A stretch of DNA of 64,000 bases from Spirochaetota bacterium (GTDB lineage Bacteria > Spirochaetota > UBA6919 > CBDBPB01), in the NCBI GenBank assembly GCA_965208615.1, contig CBDBPB010000008.1, positions 32,001 through 96,000 on the forward strand, written 5' to 3'. Made by a program: the position numbers and the translations under genes. Below the pieces are notes generated by a model. It was given only the letters and a program-made list of their open reading frames with translations, did not search any database and was not told where the DNA came from. Of this stretch, positions 1 to 64,000 are shown piece after piece; the first letter of the stretch is position 1; every line of letters starts with the position of its first letter.

Positions 1-1699
1 TTGCATACTCATCACCTCTTATTTCTGCAATAAGGTGTTCAATCTCATCTTTGGGTACTAAATAATTAGTCATAACCCTTGCAAATATCTCTATTGATGT
101 CTCATACTCCTGTGGGATAACATCATTAGCACCAAGCTCATATAGGAATAGCACCTCACCTAAAAACCTTGTCCTTGCTATAATATAAAGCTCATCACTA
201 ATAGACCTTACCGATTTAATAATTCTCTTAGTAGCGGAGTGATCAGAAATAGCAATTACAACTACTCTTGCCCTATCACAACTAACATGATTAAGAATAG
301 AGGTATAACTGGCATCACCAAAATAAATTGGCTCACCGTTAGATCGTTCCTGTTTAACCGTATCAGAGTTCATCTCTATAATTACATAGGGTATTTTTGC
401 GACTTTAGCCGCTCTGGATAAATTACGACCGTTAACACCAAAACCTATAATAATAAGATGACCCTCTAAACCAATATATTGGCTATCCTTCGATTCTGAA
501 TGTCTCCCAAAAAGCAACTTCTTTGGTATAGGTAACTTTAATAAAAACTTTGACATATACGGAGAAAGCTTTATTATAAAAGGTGTTAAGGTCATGGTTA
601 GTATTGTTATGGATAGTATATAATGATAAATATCGTCATTATGGGAAATTAAATTATACTTTATACCCGTCTCAAAGAGTACAAAAGAGAACTCCCCCAC
701 CTGGGAGATAGAAAAACCAAGTAATAAAGACGTCCTAAGAGGAAAACCCAATATAATACCAGTAGTACAGGAGATAATACTTTTTAATATAAGTACTGGT
801 AATGTTAGCAGTATAATGACTAGGGGTTCCCTTAATAAAAAGTTAATGTCCAAAAGCATTCCAATGGATATAAAAAAAAAGCTTGTAAATATACTCTTAA
901 AAGGGAGTATGTTATTAACAGCTTGATGGCTATATTCAGACTCGGATATAATAAGTCCTGCTAAAAACCCTCCAAGAGCAAATGATAAACCTAATTTATG
1001 ACTTATAAATGCTAAAGCAAAACAAATGACAAACATACTAAGTAAAAAAAGCTCATTACTACGAGTTTTTGTAATTTGATAAAGTATTATAGGTATTATC
1101 CACTTAGTACCAACAATTACAAAAAGAATAATGCCTATAGTTTTTGCAGTAAGCAAAAGTAAAGAGTTAATAATATTATCCCCTGCTCCAGCTAGAAATG
1201 GTATTATAAGCATCATTGGTACAAAAATAATATCCTGGAATATAAGTATTGCAAGAATCATACGTCCATGAGGGCTAGCAATTTCAGCTCTATCTTGAAC
1301 AATCTTTAATACAATAGCCGTACTACTCAAGGATATTAAAAAACCTATAAAAACAGCCTTTTCAATCGATATACCCAATTGTAGAACAACTAAAAAAATA
1401 ATTAGAACGGTAAGTAAAACCTGTATTAATCCACCTAGTAAAACGTACTTTCTTATTTTTAAAAGCTTTTTTAATGAAAACTCTATACCAATAATAAAAA
1501 GTAGTAATACCACACCAACTTCAGCTAAGCCTTCTACTTCTTTAACTGCATCAATCAGGCCTAGGCCGTGGGGTCCTACTATTATCCCGGTAAATAAAAA
1601 GCCTACTACTTCAGGAACTCTAATCCTGTGAAATAAAAATAATACACCTACTGATAAGCCGAATATTAGTATAATATCCTTTAGTAAAGGAGTCTCCAT
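1..1699 (-). CDS. CPA2/KefC-type monovalent cation:proton antiporter with C-terminal KTN (TrkA-N) domain, 3' end outside window
   Basis: Not in ORF track because it runs off the edge. ATG at 1699 reads METPLLKDIILIFGLSVGVLFLFHRIRVPEVVGFLFTGIIVGPHGLG...LAEVGVVLLLFIIGIEFS. ILIFQD, LSQVGEFSFVL and IIIGFGVNGRN motifs follow. Confidence 0.9.
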   Translation of the reverse strand, partial: METPLLKDIILIFGLSVGVLFLFHRIRVPEVVGFLFTGIIVGPHGLGLIDAVKEVEGLAEVGVVLLLFIIGIEFSLKKLLKIRKYVLLGGLIQVLLTVLIIFLVVLQLGISIEKAVFIGFLISLSSTAIVLKIVQDRAEIASPHGRMILAILIFQDIIFVPMMLIIPFLAGAGDNIINSLLLLTAKTIGIILFVIVGTKWIIPIILYQITKTRSNELFLLSMFVICFALAFISHKLGLSFALGGFLAGLIISESEYSHQAVNNILPFKSIFTSFFFISIGMLLDINFLLREPLVIILLTLPVLILKSIISCTTGIILGFPLRTSLLLGFSISQVGEFSFVLFETGIKYNLISHNDDIYHYILSITILTMTLTPFIIKLSPYMSKFLLKLPIPKKLLFGRHSESKDSQYIGLEGHLIIIGFGVNGRNLSRAAKVAKIPYVIIEMNSDTVKQERSNGEPIYFGDASYTSILNHVSCDRARVVVIAISDHSATKRIIKSVRSISDELYIIARTRFLGEVLFLYELGANDVIPQEYETSIEIFARVMTNYLVPKDEIEHLIAEIRGDEYA

Positions 1700-1852
1700 A
1701 TTTAATACTCTTTATAAGTCATTCCTAAGCTGTTATTTTATATACATATATTTAAACTTAAGATAATTTTACTTTTCTGTAAAGTACCTATTGTACAATT
1801 AAAAGTCCTAATATACAAGCACACACTCCAACATAGGCAAAAGTAAATATAA

Positions 1853-1880
1853 TAAAAAAAAGAGGAGCCATGCTCCCCTT
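1853..1880 (-). terminator. Intrinsic terminator of beta-helix gene 1
   Basis: Minus-strand RNA GGGGAGC-AUG-GCUCCUC followed by a U run, just after the stop at 1907. Confidence 0.75.
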
Positions 1881-1906
1881 AGTTTTAACGGATTAAATAA
1901 ATATAC

Positions 1907-3220
1907 TTACTGGCCTGACTCAAGGTTTGACTGTACAAGATTATATGTATTATCAACCTTTTTATTTTCATCATTACCCGTTCCATAAGTTGGAGTGCCT
2001 GTTATGTTTGAGTCAGGAACACCAGCTTTACCAACAACATTATAGATAGCACCACCTATTCCTTCTTTTTTACTTTGAATACTACCAGCAATGTTTTTCT
2101 TAAAAACCACAGTATTATCTAAAGAGGGATGGCTATCATGTTCATTAGCCATGGCTCCTCCCTTTTCTGAGGCCGTATTACCAATAAAAGTCACATTTGT
2201 TAACTTGGGACTACTGCCATGATTACGCATAGCCCCCCCTTGTATGCCCGCATTACTAGTAAAAGTTACATTATCTAAAGTGGGATTACTGCTACTCCTA
2301 TTATACATCCCAGATCCGTATGAGGCTTCATTGTTATCAAAAGTCACATTATCTAAAGTGGGATTGCTATTATAAGTATTAGCTATACCTCCTCCTCTTC
2401 CAAATTTGTCAGAAGTGTTTTCCCCTGTGGATATATTACCAGTAAAAGTCACATTTGTTAACTTGCAACTGCTTTTCCAGTTACGCATAGCCCCTCCGTA
2501 TATTCTAGCCGTATTATTAGTAAAAGTTACATTTGTTAGAGTGAGCTTGTCATTTTCCTTATTATACATGCCTCCTCCATATTGAGCCTCATTGTTATCA
2601 AAAGTCACATTATTTAAAGTGGGAGAGCTAATATGATTATACATTGCCCCTCCAGTATCATGAGGAGAAGTACCATTAGCATTACCTTTGGTAATAGTAA
2701 CAGCCTCTAACTTTGAAGTATTATCTAAGGGTTGACTACTAGGATGATAAAAAACGTGGTAGACATTATCACTATTATTGTTTTCTGTTCCAATATCACC
2801 ACTTATAATAGTCTTATAGCTATTAGGATCGTTAGACTCACCAATATTTTCACCGGGAAAGCCTCCAATAACCTCTATACCATTCCTTAATGAAAAATGC
2901 TTATAACGATCACCACTACCACCATTTGGATGACTAGTAGGCTTATATGTCCCTTGGGCTATATATACCTTAATAGGCTTAGGCTTGGCTGAGGCCGCAT
3001 TAATACCATCTTGTAAATTACCATAAGCTTTTTGCCAGTTTGTTCCGTCTCCACCAGTTACCCCTACTTTTACAAAAACTCCGCCTTGTTCAGCTATTTG
3101 AGCATAGCCGTAAGAAGAAGTAAAGGGATTTATTACATCACTAGCTCCACACTTGCCTCTAAACATCGAAAAACTAATTAATAATATTATCAAGATATTA
3201 AAATAGTTTTTTTTAGTCAT
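1907..3220 (-). CDS. Exported right-handed parallel beta-helix protein with Pmp-like GG(A/G)M..FxxN repeats (paralog 1, 7 repeats), possible lipoprotein
   Basis: Signal peptide followed by Cys; DUF1565-like VYIAQGTYKP N-domain; GGAM/GGGM-xN...VTFxxN repeats; C-terminal LVQSNLE shared with paralogs. Confidence 0.8.
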   Translation of the reverse strand: MTKKNYFNILIILLISFSMFRGKCGASDVINPFTSSYGYAQIAEQGGVFVKVGVTGGDGTNWQKAYGNLQDGINAASAKPKPIKVYIAQGTYKPTSHPNGGSGDRYKHFSLRNGIEVIGGFPGENIGESNDPNSYKTIISGDIGTENNNSDNVYHVFYHPSSQPLDNTSKLEAVTITKGNANGTSPHDTGGAMYNHISSPTLNNVTFDNNEAQYGGGMYNKENDKLTLTNVTFTNNTARIYGGAMRNWKSSCKLTNVTFTGNISTGENTSDKFGRGGGIANTYNSNPTLDNVTFDNNEASYGSGMYNRSSSNPTLDNVTFTSNAGIQGGAMRNHGSSPKLTNVTFIGNTASEKGGAMANEHDSHPSLDNTVVFKKNIAGSIQSKKEGIGGAIYNVVGKAGVPDSNITGTPTYGTGNDENKKVDNTYNLVQSNLESGQ

Positions 3221-3558
3221 AATTTATTTCCTCGTTTTTTTAGCTTATATTTATAAGATAAGTAAAGTTAAACAAGAAACTAGTTTTTATTGGATATTTA
3301 TTAACGATGTTAGTAAAGTTTTACTGTTCTAAACATGCACTCCAAGGTCGACATCCATAAATAGAATAAAAGGACGTTTTATGATAACTTCATAAAATGT
3401 AAAGTTATAACAGCTTTATTATACTAATACTCCATAACTCCGATGCAATTTATATACTAAAACAGCTATAAAAAGTATATGGAACTTTATAACACTCCTA
3501 AAATAACCTAATTTTATAATAGTCCAGCAAGGCAATCTATTGCAATATAGAAAAGTTA

Positions 3559-3587
3559 TTGACTGGTAATACTAAATTTAGTATCAT
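3559..3587 (+). promoter_or_regulatory. Putative sigma70 promoter of trpB2
   Basis: TTGACT-N17-TATCAT upstream of GGAGG RBS. Confidence 0.55.
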
Positions 3588-3617
3588 TTATATGTTTGCA
3601 AATATATGGAGGCACCA

Positions 3618-4970
3618 ATGAAAAAAACTCAAATTGTCTTAGAACCAAAAGATATACCAAAACAATGGTACAATATTATGGCTGATATGCCCAATAAACC
3701 AAAACCACCTTTACATCCAGGTACTAAACAGCCTGCTGGACCAGATGACCTATCTGCAATATTCCCAATGTCCCTAATCTTACAAGAGGTATCAGAAGAA
3801 CGTTGGATAAGTATACCCGATGAAATATTGGATATTTATTCATTATGGAGACCATCACCATTATTTAGAGCATATAGATTGGAAGAGGCTTTAAATACTC
3901 CTGCAAGAATATATTATAAATATGAAGGCGTTAGTCCGGCTGGAAGCCATAAGCCTAATACTGCTATTCCTCAGGCTTACTATAACAAAGAAGCCGGTAT
4001 TAAGCGTATATCTACCGAAACTGGGGCTGGTCAATGGGGATCGGCTTTATCTCTTGCTGGATCATTCTTTGGCATAGAAATTGTAGTGTATATGGTAAGA
4101 GTTAGCTATTCCCAAAAGCCGTACAGAAGAATAGCTATGGAAACTTGGGGTGGCAGTGTCTATCCTAGTCCAAGCAATAAAACTAATGCTGGACGTAAAA
4201 TATTAAAAGACGATCCTAATAACCCGGGTAGCCTTGGTATAGCAATATCAGAGGCTGTGGAAGATGCGGCTACTAGGGATGATACTAACTATTCCCTTGG
4301 ATCTGTTCTAAACCATGTACTGTTACATCAGACAGTTATAGGTTTAGAGGCTAAAAAGCAGATGGAAATAGCAAATGACTATCCTGATATCATAATAGCC
4401 AGTTGTGGAGGGGGAAGTAATCTTGCTGGTCTGTCTTTTCCATTTATACGGGATAAAATAAACGGTAAAGACTTAAGAGTAATAGCCGCTGAACCTAAAT
4501 CTTGTCCCACTCTAACTAAGGGAGCTTTTACTTATGACTTTGGGGATGCAGTGGGCTTAACCCCATTATTGCATATGTATACCCTTGGACATGATTTTAT
4601 ACCCCCTGGTATTCATGCTGGGGGACTTCGTTATCACGCTGACGCACCTTTAATTTGTCAGTTGCATGCTGATGGACTTATTGAGGCAAAAGCTTACAAC
4701 CAAACTAGTGTATTTGAAGCAGGTGTAAAATTTGCTAAGTCAGAGGGTATAATACCTGCACCAGAAAGTGCTCATGCTATTAAGTCCGCCATAGACGAGG
4801 CTAATATTGCAAAAGAAGAAGGTATAGAAAAAACTATATTATTCAATCTTAGCGGACACGGATATTTAGACTTACAAGCCTTTTCGGATTATATTAGTGG
4901 TGAGCTGGTTGATTATGATCTGTCAGACAAAAAAATAAAAGAATCCATTGACAAGCTGTCCAGCTTATAA
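3618..4970 (+). CDS. trpB2: TrpB2-type tryptophan synthase beta-like PLP enzyme
   Basis: GSHKPN PLP lysine, [27 protein letters not shown]. Start moved to ATG 3618 after GGAGG. Confidence 0.93.
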
Positions 4971-4978
4971 AGCTAATA

Positions 4979-5000
4979 AGAGATGCCGCAAGGCATTTCT
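4979..5000. terminator. Hairpin between convergent trpB2 and clpP
   Basis: AGAGATGCC-GCAA-GGCATTTCT stem-loop with GNRA loop. Confidence 0.55.
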
Positions 5001-5002
5001 TA

Positions 5003-5629
5003 TTATATATTGTTAAGTTCGTCGGTAGATGTTAGAACCTTATCAATAAGAGCTTTTGGTCCGTATTTCAGTGCTTGATTAGCAGTCATCCAGAAATCTC
5101 TATCTATGTCATTTTTTATATCCTCTGGAGACTTTCCAGTTGCTTCTACATAAATATTTATAATACGATTTTTGGTATTGATCATTTCTTTTGCCTGAAT
5201 CTCTATATCAGCGGCACTACCTCTATATACCCCGCTTATTAGAGGTTGATGGATTAACATCATAGCATTTGGAAGAGCATATCTATATCCTGTATTAGCT
5301 CCTAAGGATAGTATTGAGCCCATACTAGCTGCAAAGCCCATTACAACGGTTTTAATTAGAGGTTTAATAAGCTTCATCATATCAAAAATAGCGAATCCTG
5401 AAAATATTTCTCCACCCGGGGAGTTTATAAATATTGTTATTGGTTTATTGGGCTCTTCATTTTCTAATAATAATAATTGATTGGTTACTCTATTGGCTAA
5501 CTTGGAGTCCACTTCACTGGATATAACAATTTTACGAGCTTTTAATAATTTATCTTGCATTGAGGTTTTATCTTTATCTTCTTCTTTATCTTTGCAGTTG
5601 TTAAGTTGATTCATTATTTTCTCCGTCAA
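5003..5629 (-). CDS. clpP: ATP-dependent Clp protease proteolytic subunit
   Basis: INSPGG, AASMG catalytic Ser, IHQP catalytic His, DRDFWM. TTGACT-N17-TATCTT promoter at about 5648-5676. Confidence 0.95.
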   Translation of the reverse strand: MTEKIMNQLNNCKDKEEDKDKTSMQDKLLKARKIVISSEVDSKLANRVTNQLLLLENEEPNKPITIFINSPGGEIFSGFAIFDMMKLIKPLIKTVVMGFAASMGSILSLGANTGYRYALPNAMMLIHQPLISGVYRGSAADIEIQAKEMINTKNRIINIYVEATGKSPEDIKNDIDRDFWMTANQALKYGPKALIDKVLTSTDELNNI

Positions 5630-6064
5630 AATATTGTCCTAAAGTTAAAGATAGTAACTTATAATAAAACAGTCAAGCCACCATCTGCCTATGTTGTTAG
5701 CAAACATAGTTTTTATATATTGATATAAGAGTTTTAATTGTAAAGAAGTTTTAGTAGTTTACTTTTTACGGTTCTTGTTTATTCATAAAGAATTAGGTAT
5801 ATTTTTGAAGTTTTACATATAAAATGAATATATGATATTTAAATAATCCGTCCTACGCTTTTATGAAAAAGCAAATTCCTTAAGACTTAATAAAGGTATA
5901 TAATTCTTAATCTCAATAATAGATTCTTAATAGTTCTCATAAGAATACCTTTTCCACATCAATGTTAAAAAGTTTAACAATATCTAACCTCTTAGACTCA
6001 AAACTTGACAAAAAAAGTAACTTTTATTAATCTTTTTTATTAAAAGATAAATTAAGGAAGACTA

Positions 6065-7423
6065 ATGACTAAAATAAAGCATTTTAAAAAAGGTGGCGTT
6101 CATCCTAATGAAAATAAAGGTCGTAGCTCTTCTAAAGAAATAAAAAATGCTGATTATCCAAAAATTGTAAAAATACCACTGCAACAACATTTAGGCTCCC
6201 CTGCTAAGTGCATTGTAAAAGTGGGCGACATCGTTAATACGGGTGATGTTATTGCTCAGGCTTCCGGTATTATGTCCAGTAATATACACTCCTCCATTGA
6301 CGGTACCGTAAAGGATATTGTTATAGAAAACTCATCCATAGGTATTCCCTGTGAAATGGTGGTAATCGAGTTTAGAGGCGAGTTTCAAGGACTAATTGGT
6401 AAGTATAAACAGAATATTGAATGGAGAACTCTTGATAGAAATACTATATTACAAAAAATAAGAGATGCAGGTATTGTTGGCCTAGGTGGTGCGGCTTTCC
6501 CTACCCATATAAAAATTAATCCCCCAAAAGATAAAACTATTGACTTCTTGATCGCTAATGGCGCTGAATGCGAACCCTTCCTAACTTGTGACCATCGACT
6601 TATGATAGAAAAAGCCGTAGAAATACTCGAGGGACTAAAAATACTCATGACCATGATGGATATTAATAAAGCAATAATAGCTATAGAAAATAATAAAAAA
6701 GATGCTATAAAACTTATGGAGCATATTTGCAATAAGGAAGATAATATTAATGTTGTTCCTCTTAGAGTTAGGTACCCACAAGGTGCAGAAAAACAAATAA
6801 TTGAAGCTATATTTAAAAAAGAAGTACCTTCAGGCGGTCTGCCCATGGATGTGGGCTGTGTAGTCTCTAATGTCGGCACCCTATACTCCGTTTATGAGGC
6901 TGTTGTACACGATAAAGTATTAACAGAGAGAATCGTTACTGTTAGCGGAAATATAGTAAAAAATCCCGGTAACTATAAAACTAAAATTGGTACCCTAATA
7001 AAAGATCTACTAGGAGAGTGCCTGCTATCTGAAACTCCTAAAAAAGTGATTGCTGGCGGACCAATGATGGGATTTAGTCAACTAAATCTAAATGCACCCA
7101 TTACTAAGGGTACTTCCGGTGTGCTAGTTTTTTCAGAAAATGAACTGGATGATACTCCTGAAGGACAGTGTATACGTTGTGCCTCGTGTGTAAGAGCTTG
7201 TCCTATGTATTTAATGCCCAATTCTATGAAAGAACTTTGTAATGCTAATTTATTTGAAGATGTAAAAAAAATTGGCTTATTAGACTGCATCGAATGCGGA
7301 TCATGTAGTTATGTTTGTCCTTCAAAAATACCCCTTGTTCAATATTTTAGATATGCTAAAGTGATGCTTAGAATTCAGAAAAAGTACTCTGGATACAAAA
7401 TACCTGTTATACCCTTAAGCTGA
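6065..7423 (+). CDS. rnfC: Rnf/Rsx electron transport complex subunit C
   Basis: GGVHP, GIVGLGGAAFPT, NGAECEP, YPQGAEKQ, GGPMMG and two CxxCxxCxxxCP clusters. Confidence 0.95.
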   Translation: MTKIKHFKKGGVHPNENKGRSSSKEIKNADYPKIVKIPLQQHLGSPAKCIVKVGDIVNTGDVIAQASGIMSSNIHSSIDGTVKDIVIENSSIGIPCEMVVIEFRGEFQGLIGKYKQNIEWRTLDRNTILQKIRDAGIVGLGGAAFPTHIKINPPKDKTIDFLIANGAECEPFLTCDHRLMIEKAVEILEGLKILMTMMDINKAIIAIENNKKDAIKLMEHICNKEDNINVVPLRVRYPQGAEKQIIEAIFKKEVPSGGLPMDVGCVVSNVGTLYSVYEAVVHDKVLTERIVTVSGNIVKNPGNYKTKIGTLIKDLLGECLLSETPKKVIAGGPMMGFSQLNLNAPITKGTSGVLVFSENELDDTPEGQCIRCASCVRACPMYLMPNSMKELCNANLFEDVKKIGLLDCIECGSCSYVCPSKIPLVQYFRYAKVMLRIQKKYSGYKIPVIPLS

Positions 7424-7504
7424 TTTTTTTAAATTAATTAATTGTCTTTTTAAAAGGTTTTATTATTTTAAAAACTAGATTATTTTATAATATTAGGAGC
7501 TGAC

Positions 7505-7696
7505 ATGGCAAAAGAAATCTACATAGATAAGGATGAGTGTACAAGTTGTGCCCAATGTGCGGATAACTTGCCAGAAGTTTTTGGAATGGATGATGATGAT
7601 ATTGCTTATGTTATTGACTCTGGAGCAGGTTCTGAAGAAGCTATACAAGAAGAGATTGACCAATGCCCAGGTGAGTGTATTCATTGGAAAGAATAG
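7505..7696 (+). CDS. Small monocluster ferredoxin
   Basis: CTSCAQC...CP, acidic, AGGAG RBS. Confidence 0.9.
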   Translation: MAKEIYIDKDECTSCAQCADNLPEVFGMDDDDIAYVIDSGAGSEEAIQEEIDQCPGECIHWKE

Positions 7697-7836
7697 TATA
7701 TTATTTACTCGAGGTCTATACCTTGAGTAAGTATACAAATCTAGATTTTTAACTTTCTTCATTAATAACTTTTAAATAAGCTGTCTTAAAAAGCCTTATT
7801 TCTTAGTATCAAACTATACCAGTTAATGTATATCAA

Positions 7837-8157
7837 TTAGACCTTTAGTTTTTTTCCTAACCGTTCTTCGATAGAGGCTATCTTGGATAGCAGTCGAGAG
7901 TTACTATTTTTACGATAGTCCACTTTGATCTGAATAGAAATCCTATCCGAGCTTTCCTGCATTTTACTAAAACACTGATTTACAACATCAAATACCTTAT
8001 CCCATGATCCCTCTATTACAGTACCCATCGGATTAAGACGATAATCCAGTCCACTTTTGTCTATTATATCCAATGACTTTGCCACATACTTACTTAGGCT
8101 TTTACCCTTATCCAAAGGAGACATGCTAAACTCTAATAATATATTATTATCGGACAT
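7837..8157 (-). CDS. MTH1187/YkoF (thiamine-binding, DUF77) family protein
   Basis: EFSMSP...SLSKYVA...SGLDYRLNPMGTVIEG...IKVDYR. Confidence 0.85.
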   Translation of the reverse strand: MSDNNILLEFSMSPLDKGKSLSKYVAKSLDIIDKSGLDYRLNPMGTVIEGSWDKVFDVVNQCFSKMQESSDRISIQIKVDYRKNSNSRLLSKIASIEERLGKKLKV

Positions 8158-8181
8158 AAGCTCTCCTTATAAGATTTATTT

Positions 8182-8466
8182 TTAATCAAACAGATCATCA
8201 AAAGTTTTTTTACTACTATTATTTTTCTTTTTTTGCTCACTAGCACTTTTAAACTTAAAATATTCGCATACATTGGCTTTTTCTTTATCCAAAAGCCTTT
8301 CTGCTGATGACTCCCTACACTCATTATAGCTATGCTCATCATAAAATCCGCAGTTTAGGCATACATGAAGATCATAATCGCAGTTATCACAAACATCACG
8401 AAAGCTTATTTTTCTGTCCTCTTGCTCCTTATTACAATTATGACATAAATACATAGCTCTACTCAA
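8182..8466 (-). CDS. Cys-rich conserved hypothetical (putative Zn/Fe-binding) protein
   Basis: CHNC...CDNC..DLHVCLNCGFYD...NECRE...ANVCEYF. Confidence 0.7.
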   Translation of the reverse strand: MSRAMYLCHNCNKEQEDRKISFRDVCDNCDYDLHVCLNCGFYDEHSYNECRESSAERLLDKEKANVCEYFKFKSASEQKKKNNSSKKTFDDLFD

Positions 8467-8704
8467 TATAAAAGTCTAGCCCTACACTCCCAGGTTCTTT
8501 TTCAAGCATGTTTTTTAGTATTTCGAATAAATTGACTTCTTCTTCAGAAACTGCATTCTCTTGTAATGTTTTTATCGTTTCTAAGTTAATAGAAAAGTCT
8601 TCATCTGTATCGTTTTCACTCAACAGGTGAGCTTTTAAAAAACTATACTGTTCCTTGTTAATTTCGCAAATAGATTCGTTATTACGTATGTTATATATTT
8701 TCAT
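8459..8704 (-). CDS. Small acidic hypothetical protein
   Basis: 81-aa ORF tightly coupled to dapA and overlapping the next gene. Confidence 0.6.
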   Translation of the reverse strand: MKIYNIRNNESICEINKEQYSFLKAHLLSENDTDEDFSINLETIKTLQENAVSEEEVNLFEILKNMLEKEPGSVGLDFYIE

Positions 8705-8706
8705 AA

Positions 8707-9576
8707 TTATAATAAACCAGACTTCTCCATAATACCTCTAAGACGGCTTTTATTATAAGATGTCATCTCACATAATGGGAGTCTCACTTGTGAACTACAT
8801 AAACCCATAAAACTAAGAGCCTGCTTAACTGGAACTGGATTAGTCTCTAAAAACATCCCCTTTATTAGATTTAAATAAGTGTATAAAAAGTTCTTTGCCT
8901 TAGCTAAATTACCATCAAGACAGTTTTGTACAAAAATAGAACTCTCTTTTGGAAGAACGTTTGATATTACAGAAATAACCCCATGACCACCTATACTACA
9001 AATAGGCAGGGTTAAAGCATCATCTCCGGATAAAATAAAGAAATCTTTAGCACTTTCTATAATTCTCATCGCCTGTTCTAAACTACCAGATGCCTCTTTA
9101 ATACCAACTATATTTTTATGTTCAGACAGCTTTATAACAGTATTCACGTCCATATTAACAGCTGTACGAGATTGGATGTTATATAGTATTATAGGAATAT
9201 TAACCTCATCAGCCACGTTAATAAAGTGTTTATAAAGGCCTTCTTGACTAGGCTTATTATAATAAGGTGTTACCATTAAAACTCCATCAGCTTTTACCTC
9301 TTTTGCGTGACGGGTTAAGTTTACTGCTTCTTTTGTACTGTTAGAGCCAGTACCAGCAATTACAGGCACCCTATTTTTAGTGATTTCTACTGTAAAGCGA
9401 ACCACCTCATTATGTTCATCATGAGAAAGAGTAGCAGATTCACCAGTAGTACCACAAACTACTATTCCGTTAACACCGTTATCAATTTGAAAGTTAATAA
9501 GCTTTTCAAAACTATTATAGTCAACCTTTTCATCCTTAAAAGGGGTAACTATTGCAACAAGATTAGATTTAAACAT
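8707..9576 (-). CDS. dapA: 4-hydroxy-tetrahydrodipicolinate synthase
   Basis: AIVTPF, GTTGES, PYYNKP, YNIQSRT, GIKEASG, SGDD, ETNPVPVK. Confidence 0.95.
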   Translation of the reverse strand: MFKSNLVAIVTPFKDEKVDYNSFEKLINFQIDNGVNGIVVCGTTGESATLSHDEHNEVVRFTVEITKNRVPVIAGTGSNSTKEAVNLTRHAKEVKADGVLMVTPYYNKPSQEGLYKHFINVADEVNIPIILYNIQSRTAVNMDVNTVIKLSEHKNIVGIKEASGSLEQAMRIIESAKDFFILSGDDALTLPICSIGGHGVISVISNVLPKESSIFVQNCLDGNLAKAKNFLYTYLNLIKGMFLETNPVPVKQALSFMGLCSSQVRLPLCEMTSYNKSRLRGIMEKSGLL

Positions 9577-9869
9577 AAGTCTCACTCAAAATAAATTATT
9601 TATTTAAATTAATATAGTCTTATAATAAAGTAGCAAACTAAAGTTACATTATTATAACTAATTAGTCAAGGAAAACTATACCCTTAGAAAAAAAACTGCT
9701 CCGTTAAAATAACTAAGCTATTTACTTATAGTCATTGATCGCCTTAGAATGCTTTTTCTATAAACATTATTAGTAATATTAGTTGACTTTATAGTAAAGG
9801 AATATTAGTATATAAACTAATTATAATTAATGTTTTGTATTCTAAAATAGACCATAAAAGAGTTTGACT

Positions 9870-10709
9870 ATGTTTTCTGTAAAGGTTAACGGAGAACTTA
9901 TTAGCAAAGAAACTGTTAACTATAAATTAAAAAAGTTTATAGACTTGTATAAAAAAAATAACTTCGATAAAAAGATAAATAAACAAAAAATAGAAAATCT
10001 TAAAATAGAACTACTCCAACAGCTAACTGATGAATTATTAATAGTCCAATACGGCAAAAGGAATAATCTTATACCTAGTAATCGTGAGATAGAACTAGAA
10101 CTCTCTAAAATAACTTATAACATAAACAATAAAAATGAGACGGCTAATGTTATTAACGATATTACTAATAAGCTAATTATTTATAAAGTAGTTGAAAACA
10201 GCCTGTCAGACTACATTGACTATGATAAAGCTTTAACTGCGTTATATGAGCAAAATAAACAACATTTTTCTATAGGTAGGGCGGTCAAAGTTAGGCATAT
10301 ATTAATAAAAATAGTATCTGAAGAAGATGCCCTTTTAAAAATAGAGTCGGCTCTTAAAAGAGTAAGGCAGGGGGAAGACTTTGCAGAGGTTGCTAAGGAT
10401 ATATCCGAATGTCAAAGCTCGTTAAGAGGCGGGGATATTGGATATATTACCGCTAATAAAGTTTGTCAAGAAGTGGAGAGTCGTGCATTTGATCTAAAGA
10501 AATATGAAATTAGTGATATTTTTAAAACAGAGTTCGGCTTTCATATAATCCAGGTTTTGGATAAGGTTGAAAATTATATTGCTCCTTTTGAATCAGTAAA
10601 AGAAAAGCTTGCCGAATTTCTTTATAGGGGTGCAAAAAAACAAGTATTAAATACAATTTTGGACTCTCTTAAAGAAAAAGCAGAAATTGAATATATTGAG
10701 TTAGGATAA
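9870..10709 (+). CDS. PpiC/parvulin-type peptidyl-prolyl isomerase with SurA_N-like region
   Basis: VRHILI, FAEVAKDISEC, GGDIG, TEFGFHII. No signal peptide seen. Confidence 0.85.
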   Translation: MFSVKVNGELISKETVNYKLKKFIDLYKKNNFDKKINKQKIENLKIELLQQLTDELLIVQYGKRNNLIPSNREIELELSKITYNINNKNETANVINDITNKLIIYKVVENSLSDYIDYDKALTALYEQNKQHFSIGRAVKVRHILIKIVSEEDALLKIESALKRVRQGEDFAEVAKDISECQSSLRGGDIGYITANKVCQEVESRAFDLKKYEISDIFKTEFGFHIIQVLDKVENYIAPFESVKEKLAEFLYRGAKKQVLNTILDSLKEKAEIEYIELG

Positions 10710-10715
10710 AATATT

Positions 10716-10949
10716 ATGGATAAAAATAAACTAATACAAAATATTCTTGCTTATCAAAAAAAGCTTGTTAAGATTTTAAAGGCTGAAGAACGATTGTCTA
10801 ATATATTCCCCATAAATAAGTTACGCTTAGAAAAACAAACAAGAGCTCGAAATAACGTCATCAATAATATTAATAACGAATTAAAAGTCCTTATCAATAT
10901 GGGAGAGAAGTTTAAACTTAAGCGTACAAAAAAGTTAGAAAAATCTTAG
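10716..10949 (+). CDS. Small basic hypothetical protein
   Basis: 77-aa ORF directly after the PPIase. Confidence 0.45.
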   Translation: MDKNKLIQNILAYQKKLVKILKAEERLSNIFPINKLRLEKQTRARNNVINNINNELKVLINMGEKFKLKRTKKLEKS

Positions 10950-10964
10950 GTAGTTTGATAAGCT

Positions 10965-11807
10965 TTAAATTATAAGTAATAACTCTCTAACAACTTTTGC
11001 CGAAATTATACTCGATGCCTTAGATAAGTCATAATCAGGGGATAGCTCTACTACATCGCATCCTACAACATTTTTATTTTTTAATAAATAAATAGCATTT
11101 ATTAACTCCATAAAGGATATGCCTCCTGGTTCAGGAGTCCCTGTACCAGGTAATACCGACGGATCAAGTATATCTAAATCGAGGGTAAGGTAGATTGGAA
11201 CACTATTAGGTATAGCTTTTATAACTTTTTCCATCTTATTTAGGTTAAAGGGATAAAAGGTCTTTTTTCTTTGTCCAAAAGCAAACTCATCTTTTGTACC
11301 ACTCCTCATACCAAAATGATAAATAGTATTTATAGAGTTAATTTCATGTATCCGTCTTAACACTGTAGCGTGGGAGTGCTTTTCACCAAGATAGTTATCT
11401 CTTAAGTCGCAGTGAGCATCAATATGAACTACTACTAAATCGGAATAACATTTAGCATATTTAGTTATAATGGGATAGCTTATAAGATGCTCTCCACCAA
11501 GGGATAAAACCTTCTTACCCTTTTGTAAAAGGTCATTTACCCTAAAACCAATAGTATTAAGTATTTTATGCTTATCCCCAAAAGGCAGGTCTAAATTACC
11601 CAAATCACAAATAGCCTTATCCATAAGATCAAGATCAAGATAAGGTGAATAGCTCTCTAGTACGTCAGATACCCCCCTTATAGAAGATGGAGCAAACCTT
11701 GAACCTGGTCTGTAAGAGGAAGTCCCATCATAAGGACAACCTAAAATAATTATATCAGCCTCTTCAATGGGCCTAGTACAGGTAATAAAATGTGATTGGT
11801 TAGCCAT
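10965..11807 (-). CDS. speB: Agmatinase
   Basis: GGEHLIS, DAHCD, DLDILDP, GTGTPEPGG ureohydrolase motifs. Confidence 0.92.
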   Translation of the reverse strand: MANQSHFITCTRPIEEADIIILGCPYDGTSSYRPGSRFAPSSIRGVSDVLESYSPYLDLDLMDKAICDLGNLDLPFGDKHKILNTIGFRVNDLLQKGKKVLSLGGEHLISYPIITKYAKCYSDLVVVHIDAHCDLRDNYLGEKHSHATVLRRIHEINSINTIYHFGMRSGTKDEFAFGQRKKTFYPFNLNKMEKVIKAIPNSVPIYLTLDLDILDPSVLPGTGTPEPGGISFMELINAIYLLKNKNVVGCDVVELSPDYDLSKASSIISAKVVRELLLII

Positions 11808-11842
11808 ATGGCATCCCTTTTTAAGGCTTAAAAGATAACCTG

Positions 11843-13138
11843 TTAAGAAAGACCATAAAACTTAGGAAAAATAACAATGGACGCCAATACCAAAAATTGT
11901 ATTACTATAAACATGGTAACCCCTTTATAAATCTGGGTAGTCTTAACATTATCAGGAGCAACCCCCTTTAAGTAAAATAGACTAAATCCAAACGGTGGAG
12001 TTAAAAAAGACGTTTGTAAGTTCATAGCAATTAAAATACCAAACCATAACATGTTTATATCAAGAGCTAAAGCAATAGGATACAATATAGGAACAACAAT
12101 ATATGATATTTCAATAAAATCAACAAAGAATCCCAAAAGCATTATTATAATCATAGAAAAAATAATAAATCCCCACTTTTCGCCTGGTAAAGCTAATAAT
12201 AAATCCTTAACAAGATCATGACCACCAGACTTAGTAAATACTAAAGAAAAAGCAGTAGCACCAACTAAAATAGCAAATACCATACCAGTAATCTTAACAG
12301 TGTCAAGAGCCGTCTCTTTTAACATCTTAAATGAAAACTCCCTATAGAAAAAAGACAAAATAATAGCTCCAACACCACCAACAGCAGCTGACTCAGTAGG
12401 GGTAGCAATACCAGCAAATATAGAACCCAAAACTATAATAATTAAAACTAAAGGAGGTACAATAGCCTTTAATGACTTTATAATAACTACCTTAGTAGTA
12501 TGACTAGTTACGATAGGAGGAGCGTAGTCCTTATTGATATAGGATATTATGACTATATATATAATATATACTATAATTAATAATCCACCAGGTAATACTG
12601 CGGCTTTAAATAGGTCTCCCACTGGTTGGTTAAGAACATCACCCAAAATAATTAGTATAATAGAAGGTGGTATTATTTGACCAAGAGTACCTGAGGCACA
12701 AATAGTCCCACATGCAAGCTCGGTATTATATTTATTTTTTAACATAACAGGTAAGGCAATAATTCCCATAGCTACAACGCTAGCTCCAACCACTCCAGTA
12801 GTAGCGGCTAATAAAGCTCCCACTAATATAGCTGAGATAGCAATACCACCTCTTATAGGACCAAAAAGACTACCCATAGACTCTAATAAACGTTCTGCCA
12901 TCTTTGTTTTTTGTAAAACAATGCCCATAAAAATAAACAAGGGTATTGCCATTAATATCTTGTTCTGCATTAGGCTTTCGTCAATTCTATATGGCATAAG
13001 TGAAAATAAACTAATACTGTCCTCAAGGCCAAATATTATAAACCCAGATAATAAAGCAACCCCAGCAAAAGTGAATGCCACAGGAAAACCAGCCATAAGT
13101 AATATCAAAACAAGTAAAAACATAATTAAACCATACAT
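11843..13138 (-). CDS. dctM: TRAP transporter large permease
   Basis: AIPLFIFMG, GTLGQIIPPS, ATPTESAA, QTSFLTPPFG. Confidence 0.93.
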   Translation of the reverse strand: MYGLIMFLLVLILLMAGFPVAFTFAGVALLSGFIIFGLEDSISLFSLMPYRIDESLMQNKILMAIPLFIFMGIVLQKTKMAERLLESMGSLFGPIRGGIAISAILVGALLAATTGVVGASVVAMGIIALPVMLKNKYNTELACGTICASGTLGQIIPPSIILIILGDVLNQPVGDLFKAAVLPGGLLIIVYIIYIVIISYINKDYAPPIVTSHTTKVVIIKSLKAIVPPLVLIIIVLGSIFAGIATPTESAAVGGVGAIILSFFYREFSFKMLKETALDTVKITGMVFAILVGATAFSLVFTKSGGHDLVKDLLLALPGEKWGFIIFSMIIIMLLGFFVDFIEISYIVVPILYPIALALDINMLWFGILIAMNLQTSFLTPPFGFSLFYLKGVAPDNVKTTQIYKGVTMFIVIQFLVLASIVIFPKFYGLS

Positions 13139-13201
13139 ATAATCTCCTATGGGCTTTTGTTAGTATATTAAAATACTATCAAAACTAAACTATGATAAGG
13201 A

Positions 13202-13711
13202 TTACTTCCCTTTGCTAGTCAAGAGAACTCTTAAGCTTCTTAGTGTAAAACCTATTGACGAAAGAATAAGAAATCCAAAAGATAAAACAATAGAGCCCTT
13301 TATTATAAATCTATATGGTAGTCCACCAGGATCACCACTCTCCTCATTTATATTAAAAGAATCTATTGTATAGCTCCAAGAGCCAATTAGAACAGCTATA
13401 CAAAAAGGTATTATGAAAATAGTGATACCTAAAATGTTTAATATGGCTTTTTTCTTAGGGCTAAACTTCTCATATAACATATCTACACGAACATGGCCAT
13501 CCTCCTTTAGAGTATAAGCAATCCCTAATAAGAATACCAGTGAAAATAAATGCCATTCTAACTCCTGCATACCAATTGAGCTGTCATTAAGCACATATCT
13601 CATTATAACATCATAAAAAACATTTAAAAGTAATAATATCATCAAAACAACACATATTAACCCTAATATATCAATTGTTTTATTAATTATTTTTTCTAAA
13701 GTTATAAGCAT
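13202..13711 (-). CDS. dctQ: TRAP transporter small permease
   Basis: DVIMRY, QELEWHL, HVRVD, four TM helices. Confidence 0.9.
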   Translation of the reverse strand: MLITLEKIINKTIDILGLICVVLMILLLLNVFYDVIMRYVLNDSSIGMQELEWHLFSLVFLLGIAYTLKEDGHVRVDMLYEKFSPKKKAILNILGITIFIIPFCIAVLIGSWSYTIDSFNINEESGDPGGLPYRFIIKGSIVLSFGFLILSSIGFTLRSLRVLLTSKGK

Positions 13712-13769
13712 AACTAGTCTCCAAACTATATGGCACTAAGCCTAGTGTCTTAACCAGGCTTAGTAAGTA

Positions 13770-14873
13770 TTAATTACCTTTTAGGTATGCATAGTCAGAA
13801 ATCTCTGTCCACTTTCTAACCTTTTTTAGATAAGCTTGCTTGCTATCAATAATCTTCTTTCCCATAGGGTCTTTAGCAGCATGCTCTTTTAATAACTGTT
13901 TGGTTACCTCTTTAAGCTTTGCTATAATATCAGGAGAAAAAGTTTTTATCTTAACATTTGGATAGTCTTTTTTAATCTTTTCCCAATTAATGCCGTTTTC
14001 ATGCATAGACTGAGATAACATATCATAAGCAGATAGTCTAACCGCTGTTATTAATATTTGCTGTAAGTCAGCTGGTAACTTATCAAAAGCCTTTTTATTG
14101 ATTAAAAACTGAAGTTCAGTTGCAGGCTCATGCCACCCTGTATAATAATAATTAGCAATCTTGTGAAAACCCATAGGTAAGTCATGTGCAGGTCCAACCC
14201 ACTCAAGAGCATCAATTACACCCCTATCAAGAGCTTGATATAACTCACCAGGAGGTATGTTAACAGTCTTTGCACCAATTTTACTAAGTACTTCTCCAGC
14301 AAAACCCGGTATTCTCATTTTAACGTTTTTAAAGTCTTCAAGGGTATTAATCTCTTTTTTAAACCATCCTCCTGGTTGATTACCAGTATTACCACCAGGA
14401 TAAGATAAAAGACCGTGTTTTGAATAAAGCTCTTTCATTAACTCCATACCTCCACCATAATAAAACCACGCATACTGCTCTATGGCTATCATACCAAAAG
14501 GTACAGTTGTGAAAAATAGAGTATTAAAGTCTTTTCCTTTCCAATAATATGATGCGGCATGACCCATTTGATAGTTACCACTTTTTACAAAGTCAAAAAT
14601 ACCAAAAGGTGCCTTGTGTATGTTAGAAGGGTCAATATCTATTATTAGTCTGCCGTTAGACATACTTTTAACCATCTTTGCCATATTCTTTGGTATATCA
14701 CTAAATATTGGAAAGTTGGCCCCCCATGTTTGAGCAAGCTTCCATTTATATACTTTTTGATTAGTCTTTTGATTGTCCATAGCCTTAATGGAACTAGGCT
14801 TAGCACAAGCTATAAAAAACATACAAATAAAAAGTGATATTATTATACTTTTTACCACTCTTTCTTTATTCAT
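13770..14873 (-). CDS. dctP: TRAP substrate-binding lipoprotein (TakP-like, 2-oxoacid/monocarboxylate)
   Basis: Lipobox FIAC, YYWKGK, GNTGNQPGGWF, KMRIPG, EWVGP, GWHEP. Confidence 0.9.
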   Translation of the reverse strand: MNKERVVKSIIISLFICMFFIACAKPSSIKAMDNQKTNQKVYKWKLAQTWGANFPIFSDIPKNMAKMVKSMSNGRLIIDIDPSNIHKAPFGIFDFVKSGNYQMGHAASYYWKGKDFNTLFFTTVPFGMIAIEQYAWFYYGGGMELMKELYSKHGLLSYPGGNTGNQPGGWFKKEINTLEDFKNVKMRIPGFAGEVLSKIGAKTVNIPPGELYQALDRGVIDALEWVGPAHDLPMGFHKIANYYYTGWHEPATELQFLINKKAFDKLPADLQQILITAVRLSAYDMLSQSMHENGINWEKIKKDYPNVKIKTFSPDIIAKLKEVTKQLLKEHAAKDPMGKKIIDSKQAYLKKVRKWTEISDYAYLKGN

Positions 14874-15011
14874 CTAACTTCTCCTTAAAATACTTATTTT
14901 TTGAATTATCTTAATGATAAAAAATATACTAATATTTATTTTTTAATGTAAAAAAAAACTTTTTTATTTATCTTCTAACTTTTTGCAATAAAGGTTCTTA
15001 TATAATGGCAT

Positions 15012-15042
15012 AAAAAAAGAGAAGCCTTATTAGACTTCTCTT
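15012..15042 (-). terminator. Intrinsic terminator of beta-helix gene 2
   Basis: Minus-strand AAGAGAAGUC-loop-GGCUUCUCUUUUUUU. Confidence 0.75.
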
Positions 15043-15086
15043 AATCCACTTACAAAGCTAATGCTATGTAAATATACTTATTCAGT

Positions 15087-17249
15087 TTAAGATCGAGTTA
15101 ACTCAAGGTCTGACTGTACATAGCCAAAATCTGACGGAAAACAAACCTTACATTCATTGATCTTAATAACCTTTTTATTCATATCATCACCTGTTTCATA
15201 GATAGGAGTACCTATTATTTTTGTGTTATACCTAAAGCTCAAAATAGCCCCACCTTCGCCTAGTTGACTCTTAGCAATGCTACCAGCAATGTTTTTCTTA
15301 AAGCTAACATTTGTTAAAAACGTTAGAGTACCTTCAACATTACGCATTCCCCCTCCCCAAGCAGCCATATTACTATTAAAACTAACATTTTTTAATGTTG
15401 AGGTACACTTCCAATTATCCATTCCCCCTCCATGATAAGCCTCATTACTATTAAAATTAACATTTGTTAATGTTAGAGTGCTGTTATAACTACTCATACC
15501 TCCTCCATTACCATCATAATAAGCCTTATTACTATTAAAATTAACATTTGTTAACGTTATAGTGACACCAATATTATACATTCCCCCACCATTAGCATCA
15601 TTAACCTTATTGCTATTAAAATTAACTTTTGTTAACGTTATAGTTCCACCAGTATTATACATTCCTCCTCCCCAATCAGCCGAGTTTTCACTAAACATAA
15701 CATCTTCTAACTTTGGAGATGCATGCAGATTATTTATTCCCCCTCCCTTAGAAGCCGTATTACTAGTAAAGCTAATGTTTTTTAAGATAGGGCTACTATT
15801 ATGATTATACATTCCCCCTCCCCAATCAGCCGAGTTTTCACTAAACATAACATCTTCTAACTTTGGAGATGCATGCAGATTATTTATTCCCCCTCCCTTA
15901 GAAGCCGTATTACTAGTAAAGCTAATGTTTTTTAAGATAGGGCTACTATTATGATTATACATCCCTCCTCCATTACCATTAGCCGTATTACTAGTAAAGG
16001 TCAGATTATTTAACGTTGGAGAGCTATTATAACTATACATTGCCCCACCATTACCATTAGCCGTATTACTAGTAAAGGTCAGATTATTTAACGTTGGAGA
16101 GCTATTATAACTATACATTCCCCCACCATCACCATTAGCCGTATTACTAGTAAAACTAACATTATTTAACTTAGGCGAGCTATTATGATTATACATTCCC
16201 CCACCATTTTTATTAGCCATATTACTCTTAAACCTAGAGCTTTCTATCTTTAGAGAGCTATTATTGTTAATCATTCCCCCTCCTCCAAGCTTAGCCATAT
16301 TACTATTAAAACTAATGTTTGCTAATATAAGACTACTATTATAATTATACATCCCCCCTCCATAAAGGCTAACAGTATTATTAGTAAAAACACAGTCTAT
16401 TAACCTTGTAGTGCTATACTTATTATACATTGCCCCACCATTTCTATCAGCCGTATTATCATCAAACTTACAGTTGACTAACATAGGGCTACTTTTATCC
16501 GCATTAAACATCGCCCCACCACTATCACTAGCTTTGTTATTTTTAAAGTTAACCCTAATTAAAGTGGGTTTGCTATTACTATTATACATTGCCCCACCGT
16601 ATTTTGTTGCCTCATTATTGTTAAAGTTAACGCTTATTAAACTTGGAGAACTATTAACATTATACATCCCCCCACCACTATCTTTAGTACCATCAGCCTT
16701 ACCCTTAGTAATTGTAACATACTTTAACTTTGCCGTTTTATTTAAGTCTTTATTATAAAAAACATTAAAAACCCTTGTATTACCAATATCACCAGTTAAA
16801 ATAGTCTTAGTAGGGTTTTTATCACGCTTATCACCATCAGCGGTATATCCGCCAAGAACAACTACACCATTCCTTAGTGAAAAGTGCTTATTACGTTCAC
16901 CACTACCACCATTAGGCCAACTAGTAGGCCTATAAGTACCTTTAGCAACATATACTATTTTTCCATACTTTTTAGCAGTATCAATAGCCTTTTGAAGATC
17001 GTTAAAAGCACTAAGCCAACTCTTACCATCTCCACCAGCTTTAGCATTAGCCCTTACATGAACTCCCCATCGTATATAACCCTTTACCTCAGTAGCTGAA
17101 GAGCTAAGCTTTGCACTTTTTATAGTGCTATTATGCTTATTACCCAAAGCATTATCAATCGCATTATTGTCTCCACAGCTAGCTATAAAAAGAAAACTAA
17201 CTGATAAAACCATTACTAAAACTCTTAAGTAACATTTAGTTAATAACAT
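15087..17249 (-). CDS. Pmp-like parallel beta-helix lipoprotein (paralog 2, 18 repeats)
   Basis: Likely start ATG 17249 after AGGGGG, lipobox FIASC, VYVAKGTYRP, 18 GG(A/G)(M/I) repeats, C-terminal YVQSDLE. Confidence 0.8.
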   Translation of the reverse strand: MLLTKCYLRVLVMVLSVSFLFIASCGDNNAIDNALGNKHNSTIKSAKLSSSATEVKGYIRWGVHVRANAKAGGDGKSWLSAFNDLQKAIDTAKKYGKIVYVAKGTYRPTSWPNGGSGERNKHFSLRNGVVVLGGYTADGDKRDKNPTKTILTGDIGNTRVFNVFYNKDLNKTAKLKYVTITKGKADGTKDSGGGMYNVNSSPSLISVNFNNNEATKYGGAMYNSNSKPTLIRVNFKNNKASDSGGAMFNADKSSPMLVNCKFDDNTADRNGGAMYNKYSTTRLIDCVFTNNTVSLYGGGMYNYNSSLILANISFNSNMAKLGGGGMINNNSSLKIESSRFKSNMANKNGGGMYNHNSSPKLNNVSFTSNTANGDGGGMYSYNSSPTLNNLTFTSNTANGNGGAMYSYNSSPTLNNLTFTSNTANGNGGGMYNHNSSPILKNISFTSNTASKGGGINNLHASPKLEDVMFSENSADWGGGMYNHNSSPILKNISFTSNTASKGGGINNLHASPKLEDVMFSENSADWGGGMYNTGGTITLTKVNFNSNKVNDANGGGMYNIGVTITLTNVNFNSNKAYYDGNGGGMSSYNSTLTLTNVNFNSNEAYHGGGMDNWKCTSTLKNVSFNSNMAAWGGGMRNVEGTLTFLTNVSFKKNIAGSIAKSQLGEGGAILSFRYNTKIIGTPIYETGDDMNKKVIKINECKVCFPSDFGYVQSDLELTRS
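15655..15960. repeat. Near-perfect 150-bp tandem duplication inside paralog 2
   Basis: 50-aa block GGGMYNHNSSPILKNISF...SENSADW occurs twice with near-identical DNA. Confidence 0.9.
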
Positions 17250-17440
17250 AAAATCCCCCTTTATAATAATTTTATTATAAATAATTGTATTGTTTTGTCT
17301 ATAAATAGATAGGGTTAATATAATGCTAAAATGGAAAATAACTAAGCTAATTATAACTTTTTTTTTATAAAAAAAATGCTTTATCAAAACAAAATATGTT
17401 TAGCTTAAAATATGGGAATAGCCTATTCAGCGTATATAAC

Positions 17441-17469
17441 TTGACTCTTTTATAAATTAGTATTACATT
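17441..17469 (+). promoter_or_regulatory. Putative sigma70 promoter of nadE
   Basis: TTGACT-N17-TACATT ending 8 nt before the ATG. Confidence 0.5.
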
Positions 17470-17477
17470 AAACCAAC

Positions 17478-19187
17478 ATGAATAAGCTTATAAAAGTCGG
17501 ACTCGGTCAAGTTAATCCCACCATAGCAGACGTTGTTGGTAATACAGAAAAAGTCATAGAGTATTTAATAAAAGGCAAAGATCAAAACCTTGATATACTC
17601 GCCTTTCCTGAATTAGTTACCATTGGATATCCTGCTCAAGACCTGCTCTTTAGGCCAGAGATTATAGAAGCTAACATAACCGCCCTTAATAAAATCGCAC
17701 CCCATACAAAAGACTATATGGCTGTGGTTTTGGGATACTGTCAACCGGCTTATGATAAGTCCAAATGGCGGATAGATAGACAACATCTTTATAACGCCTA
17801 TTGCGTTTTTAGCTACGGACAAATAATCGGCAGAGGCTTTAAAATATGCTTGCCAGCCTATGGCGTATTCGATGACTTTAGATACTTTATACCCGGTAAA
17901 CAAGTAAATATATTTGAGGTTAATAATATTAAGTTTGGCGTTGAGATATGCGAAGACCTTTGGTACAAAAATGATGACGATGACCATCCAATATATCCCT
18001 GTAGGCCTACTAAAACTATAGCCAATAAAGGGGCTGACCTTATATTAGTACTAAATGCATCCCCTTATCACGTTGGGAAAGAACTACATAAAGAAAATAT
18101 GATAAGAGAACAGGCAAATAAAAATAGTATACCCATATTCTACGTTAATATGTGGGGCGGTAATGATAAAATAATATTCGATGGTAACAGTATGGCCTCA
18201 GATAAACACGGTAATATATTTGCAAGAGCTAAATCCTTTAACGATGACCTCCTAATATGCGAACTTAATATAAAAACCAAAACTTCAAAACATATACCTG
18301 CTAAACTATGTTCTAAAGAAGAGAGTATATATAATGCCCTTATAACCGGTAAAAGGGACTATCATAAAAAATGCTCCATTATGAAATCAGTAGTAGGCAT
18401 ATCAGGAGGGATAGACTCAGCAACAGTATTAGCCATAGACGTAAAAGCCCTTGGTAAAAATAATGTTTTGGCAATAATAAGTCCATCAAGATATTCGTCA
18501 AAAGAGTCCTTCGATGACGCTGTTAGACTATGTAAAAACTTTGAAGTTAAATATTTAGTAATCCCAATAGAAGAAAATGATAATAATCAATGGATAGGTG
18601 CAATCCCTGAAAAATATAAACGCTATATAAAATACTTTGATAAACCCACTAATAACGTTGTATTCGAAAACATACAGGCCATAGATAGAATGAGTATATT
18701 AAGAGCCATTGCCAATGAGGAAAATAGACTAATATCAGGCACAGGTAATAAATCAGAACTGGCTATGGGATATGCAACCATATGTGGTGACCTTCAAGCG
18801 GATATATTGGTAATAGGTGATCTGTATAAACAGCAGGTCTTTGCTCTAGCAAAGTATATAAACGCTTTATACAAAAAGGATATGATCCCCAAAACTATTA
18901 TAGAAAGAATACCATCAGCTGAACTTAGCAAAAACCAGATAGACCCATTCGATTATAAACAAATAGATGAGATAATACGTCTCAAAATAGAGGAGTATAT
19001 ACCCGATAGTCAAGTTATAGAAAAGTCGTCTATCCCCCTTACAAACGAGGAAGTACAAAAATACTCCCGCCTTATTGACCTTAACGAACATAAACGATTT
19101 AAATCTGGATATATATTAAAAATAAGCCCAGTTGCCTTTGGCGAAGATAGACGAATTAATACCGCTAAAAAGGTAAATCTATGGTAA
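17478..19187 (+). CDS. nadE: Glutamine-dependent NAD+ synthetase
   Basis: Nitrilase triad FPEL / K / EICEDLW plus SGGIDS, ENIQA, TGNKSE, PSAEL. Confidence 0.93.
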   Translation: MNKLIKVGLGQVNPTIADVVGNTEKVIEYLIKGKDQNLDILAFPELVTIGYPAQDLLFRPEIIEANITALNKIAPHTKDYMAVVLGYCQPAYDKSKWRIDRQHLYNAYCVFSYGQIIGRGFKICLPAYGVFDDFRYFIPGKQVNIFEVNNIKFGVEICEDLWYKNDDDDHPIYPCRPTKTIANKGADLILVLNASPYHVGKELHKENMIREQANKNSIPIFYVNMWGGNDKIIFDGNSMASDKHGNIFARAKSFNDDLLICELNIKTKTSKHIPAKLCSKEESIYNALITGKRDYHKKCSIMKSVVGISGGIDSATVLAIDVKALGKNNVLAIISPSRYSSKESFDDAVRLCKNFEVKYLVIPIEENDNNQWIGAIPEKYKRYIKYFDKPTNNVVFENIQAIDRMSILRAIANEENRLISGTGNKSELAMGYATICGDLQADILVIGDLYKQQVFALAKYINALYKKDMIPKTIIERIPSAELSKNQIDPFDYKQIDEIIRLKIEEYIPDSQVIEKSSIPLTNEEVQKYSRLIDLNEHKRFKSGYILKISPVAFGEDRRINTAKKVNLW

Positions 19188-19254
19188 AATTATTGTCGTA
19201 AGCAAAAAATAAGTAAAAGAACTTAGACTTTACTTACAACTAAAATTGATAGTA

Positions 19255-19866
19255 TTAACTGCTTTCTTCTTTTTTAGTAAGCTCACCATAAATATAAGAC
19301 ATTACTGCAATATTTATAGAAAATAAACCTAAATAGCCAATAAAGCCAATTAATCCAGCTAAAGTGATAGATAGAAGACTAAAAACCCCTGCTAATATAC
19401 CTATCACTATGATACCCACTAAGGATACTAAAAGTAGACTTAAAAAGATTGTCCACTTTTTACCGTAAGTAAGCTTATTACTAAGAGTCATAGCCTCAAT
19501 AGGGTTTATATTTCTATCAACTAAAAGTGGTAGGGATAATAACCAAGCTATGGCAATTACATAACCAGGTATAATAAAAAACATAAATCCACAAACAATC
19601 CCAGCCACCATTAATCCCCATAATAGGAATATCTCACCCATATTTTTTCTGTACTTAGCGTCAAATATCTCAATAGGAGATATTATGTTACCCTTGCTAA
19701 GCTCAACTATTAACCCACCAAATATTGCTATGGTAGTTCCTATATTGATATAGGGTATCCAGATGGTTAATAGCCATAAAACAATTGCACCTATAATAGA
19801 TGGAGCATTCTTTAAACCTAATTTAATCGAGTTGATAATTATCCCATTAACTGTTAATTCATTCAT
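19255..19866 (-). CDS. Integral membrane hypothetical protein
   Basis: Multiple TM helices; FIIPG and AMTLSNKLTYGKKW pattern. Confidence 0.75.
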   Translation of the reverse strand: MNELTVNGIIINSIKLGLKNAPSIIGAIVLWLLTIWIPYINIGTTIAIFGGLIVELSKGNIISPIEIFDAKYRKNMGEIFLLWGLMVAGIVCGFMFFIIPGYVIAIAWLLSLPLLVDRNINPIEAMTLSNKLTYGKKWTIFLSLLLVSLVGIIVIGILAGVFSLLSITLAGLIGFIGYLGLFSINIAVMSYIYGELTKKEESS

Positions 19867-20219
19867 ATTCTTTCTCCTATTAGAACAAATAATTGATTAA
19901 TAATTATGTATCTAATTTAATAACTTTTCAGCCACATGACTAATACTTTTTATTAATACCGAGTTAAATAATTATAAAATAGAATTGTATTCAAATCACA
20001 TTAATTATAACTATATTAATTTATTCATATTAATATAATCAGCTATAACTTCTGTCCTGCCTATATAATAAACGATATTGCATATATATTCACTTTATTT
20101 GACCATAAGTTAATTTTTATTTAAATTTTTAATATTACTATATATTTTAATTTTGTATAATATATAACAAATAAGTATTTACTAAGAGCGTACTTTATGA
20201 CAAAAATAAGGAGATTTAA

Positions 20220-21044
20220 TTGATTAATTGGTTAAAAAAAGTTGGTATACGAGATTTAACTTTACTAAAAGAAAAAAAGTTTTTATTAATTGCAGGACCC
20301 AATATTATTGAGACTCCTGAGCTAACTGAACAACTTGCTAAAAAGCTAGTGGAAATTACTGATAAACTTAAGGTTCCTTTTATTTTCAAAGCTTCTTATC
20401 CCAAAGCTGATCAATATAATGAGGGTCAAGAGCTAAGCTTTAAAACCGGACTTGCTATTCTAGACCATATTAGAAAAACATATAATATACCAATTATGTC
20501 TGACGTTCATTGTTTAGAAGAGGTAAAAAAGGCTAAAAGCGTACTGGACTTCATTGGAATACCTGGTCATATGTCTAGGCAAAGTAATTTCCTTATTGAG
20601 GCGGCTAGAACTAATAAAGTTATAAACATTAAAAAAGGACAATTTTTATCTCCAGAAGATATGAAGATTACAATTGAAAAGATTAGATCCACTGGAAACA
20701 CAAAATCCTTGATCACTGAAAGGGGAACTTTTTTCGGATACAATAAATTAGTTAATGATTTTTCTGGTATCCAAACAATGAAGCAGTATGCTCCGGTGAT
20801 ATACGATGCCAGTCATAGTACTTTATCAAAAAATAGGCATAGTGAAAAATATTTAATACCATACCTTGCAAGGGCGGCTGTTGCCGCAGGTGCAGTGGGT
20901 TTATACATAGATGTTCATACTGATTCTGATAAAAAAAGTTATAAAAATTCATTTCCTTTATCAAAGGTTGATTTAATATTAAAAGATTTATTAGAGATTC
21001 ATCATCTTGTTAACAGCCTCCACAAGTGGGATGAGGTATTATAA
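20220..21044 (+). CDS. KdsA (KDO8P synthase)-like protein with degenerate active-site motifs
   Basis: IAGPNIIE, FKASY, SDVH, NIKKGQF, ERGTFFGYN and DASHS are retained, but KANRS reads KADQY. Confidence 0.75.
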   Translation: MINWLKKVGIRDLTLLKEKKFLLIAGPNIIETPELTEQLAKKLVEITDKLKVPFIFKASYPKADQYNEGQELSFKTGLAILDHIRKTYNIPIMSDVHCLEEVKKAKSVLDFIGIPGHMSRQSNFLIEAARTNKVINIKKGQFLSPEDMKITIEKIRSTGNTKSLITERGTFFGYNKLVNDFSGIQTMKQYAPVIYDASHSTLSKNRHSEKYLIPYLARAAVAAGAVGLYIDVHTDSDKKSYKNSFPLSKVDLILKDLLEIHHLVNSLHKWDEVL

Positions 21045-21133
21045 GACCATTTTAAATAGGCTATAGTAGAGGAAAAAATATTAAAGTTTACTTTTATATA
21101 ATTTGTTATATATCATTATAGTAAGGGTATTTT

Positions 21134-22924
21134 ATGGCAAACGGAGAAAATAAGCCTATTGATAAACTTAATTCACTAAATGGTATTCCTATTTCTCCTG
21201 GTATAGTATATGGAAAGGTCTATGTTTTTAAGAATGAGTTGTGGATGCCTGAACTTAAAGAAATTGATACCACTTCTATTGATATAGAGATAAACAGGTT
21301 CCATAATGCTTTGAGTCAGTGCGAGAATGAGTTAACTCATTTAGTTACCAATCTTGAAAAGATAGGACATTCTGTTGCCTCTGATATATTATCCTCCCAG
21401 ATTATGATTTTAAACGATATAGAGTTTATAGAAAGTGTTAAAAAGGTTATTAAAACTGAGCAAATCAACCTTGAATCAAGCATACATAAGGTAATTACTG
21501 GGTATATTAGTGATTTAGTAAAGCTTGATAATGAGTTATTCGCTCAGAGGGCAACTGATATTAAAGATATTGGGCATCGTATACTAGAACAGTTAAGTAA
21601 GAATATATCTATTAAGGATGGTATTAATAGTGAAAAGGTTATTCTTGTTACCAATGAGATATTTCCTTCTTTTGTTTTCAGGTTTGGCGAGGAATATATA
21701 TTAGCTATTGTAACCCATCGTGGTGGAAAGACATCCCATGCGGCTATAATTGCACGTACCCTTGGGATACCTGCTTTAAGCGGTGTAGATATTGAAAAGC
21801 TATCCATAAATACTGGGGATAGTCTAATAGTTGATGGTATAGTAGGAAAGGTAACTAAAAACCCTTCTGAAGAGGGCATCAAAAAGTATAACAAGGCAAA
21901 AAGTTATTATAATAATATAGTTTCGTCTATTACAGAGGGTAAAGGGGCTATATCCGTAACTGAAGATGGAATACCAATAACCATAGGAGCTAATATAAAT
22001 AAACCTGATGATATTCCCATTGCATTAGAGAATGGTGCATGTATTATTGGTTTATTAAGAACAGAATATTTTTATATTACCAGTGAGACTCTACCTAGTG
22101 AGGATGATTTATTTAAGCATTATAGCAAATTAGTTAATTCATTAAAGGGCAAGGAACTTACAATAAGACTCCTGGATATTGGAGGGGATAAAAAGGTTAG
22201 TTATTTAGACTTGCCCGAAGAGTTAAATCCCTTTTTGGGATACAGATCCATACGTTATCTTATTGATCATAGAGAAATTATTATGCCTCAGCTAAAGGCT
22301 ATTTTGAGAGTGGGTTATAAGGGTAATGTTAGGATACTAATTCCGATGCTGGCTACCTTGGATGAGCTTAGAATTATAAAAAACTTTATTAATGAGGCTA
22401 TAAATGAGTTAGAGGCTCAAGGGCTAACCTATAGCTCTAATGTTCCCCTTGGTTCGCTGATAGAGGTGCCTAGTGCGGCTTTAAGCGTAAATAAAATATT
22501 AAAAGAGGTTGACTTTATTAATATAGGATCCAATGATTTACTGCAGTATTTTGTGGCGGCTGATCGTGGTAATGCTGAGGTATCAAATCTTTACAACTGG
22601 TTTAACCCTACTTTTTTATCCCTGATAGGCAGGGTAATATCTAGGGCTAATCGGGTAGGCAAGCTCGTTGGACTTTGTGGTGAGATGGGTGGAAGTCCTG
22701 GTTGTTTACCTATATTACTGGGCATGGGTCTACAGCGTATCAGTATGAACCCAGGATTAATACCTATAATAAAAAAGATGATTTCTACCACTTCATTTTT
22801 CCATTCTACTAAGGTGTTTGAGAGGGTTAAGCAGATGGATAGCTCTAATGAGGTAGCTTTGTATATTAGTAAGCTATTAAAAAAGAAATATCCCTATGCA
22901 CCACTATTTGATATTTATATTTAG
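21134..22924 (+). CDS. ptsI: PTS enzyme I (PEP-protein phosphotransferase)
   Basis: GGKTSHAAI phospho-His, GLLRTE, RLLDIGGDK, NPFLGYRSIR, IGSNDLLQY, CGEM. Confidence 0.93.
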   Translation: MANGENKPIDKLNSLNGIPISPGIVYGKVYVFKNELWMPELKEIDTTSIDIEINRFHNALSQCENELTHLVTNLEKIGHSVASDILSSQIMILNDIEFIESVKKVIKTEQINLESSIHKVITGYISDLVKLDNELFAQRATDIKDIGHRILEQLSKNISIKDGINSEKVILVTNEIFPSFVFRFGEEYILAIVTHRGGKTSHAAIIARTLGIPALSGVDIEKLSINTGDSLIVDGIVGKVTKNPSEEGIKKYNKAKSYYNNIVSSITEGKGAISVTEDGIPITIGANINKPDDIPIALENGACIIGLLRTEYFYITSETLPSEDDLFKHYSKLVNSLKGKELTIRLLDIGGDKKVSYLDLPEELNPFLGYRSIRYLIDHREIIMPQLKAILRVGYKGNVRILIPMLATLDELRIIKNFINEAINELEAQGLTYSSNVPLGSLIEVPSAALSVNKILKEVDFINIGSNDLLQYFVAADRGNAEVSNLYNWFNPTFLSLIGRVISRANRVGKLVGLCGEMGGSPGCLPILLGMGLQRISMNPGLIPIIKKMISTTSFFHSTKVFERVKQMDSSNEVALYISKLLKKKYPYAPLFDIYI

Positions 22925-23261
22925 CTCTCAAACAGGCTATTCTATTATTTTTCCATTTGAAGCATGGTTTAACTTTGTGATAGGTTTTTAGTATTTTTAT
23001 TCAAAATGACAAAATTTATCATTTTGAATGATGAATTTAATATACTAAATTATCGGAATAAAGTAAAATAATATTTTTAATCTAGTATTAATACCTATAA
23101 AAAAATAGCTGTTGTAACGCTTTTTATTATATTTAGTAGAACATTATTAACATATATATTATATTAATAAAGGTTTTCTTTTTTTTCTTTAAGTAGTTTG
23201 ATTTATATGTTAATATAGGTGGTTATAGGTAGATAGGGATAATAAAAACGCCAATAATAAA

Positions 23262-23477
23262 TTGAAAAAAATAATGAATAAAAAAAAGTATACTATTTAT
23301 GTATTGGATAAAAATAATAGATTTTTTAAGGATTGTATTCACGAATACTTACAAACTGTTAAAAGCTTTGAGGATCACTTTACAGGTAGAGAATTAAGAA
23401 AAATTAAAAGTATAAAGAAAAGATATAATTCTAAAGCTAACAAAAAAAAGTTAAAACCTCATAAATATCACCTATAG
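23262..23477 (+). CDS. Small basic hypothetical protein
   Basis: 71-aa Lys-rich ORF in an AT-rich gap. Confidence 0.35.
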   Translation: MKKIMNKKKYTIYVLDKNNRFFKDCIHEYLQTVKSFEDHFTGRELRKIKSIKKRYNSKANKKKLKPHKYHL

Positions 23478-23592
23478 CATAGATTTTTGTTTTTTTAAAT
23501 AAAGATTACTATTTTGTAGTTATCACTTTTTTATAATCTAACTATCTTTTTAGAAAATAAATCATAATTAATAGTAAAGTTAAGGAGGTATT

Positions 23593-24876
23593 TTGTCAAA
23601 GTTTATTGTTGAAGGTGGATATTCCTTATCCGGCGAGATTAGTCCCCAAGGCAATAAGAATGAAGCTTTACCTATTTTATCCGCTGTTCTTATAAGCAAA
23701 AAAGAAATTATATTGAATAATTTGCCTATTATAATAGATGTCTTAAACATGATAGAAATTCTAAAGAGTATTGGTGTAGAAATTAAAAAAATGGGACCTA
23801 ATAAATACTCTTTCAAGGCGGAAAACGTTTCTGAGCTTAATATAGATATTTCTTTAGCAAAGTCATTAAGGGGATCTTTTACTCTAATTGCACCTCTTTT
23901 AACTAGATGCAAGTCTATTAAATTCCCAAAACCTGGGGGAGACCGTATAGGAAGACGTAGAATAGATACGCATTTATTAGCTTTAGAGGCTCTTGGTGCA
24001 AAAATAGACAGTATTGATGATGGATTTTTAATAAGTTTATCCGATAGATTTAAGGCCGCAGATATACTCCTGGATGAGGCTTCAGTAACGGCAACTGAAA
24101 ATGCTGTTATGGCGGCTTCTTTGGCAAGGGGTACTACGGTTATTCGTAATGCCGCAAGTGAGCCTCATGTTCAGCAGTTATGCCGCTTTATTAACTCTTT
24201 GGGAGGTAAGATTAGCGGTATAGGAAGTAATATTCTTACAATTTGCGGCGTTGACAGCCTGGATGGTGGTAGTCATCGTATATCGGCTGATTATTTAGAA
24301 GTGGGTAGTTTTATAGGTTTAGCCGCTGTTACCAATAGTGAGATTACTATTAGGGATGCGGGATTAGAATATTTAAGGATGATATTAAGTGTATTTGAGC
24401 GTCTTGGTATTTGCGTCATAAAGCAGGGGGATAATATTATTGTTCCTAAGAACCAGTCTCTAAATATTGTATCTGAGTATGACGGTGCTATTACCAAGAT
24501 TGATGATATGCCGTGGCCTGGTTTTCCTGCAGATTTAACCAGTATTGCTTTAGTTGTAGCTACTCAATGTCATGGTACAGTTCTCATATTCGAGAAGATG
24601 TTCGAAAGTAGGCTGTTTTTTGTGGATAAGCTAATTAATATGGGAGCAAAAATTGTATTATGTGATCCCCATAGAGCTGTTGTAATAGGCCCTTCAAGGC
24701 TTTTAAGGAGTGAATTAGTAAGTCCTGATATAAGGGCTGGAGTAGCTTTACTTATTGCCGCTATGTGTGCAAAGGGTAAGAGTATAATTCATAATATTGT
24801 CCAGATTGACAGAGGATATGAAAAAATAGACGCTAGACTACGATCATTAGGCGCTAAAATTGATAGAGTAGAATAG
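23593..24876 (+). CDS. murA: UDP-N-acetylglucosamine 1-carboxyvinyltransferase (Asp at the Cys115 position)
   Basis: [47 protein letters not shown]. Confidence 0.95.
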
Positions 24877-26241
24877 TTATATCTCTTTTAGTAGCTTTGA
24901 TAATTCTTTAATCCCCATCATGCTGACAGAACGGTTTTCTGCAAACTCAATAGCTTGCTTAGTATACCCTGTGGCAGATATACACAAACCTCGTTGAACA
25001 CCGCTTTCTGCTTTTATTTTATCAACCATATCTCTTATAATTTTCTCTCCCAGTGGATCACTGTTTCTATAAACTCTCACCAAAATCTTTTGCACCCTTA
25101 TATCTTTACCTCCAAATCTTTCATCTGCAATTAACTCTATGGATGTACCTCGTATATAGTTAGTTGTTGCTACTTCAATATTTAGTTTTTGTAGTATTTC
25201 TATTACTTTTTGTTCAAACACCTTATTAGAGGCAATAAAAAAGTCTTTTAATTTATCATCCATTCGCAGTTCTGAATAGTTACTAAGCTTTTCCTTAACG
25301 TTACGGAAATTAGGTTTAACGGATATAATTTTTTCCCATTGCTCAATGGCATCAGTAATATCTTTTTTCATCTCATGGCAGTTAGCAAGCTGATACCGTA
25401 TATTTAGGCTAAGGGTACCTTCTTCATCGACATAAGTAAGGGCTTTTTCGAACTCAGCCTGTGCATGGTTTATATCATTTAAGTTTGCATATACAAGTCC
25501 CCTATGGTATAGGGAATTAAGTTTAAGTTCACGATCTCGAATACTAAAGTCGAAGTTTTTAAGTGCCGCTTGATAATTTCTCGATAGAAAATTAATCATC
25601 CCAATGTAATAATAGGCCTTAATATATTTTTTATCAATAGAAATACATTTTCCTAAGCTGTTTAATGCTTCACTAAAAAGTTTTAGCTTAAAGCTAACAA
25701 ATCCCATATAGTAAAGTGAATTAACATGATTGGGATTAATAGTTAATGCTTTTTGTAGATAGGGCTTTGCTTTATCTATATGATCACGTTCAATAAAGAT
25801 TTTACCCATTTCGTAGTAGTTTTCATAATTATCTGGATCTAGCTTAGTAACCATGGCAAACTCTTTTTGAGCTTCTTCTAACTGTTTGTAGTGTAAATAT
25901 ATATTTGCTATTTTACGTCTTACTGTTGCCTCATCGAACTCTTTTTCGTATTCATGTAGTCGTAAAACTTTTTTATATTCTGGCAGAGCCCATTCATAGT
26001 TATCAGCCATATAATAGCATTCACCCAAAAGATAGTGACACTCAGAATTAACATCATTTTTGGATATGATGGATTTTAAAATATTAATTGCCTTATTAAA
26101 GTCATTAACCTTCATAAAGCGTTTAGCCGTTTCTATCTTAGATTTTGATGATGACACCTTTAATATATATGTAATTAATCCTCCGATAGCGGCGAGTCCA
26201 AAAATGATAAGAACAACTACCAATTCTATACTTAAGTTCAT
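24877..26241 (-). CDS. Membrane-anchored TPR protein with C-terminal Mrr-like restriction-endonuclease-fold domain
   Basis: N-terminal TM, roughly eight TPRs, C-terminal GLCISATGYTKQAIEFAENRSVSMM typical of the end of Mrr_cat. Confidence 0.75.
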   Translation of the reverse strand: MNLSIELVVVLIIFGLAAIGGLITYILKVSSSKSKIETAKRFMKVNDFNKAINILKSIISKNDVNSECHYLLGECYYMADNYEWALPEYKKVLRLHEYEKEFDEATVRRKIANIYLHYKQLEEAQKEFAMVTKLDPDNYENYYEMGKIFIERDHIDKAKPYLQKALTINPNHVNSLYYMGFVSFKLKLFSEALNSLGKCISIDKKYIKAYYYIGMINFLSRNYQAALKNFDFSIRDRELKLNSLYHRGLVYANLNDINHAQAEFEKALTYVDEEGTLSLNIRYQLANCHEMKKDITDAIEQWEKIISVKPNFRNVKEKLSNYSELRMDDKLKDFFIASNKVFEQKVIEILQKLNIEVATTNYIRGTSIELIADERFGGKDIRVQKILVRVYRNSDPLGEKIIRDMVDKIKAESGVQRGLCISATGYTKQAIEFAENRSVSMMGIKELSKLLKEI

Positions 26242-26254
26242 AATTTCCTCTAAG

Positions 26255-27139
26255 TTAAAAATTATTTATATGTTTAAGCTTCATATAACCGTCATAAGCT
26301 TTATAAGAGCTCCTTACAAAAGGAGACGCATATACTATTGCAATACCACACTCAAAAGCAAGCTCTTTATAGCGTTTAAATTCTTCTTCTGATATATACC
26401 TTTTAACTGGCATATTCTTTTTGCTTGGCTGTAAATATTGTCCCATAGTGAGGATATCACAGTTAGCTTGTTTTATATCCCTAAATAGGCTTATTAGTTC
26501 ATTTTCTGACTCGCCCAAACCAAGTATTATTCCAGTTTTAACTATCATATTAGGATTAGTATTTTTAACAAACTCCAAAAGTGATAGTGAACGAGAATAA
26601 GATCCTTTATTACGTATTAGCGGAGTTAGTCTTTTAACGGTTTCGAGGTTATGATTATAGACATTTGGTTTTCCATTTATTACCCTAATTATAGACTCTT
26701 TCCTACCCTGGAAATCAGGAGTAAGAACTTCAACTTTAACGCTCTTATTCACATTTTTTATTGTTCTAATAGTTTTTTCAAAATGCTCAGAGCCTCCATC
26801 CATTAGGTCATCCCTTGTTACAGAGGTAATAACAACGTACTTCAGCTTTAGAAGGCTAATTATATTGGCAATCCTTTTTGGTTCTTCGTTATCCAGTATT
26901 TTATTGTTATTAATTTTGGTTTGCACCGAACAAAACTTACAACTTCTGGTACAGCTATCGCCAAGGATTAGGAATGTTGCTGTTTTATCGTTATAGCACT
27001 CACTCTTATTAGGACATCTTGCCTCCTGACAAACTGTATTAACTTTATACTTTTTCAATAGGCTTTGCATTTCATTATTTTTAGCTGAATAAAATATCTT
27101 CTTTTTTAGCGAGTAGGGATTTGTATTAGAAATATTCAT
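26255..27139 (-). CDS. lipA: Lipoyl synthase
   Basis: CQEARCPNKSEC, CTRSCKFC, NHNLETV, GQYLQP, VRSSY. Confidence 0.95.
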   Translation of the reverse strand: MNISNTNPYSLKKKIFYSAKNNEMQSLLKKYKVNTVCQEARCPNKSECYNDKTATFLILGDSCTRSCKFCSVQTKINNNKILDNEEPKRIANIISLLKLKYVVITSVTRDDLMDGGSEHFEKTIRTIKNVNKSVKVEVLTPDFQGRKESIIRVINGKPNVYNHNLETVKRLTPLIRNKGSYSRSLSLLEFVKNTNPNMIVKTGIILGLGESENELISLFRDIKQANCDILTMGQYLQPSKKNMPVKRYISEEEFKRYKELAFECGIAIVYASPFVRSSYKAYDGYMKLKHINNF

Positions 27140-27392
27140 TACTTTCCTTCTATAGGCACCTTAAAAATGATATATCCTTTAAAAAGTATAAGTAGTATTT
27201 TTCTTTCAGTCAATGCAAGATTAATTTTAGTATATTGTACTCCTTAATATTTATAATCCAAGATTACTAAAAGATATTTAATTTTTTTAAGTTGACTTAC
27301 CTTAATAAACACTTTACTCTTTGTTAACAATATAGATTTGACAAACTAATGTAGTATTGTTATTTTATACGCAATTTATTTATGGATATGTT

Positions 27393-28673
27393 ATGTTAAA
27401 AATTATAAAGAGCAGTCAATATTTATCTAAGCTAAAAAGCCGTAATCTTAATAGCTATCTAGAAAAGCAAGACGAGGTTAAGCAAATTATTAACAAGGTT
27501 ATAAATGAGGGGGATAGTGCTCTTATTAACTACGCTAAGGATTTTGACTCTATTGATGTTAATAATTTTAGTCTTGAGGTATCCAAAACGGAAATTGACA
27601 ACGGATTAGTATTATTAAATCCAAATATAAAAAGTATAATAACTGAGGCTTATGAAAATATTAAAAACTATCACCAAAAACAAAAAGAATCCTCTTATTA
27701 CTTTAATGATAACGGTGCTTTTTTAGGACAAGTAATAAATCCCATAGAAAAAATAGCCGCCTATGTACCAGGAGGATTTGGTATATATCCGTCAACCGTA
27801 CTCATGAACTGTATACCCGCAAAAATAGCAGGAGTACCAGAAATATATATTGCAACTCCCCCAAATGAAAATGGTTTAGTTGATCCGTCAATAATATTCT
27901 CTGCTAAACTCTGTAATGTAAAAAGTATATTCAAAGTAGGCGGTGCAGGAGCAATAGCCGCTTTTGCCTACGGAACAAAAACTATACCAAAAGTATACAA
28001 AATTGTCGGGCCTGGTAATCTATATGTAACTACTGCTAAAAAAATGGTATATGGTGATGTAGACATAGACATGATAGCAGGACCATCGGAGATAATGGTA
28101 CTAGCTGATAACTCTACAAATATAGACTATATAACCTATGATTTATTTTCTCAAAGTGAACACTCTATTGATGCGTCCTCTATTGTTTTGGTATCCGATA
28201 GGGATTTTGCAAATAACCTTATAAATAACATAAATGATAAAATAGAATACTCAAAACGTAAAGATATACTAAAGCAGTCCTTATCAAAAAATGGGCTTAT
28301 AGTTATTTATAACTCCTTGGATGAGGCTTATAATATTATCAATGAGTATGCGCCTGAACACCTTGAAGTACTTACAAATATAGACTTTATTACTATAACC
28401 AATAAAATAAAAAATGTTGGATCAATATTCTTAGGTGAATATACTCCAGAACCAGTGGGGGACTACTTTGCAGGTACTAATCACAGCCTTCCAACCGGGG
28501 GGACTGCTAAGTTTTCTTCTCCTTTGGGTGTATACGACTTCCAAAAAAAAACCAGTATTATAAAGTATAGCAAAGATAGACTCAAAAAAGATCAGCAAAA
28601 AATAATCGATATAGCTGAATATGAAAAGTTCTTTGAGCATGCAAATAGTATTAGAATAAGAAAAATAAACTGA
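27393..28673 (+). CDS. hisD: Histidinol dehydrogenase
   Basis: [40 protein letters not shown]. Confidence 0.93.
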
Positions 28674-28680
28674 GGCTATA

Positions 28681-29547
28681 ATGAGCAATATAATGGATGG
28701 ATTATTTATATTCGAAAGAGAAAAACAACATGGCTTATTTTATAAAGTTAAAAAACTCTTATACAACAAAAAAAGTAACTATCAGGATATAAAAATATTT
28801 GATACCTATGACATCGGTAGAGTCTTAATGCTGGATAATGTATTAAATATAACTACAGAAACTGAACACTTTTATCACGAGCCAATGGCACATATACCCA
28901 TTGCTATGGTTGATAAACCTGAAAATATCCTGATAATAGGCGGGGGAGACTTTGGACTTGCTAAAGAAGTTCTTAAACATAAATGCATTAAAAGCCTGAC
29001 TATGTGTGAGTTAGATAAAGATGTTATAAATGTATCCAGAAAATATTTTTCAGAGTGGTCTAAGATTTGTGATAAGGATAATCGGTTTAAATTGGTAATA
29101 GGAAATGGCTTTGATTACCTTAACTCTCTGAAGAATAATGAGTTTGACGTTATGATAATTGATTCTACTGATCCATACCTATCTGCGGCAGTTTTGGCAT
29201 CAGAAAAGTTTTATAAACTGGCTTACAAAGCCTTAAAACTAAATGGAGTATTAATACAAATTATAGCAGATGCCGTTTTTTATAAAGAAGGATGGAAAAT
29301 ATCACTGCCCAATGCCAAAAAAATATTTGACGTATATACTCCAATATTTATGCCAATACCTTTTTATTCCACTGTATCCACCTGGGGACTACTGTTATTA
29401 GGTAAAGGAAAAAAACCTCTATTACCATCCAACATATCGGATGAGTTTTTATTATCTATACCCGATATAAAAACTATGACACCAGATGTAGTAAAAGGCT
29501 GGTTTTCGCTTCCACCGTATATTAAAACCTTTTTAAATAGTATTTAA
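28681..29547 (+). CDS. speE: Spermidine synthase / polyamine aminopropyltransferase
   Basis: YHEPMAH, IIGGGDFG, CELD, DVMIIDSTDP. Confidence 0.88.
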   Translation: MSNIMDGLFIFEREKQHGLFYKVKKLLYNKKSNYQDIKIFDTYDIGRVLMLDNVLNITTETEHFYHEPMAHIPIAMVDKPENILIIGGGDFGLAKEVLKHKCIKSLTMCELDKDVINVSRKYFSEWSKICDKDNRFKLVIGNGFDYLNSLKNNEFDVMIIDSTDPYLSAAVLASEKFYKLAYKALKLNGVLIQIIADAVFYKEGWKISLPNAKKIFDVYTPIFMPIPFYSTVSTWGLLLLGKGKKPLLPSNISDEFLLSIPDIKTMTPDVVKGWFSLPPYIKTFLNSI

Positions 29548-29732
29548 CCGCTATATCTAAAAATCACCCGTTAACGTATTATAACAAAAATAATGTTTTT
29601 ACTTAATTAAAAAAAATATTCTGTATGTAAACCGAATATTATATACCATTTAACTAATTACTTGACTCTATAAAAACTTATTATTATTTTATTGACCTAA
29701 GATTAAAAAAGATATACTCCAAGGGGACAAAG

Positions 29733-29885
29733 ATGAAGCGTACATATCAGCCCAGTAGAATAAAAAGAAATCGTAAATTCGGCTTTAGAAAAAGACAAAA
29801 AACTAAAAATGGAAGACTCGTCTTAAAAAGAAGAAGACAAAAAAGAAGACATAAATTAACTGTATCTGATGAAAGGTCTATATAA
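29733..29885 (+). CDS. rpmH: 50S ribosomal protein L34
   Basis: Hand-translated [50 protein letters not shown]; below the ORF track cutoff. Confidence 0.97.
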
Positions 29886-29902
29886 AATATAATAATTAAT
29901 AG

Positions 29903-30237
29903 ATAAAGATTAACTTTAAAAAATTGGAAAGCTTAAATCAAAAAGAAATTAAACAACTATTTTTAAAAGGAAAAAGGGTAAAAAGAGGTGATTACTTGTG
30001 TATTTATAAACCTAATCACTTATCTTATCCAAAGTTTGGGATATCTTTAAAAAAAAAATGGGCAACGCTGTAATACGAAATTATGAGAAACGAGTGATTA
30101 GAGAAATTATATATAATGCTAAACTATTAATTCCTAATATGAATATAATGTTAATTAAAATAGCCCAAATATCAAATACCTTTACTAAAAAGAAAAAAGA
30201 TATCCATAGTCTATTTAACCTAATTAGTAAAGAATAA
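29903..30237 (+). CDS. rnpA: Ribonuclease P protein component, split by a frameshift at the A10 run 30049-30058
   Basis: Frame 1 ...[18 protein letters not shown]...[10 protein letters not shown] joins frame 2 [17 protein letters not shown] (RNR-type motif). Lies between rpmH and yidD. Start uncertain (ATA 29903 or TTG 29924). Confidence 0.85.
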
Positions 30238-30239
30238 TA

Positions 30240-30449
30240 ATGAAATGGGTTATAGTTAAATTAATAAGGTTTTATCAATTAGTAATATCTCCCCTTTTTT
30301 ATCCTTCCTGTAGATTTTATCCAACTTGTTCTGAGTATAGCAGGCAGGCTTTTCTTAAGTATCCATTTTTTAAAGCATTATATCTTTCTCTATCAAGACT
30401 TTTAAAATGTCAACCATTTCATCCAGGTGGATACGACCCATTAAAGTAA
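30240..30449 (+). CDS. yidD: Membrane protein insertion efficiency factor
   Basis: [17 protein letters not shown]...[11 protein letters not shown]. Confidence 0.95.
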
Positions 30450-30470
30450 TTAATATATATAGGAGGATTT

Positions 30471-32417
30471 ATGAATACAAATAAAAATATGCTAATAGCA
30501 GTTGTATTATCTATTATTCTTATTGTTGTAGTATTATCAATACAAAACTACTTACAGCCAGAAGGGCCAGTAAAACCCGTAAAAGATACAAAAAAAATAA
30601 CTAAACCTGAGAATACGGCTAAACCTAAGGATACGACTAAACCTAAGGATACGGCTAAACCTAAGGATACGGCTAAGCCTAGTAAAAAGCTTTCTGAAAA
30701 AAGTATTAGTCCTGATGAAAAGCCTTCTAAAAAAGCTGTAACCTCGTCTCATAGCAGTAACAAAAGAATAGTTCCAACTGAAGATTATGATATTCTTAGT
30801 GAATCTGGAAAAAGTAAGATAAAATCATTTGAAGTGGAAACTGATGTTTTTATAATCAATTTTACAACTGTAGACGCTTCCATAACTAATTTTAAACTAA
30901 AAGAATATCCCGATGAAAGAAATAAGTATACTGATGCTGTATTCTATAATAACAAAAAAAATGTATATCCCTTTGCTACAAGCTTTGTCGGAGCTAAAGA
31001 GCTTAAAAATAAGATTAAGTCAGCTTATAAATATTCACATAATTTGGATGAGCTTAAGGCAGGTAAAACAGAAAAGTTAATTGTTAAATTTTATAGCGAA
31101 TACTATATTAACAACGCAAGAACTCAAAAAATAGGATTAGAAAAAACCTTTAGTTTTAAAAAAAATAAATACCTTTTCGACGTCGATATAAAAATTATAA
31201 ACTTGTCTAAAGAAAATGTAGAATTAATAAGCAATAGTCGTAAGGATGCAGGTTTTTTTATACATTGGGGAGAAAGTATTGGTCCCTTTTATAAGAAGGG
31301 TGAGAGCGCTTATGATGACGTTATTACTACCTCTTATTTATATGTAGACAAAAATAGAGATGCTCAAGATGAAGAGGTTGAAGACTCCTCTGAGTCAAAG
31401 AGTAACGATCTAAGAAACCTGAAGTGGGTATCTATGGATAGTAGATATTTGGCTATGTTTATGAGCCTTGATTGGAAAGAGGATAACAAAGGAATAAAAC
31501 GCTGGGATAAGAATAATTTCTTCGGAGAGATTTATAATAACGAAAACTTGAAAAAAGAAAATGAAGAGATTATTGGTCTAGGAGTTGATAAGGTTAGTTT
31601 ATCGGGGATAAATCAAGTTAAAAAATATCACTTTTCTGTTTTAATTGGTCCTAAGACTAGAAGATTCCTCGGAAAAGATGAATATGATTTATACGAGTTT
31701 ACAAGAGTTAGAAGAAGTTGGTTTGTTTTTATAAAGCCTTTAGAATGGGGGATAGAGTGGCTATTATTTACATCTAATAGTTTAGTTCATAATTTTGGCT
31801 GGGCTATTATTATTCTTACCATTATATTGAAAATTATTTTGCATCCCCTTACTAAAAAGAGTATGGCCTCCAGTCGTAATATGCAAAAATTACAGCCTAA
31901 GATTAAGGAGCTAAATGAAAAATATAAGGGGAATAAAAATCCACAAGCAAAACAAAAGGCATTAATGGAGTTATATAAACGTGAAAAAATTAATCCATTA
32001 AGTGGTTGTCTGCCCTTGTTATTACAGATGCCTGTATTTTTTGCACTGTATAATGTTTTACCGTCTCTATTGGACTTAAAAGCCACTGATTTTTTGTGGA
32101 TACATGATCTTTCATCTCCTGATACTGTTATGAGGGTTAACCTTATCCTAACAGATAAGCTAAATATTTTACCGTTGATTATGACTATAACATTTGTTTT
32201 ACAGATGAAACTGGTACCACAACCGACTGCTCCAACTGCTAGTGATACTCAGGCACAAACCCAGAAAATGATGCAGTATTTGATGCCTGGTATGTTTTTA
32301 TTTATTTTCTGGAATATGCCTTCTGGATTAGTACTATATTGGACAGTACAAAACATCCTGCAAGTTGGACAGCAAGTTATTACTAATCTAATTCTTAAAA
32401 GAAAGTCAAAAAAATAA
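30471..32417 (+). CDS. yidC: Membrane protein insertase
   Basis: NFGWAII, MQKLQP, INPLSGCLPLLLQMP, WIHDLS.PD, PSGLVLYW. Confidence 0.95.
   Translation: MNTNKNMLIAVVLSIILIVVVLSIQNYLQPEGPVKPVKDTKKITKPENTAKPKDTTKPKDTAKPKDTAKPSKKLSEKSISPDEKPSKKAVTSSHSSNKRIVPTEDYDILSESGKSKIKSFEVETDVFIINFTTVDASITNFKLKEYPDERNKYTDAVFYNNKKNVYPFATSFVGAKELKNKIKSAYKYSHNLDELKAGKTEKLIVKFYSEYYINNARTQKIGLEKTFSFKKNKYLFDVDIKIINLSKENVELISNSRKDAGFFIHWGESIGPFYKKGESAYDDVITTSYLYVDKNRDAQDEEVEDSSESKSNDLRNLKWVSMDSRYLAMFMSLDWKEDNKGIKRWDKNNFFGEIYNNENLKKENEEIIGLGVDKVSLSGINQVKKYHFSVLIGPKTRRFLGKDEYDLYEFTRVRRSWFVFIKPLEWGIEWLLFTSNSLVHNFGWAIIILTIILKIILHPLTKKSMASSRNMQKLQPKIKELNEKYKGNKNPQAKQKALMELYKREKINPLSGCLPLLLQMPVFFALYNVLPSLLDLKATDFLWIHDLSSPDTVMRVNLILTDKLNILPLIMTITFVLQMKLVPQPTAPTASDTQAQTQKMMQYLMPGMFLFIFWNMPSGLVLYWTVQNILQVGQQVITNLILKRKSKK
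30601..30680. repeat. 18-bp tandem repeat encoding (T/A)KPKDT in the YidC linker
   Basis: CTAAACCTAAGGATACGG-type unit, about 4.5 copies. Confidence 0.85.
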
Positions 32418-32427
32418 GGAGGGAATT

Positions 32428-33060
32428 ATGCTAGTTCGTGAATTTGAAGGAAAAACCGAAAAAGAGGCAATTAAAATAGCTTTAGAAACTTTAAATATAG
32501 AAGAAGACCAAATTAGAATTGAACCCGTAAAAGAAGGAAAAGTTGGATTCTTTGGCTTTAGAAATAAAAAACCTGTTAAAATTAAGGTATACTATGAAGA
32601 AAGTCAAAGTGATACATTTGCACTAAAGTCTAAACAATATATAGAAAAGCTATTTAATATTATGAGCATTAAAGCAATTGTTGAGATTATTGAAGAAAAT
32701 GATAATAAAGTATTTTTATCTATATCTAGTGAATCTTCTGGACTCATTATTGGAAAACGTGGACGAACCTTAGAATCTATACAGTTTATGGTTAACGTTA
32801 CTATGAATAAGGGAATGGAGGAGTGGAAAAAAGTTATTCTTGATATTGAGGGATATTGGGATAAACGAGAAGAGGCTATTAGAAAGCTGTCTATCAAAAC
32901 TGCATCTATGGTTAGGGCAACTAAAAAACCTAAGATCCTTGATACTATGAATCCATTTGAAAGACGTCTGGTTCATCTTACTCTACAAGACTTTGATGAT
33001 ATTGGCACAAAAAGTGAAGGTGAGGGTACTTTTAAAAAAGTAAAAATATTTTTGAAGTAA
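32428..33060 (+). CDS. jag: Jag/EloR (KhpB) KH-R3H RNA-binding protein
   Basis: Jag_N, IIGKRGRTLESIQ, MNPFERRLVH, SEGEG. Confidence 0.93.
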   Translation: MLVREFEGKTEKEAIKIALETLNIEEDQIRIEPVKEGKVGFFGFRNKKPVKIKVYYEESQSDTFALKSKQYIEKLFNIMSIKAIVEIIEENDNKVFLSISSESSGLIIGKRGRTLESIQFMVNVTMNKGMEEWKKVILDIEGYWDKREEAIRKLSIKTASMVRATKKPKILDTMNPFERRLVHLTLQDFDDIGTKSEGEGTFKKVKIFLK

Positions 33061-33062
33061 TA

Positions 33063-34454
33063 ATGAATCCTCAATATATTAATGATACTATCACAGCTAT
33101 ATCTAGCCCCCATGGACAGGGGGCTATTTCTATTATAAGGATATCGGGTGATAGTGCTTGTGATATAGCATCTAAAATATTTTATAATCCCAAAGTTAAT
33201 CTTTATAAATCCAATTCCCACGTACTACATTACGGAAAGATCGTTGATCCAATAACTAAAGACCTCATTGATGAAGTATTACTTTGTGTTATGCGTTCTA
33301 ATAGGTCTTTCACAGGTGAAGAGCTTATAGAGATTAATTGTCACGGTGGAGAGGTTATACCATATACCGTATTAAAGCTTTTACTTTCCATGGGAGCAAG
33401 ACTGGCTGAACATGGAGAATTTACAAGAAGAGCTTATCTAAACGGTAAAATTGATCTTACTCAGGCTGAGGCTATTAATGATATTATTACATCTCAAAAT
33501 TTGTTTAGTTCCAAGATGGCTATGTCTAACCTTGAAAAAAGGTTTTCTAATTTAATAAAGGGTTTTAAGGCAGATTTGATAAGAGTTTTAGCCTTATTAG
33601 AAGTTAATATTGATTATCCTGAAGAAGATATTGAGCCTGTTGATCATAAAGAAATTACACTTAGTATATCCAAGATTATTGATTCTATAAATAAGATTAT
33701 TACAGAAAGTAAATCCGGACGTATATTAAAACAGGGAGTTAAGATTACTATTGTTGGTAAAACTAATACAGGAAAGTCCAGTTTATTTAATTATATGGTT
33801 AGAGAAGAAAAGGCAATTGTATCCCATATACACGGTACAACAAGGGATTTCTTAGAAACTCACATTTCTCTTGCTGATATACCTATACACCTTGTTGATA
33901 CTGCTGGATTTAGGCATACAGAAAATGAGATAGAAAAAATTGGTAAAAATCGCTCTAAGAAAATGATGTCCGAAGCAGACTATATACTATGGCTGTTGGA
34001 CAGCGGAAGACAATGGGATCATGATGATGAAAGCATACTAAAAAGTATTAACAAAGATAAAGTTATAATAATTCTTAACAAGGCTGATCTTGATAAAAAG
34101 ATTGATGAAAATACTGTTTTAAATAAGTTTGATCCGAAGGGTATTTTTACTATATCCCTTTTAAAGGAAACTGGACTTGATAATATGGAAAAGGGATTAA
34201 GAAGTATTTTTTTAGGAGAAACTCTTACTTTTAATAACCAGTCTATTATGTGCAATATAAGGCAGGAAAGCTTACTTTTAAAAGCGAGAGCTTCTTTTAA
34301 AAAAGCTTTAACGGCTTTATCAGATGGATTATCCTATGAGTTTATTGCTATTGAACTTAGAGAGGGCTTGGATCATTTATCCGAGATAATTGGTCAGGTG
34401 AATACTGATGATATTCTAAATGAGATATTCCAAAACTTTTGTATAGGTAAATAG
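33063..34454 (+). CDS. mnmE: tRNA modification GTPase
   Basis: IIRISG, CHGG, GEFTRRA, GKTNTGKSS, GTTRD, DTAG, NKAD, FCIGK. Confidence 0.96.
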   Translation: MNPQYINDTITAISSPHGQGAISIIRISGDSACDIASKIFYNPKVNLYKSNSHVLHYGKIVDPITKDLIDEVLLCVMRSNRSFTGEELIEINCHGGEVIPYTVLKLLLSMGARLAEHGEFTRRAYLNGKIDLTQAEAINDIITSQNLFSSKMAMSNLEKRFSNLIKGFKADLIRVLALLEVNIDYPEEDIEPVDHKEITLSISKIIDSINKIITESKSGRILKQGVKITIVGKTNTGKSSLFNYMVREEKAIVSHIHGTTRDFLETHISLADIPIHLVDTAGFRHTENEIEKIGKNRSKKMMSEADYILWLLDSGRQWDHDDESILKSINKDKVIIILNKADLDKKIDENTVLNKFDPKGIFTISLLKETGLDNMEKGLRSIFLGETLTFNNQSIMCNIRQESLLLKARASFKKALTALSDGLSYEFIAIELREGLDHLSEIIGQVNTDDILNEIFQNFCIGK

Positions 34455-34691
34455 AGCTGATTATCTATATAAGACAATATTAAGCCTTAGTATTACGCAT
34501 TTTAACAGAACTTCACAAGATGGATACACCTATAAAAGTCATACCTTATTTATTATAATTCTTTCTAGAATATTGTTGTGTCTGACTTATCCTTTATGAT
34601 ACCAAAAACAATAATTAATAGTATATAATTCGTTATCAATATAGCAGTTTTTATATGGTTTAGGTGTTTATTTTTAATAGGAGACTGTATA

Positions 34692-35135
34692 ATGAGAGAT
34701 AACTTTGTCTTATTGGTTGAGGATAATTACGATGATGAGTTGCTCACGATAAGAGCATTTAAAAAAAATAATATCAAAAATAAGCTTATAGTAACACGGG
34801 ATGGAGTAGAAGCATTAGATTTTCTATTTAAAAAAGATAAATATGTTAATAGAATTCCCGAAGGTAGTCCTTCAATTATACTGTTAGATATAAAGCTACC
34901 TAAGTTAAATGGTATAGAGGTCTTAAAAGTTATTAGAGAAAATAATTTTACCTCTTTAATTCCTGTTATTATATTGACCTCTTCAAAAGAAGAAGAAGAC
35001 CTTATACAATGCTACAAGAATAGAGCGAATAGCTATATAAGAAAACCAATCGACTTTAATGAATTTATGGAAACCGTTAATAATTTGGGCTTATATTGGC
35101 TAGCTCTAAATGAATTCCCCCTATTAAATGAGTAG
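34692..35135 (+). CDS. Single-domain response regulator (Rcp1-like)
   Basis: LLVEDN, DGVEAL, LLDIKLPKLNG, ILTSS, NSYIRKP. Confidence 0.9.
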   Translation: MRDNFVLLVEDNYDDELLTIRAFKKNNIKNKLIVTRDGVEALDFLFKKDKYVNRIPEGSPSIILLDIKLPKLNGIEVLKVIRENNFTSLIPVIILTSSKEEEDLIQCYKNRANSYIRKPIDFNEFMETVNNLGLYWLALNEFPLLNE

Positions 35136-37470
35136 AAAAGTGAATAAATTAAATAGAGTATTAAATATTTTACTAATAGAAGATTCTGAAGATGATGCAA
35201 TATTATTATTACGTGAACTAAAACGAGGGGGATATGATGTAAATTATAAACTGGTAGAAACTGAAAATGATATGTCATCTGCGATTGACAACGAAGAATG
35301 GGATATTATAATAACTGACTATAATATGCCTGAATTTAGTGCTCCTGGCGTACTAAAAGTAGTGAAAAATAAAAAAAAAGATATTCCAGTTATCATAATA
35401 TCGGGTGCCATAGGGGAAGAGGCTGCTGCAGAAATAATGAGACAAGGAGCAAGAGATTATATCAAAAAAGAAAACTGGGCAAGACTAATACCAGCTATTG
35501 AAAGAGAAGTAAATGAAAAGTTAATGCGTATTAAAATAAGCAAGGCCGAATCAGCACTCCAGACAAGTGAAAAAAGATATCGTAGTGTAGTGGAGACTGC
35601 AAATGATGCTATAATTACCATTAGTGACGGAGGAAAAATTCTATTTGTGAGTCATGCAGTTGGAAAGATATTTGGTTATTCTCCTTATGAATTAATTGAT
35701 GAAAACTTTTCTGTATTAATACCTGACTATTCAAAAATAAATAGTGCTCCTCTAAACCGTTACTCAAAAGATAGTGAATACGTCTTTTGGCATCCTATCG
35801 AATTTAGCGGCGTTAATAAAAAAGGGGATGGTATACCATTAGAACTATCATTTGGAGAGTTTGTAGAAAGTGGACAACAAATCTTTACCATTATTATAAG
35901 AGATATAAAAGAAAGAAAAAAAGCTGAACTATCTATACACAAAGTAAATAGAGCACTTAAAACATTAAGTCAGTGTAATGAAATATTAATTAGAGCAAGC
36001 GAAGAATATAAATTACTCCATGATATATGCCAAGTACTTGTTGATATAGGTGGTTATCGTTTTGCATGGGTAGGATATATAAAAGAAGGTAGGGACAGTA
36101 ATAATATTATTATACCGATTGCCTATAAAGGTTATGATAAAGGATTTCTTAATTCAATAAAAATGCCCTTGTACGAAAAGACTGAAAATCCAACTATTAC
36201 AGCTATTCGCAGCGGAGTACCATGTGGTGAGCAGAATATTAAACTATTACCCGATGAACAATGGAAAACTGAGGCTCTTAAAAGAGACTATCTATCTGTA
36301 ATATCTATGCCCTTGATATCTGAATTTAGGTCTTTAGGTGTTTTAACCCTCTATGCAAATGAAAAAAACTACTTTAATAGTGAAGAAGTTAAATTGTTAA
36401 ATGAGTTAGCAAATGATGTTGCATTTGGTCTTACTGTTCTTAGAAGAAGAACTGCTCATAAACTGGCAGAAGAAGCTTTATTTGAAAGTGAAGAAAAGTT
36501 TAGAAAAATGACTGCTTCTGCTCAAGACGCTATCATTATGACAACTAATAATGGAGTTGTATCCTATTGGAATTATGCGGCTGAAAATACTTTTGGATAT
36601 AGTGCAAAAGAGGCATTTGGAGAAAAAATAGAAAATCTTATTATATCTACTGATATTGATAATAATGAGTTAAGTACTAAAAAATTATTTTATGAAAATG
36701 ATAATAAAAATAGTGTACCAAAAAGACTAGAATTAATTGCAGTTAAAAATGATGGTAATAAAATACCTTTAGAACTATCTCTATCCTCTGTTCTGCTAAA
36801 AGGTGAGTTAAATACCATTGGTATTTTTAGAGACATTAGTGAACGAAAACGAGCAGAAAATGAACGAAGAGAAAATACAAAAAAAATGCTAAAAGCAATG
36901 CAGGAAACTGTTAAAGCTATGGGCATGACTGTTGAGGCAAGAGATCCATATACTGCAGGTCATCAGCGGAGAGTGGCCATATTAGCAAAAATGATAGCAG
37001 AAGAAATGAATATGCCTGCAAAAAAAATTAGAGGAATATATTTTGCAGGACTAATTCATGATATGGGTAAAATACATATACCTGCAGAAATACTAAGTAA
37101 GCCAACTAAGCTAACAGAAATAGAATATGCCCTTATAAAAACTCATCCACAGGTTGGTTATGATATTATTAAATCTATAGACTTTCCATGGCCTATTGCA
37201 CAAATGATTTATCAGCATCACGAAAGACTAGATGGAACAGGGTATCCCCAGGGACTAGATGAAAGTAATATATTAATAGAGTCTCAAGTCATATCTATTG
37301 CAGACGTTGTTGAGTCTATGGCTTCTCATCGTCCTTATAGGCCATCATTAGGGTCAGCATCAGCTTTAGAAGAAATTAATAAAAGTAAAGGAATAAAATA
37401 TAACGAAGAAATCGTTGAGATTTGTACAAATCTAATTACCAAAGAAAATCTTGACCTTACTAAGTTGTAA
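35128..37470 (+). CDS. REC-PAS-GAF-PAS-HD-GYP cyclic di-GMP phosphodiesterase
   Basis: REC N-terminus, two PAS (RDIKERK/RDISERK), GAF, RDPYTAGH, HDMGK, HHERLDGTGYP, HRPYR. Confidence 0.9.
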   Translation: MSRKVNKLNRVLNILLIEDSEDDAILLLRELKRGGYDVNYKLVETENDMSSAIDNEEWDIIITDYNMPEFSAPGVLKVVKNKKKDIPVIIISGAIGEEAAAEIMRQGARDYIKKENWARLIPAIEREVNEKLMRIKISKAESALQTSEKRYRSVVETANDAIITISDGGKILFVSHAVGKIFGYSPYELIDENFSVLIPDYSKINSAPLNRYSKDSEYVFWHPIEFSGVNKKGDGIPLELSFGEFVESGQQIFTIIIRDIKERKKAELSIHKVNRALKTLSQCNEILIRASEEYKLLHDICQVLVDIGGYRFAWVGYIKEGRDSNNIIIPIAYKGYDKGFLNSIKMPLYEKTENPTITAIRSGVPCGEQNIKLLPDEQWKTEALKRDYLSVISMPLISEFRSLGVLTLYANEKNYFNSEEVKLLNELANDVAFGLTVLRRRTAHKLAEEALFESEEKFRKMTASAQDAIIMTTNNGVVSYWNYAAENTFGYSAKEAFGEKIENLIISTDIDNNELSTKKLFYENDNKNSVPKRLELIAVKNDGNKIPLELSLSSVLLKGELNTIGIFRDISERKRAENERRENTKKMLKAMQETVKAMGMTVEARDPYTAGHQRRVAILAKMIAEEMNMPAKKIRGIYFAGLIHDMGKIHIPAEILSKPTKLTEIEYALIKTHPQVGYDIIKSIDFPWPIAQMIYQHHERLDGTGYPQGLDESNILIESQVISIADVVESMASHRPYRPSLGSASALEEINKSKGIKYNEEIVEICTNLITKENLDLTKL

Positions 37471-37486
37471 TTAATAAATTATATAC

Positions 37487-39136
37487 TTATTTAGGCTTTT
37501 CTTCTTTAATATTATGGCCAATAAGCTTAAAACATAGATCTAAATAAAGAGTAGTTGGTTTTACTTGTCCGCTGTAATAAAAAATACTATCATCCATTTT
37601 CTGAAAAGGATTAGCAAAAATACTTTTCCATAATATAACTTCATCAGAGTCATATTTAAGGGTTATCCATATTGCCTTTTGTTTTAGGGTAGAAGTTTTG
37701 GCATTGATATCAAACGAAAAAGATAACCATTTATAGCTCTTATAATTGTTTAATTTATTAATACTAATAGTATTACTCTTTATGATAAGTTTTTTTGAAG
37801 GCATACCATGCTCATCATCCTCATACGCCTCTATCCATAGTTTACCAACCGGAGTACGATTATATCTAAAAAGAGGAAGGGCAATCTTTTTTAGTTTAAA
37901 GCTTTTATCAAGTAAGACCCTTTGAAAAAAATATCCACTACTTGCAGTAAGATCGATTTGTTCATGATTATTGTTAAAGTCCATTGTTTTAGGCAGTAAT
38001 TCTATGATCGATTGTTTTTTTTTCGGATTAACGTATTTCGAATGGCTAAACAGCTTTTTTACCATTTTATACCCTGAAGAACTAAACGTAGGAAAAAAAT
38101 AATAACCTATTTCATTGTTTAAACTGTTATTAACGGATAAGTAATTATTTTCTTTTTGTTTATCTATAAAAAGCTGAAAGTTTAAAGGAGTTACCTTATT
38201 CATGTTTATGACGTTTTCTTCCATAGAGTCACTATATAAACTAACATTACGCTTTATAAGATTGGGGGGTATAAAAAAATAAGATGACATTGGATCAAAA
38301 GGAAGCCAATCTTTATATGGAGAATAGATTTCTATCCACTTATAGAGGCTTTTTGGATACCTGATTTCTATCTTCTTTTTACCAAAAGAAATGGGATAAG
38401 ATCTGTCTATAGAGATACCATGAACACAGCGACTTGGTAATCCAGCCATTCTTAGCATAGCAAGAGATAAATTTATTATACCATTACGATTTCCTTGTTT
38501 ATATAAAAATGTTTTTTCTGCATTATTATATAGTATATTAGGATTATAATCTATTTTATGGTTTATCCAGCCTAGGATGTTTAATATTACACTAGTTTGA
38601 TTTTTAGATGTTTTAGTTAGTTCATCGGTAAGAAGTTTTAGCTCCGATAAAATATTTTTAGATAAGGGACTTTCTATTAAATAGTTTGAAACATAATTTA
38701 CTTCGGAAGGCCTTAAAGGATAAGGATAAAACTTCTTTATAGGAAAAGCATCTACACTACTGCTAATGGTAAAGTTTGAGTTAACAACAATCTTTGAAAC
38801 AGAACTATTATATTGTATTTTATATCCACTATTTCCTAGGTTATCCACAAAAGGGGTTAGTTTTTGTGGTTTTGGGAATATTGTAGGCTTATAATCAGTA
38901 ATAATTTGTTTATTTTGTCCATTAGAAAAGGTTTTAAACTTATAAAGAGTAATTTCTATTGTATTGGAGCTATTTAGCTTTTGGGACTCCTTATTTAAAG
39001 ATATAGTATGCACTAAGTATGCTTTAGCTTTTATTATAGAAGTATTACCTTTCATAAAATAAATATCTGTGTATAGGTATAGGGGAAGTGTAACAAGTAT
39101 AAAGACAAAAATTATCTTTTTCATAGAGATAAGCAA
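37487..39136 (-). CDS. Exported transglutaminase-like domain protein lacking catalytic Cys/His
   Basis: Signal peptide; LRMAGLPSR.VHG and WIEIY....WLPFDP fold motifs. Confidence 0.65.
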   Translation of the reverse strand: MLISMKKIIFVFILVTLPLYLYTDIYFMKGNTSIIKAKAYLVHTISLNKESQKLNSSNTIEITLYKFKTFSNGQNKQIITDYKPTIFPKPQKLTPFVDNLGNSGYKIQYNSSVSKIVVNSNFTISSSVDAFPIKKFYPYPLRPSEVNYVSNYLIESPLSKNILSELKLLTDELTKTSKNQTSVILNILGWINHKIDYNPNILYNNAEKTFLYKQGNRNGIINLSLAMLRMAGLPSRCVHGISIDRSYPISFGKKKIEIRYPKSLYKWIEIYSPYKDWLPFDPMSSYFFIPPNLIKRNVSLYSDSMEENVINMNKVTPLNFQLFIDKQKENNYLSVNNSLNNEIGYYFFPTFSSSGYKMVKKLFSHSKYVNPKKKQSIIELLPKTMDFNNNHEQIDLTASSGYFFQRVLLDKSFKLKKIALPLFRYNRTPVGKLWIEAYEDDEHGMPSKKLIIKSNTISINKLNNYKSYKWLSFSFDINAKTSTLKQKAIWITLKYDSDEVILWKSIFANPFQKMDDSIFYYSGQVKPTTLYLDLCFKLIGHNIKEEKPK

Positions 39137-39511
39137 TTTAGTTTTTTTAATTTAGTTACCTTCTATTTAAAATAGTGAAGATATTTTTTAAATCGTTTAT
39201 CATTAGAAAACAATTTAACACTAATTTTACAAATTTGTATACCTTTTTTTTAATTGTGTTTTTTTATGTAGTATACGTATAAATAATTATTTCTTTATTA
39301 ATAGGCTAATTAGCTTATTAAGGCTGTATAATATATATTAACCTTTTATCTTTAAAAGATATATTACTATTAGATTTTTTTCAATAGTTTTATTTTTCTT
39401 TAACTTTTTTAGTTATATTTATTAGGCTAAAAGCTTTTTAACTTGCTTATTAGTAATAGGATATAATGAATATCAGTAAGCCTTTTATTTAGAGGGAGTT
39501 TTTATTCAGTT

Positions 39512-39555
39512 TATCCATACTATAAGCAGGTAAATACCTGCTTATAGTATGGATA
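39512..39555. repeat. Perfect 21-bp inverted repeat
   Basis: TATCCATACTATAAGCAGGTA-AA-TACCTGCTTATAGTATGGATA. Confidence 0.9.
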
Positions 39556-39577
39556 TGTACATAATGTTAAAAACTGA

Positions 39578-39859
39578 CTAGTTCTTATCTTTGTTAGAGT
39601 CTTTGTTGTTGTTTCTATCTTGTTGATTATCCCGTTGATAACCCCTACCACGCCTCATATATCCTTGACCATCACATCCACCACCTCGTCCTTGTCTGTA
39701 ATAGCCGCCTCTTCCATGATGAGGACCATAACCTCTTCTTTGAACTTCTGTATAATCTGAATTATTAAATATTGAGTTATATCTATTAGCAAAGCCATCC
39801 GCTAAAGCTATAACACCAATAACCAAAACTACTAATGATATAAATATTAACTTTTTCAT
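39578..39859 (-). CDS. Small secreted Gly/Arg-rich protein
   Basis: Signal peptide ending ALA, GGAGG RBS, RGGY/GRGG tracts. Confidence 0.7.
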   Translation of the reverse strand: MKKLIFISLVVLVIGVIALADGFANRYNSIFNNSDYTEVQRRGYGPHHGRGGYYRQGRGGGCDGQGYMRRGRGYQRDNQQDRNNNKDSNKDKN

Positions 39860-39900
39860 AATAACCTCCTATTGTTTATTATAAAAATAAACTCACTGTT

Positions 39901-39939
39901 TTAACAGATTATTAATAAATTATTAATAGTGTGTTAATA
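39901..39939. promoter_or_regulatory. Four TTAA(C/T)A direct repeats at exact 11-bp period (candidate TF binding array)
   Basis: Hexamers start at 39901, 39912, 39923 and 39934. Confidence 0.5.
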
Positions 39940-40032
39940 GAGGTTTTTTTTTAAAAAATTAATATTATTATCAATAAAACTGATAACTAGTAATAATCTA
40001 TAAAAAAAACTTGTAACATTGTCCTATATATA

Positions 40033-41217
40033 TTATTTACTTTGATAGTAGTCCATGAGTATCTTAGCAACCTCGGGACGACTAAACTCCTTAGGAGGTG
40101 CCTGTCCATCACCAAGCATCTTCCTAACCTTAGTACCAGACAATAAAACAAAGTCATCCTTAGTATGATCTGGGACATCACGCATCATAACTACCTTATT
40201 TAACTTTTTTGACCATGCAGTATGATCCGCCTCAAATATCTCAATGGATAATGCTCCTTTTGGTACCTCATCATTAAAAATAGTCTGTGCATCAAATGGA
40301 CCATAATAATCCCCAACACCAGCGTGGTCCCTTCCTATGATAAAGTGAGTACAACCACAATTCTGCCTAAAAAGTGCATGTAAAACAGCTTCTCTTGGTC
40401 CTGCATAAAGCATATCAAAGCCATATCCTGTTATCAGCACCGTATTAGGGGGGAAATATAGCTCTACCATCTTTCTGATACAAGAATCCCTAACATCACC
40501 AGGTATATCCCCTTCTTTTAGCTTTCCTAATAACATATGTATTAAAATACCATCAGCATTAACCGCCTTTTGAGCCATTCTACAAAGCTCCTCATGAGCC
40601 CTGTGCATAGGATTACGTGTTTGAAAGGCTACTACCTTATCCCACTCAAGATGCTTAATCTGATCCCTAATCTGATAGGCAGTTCTAAAAGTATCAGAAT
40701 AGTCCACCTCAAAATAAGAATAGCTTAATACCTTAATAGAACCAGATATACAATACCTGCCAACAGTGTTAAAAGCCTTAGCACCAGGGTGACCCATATC
40801 TGTAGTACCATATACTCTCTCGGTAATGAACTTCATATCATCATCATCAAACTCATCAATGGCTTTAACATCCTGAATAGCTATTACTGGATTGCCCTCT
40901 ACATTGGGATCCCTTAAAGCAATGCGATTCTTTCCCTTTATATCACTAATATCCTTAACTAAATTAACGACTGGAACAGGAAAAAATAATCCATCACTAG
41001 CCCTCATATTATTTGCAGTACCAATGGCATCCACCCTATTCATAAAGCCGGTAAGTGGAGTAAAATATCCAGCACCAAGCATAACAGCATTACCTGCAGC
41101 AGCAGAACTAATAACTATAGACGGTAATGTATTAGCCTCCTGAATTAACTCAGCCCTCTGCTTGTCATCCAAAACATAAAGTGGGTTTAAGTGATCCGCT
41201 CCGTGTGGTTTTATCAT
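40033..41217 (-). CDS. sat: Sulfate adenylyltransferase (homo-oligomeric Sat)
   Basis: AFQTRNPMHRAHE, MLYAGPREA, IIGRDHAG, LSGTKVR, FSRPEV. Confidence 0.95.
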   Translation of the reverse strand: MIKPHGADHLNPLYVLDDKQRAELIQEANTLPSIVISSAAAGNAVMLGAGYFTPLTGFMNRVDAIGTANNMRASDGLFFPVPVVNLVKDISDIKGKNRIALRDPNVEGNPVIAIQDVKAIDEFDDDDMKFITERVYGTTDMGHPGAKAFNTVGRYCISGSIKVLSYSYFEVDYSDTFRTAYQIRDQIKHLEWDKVVAFQTRNPMHRAHEELCRMAQKAVNADGILIHMLLGKLKEGDIPGDVRDSCIRKMVELYFPPNTVLITGYGFDMLYAGPREAVLHALFRQNCGCTHFIIGRDHAGVGDYYGPFDAQTIFNDEVPKGALSIEIFEADHTAWSKKLNKVVMMRDVPDHTKDDFVLLSGTKVRKMLGDGQAPPKEFSRPEVAKILMDYYQSK

Positions 41218-41346
41218 AAATCTCTCCTAAATAATATTTGTCAATAAAATTGAAAAATAACGTAATAAATATCCTATAGCATAAAACATCTTATATAGAT
41301 ACAAAGTTCCACAAGCCAACTTTTATATACGCTATATAGAAATTGT

Positions 41347-42627
41347 CTAACAATGTTTTGCTAAGTGAATAATCACCTCAGTACCCATGTTAACTTGACT
41401 GACAACATCAATAGAGCCTTTATGAGCCTCTATTATCTTTTTGCATAAACTCATACCAAGTCCATAGCCCCCTGTCTCAGAAGAACGAGACTTATCAACC
41501 CTATAAAATGGCTCAAAAATATAGGGTAGTTCAGCCTCAGGAATACCACAACCATAATCCTTAACTATAATTATAATAGAACTATCACTTTCTTTAATAA
41601 TAAGCTCTACAGCCTTGTCATTTGGCTTCGAATATCTTATAGCATTGTCTATTAGGTTATTCAATACAATTTTCATTCTGTTAGAGTCAATATCAGCGTA
41701 TATACTATCAACATCAGATGAAAACTTAATATTCGTATTAGGAAAATTAGTTATCACACTCTTAATAAAAAGGACCAAGTCTATGCTTTTTAGTTTAAGC
41801 TTGCCATAATCACTTTTAAGCCTCTCTACCTCAAGTAACTCTTTAACCATACCCTCTAAATAAATTATATCCTCGCTAATACTATCTTTGGTTTTAATAT
41901 CAGATATAAACTCCAAAGCCAGTTTAATTCTGGTAATAGGCGAACGGAGTTCATGACTAACATCCAAAAGAAGCTTCTCCCTTAATTTGAGCATCTGCCT
42001 AACCCTATTGGTCATGTCATTAAAAGAGCGGGCTAACTTACCCAACTGATCCTCAGTCTTAATAGGTATTTGATGAGTTAAATCCCCCTGACTAATACGA
42101 CTAACCCCATAACTAAGCCAGCCTATGGGCTTTAGTATTCTTTTAATAAGAAAATATATAGCCACTAATATAAGAGTAACTAAAATAATTAAAAATATAA
42201 TATTACGATGACTACGTCTTATGGTAATCAAAAAAATGAAATGTGCCTTTTCTTTATGTACTATCTTAAAAATATGGTCTTTATATTGCCCTAGTCCAGC
42301 CTCTCTATCATGGGGATGAAGTTCATTAATATCAGGTATATTATCAGAAGTGCTAAAGCTAGTATTTTCATCATAATAAGCAATATCTATATTAAACTTT
42401 CTTGATATAGCCTTAGCACGAGCATAACTAGGAGGGTTGCCAATATCTCTAACTAAATAATTGACATAGTTATTCAGGTTTTTTTTTAAAACATCACCAT
42501 AAGAATGAGATCTACTTTTAATAAAAAAGCCAAATACTATCAAATTGACAACAATACCAGCTATAATACCCAATAACAATAACTTAGTAAAAATAGATAA
42601 ATTTCTAATATTAATCATATCACTCAA
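41347..42627 (-). CDS. HAMP-domain sensor histidine kinase (CpxA-like)
   Basis: Two TMs, HAMP, VSHELRSP, NLIDNAIRY, DYGCG, GGYGLG. Confidence 0.92.
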   Translation of the reverse strand: MSDMINIRNLSIFTKLLLLGIIAGIVVNLIVFGFFIKSRSHSYGDVLKKNLNNYVNYLVRDIGNPPSYARAKAISRKFNIDIAYYDENTSFSTSDNIPDINELHPHDREAGLGQYKDHIFKIVHKEKAHFIFLITIRRSHRNIIFLIILVTLILVAIYFLIKRILKPIGWLSYGVSRISQGDLTHQIPIKTEDQLGKLARSFNDMTNRVRQMLKLREKLLLDVSHELRSPITRIKLALEFISDIKTKDSISEDIIYLEGMVKELLEVERLKSDYGKLKLKSIDLVLFIKSVITNFPNTNIKFSSDVDSIYADIDSNRMKIVLNNLIDNAIRYSKPNDKAVELIIKESDSSIIIIVKDYGCGIPEAELPYIFEPFYRVDKSRSSETGGYGLGMSLCKKIIEAHKGSIDVVSQVNMGTEVIIHLAKHC

Positions 42628-43306
42628 TCTTTTTAGCTATAAACATATATCCAGCTCCCCACATAGTCTTAATAAAACTAGGACTCTTAGGATTATCACC
42701 TAATTTATTCCTAAGCCTGCTTATCAAAACATCAACAGACCTATTAAACATATCCCAATCCATACCCCTTAAGTGATCTAATATCTGATCCCTTGTCAAA
42801 ACAGTATTTGGATTCTTTACAAATAAAGATAAGGTTTCAAACTCCGTATTGGTTAATCCAATATCATTACCATCAACATAAGCGCTTAGCCTATCAATAC
42901 TAATAACTAAATTGTAAAACCTTAAGACCTTTTCACTAAACTCTTTACTCCTACGAAATATAGATTGAATACGTGCTACTAACTCTCTAGCCTCAAAGGG
43001 TTTTGGCAAGTAGTCATCAGCCCCTATCTCTAATCCAACAATCCTATCAGTTACCTCACCTCTTGCGGTCAACATGATAATAGGTATATCATAATCCTTT
43101 CTTATTCTTTTGCAGACTTCGAATCCATCCATATCTGGTAACATAATATCCAAAATAATTAGCTGGGGTAAGTCACGCTTTATTGACGTGAATCCATCAT
43201 CAGGACTAGTCGCAGTATATACCTTATAGCCAAATCTACTAAGATACTGTTTAAGTAAGTGATTTAGTTTTCTGTCATCATCAATAACTAATATACGCTT
43301 TTCCAT
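42620..43306 (-). CDS. OmpR-family response regulator (CpxR-like)
   Basis: VIDDD, LDIMLP, GADDYLPKPF, RSVDVLISRLR, WGAGY. Confidence 0.93.
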   Translation of the reverse strand: MEKRILVIDDDRKLNHLLKQYLSRFGYKVYTATSPDDGFTSIKRDLPQLIILDIMLPDMDGFEVCKRIRKDYDIPIIMLTARGEVTDRIVGLEIGADDYLPKPFEARELVARIQSIFRRSKEFSEKVLRFYNLVISIDRLSAYVDGNDIGLTNTEFETLSLFVKNPNTVLTRDQILDHLRGMDWDMFNRSVDVLISRLRNKLGDNPKSPSFIKTMWGAGYMFIAKKIE

Positions 43307-43320
43307 AAACTAACCCTAAG

Positions 43321-43344
43321 AAAAAGGAGGTTAAAAACCTCCTT
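43321..43344 (-). terminator. Intrinsic terminator between cpxP-like gene and response regulator
   Basis: AAGGAGGUU-UUU-AACCUCCUU followed by a U tract on the minus strand. Confidence 0.65.
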
Positions 43345-43352
43345 CTATAAAC

Positions 43353-43814
43353 CTATTTGTAATAACGTCTATTACGATCTTTAATTCTCTTAAGCTTTTC
43401 AACTAACTTTATCCTCTGATCCGGCGTTAGTATAGCATGGAACTCAGCCAGCTTAGTTACTACAAAGGATTTTGACTCCTTAATCTTATTAAGTTTATCA
43501 TCAAGCAGTTTATTTAACTTATCCTGATCAACCTTATCACTCTCTATTTGAGCGATTAATTCACTTATTACTTCTTTTCTATCCCCTTTGTATTTTTCTC
43601 TGTGGATAAGTATATCATCCTTAATTTTATTAACCTTAATTTTTTGATCTTCACTAAGATCAAGACGACTGCCTAATTTATCAACTATCCAAGTAGCCCG
43701 TTCTTCAGGAGAACTATACTTATACTTAAAATAAAAATAACTAGTTCCCCCAATAACCAAAACTAGTATAAGCCCAAGAGCTATCCAAATCTTTCCTTTT
43801 TTAGTCATAGCCAT
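43353..43814 (-). CDS. Spy/CpxP family periplasmic chaperone/adaptor
   Basis: N-terminal TM/signal, LDLSEDQ and ILTPDQR (LTxxQ) motifs. Confidence 0.85.
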   Translation of the reverse strand: MAMTKKGKIWIALGLILVLVIGGTSYFYFKYKYSSPEERATWIVDKLGSRLDLSEDQKIKVNKIKDDILIHREKYKGDRKEVISELIAQIESDKVDQDKLNKLLDDKLNKIKESKSFVVTKLAEFHAILTPDQRIKLVEKLKRIKDRNRRYYK

Positions 43815-43875
43815 ACTCCTTTAATTAGTTTTTTATCTTACATACCTAATATGAACCAAAAAAGTTAATAAGCCG

Positions 43876-43908
43876 TGTCAAAAGTGTAACAAAATGTAAC
43901 AAATAACA
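43876..43908. promoter_or_regulatory. Direct repeats TGTAACAAA at 10-bp period upstream of the cpxP-like gene (candidate OmpR-family operator)
   Basis: TGTCAAAAG-TGTAACAAAA-TGTAACAAA-TAACA. Confidence 0.55.
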
Positions 43909-44096
43909 AAAATATTATAATCTTCATCCGTTAAAAACGTTAGAACCCTTAATAACACTATATAAATAAAAATAACTTAACCATATATAAAAATTAATAT
44001 ATACAAAATTATACTACACTTTTTATACGGTTTAACTAAATTCTTTATAATACTAAAATAAAATCCCAAAAATATGTTAGAGGTGTAAAATAATAT

Positions 44097-45977
44097 ATGT
44101 GCGGTATTGCTGGTTTCACTAACTATAACTCCAACCTAAATAACAAAACTATAATAAATAATATGACAAATACCCTAAACAAAAGAGGACCAGATGATAA
44201 AGGCTTCTACTTCGATAACCACATAACCCTTGGACATAGACGATTAAGCATCATAGACCTATCAACAGGGCATCAACCAATAACTAATGAAGATAATAGT
44301 ATAATCATAATACTAAACGGTGAAATATATAACTTCCCACAACTAAAAAATGAGCTACTTAATAAAGGACACAAGTTTAAAACTAAATCTGATACAGAAG
44401 TTATTGTCCACCTCTATGAGGAACATAAAGAAAACCTACTACAATACCTAAATGGAATGTTCTCATTTGCACTATGGGATAAAAATAATAAAGTACTATT
44501 ATTAGCACGGGATAGAGCCGGTAAAAAACCTCTATATTATACCCAAATAAATGGAGAGCTAATATTTGCATCCGAGTTAAAAGCTATATTAGAATATCCA
44601 CTTTTTAATAGAGAGATTGATAGGCTATCCCTTTATAAGTACCTTGCCCATGAGTATGTACCCACTCCAAATAGTATATTTAAGAATGTGAAAAAGCTCC
44701 CAGCCGCCTCATACATGATATTCAAAAACGGTAAAGAACAAATCAAGCCATATTGGGACTTTAACCTATCAAAATCATACAACAATAAACTCTCAGAACA
44801 AGACATCATAATAGAACTCGATAAGCTTATGTTAGAGTCAGTAAGACGAAGACTAATTAGCGACGTACCCCTTGGAGTGTTCCTAAGCGGTGGTATAGAC
44901 TCTAGTACTATAGTTGCCTATATGGCGGATATAATGCCTTCTAAGTCTATTAAGACCTTCTCTATAGGCTTTGAGGATAAGTCCTTTGATGAGTCCAGCT
45001 TTGCAAGAGACGTAGCCAACTACTTTAACACATCCCACCATGAGAAAATATTACACCCCAAAACATTAGTGGATATACTCCCAGAAGTAACGTCCTTCTT
45101 GGATGAGCCTTTTGCAGACGCATCTATTATCCCAACTTATTTATTGTCCAAGTTCACAAGAGAAAACGTTACAGTCGCACTAGGTGGTGATGGCGGTGAT
45201 GAGCTGTTTATGGGATACCCTACCTTTCAAGCTAATAAACTCGCCAGCATATATAACCTTGTACCAAACTTTATACACCAAAACATATACAAACTTGCAC
45301 AAAAAATACCTGTATCCATGGATAACATTAGTATAGACTTTAAAATTAAACAATTTTTATATGGCGTAAAGGCTCATAAAGACTACCGTGAACAACTATG
45401 GCTTGGTGCATTTAATAATACGGCTATCAATGAGTTAACAAATAATAACATCAACCTAACAGAAAATGAACTCTTTAGCGAGGTAATCCACTTTAATCAA
45501 AACTCTAATACCAATACCAACCTGGATAGGCTTTCCTACTTTTACGTTAAAACATACCTACACGACGATATACTCGTAAAAGTGGATAGGGCAAGTATGG
45601 CAACCTCACTGGAAACAAGAGCCCCATTCCTAGACGTTAATGTAATGGATTATATTGGCACTATCCCACATAAGTATAAGCTCAATAACCTTAAAATGAA
45701 ATATATACTTAAAAAGATGCTGTATAACCGTTTGCCAAAGCATATACTGGATAGGCCTAAAAAAGGTTTTGGTATACCAGTTGCAAAGTGGTTTAGGGAT
45801 GACCTAAAATCCCTTGTATTAGATGTATTCTCTGAGGACAAAATTAAAAGAGAAGGACTGTTTAAATATCCATATATTAAAAAGCTCTTGGATGACCACT
45901 TTAACGGTACAAAGGATAATCGCAAAAAACTATGGACTCTATTTATGTTTGAAATGTGGCTCGATAAGTGGAGTTAA
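44097..45977 (+). CDS. asnB: Glutamine-hydrolysing asparagine synthetase family amidotransferase
   Basis: MCGIAG, RGPD, HRRLSIID, NGEIYN, LSGGIDSS, GDGGDELF, KVDRASM, KKGF. Confidence 0.92.
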   Translation: MCGIAGFTNYNSNLNNKTIINNMTNTLNKRGPDDKGFYFDNHITLGHRRLSIIDLSTGHQPITNEDNSIIIILNGEIYNFPQLKNELLNKGHKFKTKSDTEVIVHLYEEHKENLLQYLNGMFSFALWDKNNKVLLLARDRAGKKPLYYTQINGELIFASELKAILEYPLFNREIDRLSLYKYLAHEYVPTPNSIFKNVKKLPAASYMIFKNGKEQIKPYWDFNLSKSYNNKLSEQDIIIELDKLMLESVRRRLISDVPLGVFLSGGIDSSTIVAYMADIMPSKSIKTFSIGFEDKSFDESSFARDVANYFNTSHHEKILHPKTLVDILPEVTSFLDEPFADASIIPTYLLSKFTRENVTVALGGDGGDELFMGYPTFQANKLASIYNLVPNFIHQNIYKLAQKIPVSMDNISIDFKIKQFLYGVKAHKDYREQLWLGAFNNTAINELTNNNINLTENELFSEVIHFNQNSNTNTNLDRLSYFYVKTYLHDDILVKVDRASMATSLETRAPFLDVNVMDYIGTIPHKYKLNNLKMKYILKKMLYNRLPKHILDRPKKGFGIPVAKWFRDDLKSLVLDVFSEDKIKREGLFKYPYIKKLLDDHFNGTKDNRKKLWTLFMFEMWLDKWS

Positions 45978-46594
45978 ATAACATTATCTAATCTAACGTA
46001 GTTATCTACTATATCAGCTATTGCCTTATGGACATCATCAACAGACTTTGATGAGTCCACCCTAAAAATAAACTTATGATCAAAACTATCAAACAAAGCT
46101 TTCACCTTAGTAAGATAGTCAGCAGTCTCAAAACTATCAGTCTTATCTTGTCTCTTTTCTGTGATACGCTTTAGAGCTTTATCAACATCCAGCTCCAATA
46201 GTATAACTATATCTGGAACAGGTGCAAAGCTTTCATTATCCTTTAGAATGCTTTGTGGATCAATACCCCGTACTCCCTGATAGGCCGCTGTAGAGAAGTA
46301 ATATCTATCCAGAATAACTACCTCTTGATTATCAAAAGCTGGTACTACATTATTCTTAAGATTCTCTTTTCTGTCAAGGATAAAAAGCTTATACTCCTCT
46401 TTGGGTTCTAACCTCTTATTGACTTTAGCTAACTGCCTTATTCTATTACCATACTCACTATCAGACGGCTCTTTTAAAAGCCTTACCTTGCAACCCTTAT
46501 CTCGTAAATACTTAACCAGCATATTACACTGAGTTGTCTTGCCTACACCGTCTATACCCTCTATAGCAATTAATTTTACTTGTCCATTATCCAT
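45974..46594 (-). CDS. tmk: Thymidylate kinase
   Basis: IEGIDGVGKTTQ, KEP, LDRYYFSTAAYQG, PD. Confidence 0.93.
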   Translation of the reverse strand: MDNGQVKLIAIEGIDGVGKTTQCNMLVKYLRDKGCKVRLLKEPSDSEYGNRIRQLAKVNKRLEPKEEYKLFILDRKENLKNNVVPAFDNQEVVILDRYYFSTAAYQGVRGIDPQSILKDNESFAPVPDIVILLELDVDKALKRITEKRQDKTDSFETADYLTKVKALFDSFDHKFIFRVDSSKSVDDVHKAIADIVDNYVRLDNVI

Positions 46595-46664
46595 ATTAGA
46601 TCATCCTAATATATTTATTAGTGATAGTCATCAATATCCATATTGTATTATATATTTTATAGGG

Positions 46665-47666
46665 CTAACTAGGAGTACCAATAAACTTAATATCAGCAGT
46701 CATACTACTAATGGTACTACACTTTAGCTTAATACTATGAGCCTTTGCATTCTCTATAACCTGCTCTGCTCTGCGAGCACCACATAAAATATGAGTTATA
46801 CCAGTTTGAGCTATAGTCCACGCTAACACTAACTGACCCATACTACAATTATACGACTCAGCAATAGAAGTCCATTTATCAAGGAGGTTTAACACTTTCT
46901 GTCTATTCTCAAGTTTATACCAAGGATTCCACATACTATTACCCCTCCACTCAGCCTTATCAAAAACCTTATCCATATTGATTTTGCCCGTTAATAATCC
47001 CTGCTCCAAAGGCTGATATGCCAATATACTAATACTCTTATCCACGCAATACGGTATAATATCCTTTTCTATATAACGCCACAACATACTATATCTAAGT
47101 TGTACGCTATCAATATCCCCTATTTCAACGTTATCCCTAAGCTGACTCACGGATACATTAGATATACCAATAGCCCTAATCTTACCCTGATCCTTTAATT
47201 TAGTCAATATATCAATAGTATCAGCTATTGGAGTTTTATCAGGCTTAGCCGATGGCCAATGAGTTTGATAGAGGTCTATATAATCGGTGTTAAGACGTCT
47301 TAGGCTGTTCTCAACCTCAATAGCTATTGTATCCGGCCTTAAAGATCTGCGTATCTCCTTACCATCAAGAGTACCAAATGCTGATCCCTTTTGATCATCC
47401 CACCATAATCCACATTTAGTGGCAATAATAACCTTATCCCTAATACCCTTAATAGCACTGCCAACAATAGACTCACTCCTACCAAAACCGTATACAGGTG
47501 CAGTATCAATTAAGTTTACCCCAAGGTCAATAGATGAGTGAATAGTATTAATAGATTCCTTATCCACAGGCTCTTTGCCCCATCCTTGTCCTCCACCCAT
47601 TGACCATGTACCAAGACCTATTACAGAGGCATTTATATCAGATTGTCCTACTAGCTTATATTCCAT
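46665..47666 (-). CDS. Aldo/keto reductase
   Basis: GLGTW, DTAPVYG, ATKCG, SLRRLNTDYIDLYQTHWP, GKIRAIGISN. Confidence 0.92.
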   Translation of the reverse strand: MEYKLVGQSDINASVIGLGTWSMGGGQGWGKEPVDKESINTIHSSIDLGVNLIDTAPVYGFGRSESIVGSAIKGIRDKVIIATKCGLWWDDQKGSAFGTLDGKEIRRSLRPDTIAIEVENSLRRLNTDYIDLYQTHWPSAKPDKTPIADTIDILTKLKDQGKIRAIGISNVSVSQLRDNVEIGDIDSVQLRYSMLWRYIEKDIIPYCVDKSISILAYQPLEQGLLTGKINMDKVFDKAEWRGNSMWNPWYKLENRQKVLNLLDKWTSIAESYNCSMGQLVLAWTIAQTGITHILCGARRAEQVIENAKAHSIKLKCSTISSMTADIKFIGTPS

Positions 47667-47754
47667 GTTTTACCTGTTAGTTTAGCATACATTAATGGAT
47701 AACTTAAAAATAGACAAAATAGTATAGAAAATCAAACAAGGCTAAACAATATTA

Positions 47755-50094
47755 TTAACTTTCGATAATTATATCCTTTTCTCTTTTATAAAAGTTGGCT
47801 TGTTTTATATTGTTTACTTTTCGGTAGGCCCTAATAATGTTATTATAACATCTTGCCACTAACCTGTCTGTCATATTAAGCCTTTTATAGTTTATAATGG
47901 CCATCTTTAAATGTTTTATAGCACTATTAAATCTTTTTATATTATAATATATAACCCCAATGTTGTTATAGGTATTAGCCATACCTTCTATATCCTTTAT
48001 CCTTATTTTTATTTTGAGGGACTTCTTATAATATTCTAATGCTTTATTATAGTCCTTTTTAACGTTATAAACGGCTCCAATGTTATTAAGGCATGTAGCC
48101 ATGTTAAATTTATCACCATACTTTTTATATATTGTAATGGCCTTATTAAAATGGTATATTGCTTTATCATAATTAGATTTACTATATTGGCTATACCCAA
48201 TCTTAAGGTGATTTTGAGCTTCTTTTGAGTCTATATACTGCTTTAATTTTTTCTTGGCAATATTTAACTTTATAGTATTTTTATTTTGAACGTAAATATT
48301 TATTGCTTTTTTCTGATAGTAAATAGATTGACTAATATTTTGTTTATTATAGCTTTTTTTTGCAAGATTATTATAGTTATCCCCCAGAATAGACAAGTTA
48401 CTACCAGAAGCAGGAATATAATTTAATCCCTTTCTATAAAAGTTTATTTTTTCTTCTGAATTACTACTTTCTTTTCCTAATGCAAAGTAGCACTCAGCAA
48501 GCCTATTATCAATATTTTTGTATTTAACTCCTCCTCGTCTTACTACTCCAAGGAACATACTCACCGCAGACTCATATTTACCTTGATTTTGTAGTCTTAT
48601 AGCTTTAGCATACATAGCTTTTAGTAGTTGGTCCTCTTTGGCTAATAGCAGTTGTCTTTGGAGTAGGGTATTAAATAAAATATAGTTATTTCTTTCTTCT
48701 TTAAACTTTGACCCTATAATGGGTAGCATTTTTGGCCTGTGGATATATATACTGCCTTCCTGGAAAGCGGATATCTTACTATTTATGTAGGAGTTTATAG
48801 TTTCAAACCTGACCTCTGCTTGGCTTTCACTAAAAGAGAAGTCCGCAAAGAAGGATACAAACAGCATAGTAAACAATCCATTACCTTTATTATTGGCGTT
48901 TATCTGATCCAATAGTCTGTAGGACCTCCTAAAATATTTATTATATTTATTTGTATATACACCTTCTTTTTTGTCCTTTGATACAAGATTACTATAAAAC
49001 CTTAATACATTTTCTTTTAAGCCATCCTCTTCGGTTATTCGTATAAGATTTGTAGTAGTTTGATTTATATAAGAACTATCCATAATTAAAACAGTATCGT
49101 TAGCAAAGGAGTTTACAAGACCATAAAAGGCTTTGGGCTTAATGGACTTCATATCAGTAAATATTGGCATTCCATTATTATTAGAGTGTCCTGAATATAT
49201 TATCATAATAAGTTCGTCTATATTAATGGTTTTGATAAACTTATTAAACTCTGACTTAAAGCTATTTAGGGTTATATTCTTTGTTGTATAAATTCTCTCT
49301 AGCGGTGTATCCAAAATTATATTAAACAGATTTTTGTATACTATTAGATCATTCTCAGTATACCTTAATTTATACTTATCATCATCGTAATCCTGATTGA
49401 CTATAATAAAGGCACGTATCTTAGGTTTTCTGTAGTTTTTGTATGATGATAGGTAATCTCTTTTATTGATACGTAATTCTGGTGATCTATAAATATAAGG
49501 GGCAAGTTTTTTATCTTCCTTGTTGTTTAGGTAGTCAAAGTAGGGCGAAGATATTGTCTTTTGTCTTTGTGTTCTACTTTTTGCTATAAAGCCATAAGGA
49601 CTTTTAGACTTAATTTCTTTTTCTTTTACTGGAGTATATAAAATATATCTATTTTTTGTAAGACTATTAGTTTTTTTATATGTAGGACTATCTAATAAAT
49701 ATGGACTTTGTTTTTTTTTTCTTTTGAAACTAATTAATCCATATCTATTTTTTGTTAGTTTTTTTATTTTATCTTCTTTATCAGAGGTTCGCAAAAGGTA
49801 GGATGAAGACGTTATTTTATTTAGTTTACTTTCTTTTTTAGAGTTAATTAATCCGTATCTATTTTTAGTTATGAATTTAAGTTTTTCTTCTTTAGGATGG
49901 CTTACTAATAAATATGCGCCTTTTGCTTTGGCCGATTTTAAAGGTTTATCCTTAAGTCCATAGGGATGGGATGATTTACTCTTATCTATATGAAAAGGCT
50001 TAGTCGTCTTACTAGAACTACATAACGTTAAAACCATCAATAGGATTATGTTATATATTATAAAAAAGCTTTTACAATTAAGCCCTATATTCAT
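47755..50094 (-). CDS. Putative lipoprotein with basic repeat N-region, catalytically dead caspase-like (C14) domain and TPRs
   Basis: LTLC lipobox-like; IIYSGHS and MDSSY (Cys replaced by Ser); C-terminal TPRs (NNIGAVY..AL.YY). Confidence 0.75.
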   Translation of the reverse strand: MNIGLNCKSFFIIYNIILLMVLTLCSSSKTTKPFHIDKSKSSHPYGLKDKPLKSAKAKGAYLLVSHPKEEKLKFITKNRYGLINSKKESKLNKITSSSYLLRTSDKEDKIKKLTKNRYGLISFKRKKKQSPYLLDSPTYKKTNSLTKNRYILYTPVKEKEIKSKSPYGFIAKSRTQRQKTISSPYFDYLNNKEDKKLAPYIYRSPELRINKRDYLSSYKNYRKPKIRAFIIVNQDYDDDKYKLRYTENDLIVYKNLFNIILDTPLERIYTTKNITLNSFKSEFNKFIKTINIDELIMIIYSGHSNNNGMPIFTDMKSIKPKAFYGLVNSFANDTVLIMDSSYINQTTTNLIRITEEDGLKENVLRFYSNLVSKDKKEGVYTNKYNKYFRRSYRLLDQINANNKGNGLFTMLFVSFFADFSFSESQAEVRFETINSYINSKISAFQEGSIYIHRPKMLPIIGSKFKEERNNYILFNTLLQRQLLLAKEDQLLKAMYAKAIRLQNQGKYESAVSMFLGVVRRGGVKYKNIDNRLAECYFALGKESSNSEEKINFYRKGLNYIPASGSNLSILGDNYNNLAKKSYNKQNISQSIYYQKKAINIYVQNKNTIKLNIAKKKLKQYIDSKEAQNHLKIGYSQYSKSNYDKAIYHFNKAITIYKKYGDKFNMATCLNNIGAVYNVKKDYNKALEYYKKSLKIKIRIKDIEGMANTYNNIGVIYYNIKRFNSAIKHLKMAIINYKRLNMTDRLVARCYNNIIRAYRKVNNIKQANFYKREKDIIIES

Positions 50095-50111
50095 AACCTT
50101 AACTATGTATT

Positions 50112-50657
50112 CTAGAACCTATAACCAATTGATGGAGTTACATCCAAAAAAAATCCCATTCCACCTGCATGTACTTTTACACTTAATCCAAGATATAGGT
50201 TATTATATATATAGAATTCTGTACCAAGTGCAAAGGCTCCACCATGTTTTTCAGTATTTTCGTTATCGTATCCACTTAGATATAAAAACTCATATCCTAC
50301 TTCTATGAATATAACAAACCAATCCGGAAAGTTAGAGTTACCAAAAATAAATCTAATACCTAAAAAGATAACGTGTACCATATTGTCATTGCTAATAGAG
50401 GGAATATTAAAATTATGAAAAGTATAATTAAGTCTAAACTGAGTCATAACCTCAGTACTAATTCTAGCTATATCTATTCCTATACCAAGCCCAAAACCTG
50501 TTGAGTGACCAATAACATCAGCAGGCTTATTAAAAGGCCTTGGAGCAAAAGTAAATTGAGCCTCTATATTTAATAAAGGAAATAATGACTTTGAAGTTAA
50601 TAGCAAAAAAACCACTAAGATTAACCTTAGTAAAGGCTTTTTTATCATAATATACAC
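50112..50657 (-). CDS. Small outer-membrane beta-barrel protein
   Basis: Signal peptide, alternating aromatic/Gly strands, C-terminal IGYRF. Confidence 0.7.
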   Translation of the reverse strand: MYIMIKKPLLRLILVVFLLLTSKSLFPLLNIEAQFTFAPRPFNKPADVIGHSTGFGLGIGIDIARISTEVMTQFRLNYTFHNFNIPSISNDNMVHVIFLGIRFIFGNSNFPDWFVIFIEVGYEFLYLSGYDNENTEKHGGAFALGTEFYIYNNLYLGLSVKVHAGGMGFFLDVTPSIGYRF

Positions 50658-50676
50658 CTTTTATCTTATTTTTAAG

Positions 50677-51267
50677 TTATAAATCATCTTCATCATCTTC
50701 AGTTAGTTGTTGTTGATATACCCATAGTTCTATCCAGTCTATATAGGTATAGTCCTCTCTTGATAAATGTTTAATTGAGGGATTTATACCAAGAGGCATT
50801 CCATCACTCAAAATGGGATCTATACTCAAAAGAGATCTTATAATATGCCATTTACTCTCCCTAATCCTTACTGCACCAAGAAGTTTAGAAGGTGTATAAA
50901 AACCTATAAGAGCTCTAAAAGGATTATCAGTTTTAACTTTAGCTATGATTAGATAGCTTGTTTTTGGTATTCGCCTTACTCTAGTGTTATAATAAACACT
51001 ACCCCCATTAGTACTATATCCAAACTCGAATATGCCGTTTTTTACTTTTACCACTCCACCCTTTCCTGTTTGAGTGATGAGTTCATGGTTCCACTCTTGA
51101 GTATTGTTATAAAAGTCCCATCTTTTAGCTAACACCCATCCACTGGATATCATAACCTCATAATGATGGTTTTTATTTGCATAACTCATTGCTAAATCGT
51201 TACCACAAGAGCTTGTTATAATTAATACTAATGTCAATAGGCTAAGCCTTAAAATAAAAGCTATCAT
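50677..51267 (-). CDS. Lipoprotein of unknown function (beta-rich)
   Basis: ITSSC lipobox, YIDWIEL strand, acidic tail. Confidence 0.65.
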   Translation of the reverse strand: MIAFILRLSLLTLVLIITSSCGNDLAMSYANKNHHYEVMISSGWVLAKRWDFYNNTQEWNHELITQTGKGGVVKVKNGIFEFGYSTNGGSVYYNTRVRRIPKTSYLIIAKVKTDNPFRALIGFYTPSKLLGAVRIRESKWHIIRSLLSIDPILSDGMPLGINPSIKHLSREDYTYIDWIELWVYQQQLTEDDEDDL

Positions 51268-51391
51268 TTTATATACCTAATTTAGCTATATCTCTCATAT
51301 AGACTAGGTTATAGTCAATTTTAGTATAAAAACACCTAACTTACTATTTTAGATATAATTTATGTTCTAATTTAGCTTAAGGTTAATAATA

Positions 51392-54346
51392 TTATTGAGT
51401 TTCTATTATTTTGAGGGTTTTTTCATATTTGTCTATGTTGCGGTGGTTTATACTCTTAGCTATTTTAATGAGCTTCTTTTGAAAGCTGATAGCCTTGCTA
51501 TAATCCTTTAAATGATAATAGCTAAGAGCAATAATATTATATACTTCGATAAGGATAGGCTTTTGGTTTTTTATTTTTGCTAAAATGGCCAAAGAACTCT
51601 TAGAATATTTTATAGCTCTATTATACTTATTTTGGTTATAAGCTTGTTCTCCCAGTTTGTTATATGAATATGCCATATAACTTTTGGCTTTTATTTCCAA
51701 CTTTATATTTTTTATAAAGTTAAAGTACTTTAGTGATTTAGTAAAATACTTTAACGACTTATTATAAAGGCTTTTATTATAATTTATTATAGCAATATTA
51801 AAATATACGTTTGCCATAGTGTTATACGCACTCTTATTCCTTAACAGTTCTATGGTCCAAAAATAATGCTTTAAAGCTTTATTGGGCTTATTCAGTTTTT
51901 CATAAATAGAGGCAATATTAACTAGGGTATTTGCAACCATAGTATTATGGAATAAGCCTTTTTTGATCTCCAAAGATATTCTAAGGTACTTTATAGCAGA
52001 ATTATAATCATTATTTTTAGAATACATAACTCCCATATCGTTAGTAATTTTTGCTTTTAGATATAGGGCATTTTTTAGTCCACTTTTGTCATTGGTATTT
52101 AATCCTTTAGATATGGCTTTATTAATGTTTTCTAATGCTATAGTATATTTTTGTTGTTTATAATAGTTATACCCAATATTGGTATATGTTCGTCCAAGAG
52201 CAATATCGTGTTTTACTAACTCATAGATAGTTTTGACTTTTTTTAGGTATATTATAGACTTTTTATATTCCCTTTTTTTAAAGTAATATTTACCTAAATT
52301 ATCATATACCCCCATTAACTCAACTATTATTCTAGCATTACCCTCTTTATATTTAGTTTTAGTACTAATTTTTTTAGCTTTTATTAATAGTTCTTCGCTT
52401 TTATTATAGTTATTACGTTCATTTTCAACCATAGCCATTTCTATAAGAATATCCACTTTAGCCCTCAAGTTATTATGTTTAAATCTTATGGCATAGGTTT
52501 TTTTTAAATAATTATAGGCCTTATTATACTCTTTTTTTTTGTAGTATACCATTGCTATACTGTTATAATTATTCGCAAGGAAATATTCATCTTTTTCTTT
52601 TCTATATATGTATGCAGAACTCTTATAATATTTAATTGCGTTATCATATTCGTTTAGAGCCTCATGTACTCTTGCTATATTATTTTGACACATAGCAATT
52701 TCCTTAGTCTTATTCAATGATTTAACAATTCTAAGGGCCTTTTTAAAGTATCCCAAAGTTTTTTTATACTGCCTTCTAATAAAATAGGCCATGGCAATAT
52801 TATTGGATGCACTTGATATTCCAAATGAATCATTAATTTGTTCACTTATTTTTAATGCTTTATTAAAGTATCCAATGGCTTTTTTAGGCTGATGTCTTTG
52901 TATATAAAATCCACCAATATTGTTATTAGCGGTAGAAATGCCATATAAGTCTTTATTTTGTTTACTAATATTCAGGGCTTTTTTAAAAAGCGATAATGCC
53001 TTATTAAACCTACCCTGATAACTGTATACTGTACCAATATTGTTATTTGATCTTGCTATCCAATAGTTATTTTCGGCGTTAGTAGACAGCCATAAAACAT
53101 TAGTAAAGTATTGCAATGCCAATCTATATTTTTTATTATAGAGATATATTTGTCCTATAGTATTATTAGCTTCAAGATGGTTAGAATTATATTCTAGAGC
53201 TTTGTTTAGGTTTGCTATTGCCTTATTAGGATATCTTACACCATAAGCTTGTCCAATTTTAGTATATATACCTGCCAGACGTACACGTACATCTTTATAG
53301 TTGTAGTTTATTTTTAATATTTGTTTGTATAAGCTAATGGCAGTATAATATTTACTTTTAATCTGTTGTAAAACGGCTTTATAATATAGTCTTTCAATTT
53401 TAGGTAGTTTTTTTCTTTCTATATTTTTGTAAAACAAATAAAAGTTTTCTTTGACCTTAAAAGGAGATTGAAATGGTATCATTTTAGGTCTCTGACTATC
53501 AAATCCGCTTTCTTGTAAATCAGATATCTTTAGATTAACGTGGGAGTTCAAATCTTCAAATGAATAGGCATTTTTATTTGGATCAAGCTCAGAAAAGAAT
53601 GCGGCCAATATAATACTAAACATCCCATTACCCACACCATTATATCCTAATCCCTCTAAAAACTTATATGTGCTACCCAAGTGGCTTTGCATACCTTTTA
53701 TTTGTTTATAATTAGCCTCTCTCGACTGCTGATGAGCAAGACTGCTATAAACCCTAATAATATTTGATCTATACCTTAATCTTTCCTTAACCTCTTTATT
53801 GTTATTAGACAGTCCCACTTGTTTATAGGCATTATCTGAGTTATCAGAGATTAGTATATTATTCCCTCCTTCTTCTGCTCCTGAATAGCAGGAATCCATT
53901 ATTATTACTGTATCATTTTTAAAAGAGTTAAAGAAATCATAAAATAGTTTTGGTTTTATAGTTTTTCTATCAGCAAAAATAGGCATACCATTGTTATTAC
54001 CATGACCTGCATAAATAAAAACAATAAGCTCATCCTTTTTGACCCTGGATTTAAACTCGTTTATAATGGATATAAAGTCATATAGCTCTACATTTTTATA
54101 TGAGCTAATCCTATTAAGAGGAACCTTATATAACCTTCTAAAAATAGTCTTATAAACCTCTATATCATTAATGGTATATTTTAAGTCTAAATCCTGACCT
54201 TTATAATCCTGATTGGCTATCATTAAAACATGGAATTTTGGTGTTTTATAGTCCTCTAGCTGGGATAGTTCAATAGAAAATAGGACATTAATAAAATTAA
54301 AGCAAAATATACATATAACAATACCCTTTATAAGGCTCTTATTCAC
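51392..54346 (-). CDS. Exported caspase-like (peptidase C14) protease with a long TPR array
   Basis: Signal peptide; FIYAGHG and IMDSCYSG His-Cys dyad; GMFS and QRP caspase C-terminal elements; more than ten TPRs. Confidence 0.82.
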   Translation of the reverse strand: MNKSLIKGIVICIFCFNFINVLFSIELSQLEDYKTPKFHVLMIANQDYKGQDLDLKYTINDIEVYKTIFRRLYKVPLNRISSYKNVELYDFISIINEFKSRVKKDELIVFIYAGHGNNNGMPIFADRKTIKPKLFYDFFNSFKNDTVIIMDSCYSGAEEGGNNILISDNSDNAYKQVGLSNNNKEVKERLRYRSNIIRVYSSLAHQQSREANYKQIKGMQSHLGSTYKFLEGLGYNGVGNGMFSIILAAFFSELDPNKNAYSFEDLNSHVNLKISDLQESGFDSQRPKMIPFQSPFKVKENFYLFYKNIERKKLPKIERLYYKAVLQQIKSKYYTAISLYKQILKINYNYKDVRVRLAGIYTKIGQAYGVRYPNKAIANLNKALEYNSNHLEANNTIGQIYLYNKKYRLALQYFTNVLWLSTNAENNYWIARSNNNIGTVYSYQGRFNKALSLFKKALNISKQNKDLYGISTANNNIGGFYIQRHQPKKAIGYFNKALKISEQINDSFGISSASNNIAMAYFIRRQYKKTLGYFKKALRIVKSLNKTKEIAMCQNNIARVHEALNEYDNAIKYYKSSAYIYRKEKDEYFLANNYNSIAMVYYKKKEYNKAYNYLKKTYAIRFKHNNLRAKVDILIEMAMVENERNNYNKSEELLIKAKKISTKTKYKEGNARIIVELMGVYDNLGKYYFKKREYKKSIIYLKKVKTIYELVKHDIALGRTYTNIGYNYYKQQKYTIALENINKAISKGLNTNDKSGLKNALYLKAKITNDMGVMYSKNNDYNSAIKYLRISLEIKKGLFHNTMVANTLVNIASIYEKLNKPNKALKHYFWTIELLRNKSAYNTMANVYFNIAIINYNKSLYNKSLKYFTKSLKYFNFIKNIKLEIKAKSYMAYSYNKLGEQAYNQNKYNRAIKYSKSSLAILAKIKNQKPILIEVYNIIALSYYHLKDYSKAISFQKKLIKIAKSINHRNIDKYEKTLKIIETQ

Positions 54347-54373
54347 AACTACGACCTTAATTAATATAGTATT

Positions 54374-55324
54374 TTAATCAGTCTTACTAATAATCTCTAA
54401 ATATTTTTTTCTTTTGTTTATTTTGACTTGACTTGGTGGTCTATCTTCTTTCATTAGCATATTATATTTGTTATTAGTTTTTTTAACCTTTTTTATTTTT
54501 TTAGCCTTATATATCTTAGACTTAGGTTTTTTGTATATTTTCTTTTGTAGTTCAGTATACTGTTCATCTTTAGAAGGCTTATCCTTGTATTGTTCATCTT
54601 TAGACGGCTTATCCTTGTATAGTTCATCTTTGTATAATTTGTTTTGTTCTTTAAATAGGCTAATCAATTTGGGATAGTTATTTTCTTTTGCTATATCTAT
54701 GGGGGTTTTACCATCATTATTTTTTATGTATATTGAGTTAGTGCTTAGCCTTTTTATCAGGAATAGGGATATATCATCATTTCCTTTGTAAGCACTAATG
54801 TGAAGTGGAGTATTATTAAATTTATACTTAATATTTAGATTTACTCCTATATTAATAAGATCCATTATTTTTTCTTTATTGTTGTTAATAATGGAGTCAT
54901 ATAGTTCTAGGCTAAGATTTTTAGTTAATATTGTTTGTATATTAAGACTTTCGTCTTTTTCGAAAAGGGTTAATTTATAGGGTATATCTTTATATAATTT
55001 TAGATTAAAGGTTATATATTTCTTTTTATTTTTATCTATCTCTTTTATTGAAAGGGTTTTTTTATTTATTTGCCAGTAAAATCTTTTAATAATGTTATTA
55101 TCTTTGATTATAAAGCCTTTTTTATCCTGAAAGAAGTGATATTCTTTATTTATATCCGAATTTAACTTGTTATCTTTATTATATATAAAATCTACTTTCC
55201 AGCTTCCGATTATGGATCTAAACAGCTTATTTTTGTAATTGTAATTTGATCCCAAAGAAAATATTAATAATAGTATTATACAGATTTTGATATACATATT
55301 GCTATAAACACCTGTATACTCCAA
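54374..55324 (-). CDS. Exported protein with lipocalin-like domain and ankyrin repeats
   Basis: Signal peptide, IIGSWKV, TPLHISAYKG, GKTPIDIA. Confidence 0.72.
   Translation of the reverse strand: MEYTGVYSNMYIKICIILLLIFSLGSNYNYKNKLFRSIIGSWKVDFIYNKDNKLNSDINKEYHFFQDKKGFIIKDNNIIKRFYWQINKKTLSIKEIDKNKKKYITFNLKLYKDIPYKLTLFEKDESLNIQTILTKNLSLELYDSIINNNKEKIMDLINIGVNLNIKYKFNNTPLHISAYKGNDDISLFLIKRLSTNSIYIKNNDGKTPIDIAKENNYPKLISLFKEQNKLYKDELYKDKPSKDEQYKDKPSKDEQYTELQKKIYKKPKSKIYKAKKIKKVKKTNNKYNMLMKEDRPPSQVKINKRKKYLEIISKTD
54561..54635. repeat. 30-bp tandem repeat (YKDKPSKDEQ), about 2.5 copies
   Basis: TGTTCATCTTTAGA(A/C)GGCTTATCCTTGTAT repeated. Confidence 0.85.
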
Positions 55325-55482
55325 CTTATTAATATTATATTAATTTAGGTCAAATTATTTTAGAGATAAGTTGAGATAATGTTAACAAGCCTTATCCATA
55401 GTCTAAAAGCTGGACGTAACTATAACAAGTAAACCAAGATACCTTCATCTATAAGTATTTCAATGTTATTAAAAGCAATCAT

Positions 55483-55508
55483 AAAAAAAGAGGAGCTATA
55501 CTCCCCTT
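55483..55508 (-). terminator. Intrinsic terminator of beta-helix gene 3
   Basis: GGGGAGU-AUA-GCUCCUC plus U tract; homologous to the terminator at 1853-1880. Confidence 0.75.
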
Positions 55509-55541
55509 AATTTTATAACAAAAATAAATATACTTATTAGT

Positions 55542-55607
55542 CTGACTCAAAATATGGTTGTACCTGACTCAATGTCTGACTGTACCTGACTCAAGGTTTG
55601 ACTGTAC
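55542..55607. repeat. 22-bp tandem triplication spanning the 3' end of beta-helix gene 3
   Basis: CTGACTCAA at 55542, 55564 and 55586; TGTAC at 55559, 55581 and 55603. Confidence 0.85.
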
Positions 55608-57587
55608 AAGTTTATATGTATTATCAACCCTTTTATTTTCATCATCACCCTCTCCATAGGTTGGAGTACCTGTTATGCTTGAATTATTATTATAAATAGC
55701 CCCACCTTTGCCTACTTTTTCTTTTCCACTTTCAATACTACCAGCAATGTTTTTATTAAAAATCACCGTATTATCTAAAGTGGGCTTGCTATTATCACTA
55801 TTATACATGCCCCCTCCGTATTGCTTAGCCTCATTGCTATTAAAAGTCACATCTTTTAAAGTGGGAAAGGTTTTATAATTATACATGCCCCCTCCTTTAG
55901 TAGCCGTATTACTAGTAAAAGTCACATCTTTTAAAGTGGGAAAGGTTTTATAATTAGTCATGCCCCCTCCGTGTATAGCCGTATTACTATTAAACTCCAC
56001 ATTTGTTAAAGTGGGAGAGCTATTACCATTAGCCATGCCCCCTCCGCCGTCATTTGCCGTATTACTAGTAAACTCCACATTTGTTAAAGTGGGAGAGCTA
56101 TCATAAGCATTAAACATGCCTCCTCCGGCCTCGGCCGTATTACTAGTAAACTTCACATTTGTTAAAGTGGGAGAGCTATTATTATTAAACATGCCCCCTC
56201 CGTACCTATTAGCCGTATTACTAGTAAAAGTCACATTTGTTAACTTGGGAGAGCTATTATTATTATACATGCCCCCTCCTAAGTCGGCCGTATTACTAGT
56301 AAACTCCACATCTTTTAAAGTGGGAGAGCTCTTCTCATTACCCATGCCCCCTCCGAGTTTGGCCTTATTACTAGTAAACTCCACATTTGTTAAAGTGGGA
56401 GAGCTATTATTATTAAGCATGCCCCCTCCGGCCTCGGCCGTATTAGTAGTAAAAGTCACAGTTGTTAACGTTGGAGAGCTATTATTATTATACATGCCCC
56501 CCCCTCCTAACAATGTGGCCGTATTACTAGTAAACTCCACATTTGTTAAAGTGGGAGAGCTTTTATCCCAATTAGCCATGCCCCCCCCTCCGTACTTTTT
56601 TGCTGTATTACTATTAAAAGTCACAGTTGTTAAAGTGGGAGAGCTATTATTATTAAGCATGCCCCCTCCGGCCTCGGCCGTATTACTAGTAAACTTCACA
56701 TTTGTTAAAGTGGGAGAGCTATTATTCTCATTATACATGCCCCCTCCGATCCAGTTAGCCGTATTACTAGTAAACTCCACAGTTGTTAACGTTGGAGAGC
56801 TATTATTATTATACATGCCCCCTCCGAGCAAGCTAGCCGTATTAGTAGTAAAAGTCACATCTTTTAAAGTGGGAGAGCTCTTCTCATTATACATGCCCCC
56901 TCCTAAGTCGGCCGTATTACTAGTAAAAGTCACAGTTGTTAACGTTGGAGAGCTATTATTATTATACATGCCCCCTCCGATCCAGTTAGCCGTATTAGTA
57001 GTAAAAGTCACATCTGTTAAAGTGGGAGAGCTATTATTATTAAACATTCCCCCTCCCCTATCATGGGGAGAACGACCATTAGCATTACCTTTGGTAATAG
57101 TAACCGCCGCTAGCTTTGCTGAGTTATTTAACTTTGCTTTGTCTTCTTTATCACCCGGATGATAAAAAACATGATAGACATTATCATTATCACTATCCTC
57201 TGTTCCAACATCACCGCTTAGAATAGTCTTATATTGTTCAGGATCGTTAGACTCATAAATATTTACACCAGGATAACTGCCAATAACCTCTACACCATTC
57301 TTTAAGGCAAAATGCTTATTACGATCACCACTACCACCATTTGGATGACTAGTAGGTTTATAAGTTCCTTTTGATACATATACCTTAACAGGTTTTTTAC
57401 TAGACTTAAACTTTTCTGAGGCTTTATTAATAGCCTTTTGTAGATCACTAAAGGCAGTATTCCAGGATTTCCCATTTTTAGTAGTACGCTTTTCACCTTT
57501 TTTTAAAGCTTTTACAAAGAATCCATTTACTTGTTTGCATTCTATTAATAAAACTAAAATTGCTAAAATAAATAATACTTTTTTCAT
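55569..57587 (-). CDS. Pmp-like parallel beta-helix lipoprotein (paralog 3, 17 mosaic repeats)
   Basis: LLIEC lipobox-like, VYVSKGTYKP, 17 GGGM...F(T/N)xN repeats, LVQSNLE. Confidence 0.82.
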   Translation of the reverse strand: MKKVLFILAILVLLIECKQVNGFFVKALKKGEKRTTKNGKSWNTAFSDLQKAINKASEKFKSSKKPVKVYVSKGTYKPTSHPNGGSGDRNKHFALKNGVEVIGSYPGVNIYESNDPEQYKTILSGDVGTEDSDNDNVYHVFYHPGDKEDKAKLNNSAKLAAVTITKGNANGRSPHDRGGGMFNNNSSPTLTDVTFTTNTANWIGGGMYNNNSSPTLTTVTFTSNTADLGGGMYNEKSSPTLKDVTFTTNTASLLGGGMYNNNSSPTLTTVEFTSNTANWIGGGMYNENNSSPTLTNVKFTSNTAEAGGGMLNNNSSPTLTTVTFNSNTAKKYGGGGMANWDKSSPTLTNVEFTSNTATLLGGGGMYNNNSSPTLTTVTFTTNTAEAGGGMLNNNSSPTLTNVEFTSNKAKLGGGMGNEKSSPTLKDVEFTSNTADLGGGMYNNNSSPKLTNVTFTSNTANRYGGGMFNNNSSPTLTNVKFTSNTAEAGGGMFNAYDSSPTLTNVEFTSNTANDGGGGMANGNSSPTLTNVEFNSNTAIHGGGMTNYKTFPTLKDVTFTSNTATKGGGMYNYKTFPTLKDVTFNSNEAKQYGGGMYNSDNSKPTLDNTVIFNKNIAGSIESGKEKVGKGGAIYNNNSSITGTPTYGEGDDENKRVDNTYKLVQSNLESGTVRH

Positions 57588-57769
57588 AATTCCCCCTATT
57601 GTTTTTTTAGCTTAAAACGTTAAGCTCTAATAGGCCAACGCATATAAAGCTATATCATTTAAAAATAAGCCCACTATAATGTAATAAATCCCGGGGAAAA
57701 GTAAAACTAAAAAAACTTAAATTTACTTTATGAGGGGGATAACTTTTAATATTCTCAATTGGCATACCT

Positions 57770-57933
57770 ATACATAATATGTAATAATTTAGTATAACGG
57801 ATACTTCATCAAGTTTAGGTTGTTGAAAATAGACATGCATATAAACTTGTACGCTCAGACCTTGAGTTAGGGCTGGTAGGTATATTTATTTTTTGTTAAG
57901 GCTAATGTTAGTATAGCTTTTCTTTTTTATGAT
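57770..57933 (+). pseudogene. Degenerate inverted 3'-end remnant (last codons, UTR and decayed terminator) of a fourth beta-helix paralog
   Basis: CATATAAACTTGTACgcTCAgACCTTGAGT...GTATATTTATTTTT...AGTATAGCT..TCTTTTTTATGAT aligns by eye with the reverse complement of about 55478-55690. Confidence 0.7.
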
Positions 57934-57980
57934 AATTTAGGTTATTTAGAGTGATATTATTTAGTAATTTAGTTATCATT

Positions 57981-58002
57981 TTATGACAAAGTTATGACAA
58001 AG
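57981..58002 (-). promoter_or_regulatory. Pho-box-like perfect 11-bp direct repeat
   Basis: Minus strand CTTTGTCATAA CTTTGTCATAA, matching the TGTCA 11-bp spacing of PhoB boxes. Confidence 0.55.
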
Positions 58003-58440
58003 TCTACAAGGTAAAAAGCAAGACATATAACGTAAAGGCGGATGTATTTTATATCTCTTTGTGGAACAGGAAAGTTAAAATATTTATGTAAAAGTTATTT
58101 TCCTGTGTCAAGCAGGTTATCCCTATATGCTCTTTAAGTGCTGTTTAAATGCCTTAGTAATGAACACAAAATATCACTTTTTATGCAAGTAGTCATCATT
58201 ACGGGAGCTATTAAGAATCCCTTACTGAGACTAAGAATTATAGACCCTTATTAAGTGTTAACGGATTTGTAGTTCCATAAAGGCGTAGAGCGGATTATTT
58301 AAATATTACATGTTGACTTTATATGTAAAACCTCAAAAAGTATACCTAATCCTCTATGATAAATAACAATCATAAAAAGTAAACTACTAAAACCTTCACT
58401 AACTAAATCTATCTAAAATTGTCTTAGAGTAATTCCTTAT

Positions 58441-61400
58441 CTAATAAGAACGCTTGAAAAATAAATAGTAAATACATGGGATTAATAATAACGACGTAAA
58501 TGTCGAAAAAGAAAGACCCGCAATCACTGATAGGGCCATAGGTACCTGTAATTCACTACCCTCACCTATCCCAATTGCAAGAGGTATTAATGCAAAAGTA
58601 GTTGTAAAACTCGTCATAAGAATCGGCCTTAATCGCCTGTTAGACGCCTCAATAATCGCACTCTTAAGGCTAATACCTGTTTTACGTGAGCGCTCTATAA
58701 AATCCACAAGTACAATAGAATTGTTAACCACTATACCAATAAGCATAATAAAACCTATAAATCCCTGAACATCAAAGGACATATCCAATAAATAAAATAC
58801 CATAATCACTCCACTAAATGAAAATGGTACTGTAAACATAATAATAAAAGGTATCTTTAATGACTCAAACTGAGCCGCCATTACCATATATACCAATAAA
58901 ATAGCTAAAACTATAATGAAATATAATCCCTCATAAGCTGTTTTTTGCTCCTCAAATATACCCCCATAATTAATCCTAAACTCAGAAGGCAAATCAATTG
59001 TATTAATAGCATCCTGAATGTCAGTAAGTACAGATTGGGAGTCACGATTATATATATTACCCCTAATATAAATTACCCTCTGCTGATTTAACCGCTCTAT
59101 AACAATAGGGCCAACCTCCTCTTTCACATTGATCAAACTCCTTAATAATATCTTCTTACCGCCAGCAACTGGATAGGACAGATTATTAATAGCCTCAATA
59201 TTATTAATATCCGCTTCAGAAATGCGTATTCTAATATCATGCTCATACTCCCCATCAGTATAGCGTGTGGAAACCTTACCCAATAAAGCAGTCTGTAAGT
59301 AGTCCCCCAAAAGCCTTACAGATAAACCAGCCTCCTTAGCCTTCTGACGATCAACATAAACCGCATACTCAGGACTACCATACTCCCTTGACTGTCTCAG
59401 ACCATGTATGCCCTCAATACCCTTTATAAGCCCCATAATCCTTTTGGCTAACTTATCCCCAGCCTTAAGGTTATGACCCAATATCTCCAAACTAATTCTC
59501 TCATCACCCCCTCTTAAAAAGCGAAATATAAAAAAACTACTAGGATAAACCCTAAGCTTAACATTACTAACCTTGGATAAACTCTTTCTAATCCTAGAGG
59601 CAATCCTATCAGAACTATCCCCCCGAATAGATAAAGCCTTTAAAATAAGAATCATCCTCCCAGCATTCTCTTGCAACCTTCTATAGCCAGATTGACCAAT
59701 CCTCGCATATATACTCTCTATCACATTATTATAGTCTTTTAATAGTATGCTCTCTATCTCCCTAAACTTAAGATCAGTAGTCTTTAGGTTAGTTCCTACA
59801 GGAAGTTCTGCCGTAATTCTAATTTCTCCCTCGTCAGACAAAGGCATAAAATCAAATCCCATAAAGCCTAATAACAATAAACTAAATAAAAAAACAATAG
59901 CAAATAAACTCACAGTTAACTTACTGCGAGATAATGCCTTATTAATAAGCTCGTTATAAATACTAGCAATCTTATCCAAAAATAGTGATATGCCATTACT
60001 AATAAAAATAAATACTCTATGATTAGCCTTATTATTAAAACTTAAAAACTTTGCAGAAAATGACGGTATTATAGTAATAGCAACCAATAAAGATGCAATT
60101 AATGCAAAACTAATCATATATGCAAGCTGACCAAACATAACTCCTACTGCACCCTCTAAAAAAAATAGCGGTAAGAATACCACTAAACTAGTAATAGTGG
60201 ATACAGTAATAGGCATGGATACCTCACTAGTACCAATACTAGAGGCAGTCATACTATTTTTAGCCTCATCCTTATGCCTGAATATATTTTCTATTACCAC
60301 AATGGAATTATCAACCAACATACCTATTCCAAGAGCCAATCCACCAAAGCTCATCATGTTTAGCGTAAAGTTAACCCCCTTCATAAATATAAAAGTGGCT
60401 ATTATGGATATAAACATAGAACAGGCAATTATAAATGTACTCCTAACACTCCGTAAAAAGAATAAAAGTACCAATATAGCAATTAATCCACCAAATAAGG
60501 CCGCCTGTTGTACGTTAGATATTGACCTCTTAATAAACTTTGACGTATCCCGAGTAATGGCTATATCAATATTCCTATTTGGATCACTACTAATCTCATT
60601 TACCTCTTGCCTTATTCTATTGGCAACGTCAATAGTATTGCCATCAGGTTGCTTTACTATCATAAGTAATAAGGCATTCTTAGCATTCACCCTAACAAAA
60701 CTACTAATATCTTTATATTTATCCTTAACATAAGCCACATCCCTCACCTTAATAGGAATGCCGTCTATAGTTTTTATAACCACATCAGATATTTCATCTA
60801 TATTCTTAAACTTACCCTTAGTCTTAACAACGTACTTAGTCCTACCAACACTAAAATTACCAGCGGCAATATCAATATTCTCTGACCTAATAGCGCTAAC
60901 AACCTCATTAATAGATAAATTCTTAGCTTGAATGTCGTTATACCTTAGCTCAACAACGATCTCTCGCTCTAAACCACCGCGAACTACTACCTGTGCAACA
61001 CCAGATAGCCTTTCAAACCTATGTTTAAGCTCTTTATCCGCATACTCCCTGAGCTTAACCCAGCTCATATTACCACTTATACCCAAAAATATTATTGGTA
61101 TATCCCTTAGATCAAACTTAAAAACTATTGGTGTATTAGCATCCTCAGGCAGGCGTTCTCTTATTCTGTCAATCTTGGCACGAAGATCATTGGTTAACTC
61201 ATCAAGATCAACACCCCATTTAAAACTAAGCCTTACAATACTTCTCCCCTCCAACGACTGAGAGGTTACCTTATCAGCACTCTCTATTGTGGATGCCACC
61301 TCTTCAATGGGTCTTGTTATAAGGGTTTCTATTTCTTGGGATGATACACCCTCATAGTCTGTTTGTATGCTTATTATTGGAAAGGTTATATCGGGCATAA

Positions 61401-61506
61401 GATCAAGGCTAAGATCGTTATAGCTGAATATGCCTATTGATACCACCATTAAAGTTATCATTAATGTGGCTATGGGTCTTCTTATGGAAAGGTCAACTAT
61501 TTTCAT
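58441..61506 (-). CDS. RND efflux permease (AcrB/MdtB-like)
   Basis: SIRRP, GMLVDNSIVVIENI, AAQFES, GIVVNNSIVLVD, RLRPILMT. Confidence 0.93.
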   Translation of the reverse strand: MKIVDLSIRRPIATLMITLMVVSIGIFSYNDLSLDLMPDITFPIISIQTDYEGVSSQEIETLITRPIEEVASTIESADKVTSQSLEGRSIVRLSFKWGVDLDELTNDLRAKIDRIRERLPEDANTPIVFKFDLRDIPIIFLGISGNMSWVKLREYADKELKHRFERLSGVAQVVVRGGLEREIVVELRYNDIQAKNLSINEVVSAIRSENIDIAAGNFSVGRTKYVVKTKGKFKNIDEISDVVIKTIDGIPIKVRDVAYVKDKYKDISSFVRVNAKNALLLMIVKQPDGNTIDVANRIRQEVNEISSDPNRNIDIAITRDTSKFIKRSISNVQQAALFGGLIAILVLLFFLRSVRSTFIIACSMFISIIATFIFMKGVNFTLNMMSFGGLALGIGMLVDNSIVVIENIFRHKDEAKNSMTASSIGTSEVSMPITVSTITSLVVFLPLFFLEGAVGVMFGQLAYMISFALIASLLVAITIIPSFSAKFLSFNNKANHRVFIFISNGISLFLDKIASIYNELINKALSRSKLTVSLFAIVFLFSLLLLGFMGFDFMPLSDEGEIRITAELPVGTNLKTTDLKFREIESILLKDYNNVIESIYARIGQSGYRRLQENAGRMILILKALSIRGDSSDRIASRIRKSLSKVSNVKLRVYPSSFFIFRFLRGGDERISLEILGHNLKAGDKLAKRIMGLIKGIEGIHGLRQSREYGSPEYAVYVDRQKAKEAGLSVRLLGDYLQTALLGKVSTRYTDGEYEHDIRIRISEADINNIEAINNLSYPVAGGKKILLRSLINVKEEVGPIVIERLNQQRVIYIRGNIYNRDSQSVLTDIQDAINTIDLPSEFRINYGGIFEEQKTAYEGLYFIIVLAILLVYMVMAAQFESLKIPFIIMFTVPFSFSGVIMVFYLLDMSFDVQGFIGFIMLIGIVVNNSIVLVDFIERSRKTGISLKSAIIEASNRRLRPILMTSFTTTFALIPLAIGIGEGSELQVPMALSVIAGLSFSTFTSLLLIPCIYYLFFKRSY

Positions 61507-62687
61507 GGCTTATTGTTAGACCGAAGTTTTATTATATCCCCATCCTTTAAACGGGGATTATATGGGCTAACTAATCTATCATTTTTTGATATACCCTTAA
61601 GTATAACAAGTTCAGAGCTATTATAAGGATTAACTTTTATCTCTTTTATGCTAACTTTATCGTTATTTATTAGTTGCACCCATGTTTTTTGTTGTATCTC
61701 GTCAACCTTGACCGCCTTAACTGGGATGAATATTGCATTCTTTTTAGTATTTAGGGTTAGTTCTGCCTGACAGTAAAAGCCTGGTTTTAGTAGTCTTTTT
61801 ATATTTTTAACCCTTATCTCTATGGTAAAGGTTCTTGTTTTAGGGTCTATTGTTGGGTAAACCTTATATATTTTAGCATTTAACTCTTTATTAATAGAGT
61901 TAATAATAACTCTAACGTTAATGTTTTTTTTAATAAGTCCGTTTTGATCAATAATATTAGAGTATTCCCCTTCTGATAAGTTGATAATTAGTTTAACCTC
62001 GCTAATATCTATAACTTTTAAGATAGGCTTAGCTGGATTAGCAAGATCACCAACATTCAAATACCTTTTAGCAATTGTACCACTAAGCGGTGAGTGGATT
62101 TTAGTTTCGGATAGTTTAACAGTAATCTCACGTATACTAGCTCTAGCCTCATTAATCTTAGCCTTTGCAAGTTCGACTTGAGCCGCAGATGTCTCATAAT
62201 CAGCTATGGCATTATCCAGCTCTTGTTGGGGTATTATATTTTCTCTATATGCCTTTTTTAGTCGACCTAAGGTTAGTTCTTTATTTTTCATTATAACATT
62301 ATCTCTGTTTAGTCCAGCTAATTCAACTTTTAATACGGCTTCTTTTTGTATTTTACGTTCTATAAGTTCAGAGTTCATTAGCTGTACTAATATTTGTCCT
62401 TTTCTAACCCAGTCTGATGTATCAGCGTATAATTTAACTATTCTGTTTTGTTCTTTTGTATATATATCCACGGATGTTATTGCTTTTAGAGTTCCAAAGG
62501 ACTTTATCGTTTTACTATAGCTTTTTATATTGGGGGATATTGTCTTAATTATACTGGGTTTTTTAGTTTGCTTTTTAGGGTTAGTGCCTTGACTTATATC
62601 GTAGTATAGCTTTATAAATATAACTAATACTATAACAATTGGAATTACTATTATAACCTTTTTTATGATGGAGCTTTTTATCTTCAT
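61503..62687 (-). CDS. RND membrane fusion (periplasmic adaptor) protein
   Basis: N-terminal TM, VRKGQIL, IHSPLSG, IDPKTRT, LKPG. Confidence 0.9.
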   Translation of the reverse strand: MKIKSSIIKKVIIVIPIVIVLVIFIKLYYDISQGTNPKKQTKKPSIIKTISPNIKSYSKTIKSFGTLKAITSVDIYTKEQNRIVKLYADTSDWVRKGQILVQLMNSELIERKIQKEAVLKVELAGLNRDNVIMKNKELTLGRLKKAYRENIIPQQELDNAIADYETSAAQVELAKAKINEARASIREITVKLSETKIHSPLSGTIAKRYLNVGDLANPAKPILKVIDISEVKLIINLSEGEYSNIIDQNGLIKKNINVRVIINSINKELNAKIYKVYPTIDPKTRTFTIEIRVKNIKRLLKPGFYCQAELTLNTKKNAIFIPVKAVKVDEIQQKTWVQLINNDKVSIKEIKVNPYNSSELVILKGISKNDRLVSPYNPRLKDGDIIKLRSNNKP

Positions 62688-62721
62688 AAAACCTTATTAG
62701 ATATTTGCTTACTCTTTATAG

Positions 62722-64000
62722 CTATAAATTAACAATCCTAAACATCTTACTAGGGGGATCAACAATATCAAGCAAGTCAATCTTTGATATGGCATTTATA
62801 ATATCAGCCTCATAAGCTTTATGAGTTTTCAAAACCAAATGTACAAACCTATCCTTATGATGGCCTTTTTGTATTACCCTTGCAATACTAATGTTATTAT
62901 CAGCGAATATACCAGCTATCTTAGCTAAAATACCAGGCTTATCTAATGTGTTAAAGCGTAAATAATATTCAAAACTGCTCTCATTTATGCTTAGTATTTG
63001 CTTTTTCTCATAGTGTATATTTCTATTATCGTTAAACTCAAAGTTATAGGCGGTATGCTCGGCAATGTGGACTATATCCCCCACTACAGCATTGGCAGTG
63101 GGATAACGCCCAGCACCTTTGCCAACATATATAGACTCAGTAAGAAAGTCAGAGTTTAGTAATATTGCATTAACCTCATTTTTAATGTTAGCCAATGTAC
63201 TCTGAGTGGGTATAAGCGTCGGATGAACAGCAACAGTAATTTTATTTTCTTTTGTATTACTTGCAACACCCAAAAGCTTAAGGGTATAACCTAGCTCTTT
63301 TGCATAAGAAATATCCACTAGCTCTATGTTTTCAATACCCTCTTTGTGGACAGACTCATAGGGTACCTCTGTATTAAAAGCAAAAGACGCCAATATAGCC
63401 ATCTTATGAGCCGCATCACCACCGTTTAAGTCCAGTGTAGGATCAGCTTCTGCAAAGCCAAGTTCTTTAGCCTCATTAAGACTATCACTAAAGTTTTTAT
63501 TTTCATCCATCATTTTGGTTAGTATATAGTTAGTGGTACCGTTAACTATACCATAAATAGACTTTATACGATCCCCAACCAGAGCCTCTTTGATAGTCAT
63601 TATAATGGGTATACCACCGCCTACACTTGCCTCAAAACCAATTTCTAATTTATTATTGTTGGCCAGCCTAAATAAATCCCGTCCTTTATAAGCTAATAAG
63701 GCCTTATTAGCTGTGGTAACATGCTTTCCCTTTTTTAATGCACTTTCTATTAAATCGTATGCAAAGGTTGTACCACCAACAAGTTCCACTACAATGTGTA
63801 TGTTGGGATCATTAATTATATCATCGGCATTAGTGGTAAATATATTTTTATCTATACCAAAAGACTTAATCTTAGATATGTCTTTATCAGCCACCTTAGT
63901 AACATTAATTTTAATACCCCTTCGCCTATATATAAGGTCTTTTGTACTTTCTAAAATTGAATATACTCCGCCACCTATTGTACCAAGCCCTACTAAGCCT
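62722..64000 (-). CDS. hom: Homoserine dehydrogenase with ACT domain, 5' end outside window
   Basis: GLVGLGTIGGGV at the window edge, TANKA, FEASVGGGIP, NGTTNYIL, GFAEADP, DKPGILA. Confidence 0.94.
   Translation of the reverse strand, partial: GLVGLGTIGGGVYSILESTKDLIYRRRGIKINVTKVADKDISKIKSFGIDKNIFTTNADDIINDPNIHIVVELVGGTTFAYDLIESALKKGKHVTTANKALLAYKGRDLFRLANNNKLEIGFEASVGGGIPIIMTIKEALVGDRIKSIYGIVNGTTNYILTKMMDENKNFSDSLNEAKELGFAEADPTLDLNGGDAAHKMAILASFAFNTEVPYESVHKEGIENIELVDISYAKELGYTLKLLGVASNTKENKITVAVHPTLIPTQSTLANIKNEVNAILLNSDFLTESIYVGKGAGRYPTANAVVGDIVHIAEHTAYNFEFNDNRNIHYEKKQILSINESSFEYYLRFNTLDKPGILAKIAGIFADNNISIARVIQKGHHKDRFVHLVLKTHKAYEADIINAISKIDLLDIVDPPSKMFRIVNL

Follow-up and report, generated by a model that had tools for sequence, protein, structure and literature searches.

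Five clustered spirochaete genes encoding an exported caspase-TPR protein and a noncatalytic paralog look like a candidate cell-envelope protease module

A cluster of five genes, A-B-C-D-E, on the minus strand at positions 47755 to 55324 of the window (the whole 64,000-nucleotide [nt] stretch of DNA that was analyzed) looks like a candidate undescribed cell-envelope protease module. At its center are two related proteins: B, an exported C14 protease whose sequence predicts that it is catalytically competent, and E, an ancient paralog that lacks the nucleophile and has kept the substrate pocket, a TPR array, and a lipid-anchor signal. We tentatively favor, with a probability of roughly 0.45, the reading that the cluster is a cell-envelope proteolytic module, most likely facing the periplasm and tethered to the outer membrane. 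The five open reading frames lie at the positions given by the earlier note (Table 1) and are, as it had described, co-oriented and mostly tightly spaced, with gaps of 27, 124, 19, and 17 nt at A/B, B/C, C/D, and D/E, respectively. The start of A is probably an internal ATG at 55297.

Table 1. Features of the cluster (positions in the window)
Feature	Positions	Strand	Remarks
Gene A	54374-55324	minus	316 aa; open reading frame
Gene B	51392-54346	minus	984 aa; open reading frame
Gene C	50677-51267	minus	196 aa; open reading frame
Gene D	50112-50657	minus	181 aa; open reading frame
Gene E	47755-50094	minus	779 aa; open reading frame
Caspase domain of B, residues 39-287	53486-54232	minus	Pfam envelope
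Pseudo-caspase domain of E, residues ~227-480	48655-49416	minus	Peptidase_C14, 19.3 bits
Basic repeat region of E N terminus, residues ~40-215	49450-49977	minus	7-9 copies of x-P/R-Y-G-L type motif
Promoter-like site 5' of A, TTAACA-17-TAAAAT, 10/12	55357-55385	minus	weak: 61 sites in region versus 51.9 expected (shuffles)
Terminator-like hairpin plus T-run, between A and upstream PMP-repeat gene	55488-55508	minus	weak: 3 sites versus 3.3 expected

The product of B consists of a Peptidase_C14 (caspase/metacaspase-type) domain followed by ~650 aa of TPR repeats. It scored 41.8 bits (1.3e-10) against the Peptidase_C14 profile, for which the cutoff is 21.4 bits, with profile positions 3 to 221 of 233 covered, and it matched many TPR families (TPR_12, 4.2e-66). 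The catalytic dyad is intact (His115 in YAGHG and Cys153 in DSCYSG), and the best solved relatives in profile comparisons were metacaspase-4 (6w8s; E = 5e-4) and then MALT1, Yca1, and MCA2. The ND motif after strand 1 and the Asp at Cys-2 are kept; these positions correspond in the alignment to the acidic S1 residues in metacaspases, whose roles are described in passages of PMC6426788. With S1 residues like those of metacaspases and orthocaspases, B would probably cleave after Arg or Lys. The family is small: only five proteins with the B domain were found in an index of 5.8 billion proteins.

E aligned with B across 592 residues at 31% identity (BLASTP E = 1e-70), which bears out the proposal that the two caspase domains are paralogs. 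Its motifs read YSGHS and DSSYIN, so that the His is kept and the next Gly and the Cys are lost. The Peptidase_C14 score of E itself falls slightly below the cutoff (Table 1), and its orthologs scored 41.3 and 37.9 bits. The Cys is absent from all four E-type sequences (replaced by S, A, S, and A), one of which has lost the His as well, and both S1 Asp positions are retained in all four. His and Cys were both retained in nine of nine B-type or solo relatives, a distribution that agrees with the pair of active and inactive C14 proteins postulated by the earlier note. Behind the Cys, B-type proteins have an insertion of ~20 residues that the domain of E lacks. TPR families were matched in E too (TPR_12, 3.4e-22). 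The basic repeat region at the N terminus of E is present in four of four orthologs (K+R, 19 to 26%), with invariant Y-G-L columns in the alignment and a spacing of mostly 13 to 20 residues, apart from one wider gap (24 to 38) in two of the four. It had no match in Pfam or in the Atlas, and no open frame of the genome other than E has four or more matches to [PRKH]YG[LF].

Export was called by hand, from a hydrophobic core of 12 residues following K/R and its Kyte-Doolittle mean. By this manual reading, all five products carry such an N-terminal core (means of 2.5 to 3.15), as had been claimed, and a signal sequence was present on all four C14 genes of the genome. A Cys directly behind the core is found in three of three C orthologs (a lipobox-like TSSC in C, SSGC and ITSC in the others) and in four of four E orthologs (Cys25 in E), and its position in both groups fits a lipoprotein. 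Because the lipobox-like Cys of E is conserved, a membrane tether for this protein is plausible, in keeping with the tethered pseudoprotease suggested previously. The hydrophobic N terminus of B could instead be an uncleaved anchor.

The exported product of A (hydrophobic core, Kyte-Doolittle 3.11) has a small beta-type domain at its N terminus, along with ankyrin repeats and a repetitive Lys-rich tail. Of its earlier description as an ankyrin and lipocalin-like protein, the ankyrin part stands (Ank_2, 4.4e-8; Ank_5, 2.5e-7), whereas the lipocalin-like N-terminal domain is a lead only, with an Atlas feature score of 0.78, below the 0.9 level. C, a lipoprotein, has a jelly-roll beta-sandwich of the CBM type. 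It had no matches in Pfam or NCBIfam, but its AlphaFold2 model (mean pLDDT, 86.1) retrieved CBM6, CBM4, CBM22, and CBM16 structures from the PDB with Foldseek (best E, 2.1e-7) and aligned in VIA-align with 8xmz (Z, 13.2; root mean square deviation, 2.3 Å over 124 residues) and with many other CBMs (Z, 11 to 12). D is probably a small exported outer-membrane beta-barrel of eight strands ending in GYRF; the C terminus G(Y/V)RF is common to all three orthologs. Here the earlier assignment was upheld in part: against OMP_b-brl (PF13505; cutoff, 28.7 bits), the D orthologs scored 30.6 bits (4.5e-7) and 26.2 bits (1.1e-5), one of them above the cutoff, whereas D itself had no Pfam barrel match and gave only weak hits to DUF6048 (7.3e-4) and the AcfA outer-membrane barrel family (0.017).

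Four relatives (P0007, P0009, P0010, and L030) carry a C-like domain followed by barrel-like sequence in one protein. In the model of L030 (pLDDT, 74.9), a linker connects a sandwich to eight long strands, and the barrel resembles OmpA-TM, OmpX, Ail, and NspA (target-normalized TM scores of 0.61 to 0.73). At another locus (L027), a second C-like and barrel-like pair adjoins an ankyrin lipoprotein. Since rare relatives fuse a C-like sandwich to an OmpA/OmpX-like barrel, C and D look like one split module, and the partnership of barrel and lipoprotein that had been put forward is strengthened. Compared with the barrels in the fused proteins, D showed no detectable kinship (hmmsearch best E, 0.015; hhalign probability, 7%). 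The fused L030 gene has no caspase gene in its 4.6-kb contig, and C-D may therefore be an independent module. The termini of eight-strand OmpA/OmpX-like barrels are periplasmic in solved members; because the sandwich precedes such a barrel, C would probably sit at the periplasmic side of the outer membrane. Surface exposure also occurs among spirochaete lipoproteins.

The source organism is an uncultured spirochaete. Among the 41 genomes searched, two (G001 and G002) were the only others of its order, and both carry the B-C-D-E block in the same order and orientation, with flanking genes that differ among the three loci; the genes thus co-occur elsewhere. The three genomes span two families, and gaps between genes across the three loci are 10 to 124 nt. 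The same block was found on a contig titled as marine-sediment metagenome (L028). The B copy in G001 is broken at two positions with ambiguous bases. An ortholog of A (281 aa; Ank_2, 1.3e-24) abuts B in G002, and none was found adjoining B in G001; a DUF4384 gene adjoins E in relatives and is absent from that place in the window. In a maximum-likelihood tree of 19 rows, the E clade (4 rows; support, 100/98) is separate from the B clade (5 rows; 99/98), and each contains the three genomes. The B/E duplication is therefore older than the split of these genomes, and the dead copy is an old one that has persisted. In every locus seen, the E clade is accompanied by the B clade, and the same longest contig, of 57,015 bases, is reported for an E-type protein (P0003) and a B-type protein (P0018). 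Solo caspase-TPR paralogs without C, D, or E neighbors occur at three loci in G001.

A dimer of the two caspase domains, as the earlier note had envisaged, was obtained by modeling. The complex of B residues 27 to 312 with E residues 212 to 482 reached a median score of 0.78 (best control, 0.00), a mark attained by 116 of 157 solved complexes and by 2 of 215 mismatched pairs; the alignments were custom, and these calibration counts hold only roughly. Contact agreement among runs was at least 78%, and partner pLDDT was at least 83. The modeled interface joins B residues 250 to 302 and E residues 415 to 470, two equivalent segments that comprise the last helix and strand of their domains, and would correspond to the canonical caspase dimer edge, with B-E not told from B-B or E-E. 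The score may reflect likeness to known caspase dimers, given that such structures are solved and that B and E are paralogs. The interface segment is conserved also in solo paralogs without an E-type neighbor.

Exported C14-TPR proteins and pseudo-orthocaspases have already been published; the paired operon is not in print. According to passages of a 2012 survey (PMC3501461), the four types of Pfam domain that prokaryotic metacaspases most often carry as fusions include TPR_1 and TPR_2, and the N-terminal helices of these proteins are likely signal peptides; an excerpt of PMC3355149 describes a C14 protein that is secreted and has YARHG domains, which putatively bind peptidoglycan. B is like orthocaspases in its Peptidase_C14 domain, His-Cys dyad, acidic S1 positions, and C-terminal TPR. 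The orthocaspases studied (e.g., MaOC1) are, in the portions of the literature consulted, cytoplasmic and discussed for cell death or toxin-antitoxin control, whereas B is exported and shares its conserved operon with genes for a dead paralog and for outer-membrane components. E, in turn, resembles the pseudo-orthocaspases of Klemencic et al. (2019; PMC6426788), which, in the sections drawn on here, have a dead C14 domain with two acidic pocket residues kept. One class (FS dyad) has TPR repeats; classes YS, YN, YA, FS, and QC, mainly cyanobacterial and discussed with regard to photosynthesis, substitute both residues, unlike the H/S, H/A, or N/S pairs of E-type proteins, and neither “operon” nor “heterodimer” appears as a term in that paper. 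E differs further as a putative lipoprotein with basic N-terminal repeats whose gene is the third downstream of that for its active paralog.

Caspase-8/cFLIP and similar heterodimers of animals combine an active enzyme with an inactive caspase. B and E likewise comprise an active enzyme and a nucleophile-less paralog with a dimer-edge contact (here modeled only), but they have no death-fold recruitment domain, are exported, would probably have a basic P1, and arose by an independent duplication within one spirochaete order. In NlpI-Prc of Escherichia coli, a TPR lipoprotein of the outer membrane associates with a periplasmic protease and determines which proteins of the envelope are degraded. 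Parts of PMC8764530, PMC6050968, and PMC11021448 describe the same for LbcA-CtpA of Pseudomonas aeruginosa. E combines TPR repeats with a lipobox-like Cys, and the comparison concerns only how such systems work: their enzymes are S41 serine proteases rather than C14 proteins, the adaptor is not a dead paralog of the enzyme, and there is no barrel or CBM-like partner.

Other readings of the cluster are less probable. If C and E were flipped to the surface and B were released or surface bound, the products could attack external proteins or glycans (for nutrients, adhesion, or host or prey), with the ankyrin protein effector-like. CBM-type folds are typical of extracellular glycan binders, exported ankyrin proteins are often linked to interaction with eukaryotes, and the gene upstream of A encodes a polymorphic-membrane-protein-repeat protein (POMP_repeat, 5.6e-16). 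We nevertheless consider a surface or secreted protease system unlikely: the fused relatives place the CBM-like domain N-terminal to a barrel with periplasmic termini, neither a secretion-system gene nor a barrel of autotransporter size was found in the block, and the L028 locus is titled as marine sediment, not as host derived. A role in host interaction, raised by the earlier note, gained no supporting evidence. It is similarly doubtful that the products share only regulation or a compartment and form no complex. In that case B would act in the periplasm as a free protease, E would be a lipoprotein serving as a TPR scaffold, with another role for its dead caspase domain (e.g., binding of basic peptides), and C-D would be an unrelated outer-membrane module that happens to lie between them. 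The solo loci in G001, the L030 contig, and the compatibility of homodimers with the complex model speak for this reading; however, the B-C-D-E order has been kept in three genomes of two families while the flanks changed, the E clade is equal in age to the B clade and found with it in all loci seen, and the gene gaps are short (10 to 124 nt).

It is highly improbable that the cluster serves in cell death or against phages in the manner of orthocaspases or TPR-CHAT proteins, with the protease killing or arresting the cell on a signal, even though bacterial C14 proteins are mostly discussed for cell death and, according to an excerpt of 10.1101/2022.08.17.504292, TPR-caspase-fold proteases act in type III-E CRISPR systems. 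All five products have export signals, and in the three genomes the block neither contains nor adjoins nuclease, NTPase, or CRISPR genes. The PADLOC matches were confined to TPR models of a generic kind and, across the ankyrin portion of A, a single candidate-system model (PDC-M72A); none was defense specific, which leaves the suggested envelope defense unsupported. The likeness to cytoplasmic TPR-caspase defense modules is loose: the domain there is CHAT, absent here among the families listed at E <= 0.1, and the domain here is Peptidase_C14.

In the periplasm-facing module that we favor, E would pair with B through the last helix and last strand, the dimer edge of the caspase type, and would serve as a membrane-anchored, noncutting partner that positions, restrains, or feeds substrates to B. 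The TPR arrays would select protein partners; ligand sensing by these arrays and a switch, as first proposed, we would only infer. A, and in relatives also the DUF4384 protein, would be an accessory binder. C, on the periplasmic face, would bind a glycan or another envelope ligand, and the C-D pair would provide a docking site or a target area for the protease pair.

Five open reading frames on the minus strand of the window lie in close succession, with intergenic gaps of 27, 124, 19, and 17 nt for A-B, B-C, C-D, and D-E, respectively. They encode an ankyrin protein (A), a caspase-TPR protein with an intact catalytic dyad (B), a lipoprotein of CBM type (C), a putative small outer membrane (OM) barrel (D), and a dead caspase-TPR paralog of B (E). 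The G+C content of the block region is 0.275 to 0.293, lower than that of its surroundings (0.34 to 0.37). Export signals were judged by hand from the hydrophobic core and its mean Kyte-Doolittle value, and all five proteins have a 12-residue hydrophobic core after K/R, with a mean of 2.5 to 3.15. The exported five-gene cluster described in the earlier note is real and conserved, and the interpretation offered there is right in part. In C (three of three orthologs) and E (four of four orthologs), a Cys directly follows the core, as in lipoproteins. The positions of these genes and of the other features mentioned below are collected in the table.

Positions of the five genes of the block and of further features discussed in the text (G000, genome of the window; G001 and G002, genomes of two other species of the same order; G034, a further searched genome; L numbers, loci from genomes or metagenomes; C1 and C4, contigs of G000)
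Feature	Sequence	Position	Strand	Length (aa)	Type
Gene A, ankyrin protein	window	54374-55324	-	316	ORF
Gene B, caspase-TPR with intact dyad	window	51392-54346	-	984	ORF
Gene C, CBM-type lipoprotein	window	50677-51267	-	196	ORF
Gene D, putative OM barrel	window	50112-50657	-	181	ORF
Gene E, dead caspase-TPR	window	47755-50094	-	779	ORF
Upstream gene, PMP-repeat protein	window	55569-57587	-	672	
ORF opposite the PMP-repeat gene	window	56116-57162	+	348	ORF
B-C gap, G002	L017	8715-8838	-		
DUF4384 gene behind E	L017	4322-5047	-		
DUF4384 gene behind E	L018	4027-4818	-		
DUF4384 gene, G000	C4	55276-55464			
DUF4384 gene, G000	C1	194044-194244			
B of G001, piece of 356 aa	L018	10406-11476	-	356	
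B of G001, piece of 570 aa	L018	8529-10241	-	570	
Second C-like gene, with barrel-like gene, G002	L027	78-506/584-1219	-		
Ankyrin-repeat lipoprotein gene, G002	L027	1797-2582	+		
505-571-aa C14 family	L031	2522-4066	-		
505-571-aa C14 family	L032	2721-4436	-		
505-571-aa C14 family	L033	2819-4384	-		
505-571-aa C14 family	L034	2882-4498	+		
505-571-aa C14 family	L035	3134-4651	+		
505-571-aa C14 family	L010	1330-2853	+		
Tandem C14 pair on contig C3, G000	L022	6570-7976	+	468	
Tandem C14 pair on contig C3, G000	L022	8027-9718	+	563	

A scan of the region for promoters and terminators gave counts equal to those of shuffled sequences and so carried no information on operon structure. The 124-nt gap between B and C was considered as a regulatory RNA and rejected, because it shows no conservation from the window to G002 and folds no better than shuffled sequences (z, -0.27). 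A 35-nt, G+C-rich perfect hairpin lies in the corresponding gap of G002, and the equally long gap of the window has nothing like it. The gene upstream of A encodes an exported protein with about 20 repeats of the polymorphic-membrane-protein (PMP) type (POMP_repeat, 5.6e-16), and the open frame opposite it is probably a by-product of these repeats.

B matched Peptidase_C14 (PF00656) with 41.8 bits (cut-off, 21.4) over profile positions 3 to 221 of 233, and after the caspase domain come about 650 residues that hit many TPR families (TPR_12, 4.2e-66). CHAT was absent from the Pfam families listed at an E value of ≤0.1, and no S41 match stood among the Pfam and NCBIfam families listed. The catalytic dyad consists of His115 in YAGHG and Cys153 in DSCYSG, and both residues are kept in nine of nine B-type or solo caspase-TPR relatives (eight in one alignment and a ninth separately), solo denoting paralogs that lack C, D, and E as neighbors. 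A family profile of the caspase domain reached Metacaspase-4 in the PDB (E = 5e-4) and, more weakly, metacaspase-9, MALT1, Yca1, and MCA2; phmmer searches of the PDB returned TPR proteins only with full-length B and nothing relevant with the caspase domain alone, so that metacaspases were reached by the family profile only. In our alignment A7, the S1-type acidic positions, an ND motif after strand 1 and an Asp two residues before the Cys, are invariant, and they fall on the vND and DSC columns of Metacaspase-4. In TbMC2, Asp95 and Asp211 hold basic P1 residues, and the same positions are conserved in published pseudo-orthocaspases, according to their description (PMC6426788). Because the acidic positions of B match these two residues, B probably cleaves after Arg or Lys.

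E scored 19.3 bits against Peptidase_C14, just under the cut-off; two of its orthologs scored 41.3 and 37.9 bits, E itself also matches TPR families, and BLASTP aligned B and E at an E value of 1e-70, with 31% identity over 592 residues covering the caspase domain and the first TPRs. The caspase domains proposed for both proteins in the earlier note are therefore upheld, as is its statement that only B keeps the catalytic signature. Four E-type sequences were available, namely, those of the window, of G002 (P0004 being this G002 protein read from a later start), and of G001, and P0003, and in all four the Cys is replaced (by Ser, Ala, Ser, and Ala). The His is also gone in one of them (replaced by N), and the Gly after the His has become Ser in three. 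All four retain both the ND motif and, at the Cys-2 position, the Asp, and this retained acidic pocket suggests that E can probably still bind substrates of the Arg/Lys type. The E-type sequences do not have the insertion of about 20 residues that B-type sequences carry after the Cys.

Between the lipobox-like Cys and the pseudo-caspase domain, E has about 180 residues with seven to nine copies of an x-(P/R)-Y-G-L-type motif, mostly at a spacing of 13 to 20 residues; two of the four orthologs have a single wider gap, of 24 or 38 residues. The repeats are present in all four orthologs, with invariant Y-G-L columns and a Lys-plus-Arg content of 19 to 26%. E is the sole open frame of G000 with four or more such motifs, and the region had no Pfam match and no usable Atlas match. 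These repeats could be TPR-binding motifs or a protease-sensitive tether.

To judge the age of the pair, we used a maximum-likelihood tree of 19 caspase domains, for which six caspase proteins that differ in their C-terminal part served as the root. The E clade (four rows; support, 100/98) and the B clade (five rows; 99/98) each hold the window, G001, and G002 lineages. Since both clades contain all three lineages, the tree places the duplication and the loss of the Cys before the split of the order's two families, and the dead copy has been kept intact since then. The gene order is likewise shared, confirming the co-occurrence of the genes elsewhere that the earlier note had proposed to look for. 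The G002 block reads A(281)-B(993)-C(197)-D(176)-E(799), with a DUF4384 protein coming next, and that of G001 reads B-C(194)-D(179)-E(819)-DUF4384 (lengths in residues); both have the order and orientation seen in the window, and G001 has no ankyrin gene beside B. The flanks are unrelated among the three loci; among other genes, G002 has an MCP, a bactofilin, and a carbonic anhydrase there, G001 has NAD synthase and a PAS histidine kinase, and the window has an aldo-keto reductase and the PMP-repeat protein. The DUF4384 proteins behind E in G001 and G002 (31.4 and 39.2 bits) are exported, and G000 has two DUF4384 genes away from the block. B of G001 reads as two pieces joined at two ambiguous bases (NN), beyond which the frame changes; either the assembly is uncertain at this point or the gene is truly broken.

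When 41 genomes were searched with B, 27 had matches, most of them to the TPR part only; among the matches listed, the caspase part was matched in four genomes, namely, G000, G001, G002, and G034. G001 and G002 are the only other genomes of this order among the 41. The E-type protein P0003 and the B-type protein P0018 come from a further assembly, and the same longest-contig value (57,015 bases) stands with both, which suggests a fourth linked B-E pair. P0019 is a fifth B-type protein; a peptide-pattern search of genome contigs for relatives of B and of P0019 confirmed none. Three further caspase-TPR paralogs in G001 stand alone, without C, D, or E as neighbors. As far as seen, the family is confined to one order of uncultured spirochetes.

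Other exported C14 proteins occur in these genomes. In G000 (2.46 Mb, 99.4% complete), Peptidase_C14 matched four proteins: B, E, and two encoded in tandem on contig C3, outside the window. Both copies of that pair have signal-like starts, intact GHG and D(S/A)C motifs, and, at the C terminus, fn3 repeats; unlike in B/E, neither copy is dead. Given these starts and the export cores of B and E, every C14 gene of G000 looks exported. A separate family of six exported C14 proteins of 505 to 571 residues is found in G001 (four), G002 (one), and G034 (one) and is absent from G000. Their C14 domain is intact (39.9 to 55.5 bits in Pfam for five of the six) and is followed by about 175 strand-like residues ending in ...YYF/...YFF (five) or ...WRL (one). 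This family may represent a caspase fused directly to a putative OM barrel; the putative barrel part gave a weak DUF2715 match (0.017) and had no detectable relation to D.

A matched ankyrin families (Ank_2, 4.4e-8), as the earlier note had it; the lipocalin-like N-terminal domain also claimed there came back only as a sub-threshold Atlas lead to lipocalin-like clusters (0.78). C had no Pfam or other family match, and a word-index search returned C itself only. Among 401 genomes sampled from the phylum, four gave matches to C (G000, G001, and G002, with G139 matching weakly), and a full HMMER scan of 1.84 billion proteins gave 13 representatives at an E value of ≤0.001. Ten of the 13 were inspected, of which P0012, P0013, and P0016 are repeat proteins matching part of the profile only. 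P0012 (629 residues) has five repeats resembling the first conserved strand of C (...KGW.L...DFY...), with TPR-like sequence after each one; its match to the profile (E = 2.3e-8) does not extend beyond that part, and its fold is probably a different one. The AlphaFold2 model of C is a confident beta-sandwich (mean pLDDT, 86.1). Foldseek retrieved CBM6, CBM4, CBM22, and CBM16 (best E, 2.1e-7), and VIA-align against 48,161 representative chains placed CBMs at the top (Z, 13.2; root mean square deviation, 2.3 Å over 124 residues), with many at Z values of 11 to 12. As modeled, C is a jelly-roll fold like that of CBM4/6/16/22; a shared fold is no proof of function, and C would be at most a candidate glycan binder.

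For D, a putative OM beta-barrel, the results were mixed. D itself gave weak matches only, none of them to OMP_b-brl, and its profile had no match in the PDB, but its G002 ortholog scored 30.6 bits against that family (above the cut-off of 28.7), the G001 ortholog scored 26.2 bits (below it), and all three orthologs end in ...RF. In several relatives of C, a C-like domain is followed by sequence ending in ...RF or ...NF: P0007 (573 residues), P0009 (423 residues), P0010 (a 296-residue fragment), and the 384-residue protein of L030. A metagenome pattern search with alignment A3 gave three loci, and L030 was the only new arrangement among them. The L030 protein, the sole fused relative that was modeled (mean pLDDT, 74.9), has a sandwich at residues 50 to 189, a low-confidence linker, and eight long strands at residues 217 to 383. 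Foldseek matched its first half to CBMs and its second half to the OmpA transmembrane domain, OmpX, Ail, and NspA (target-normalized TM score, 0.61 to 0.73). Given this fusion in relatives, C and D look like the split form of one protein. In solved eight-strand barrels of the OmpA/OmpX kind, both termini are periplasmic; by analogy with these, the sandwich and, by extension, lipoprotein C probably face the periplasm. G002 also has, on the short contig L027, a second C-like gene with a barrel-like gene behind it, a caspase-free copy whose C-like product has a signal peptide and no lipobox; a divergent ankyrin-repeat lipoprotein gene lies on the far side of the C-like gene.

The earlier note had also likened the two caspase domains to regulatory heterodimers such as caspase-8/cFLIP. 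The B-E complex model reached a median score of 0.78, and the best of three controls reached 0.00. Of 157 solved complexes, 116 attain this score mark, as do 2 of 215 mismatched pairs; these counts are approximate for this case because residues 27 to 312 of B and 212 to 482 of E were each modeled with their own family alignment. Contact agreement between runs was at least 78%, and partner pLDDT was at least 83. The modeled contact joins residues 250 to 302 of B with residues 415 to 470 of E, the last helix and last strand of both, in a pseudo-symmetric arrangement that corresponds to the canonical caspase dimer edge, and this segment is conserved in the solo paralogs too. Since caspase dimers have been solved and B and E are paralogs, the pass may stem from likeness to solved dimers. 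The model thus indicates that the family can be modeled as a caspase-type dimer and does not imply a preference for the heterodimer.

We read the block as an OM-tethered, periplasm-facing proteolytic module, to which we give a probability of about 0.45. B would be the enzyme of this module, and E would be a lipid-anchored, noncutting partner that uses a caspase-type dimer, together with its own TPRs, to position or gate B. C and D would form an OM-anchored binding module serving as a dock or target area, with A and the DUF4384 protein as accessory parts. Set beside the probable periplasmic face of C, a surface or secreted system seems unlikely to us. Mere co-location of the genes, with products that form no complex, seems to us no likelier than a surface system. 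The 4.6-kb contig of L030 has no caspase gene, and D could not be linked by homology to the barrels of fused proteins (best hmmsearch E, 0.015; hhalign probability, 7%); both results count against a tight link of C-D to the caspases. On the other side stands the B-C-D-E order found in three genomes with unrelated flanks.

A cell-death or defense module, by comparison, is very improbable. The PADLOC matches were generic TPR models plus a single candidate-system model, PDC-M72A, which covered the ankyrin part of A, and A to E all carry export signals; on these grounds we rejected the defense reading. For the envelope defense suggested in the earlier note we found no evidence. The block also differs from TPR-CHAT and Craspase-type defense proteases in that neither CHAT, among the families listed, nor a defense-system model of their kind was matched. 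The periplasmic module can be extended to a more speculative and, in our view, doubtful joint scheme. The caspase-8/cFLIP principle would have evolved independently in the cell envelope, with the lipid-anchored dead caspase gating its active paralog as an obligate periplasmic heterodimer. The seven to nine basic "PYGL" repeats of E would be TPR-bound docking motifs or a cleavable tether whose cleavage after Lys/Arg would release or activate the complex, and the CBM-like/barrel module would couple the switch to the state of the cell wall or OM.

Taken singly, the proteins are further members of kinds already described. A 2012 survey catalogs prokaryotic C14 proteins fused to TPRs, with probable signal peptides (PMC3501461), and a paper of that year notes a secreted C14-YARHG protein (PMC3355149); DUF4384 has been listed as one of the domains to which orthocaspases are joined (PMC7475262). 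A 2019 paper described pseudo-orthocaspases, among them a class that bears TPRs and has a conserved acidic pocket (PMC6426788). E shares their substituted dyad and acidic pocket, but its substitution pairs differ from the published YS, YN, FS, and QC classes. The nearest functional analogy is LbcA-CtpA and, likewise, NlpI-Prc, which are pairs of an OM TPR lipoprotein and a protease; the comparison is functional only, since those proteases belong to the unrelated family S41 and B belongs to Peptidase_C14. Our searches of the openly accessible literature turned up no conserved operon in which an exported active C14 enzyme and its dead paralog are paired around a CBM-like/barrel module; supplementary tables of surveys may hold comparable architectures. 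We also found no earlier annotation for the C-type family, in which a CBM-type domain is either fused to an OmpA/OmpX-like barrel or has one encoded next to it; this analysis defines it as a rare family.

The organisms are uncultured, and the caspase family has so far been seen within one spirochete order. Bacterial caspase homologs have been studied almost only as cytoplasmic enzymes of cell death and defense, and the role of their dead variants is an open question. The locus offers a concrete, testable case in another compartment, in which an active enzyme that is exported and a dead paralog of the same age share one operon, with a modeled caspase-type B-E dimer and defined OM partners. If the pairing is true, control of the caspase fold by inactive paralogs would not be an animal invention, and a mechanism would be supplied for the pseudo-orthocaspases.
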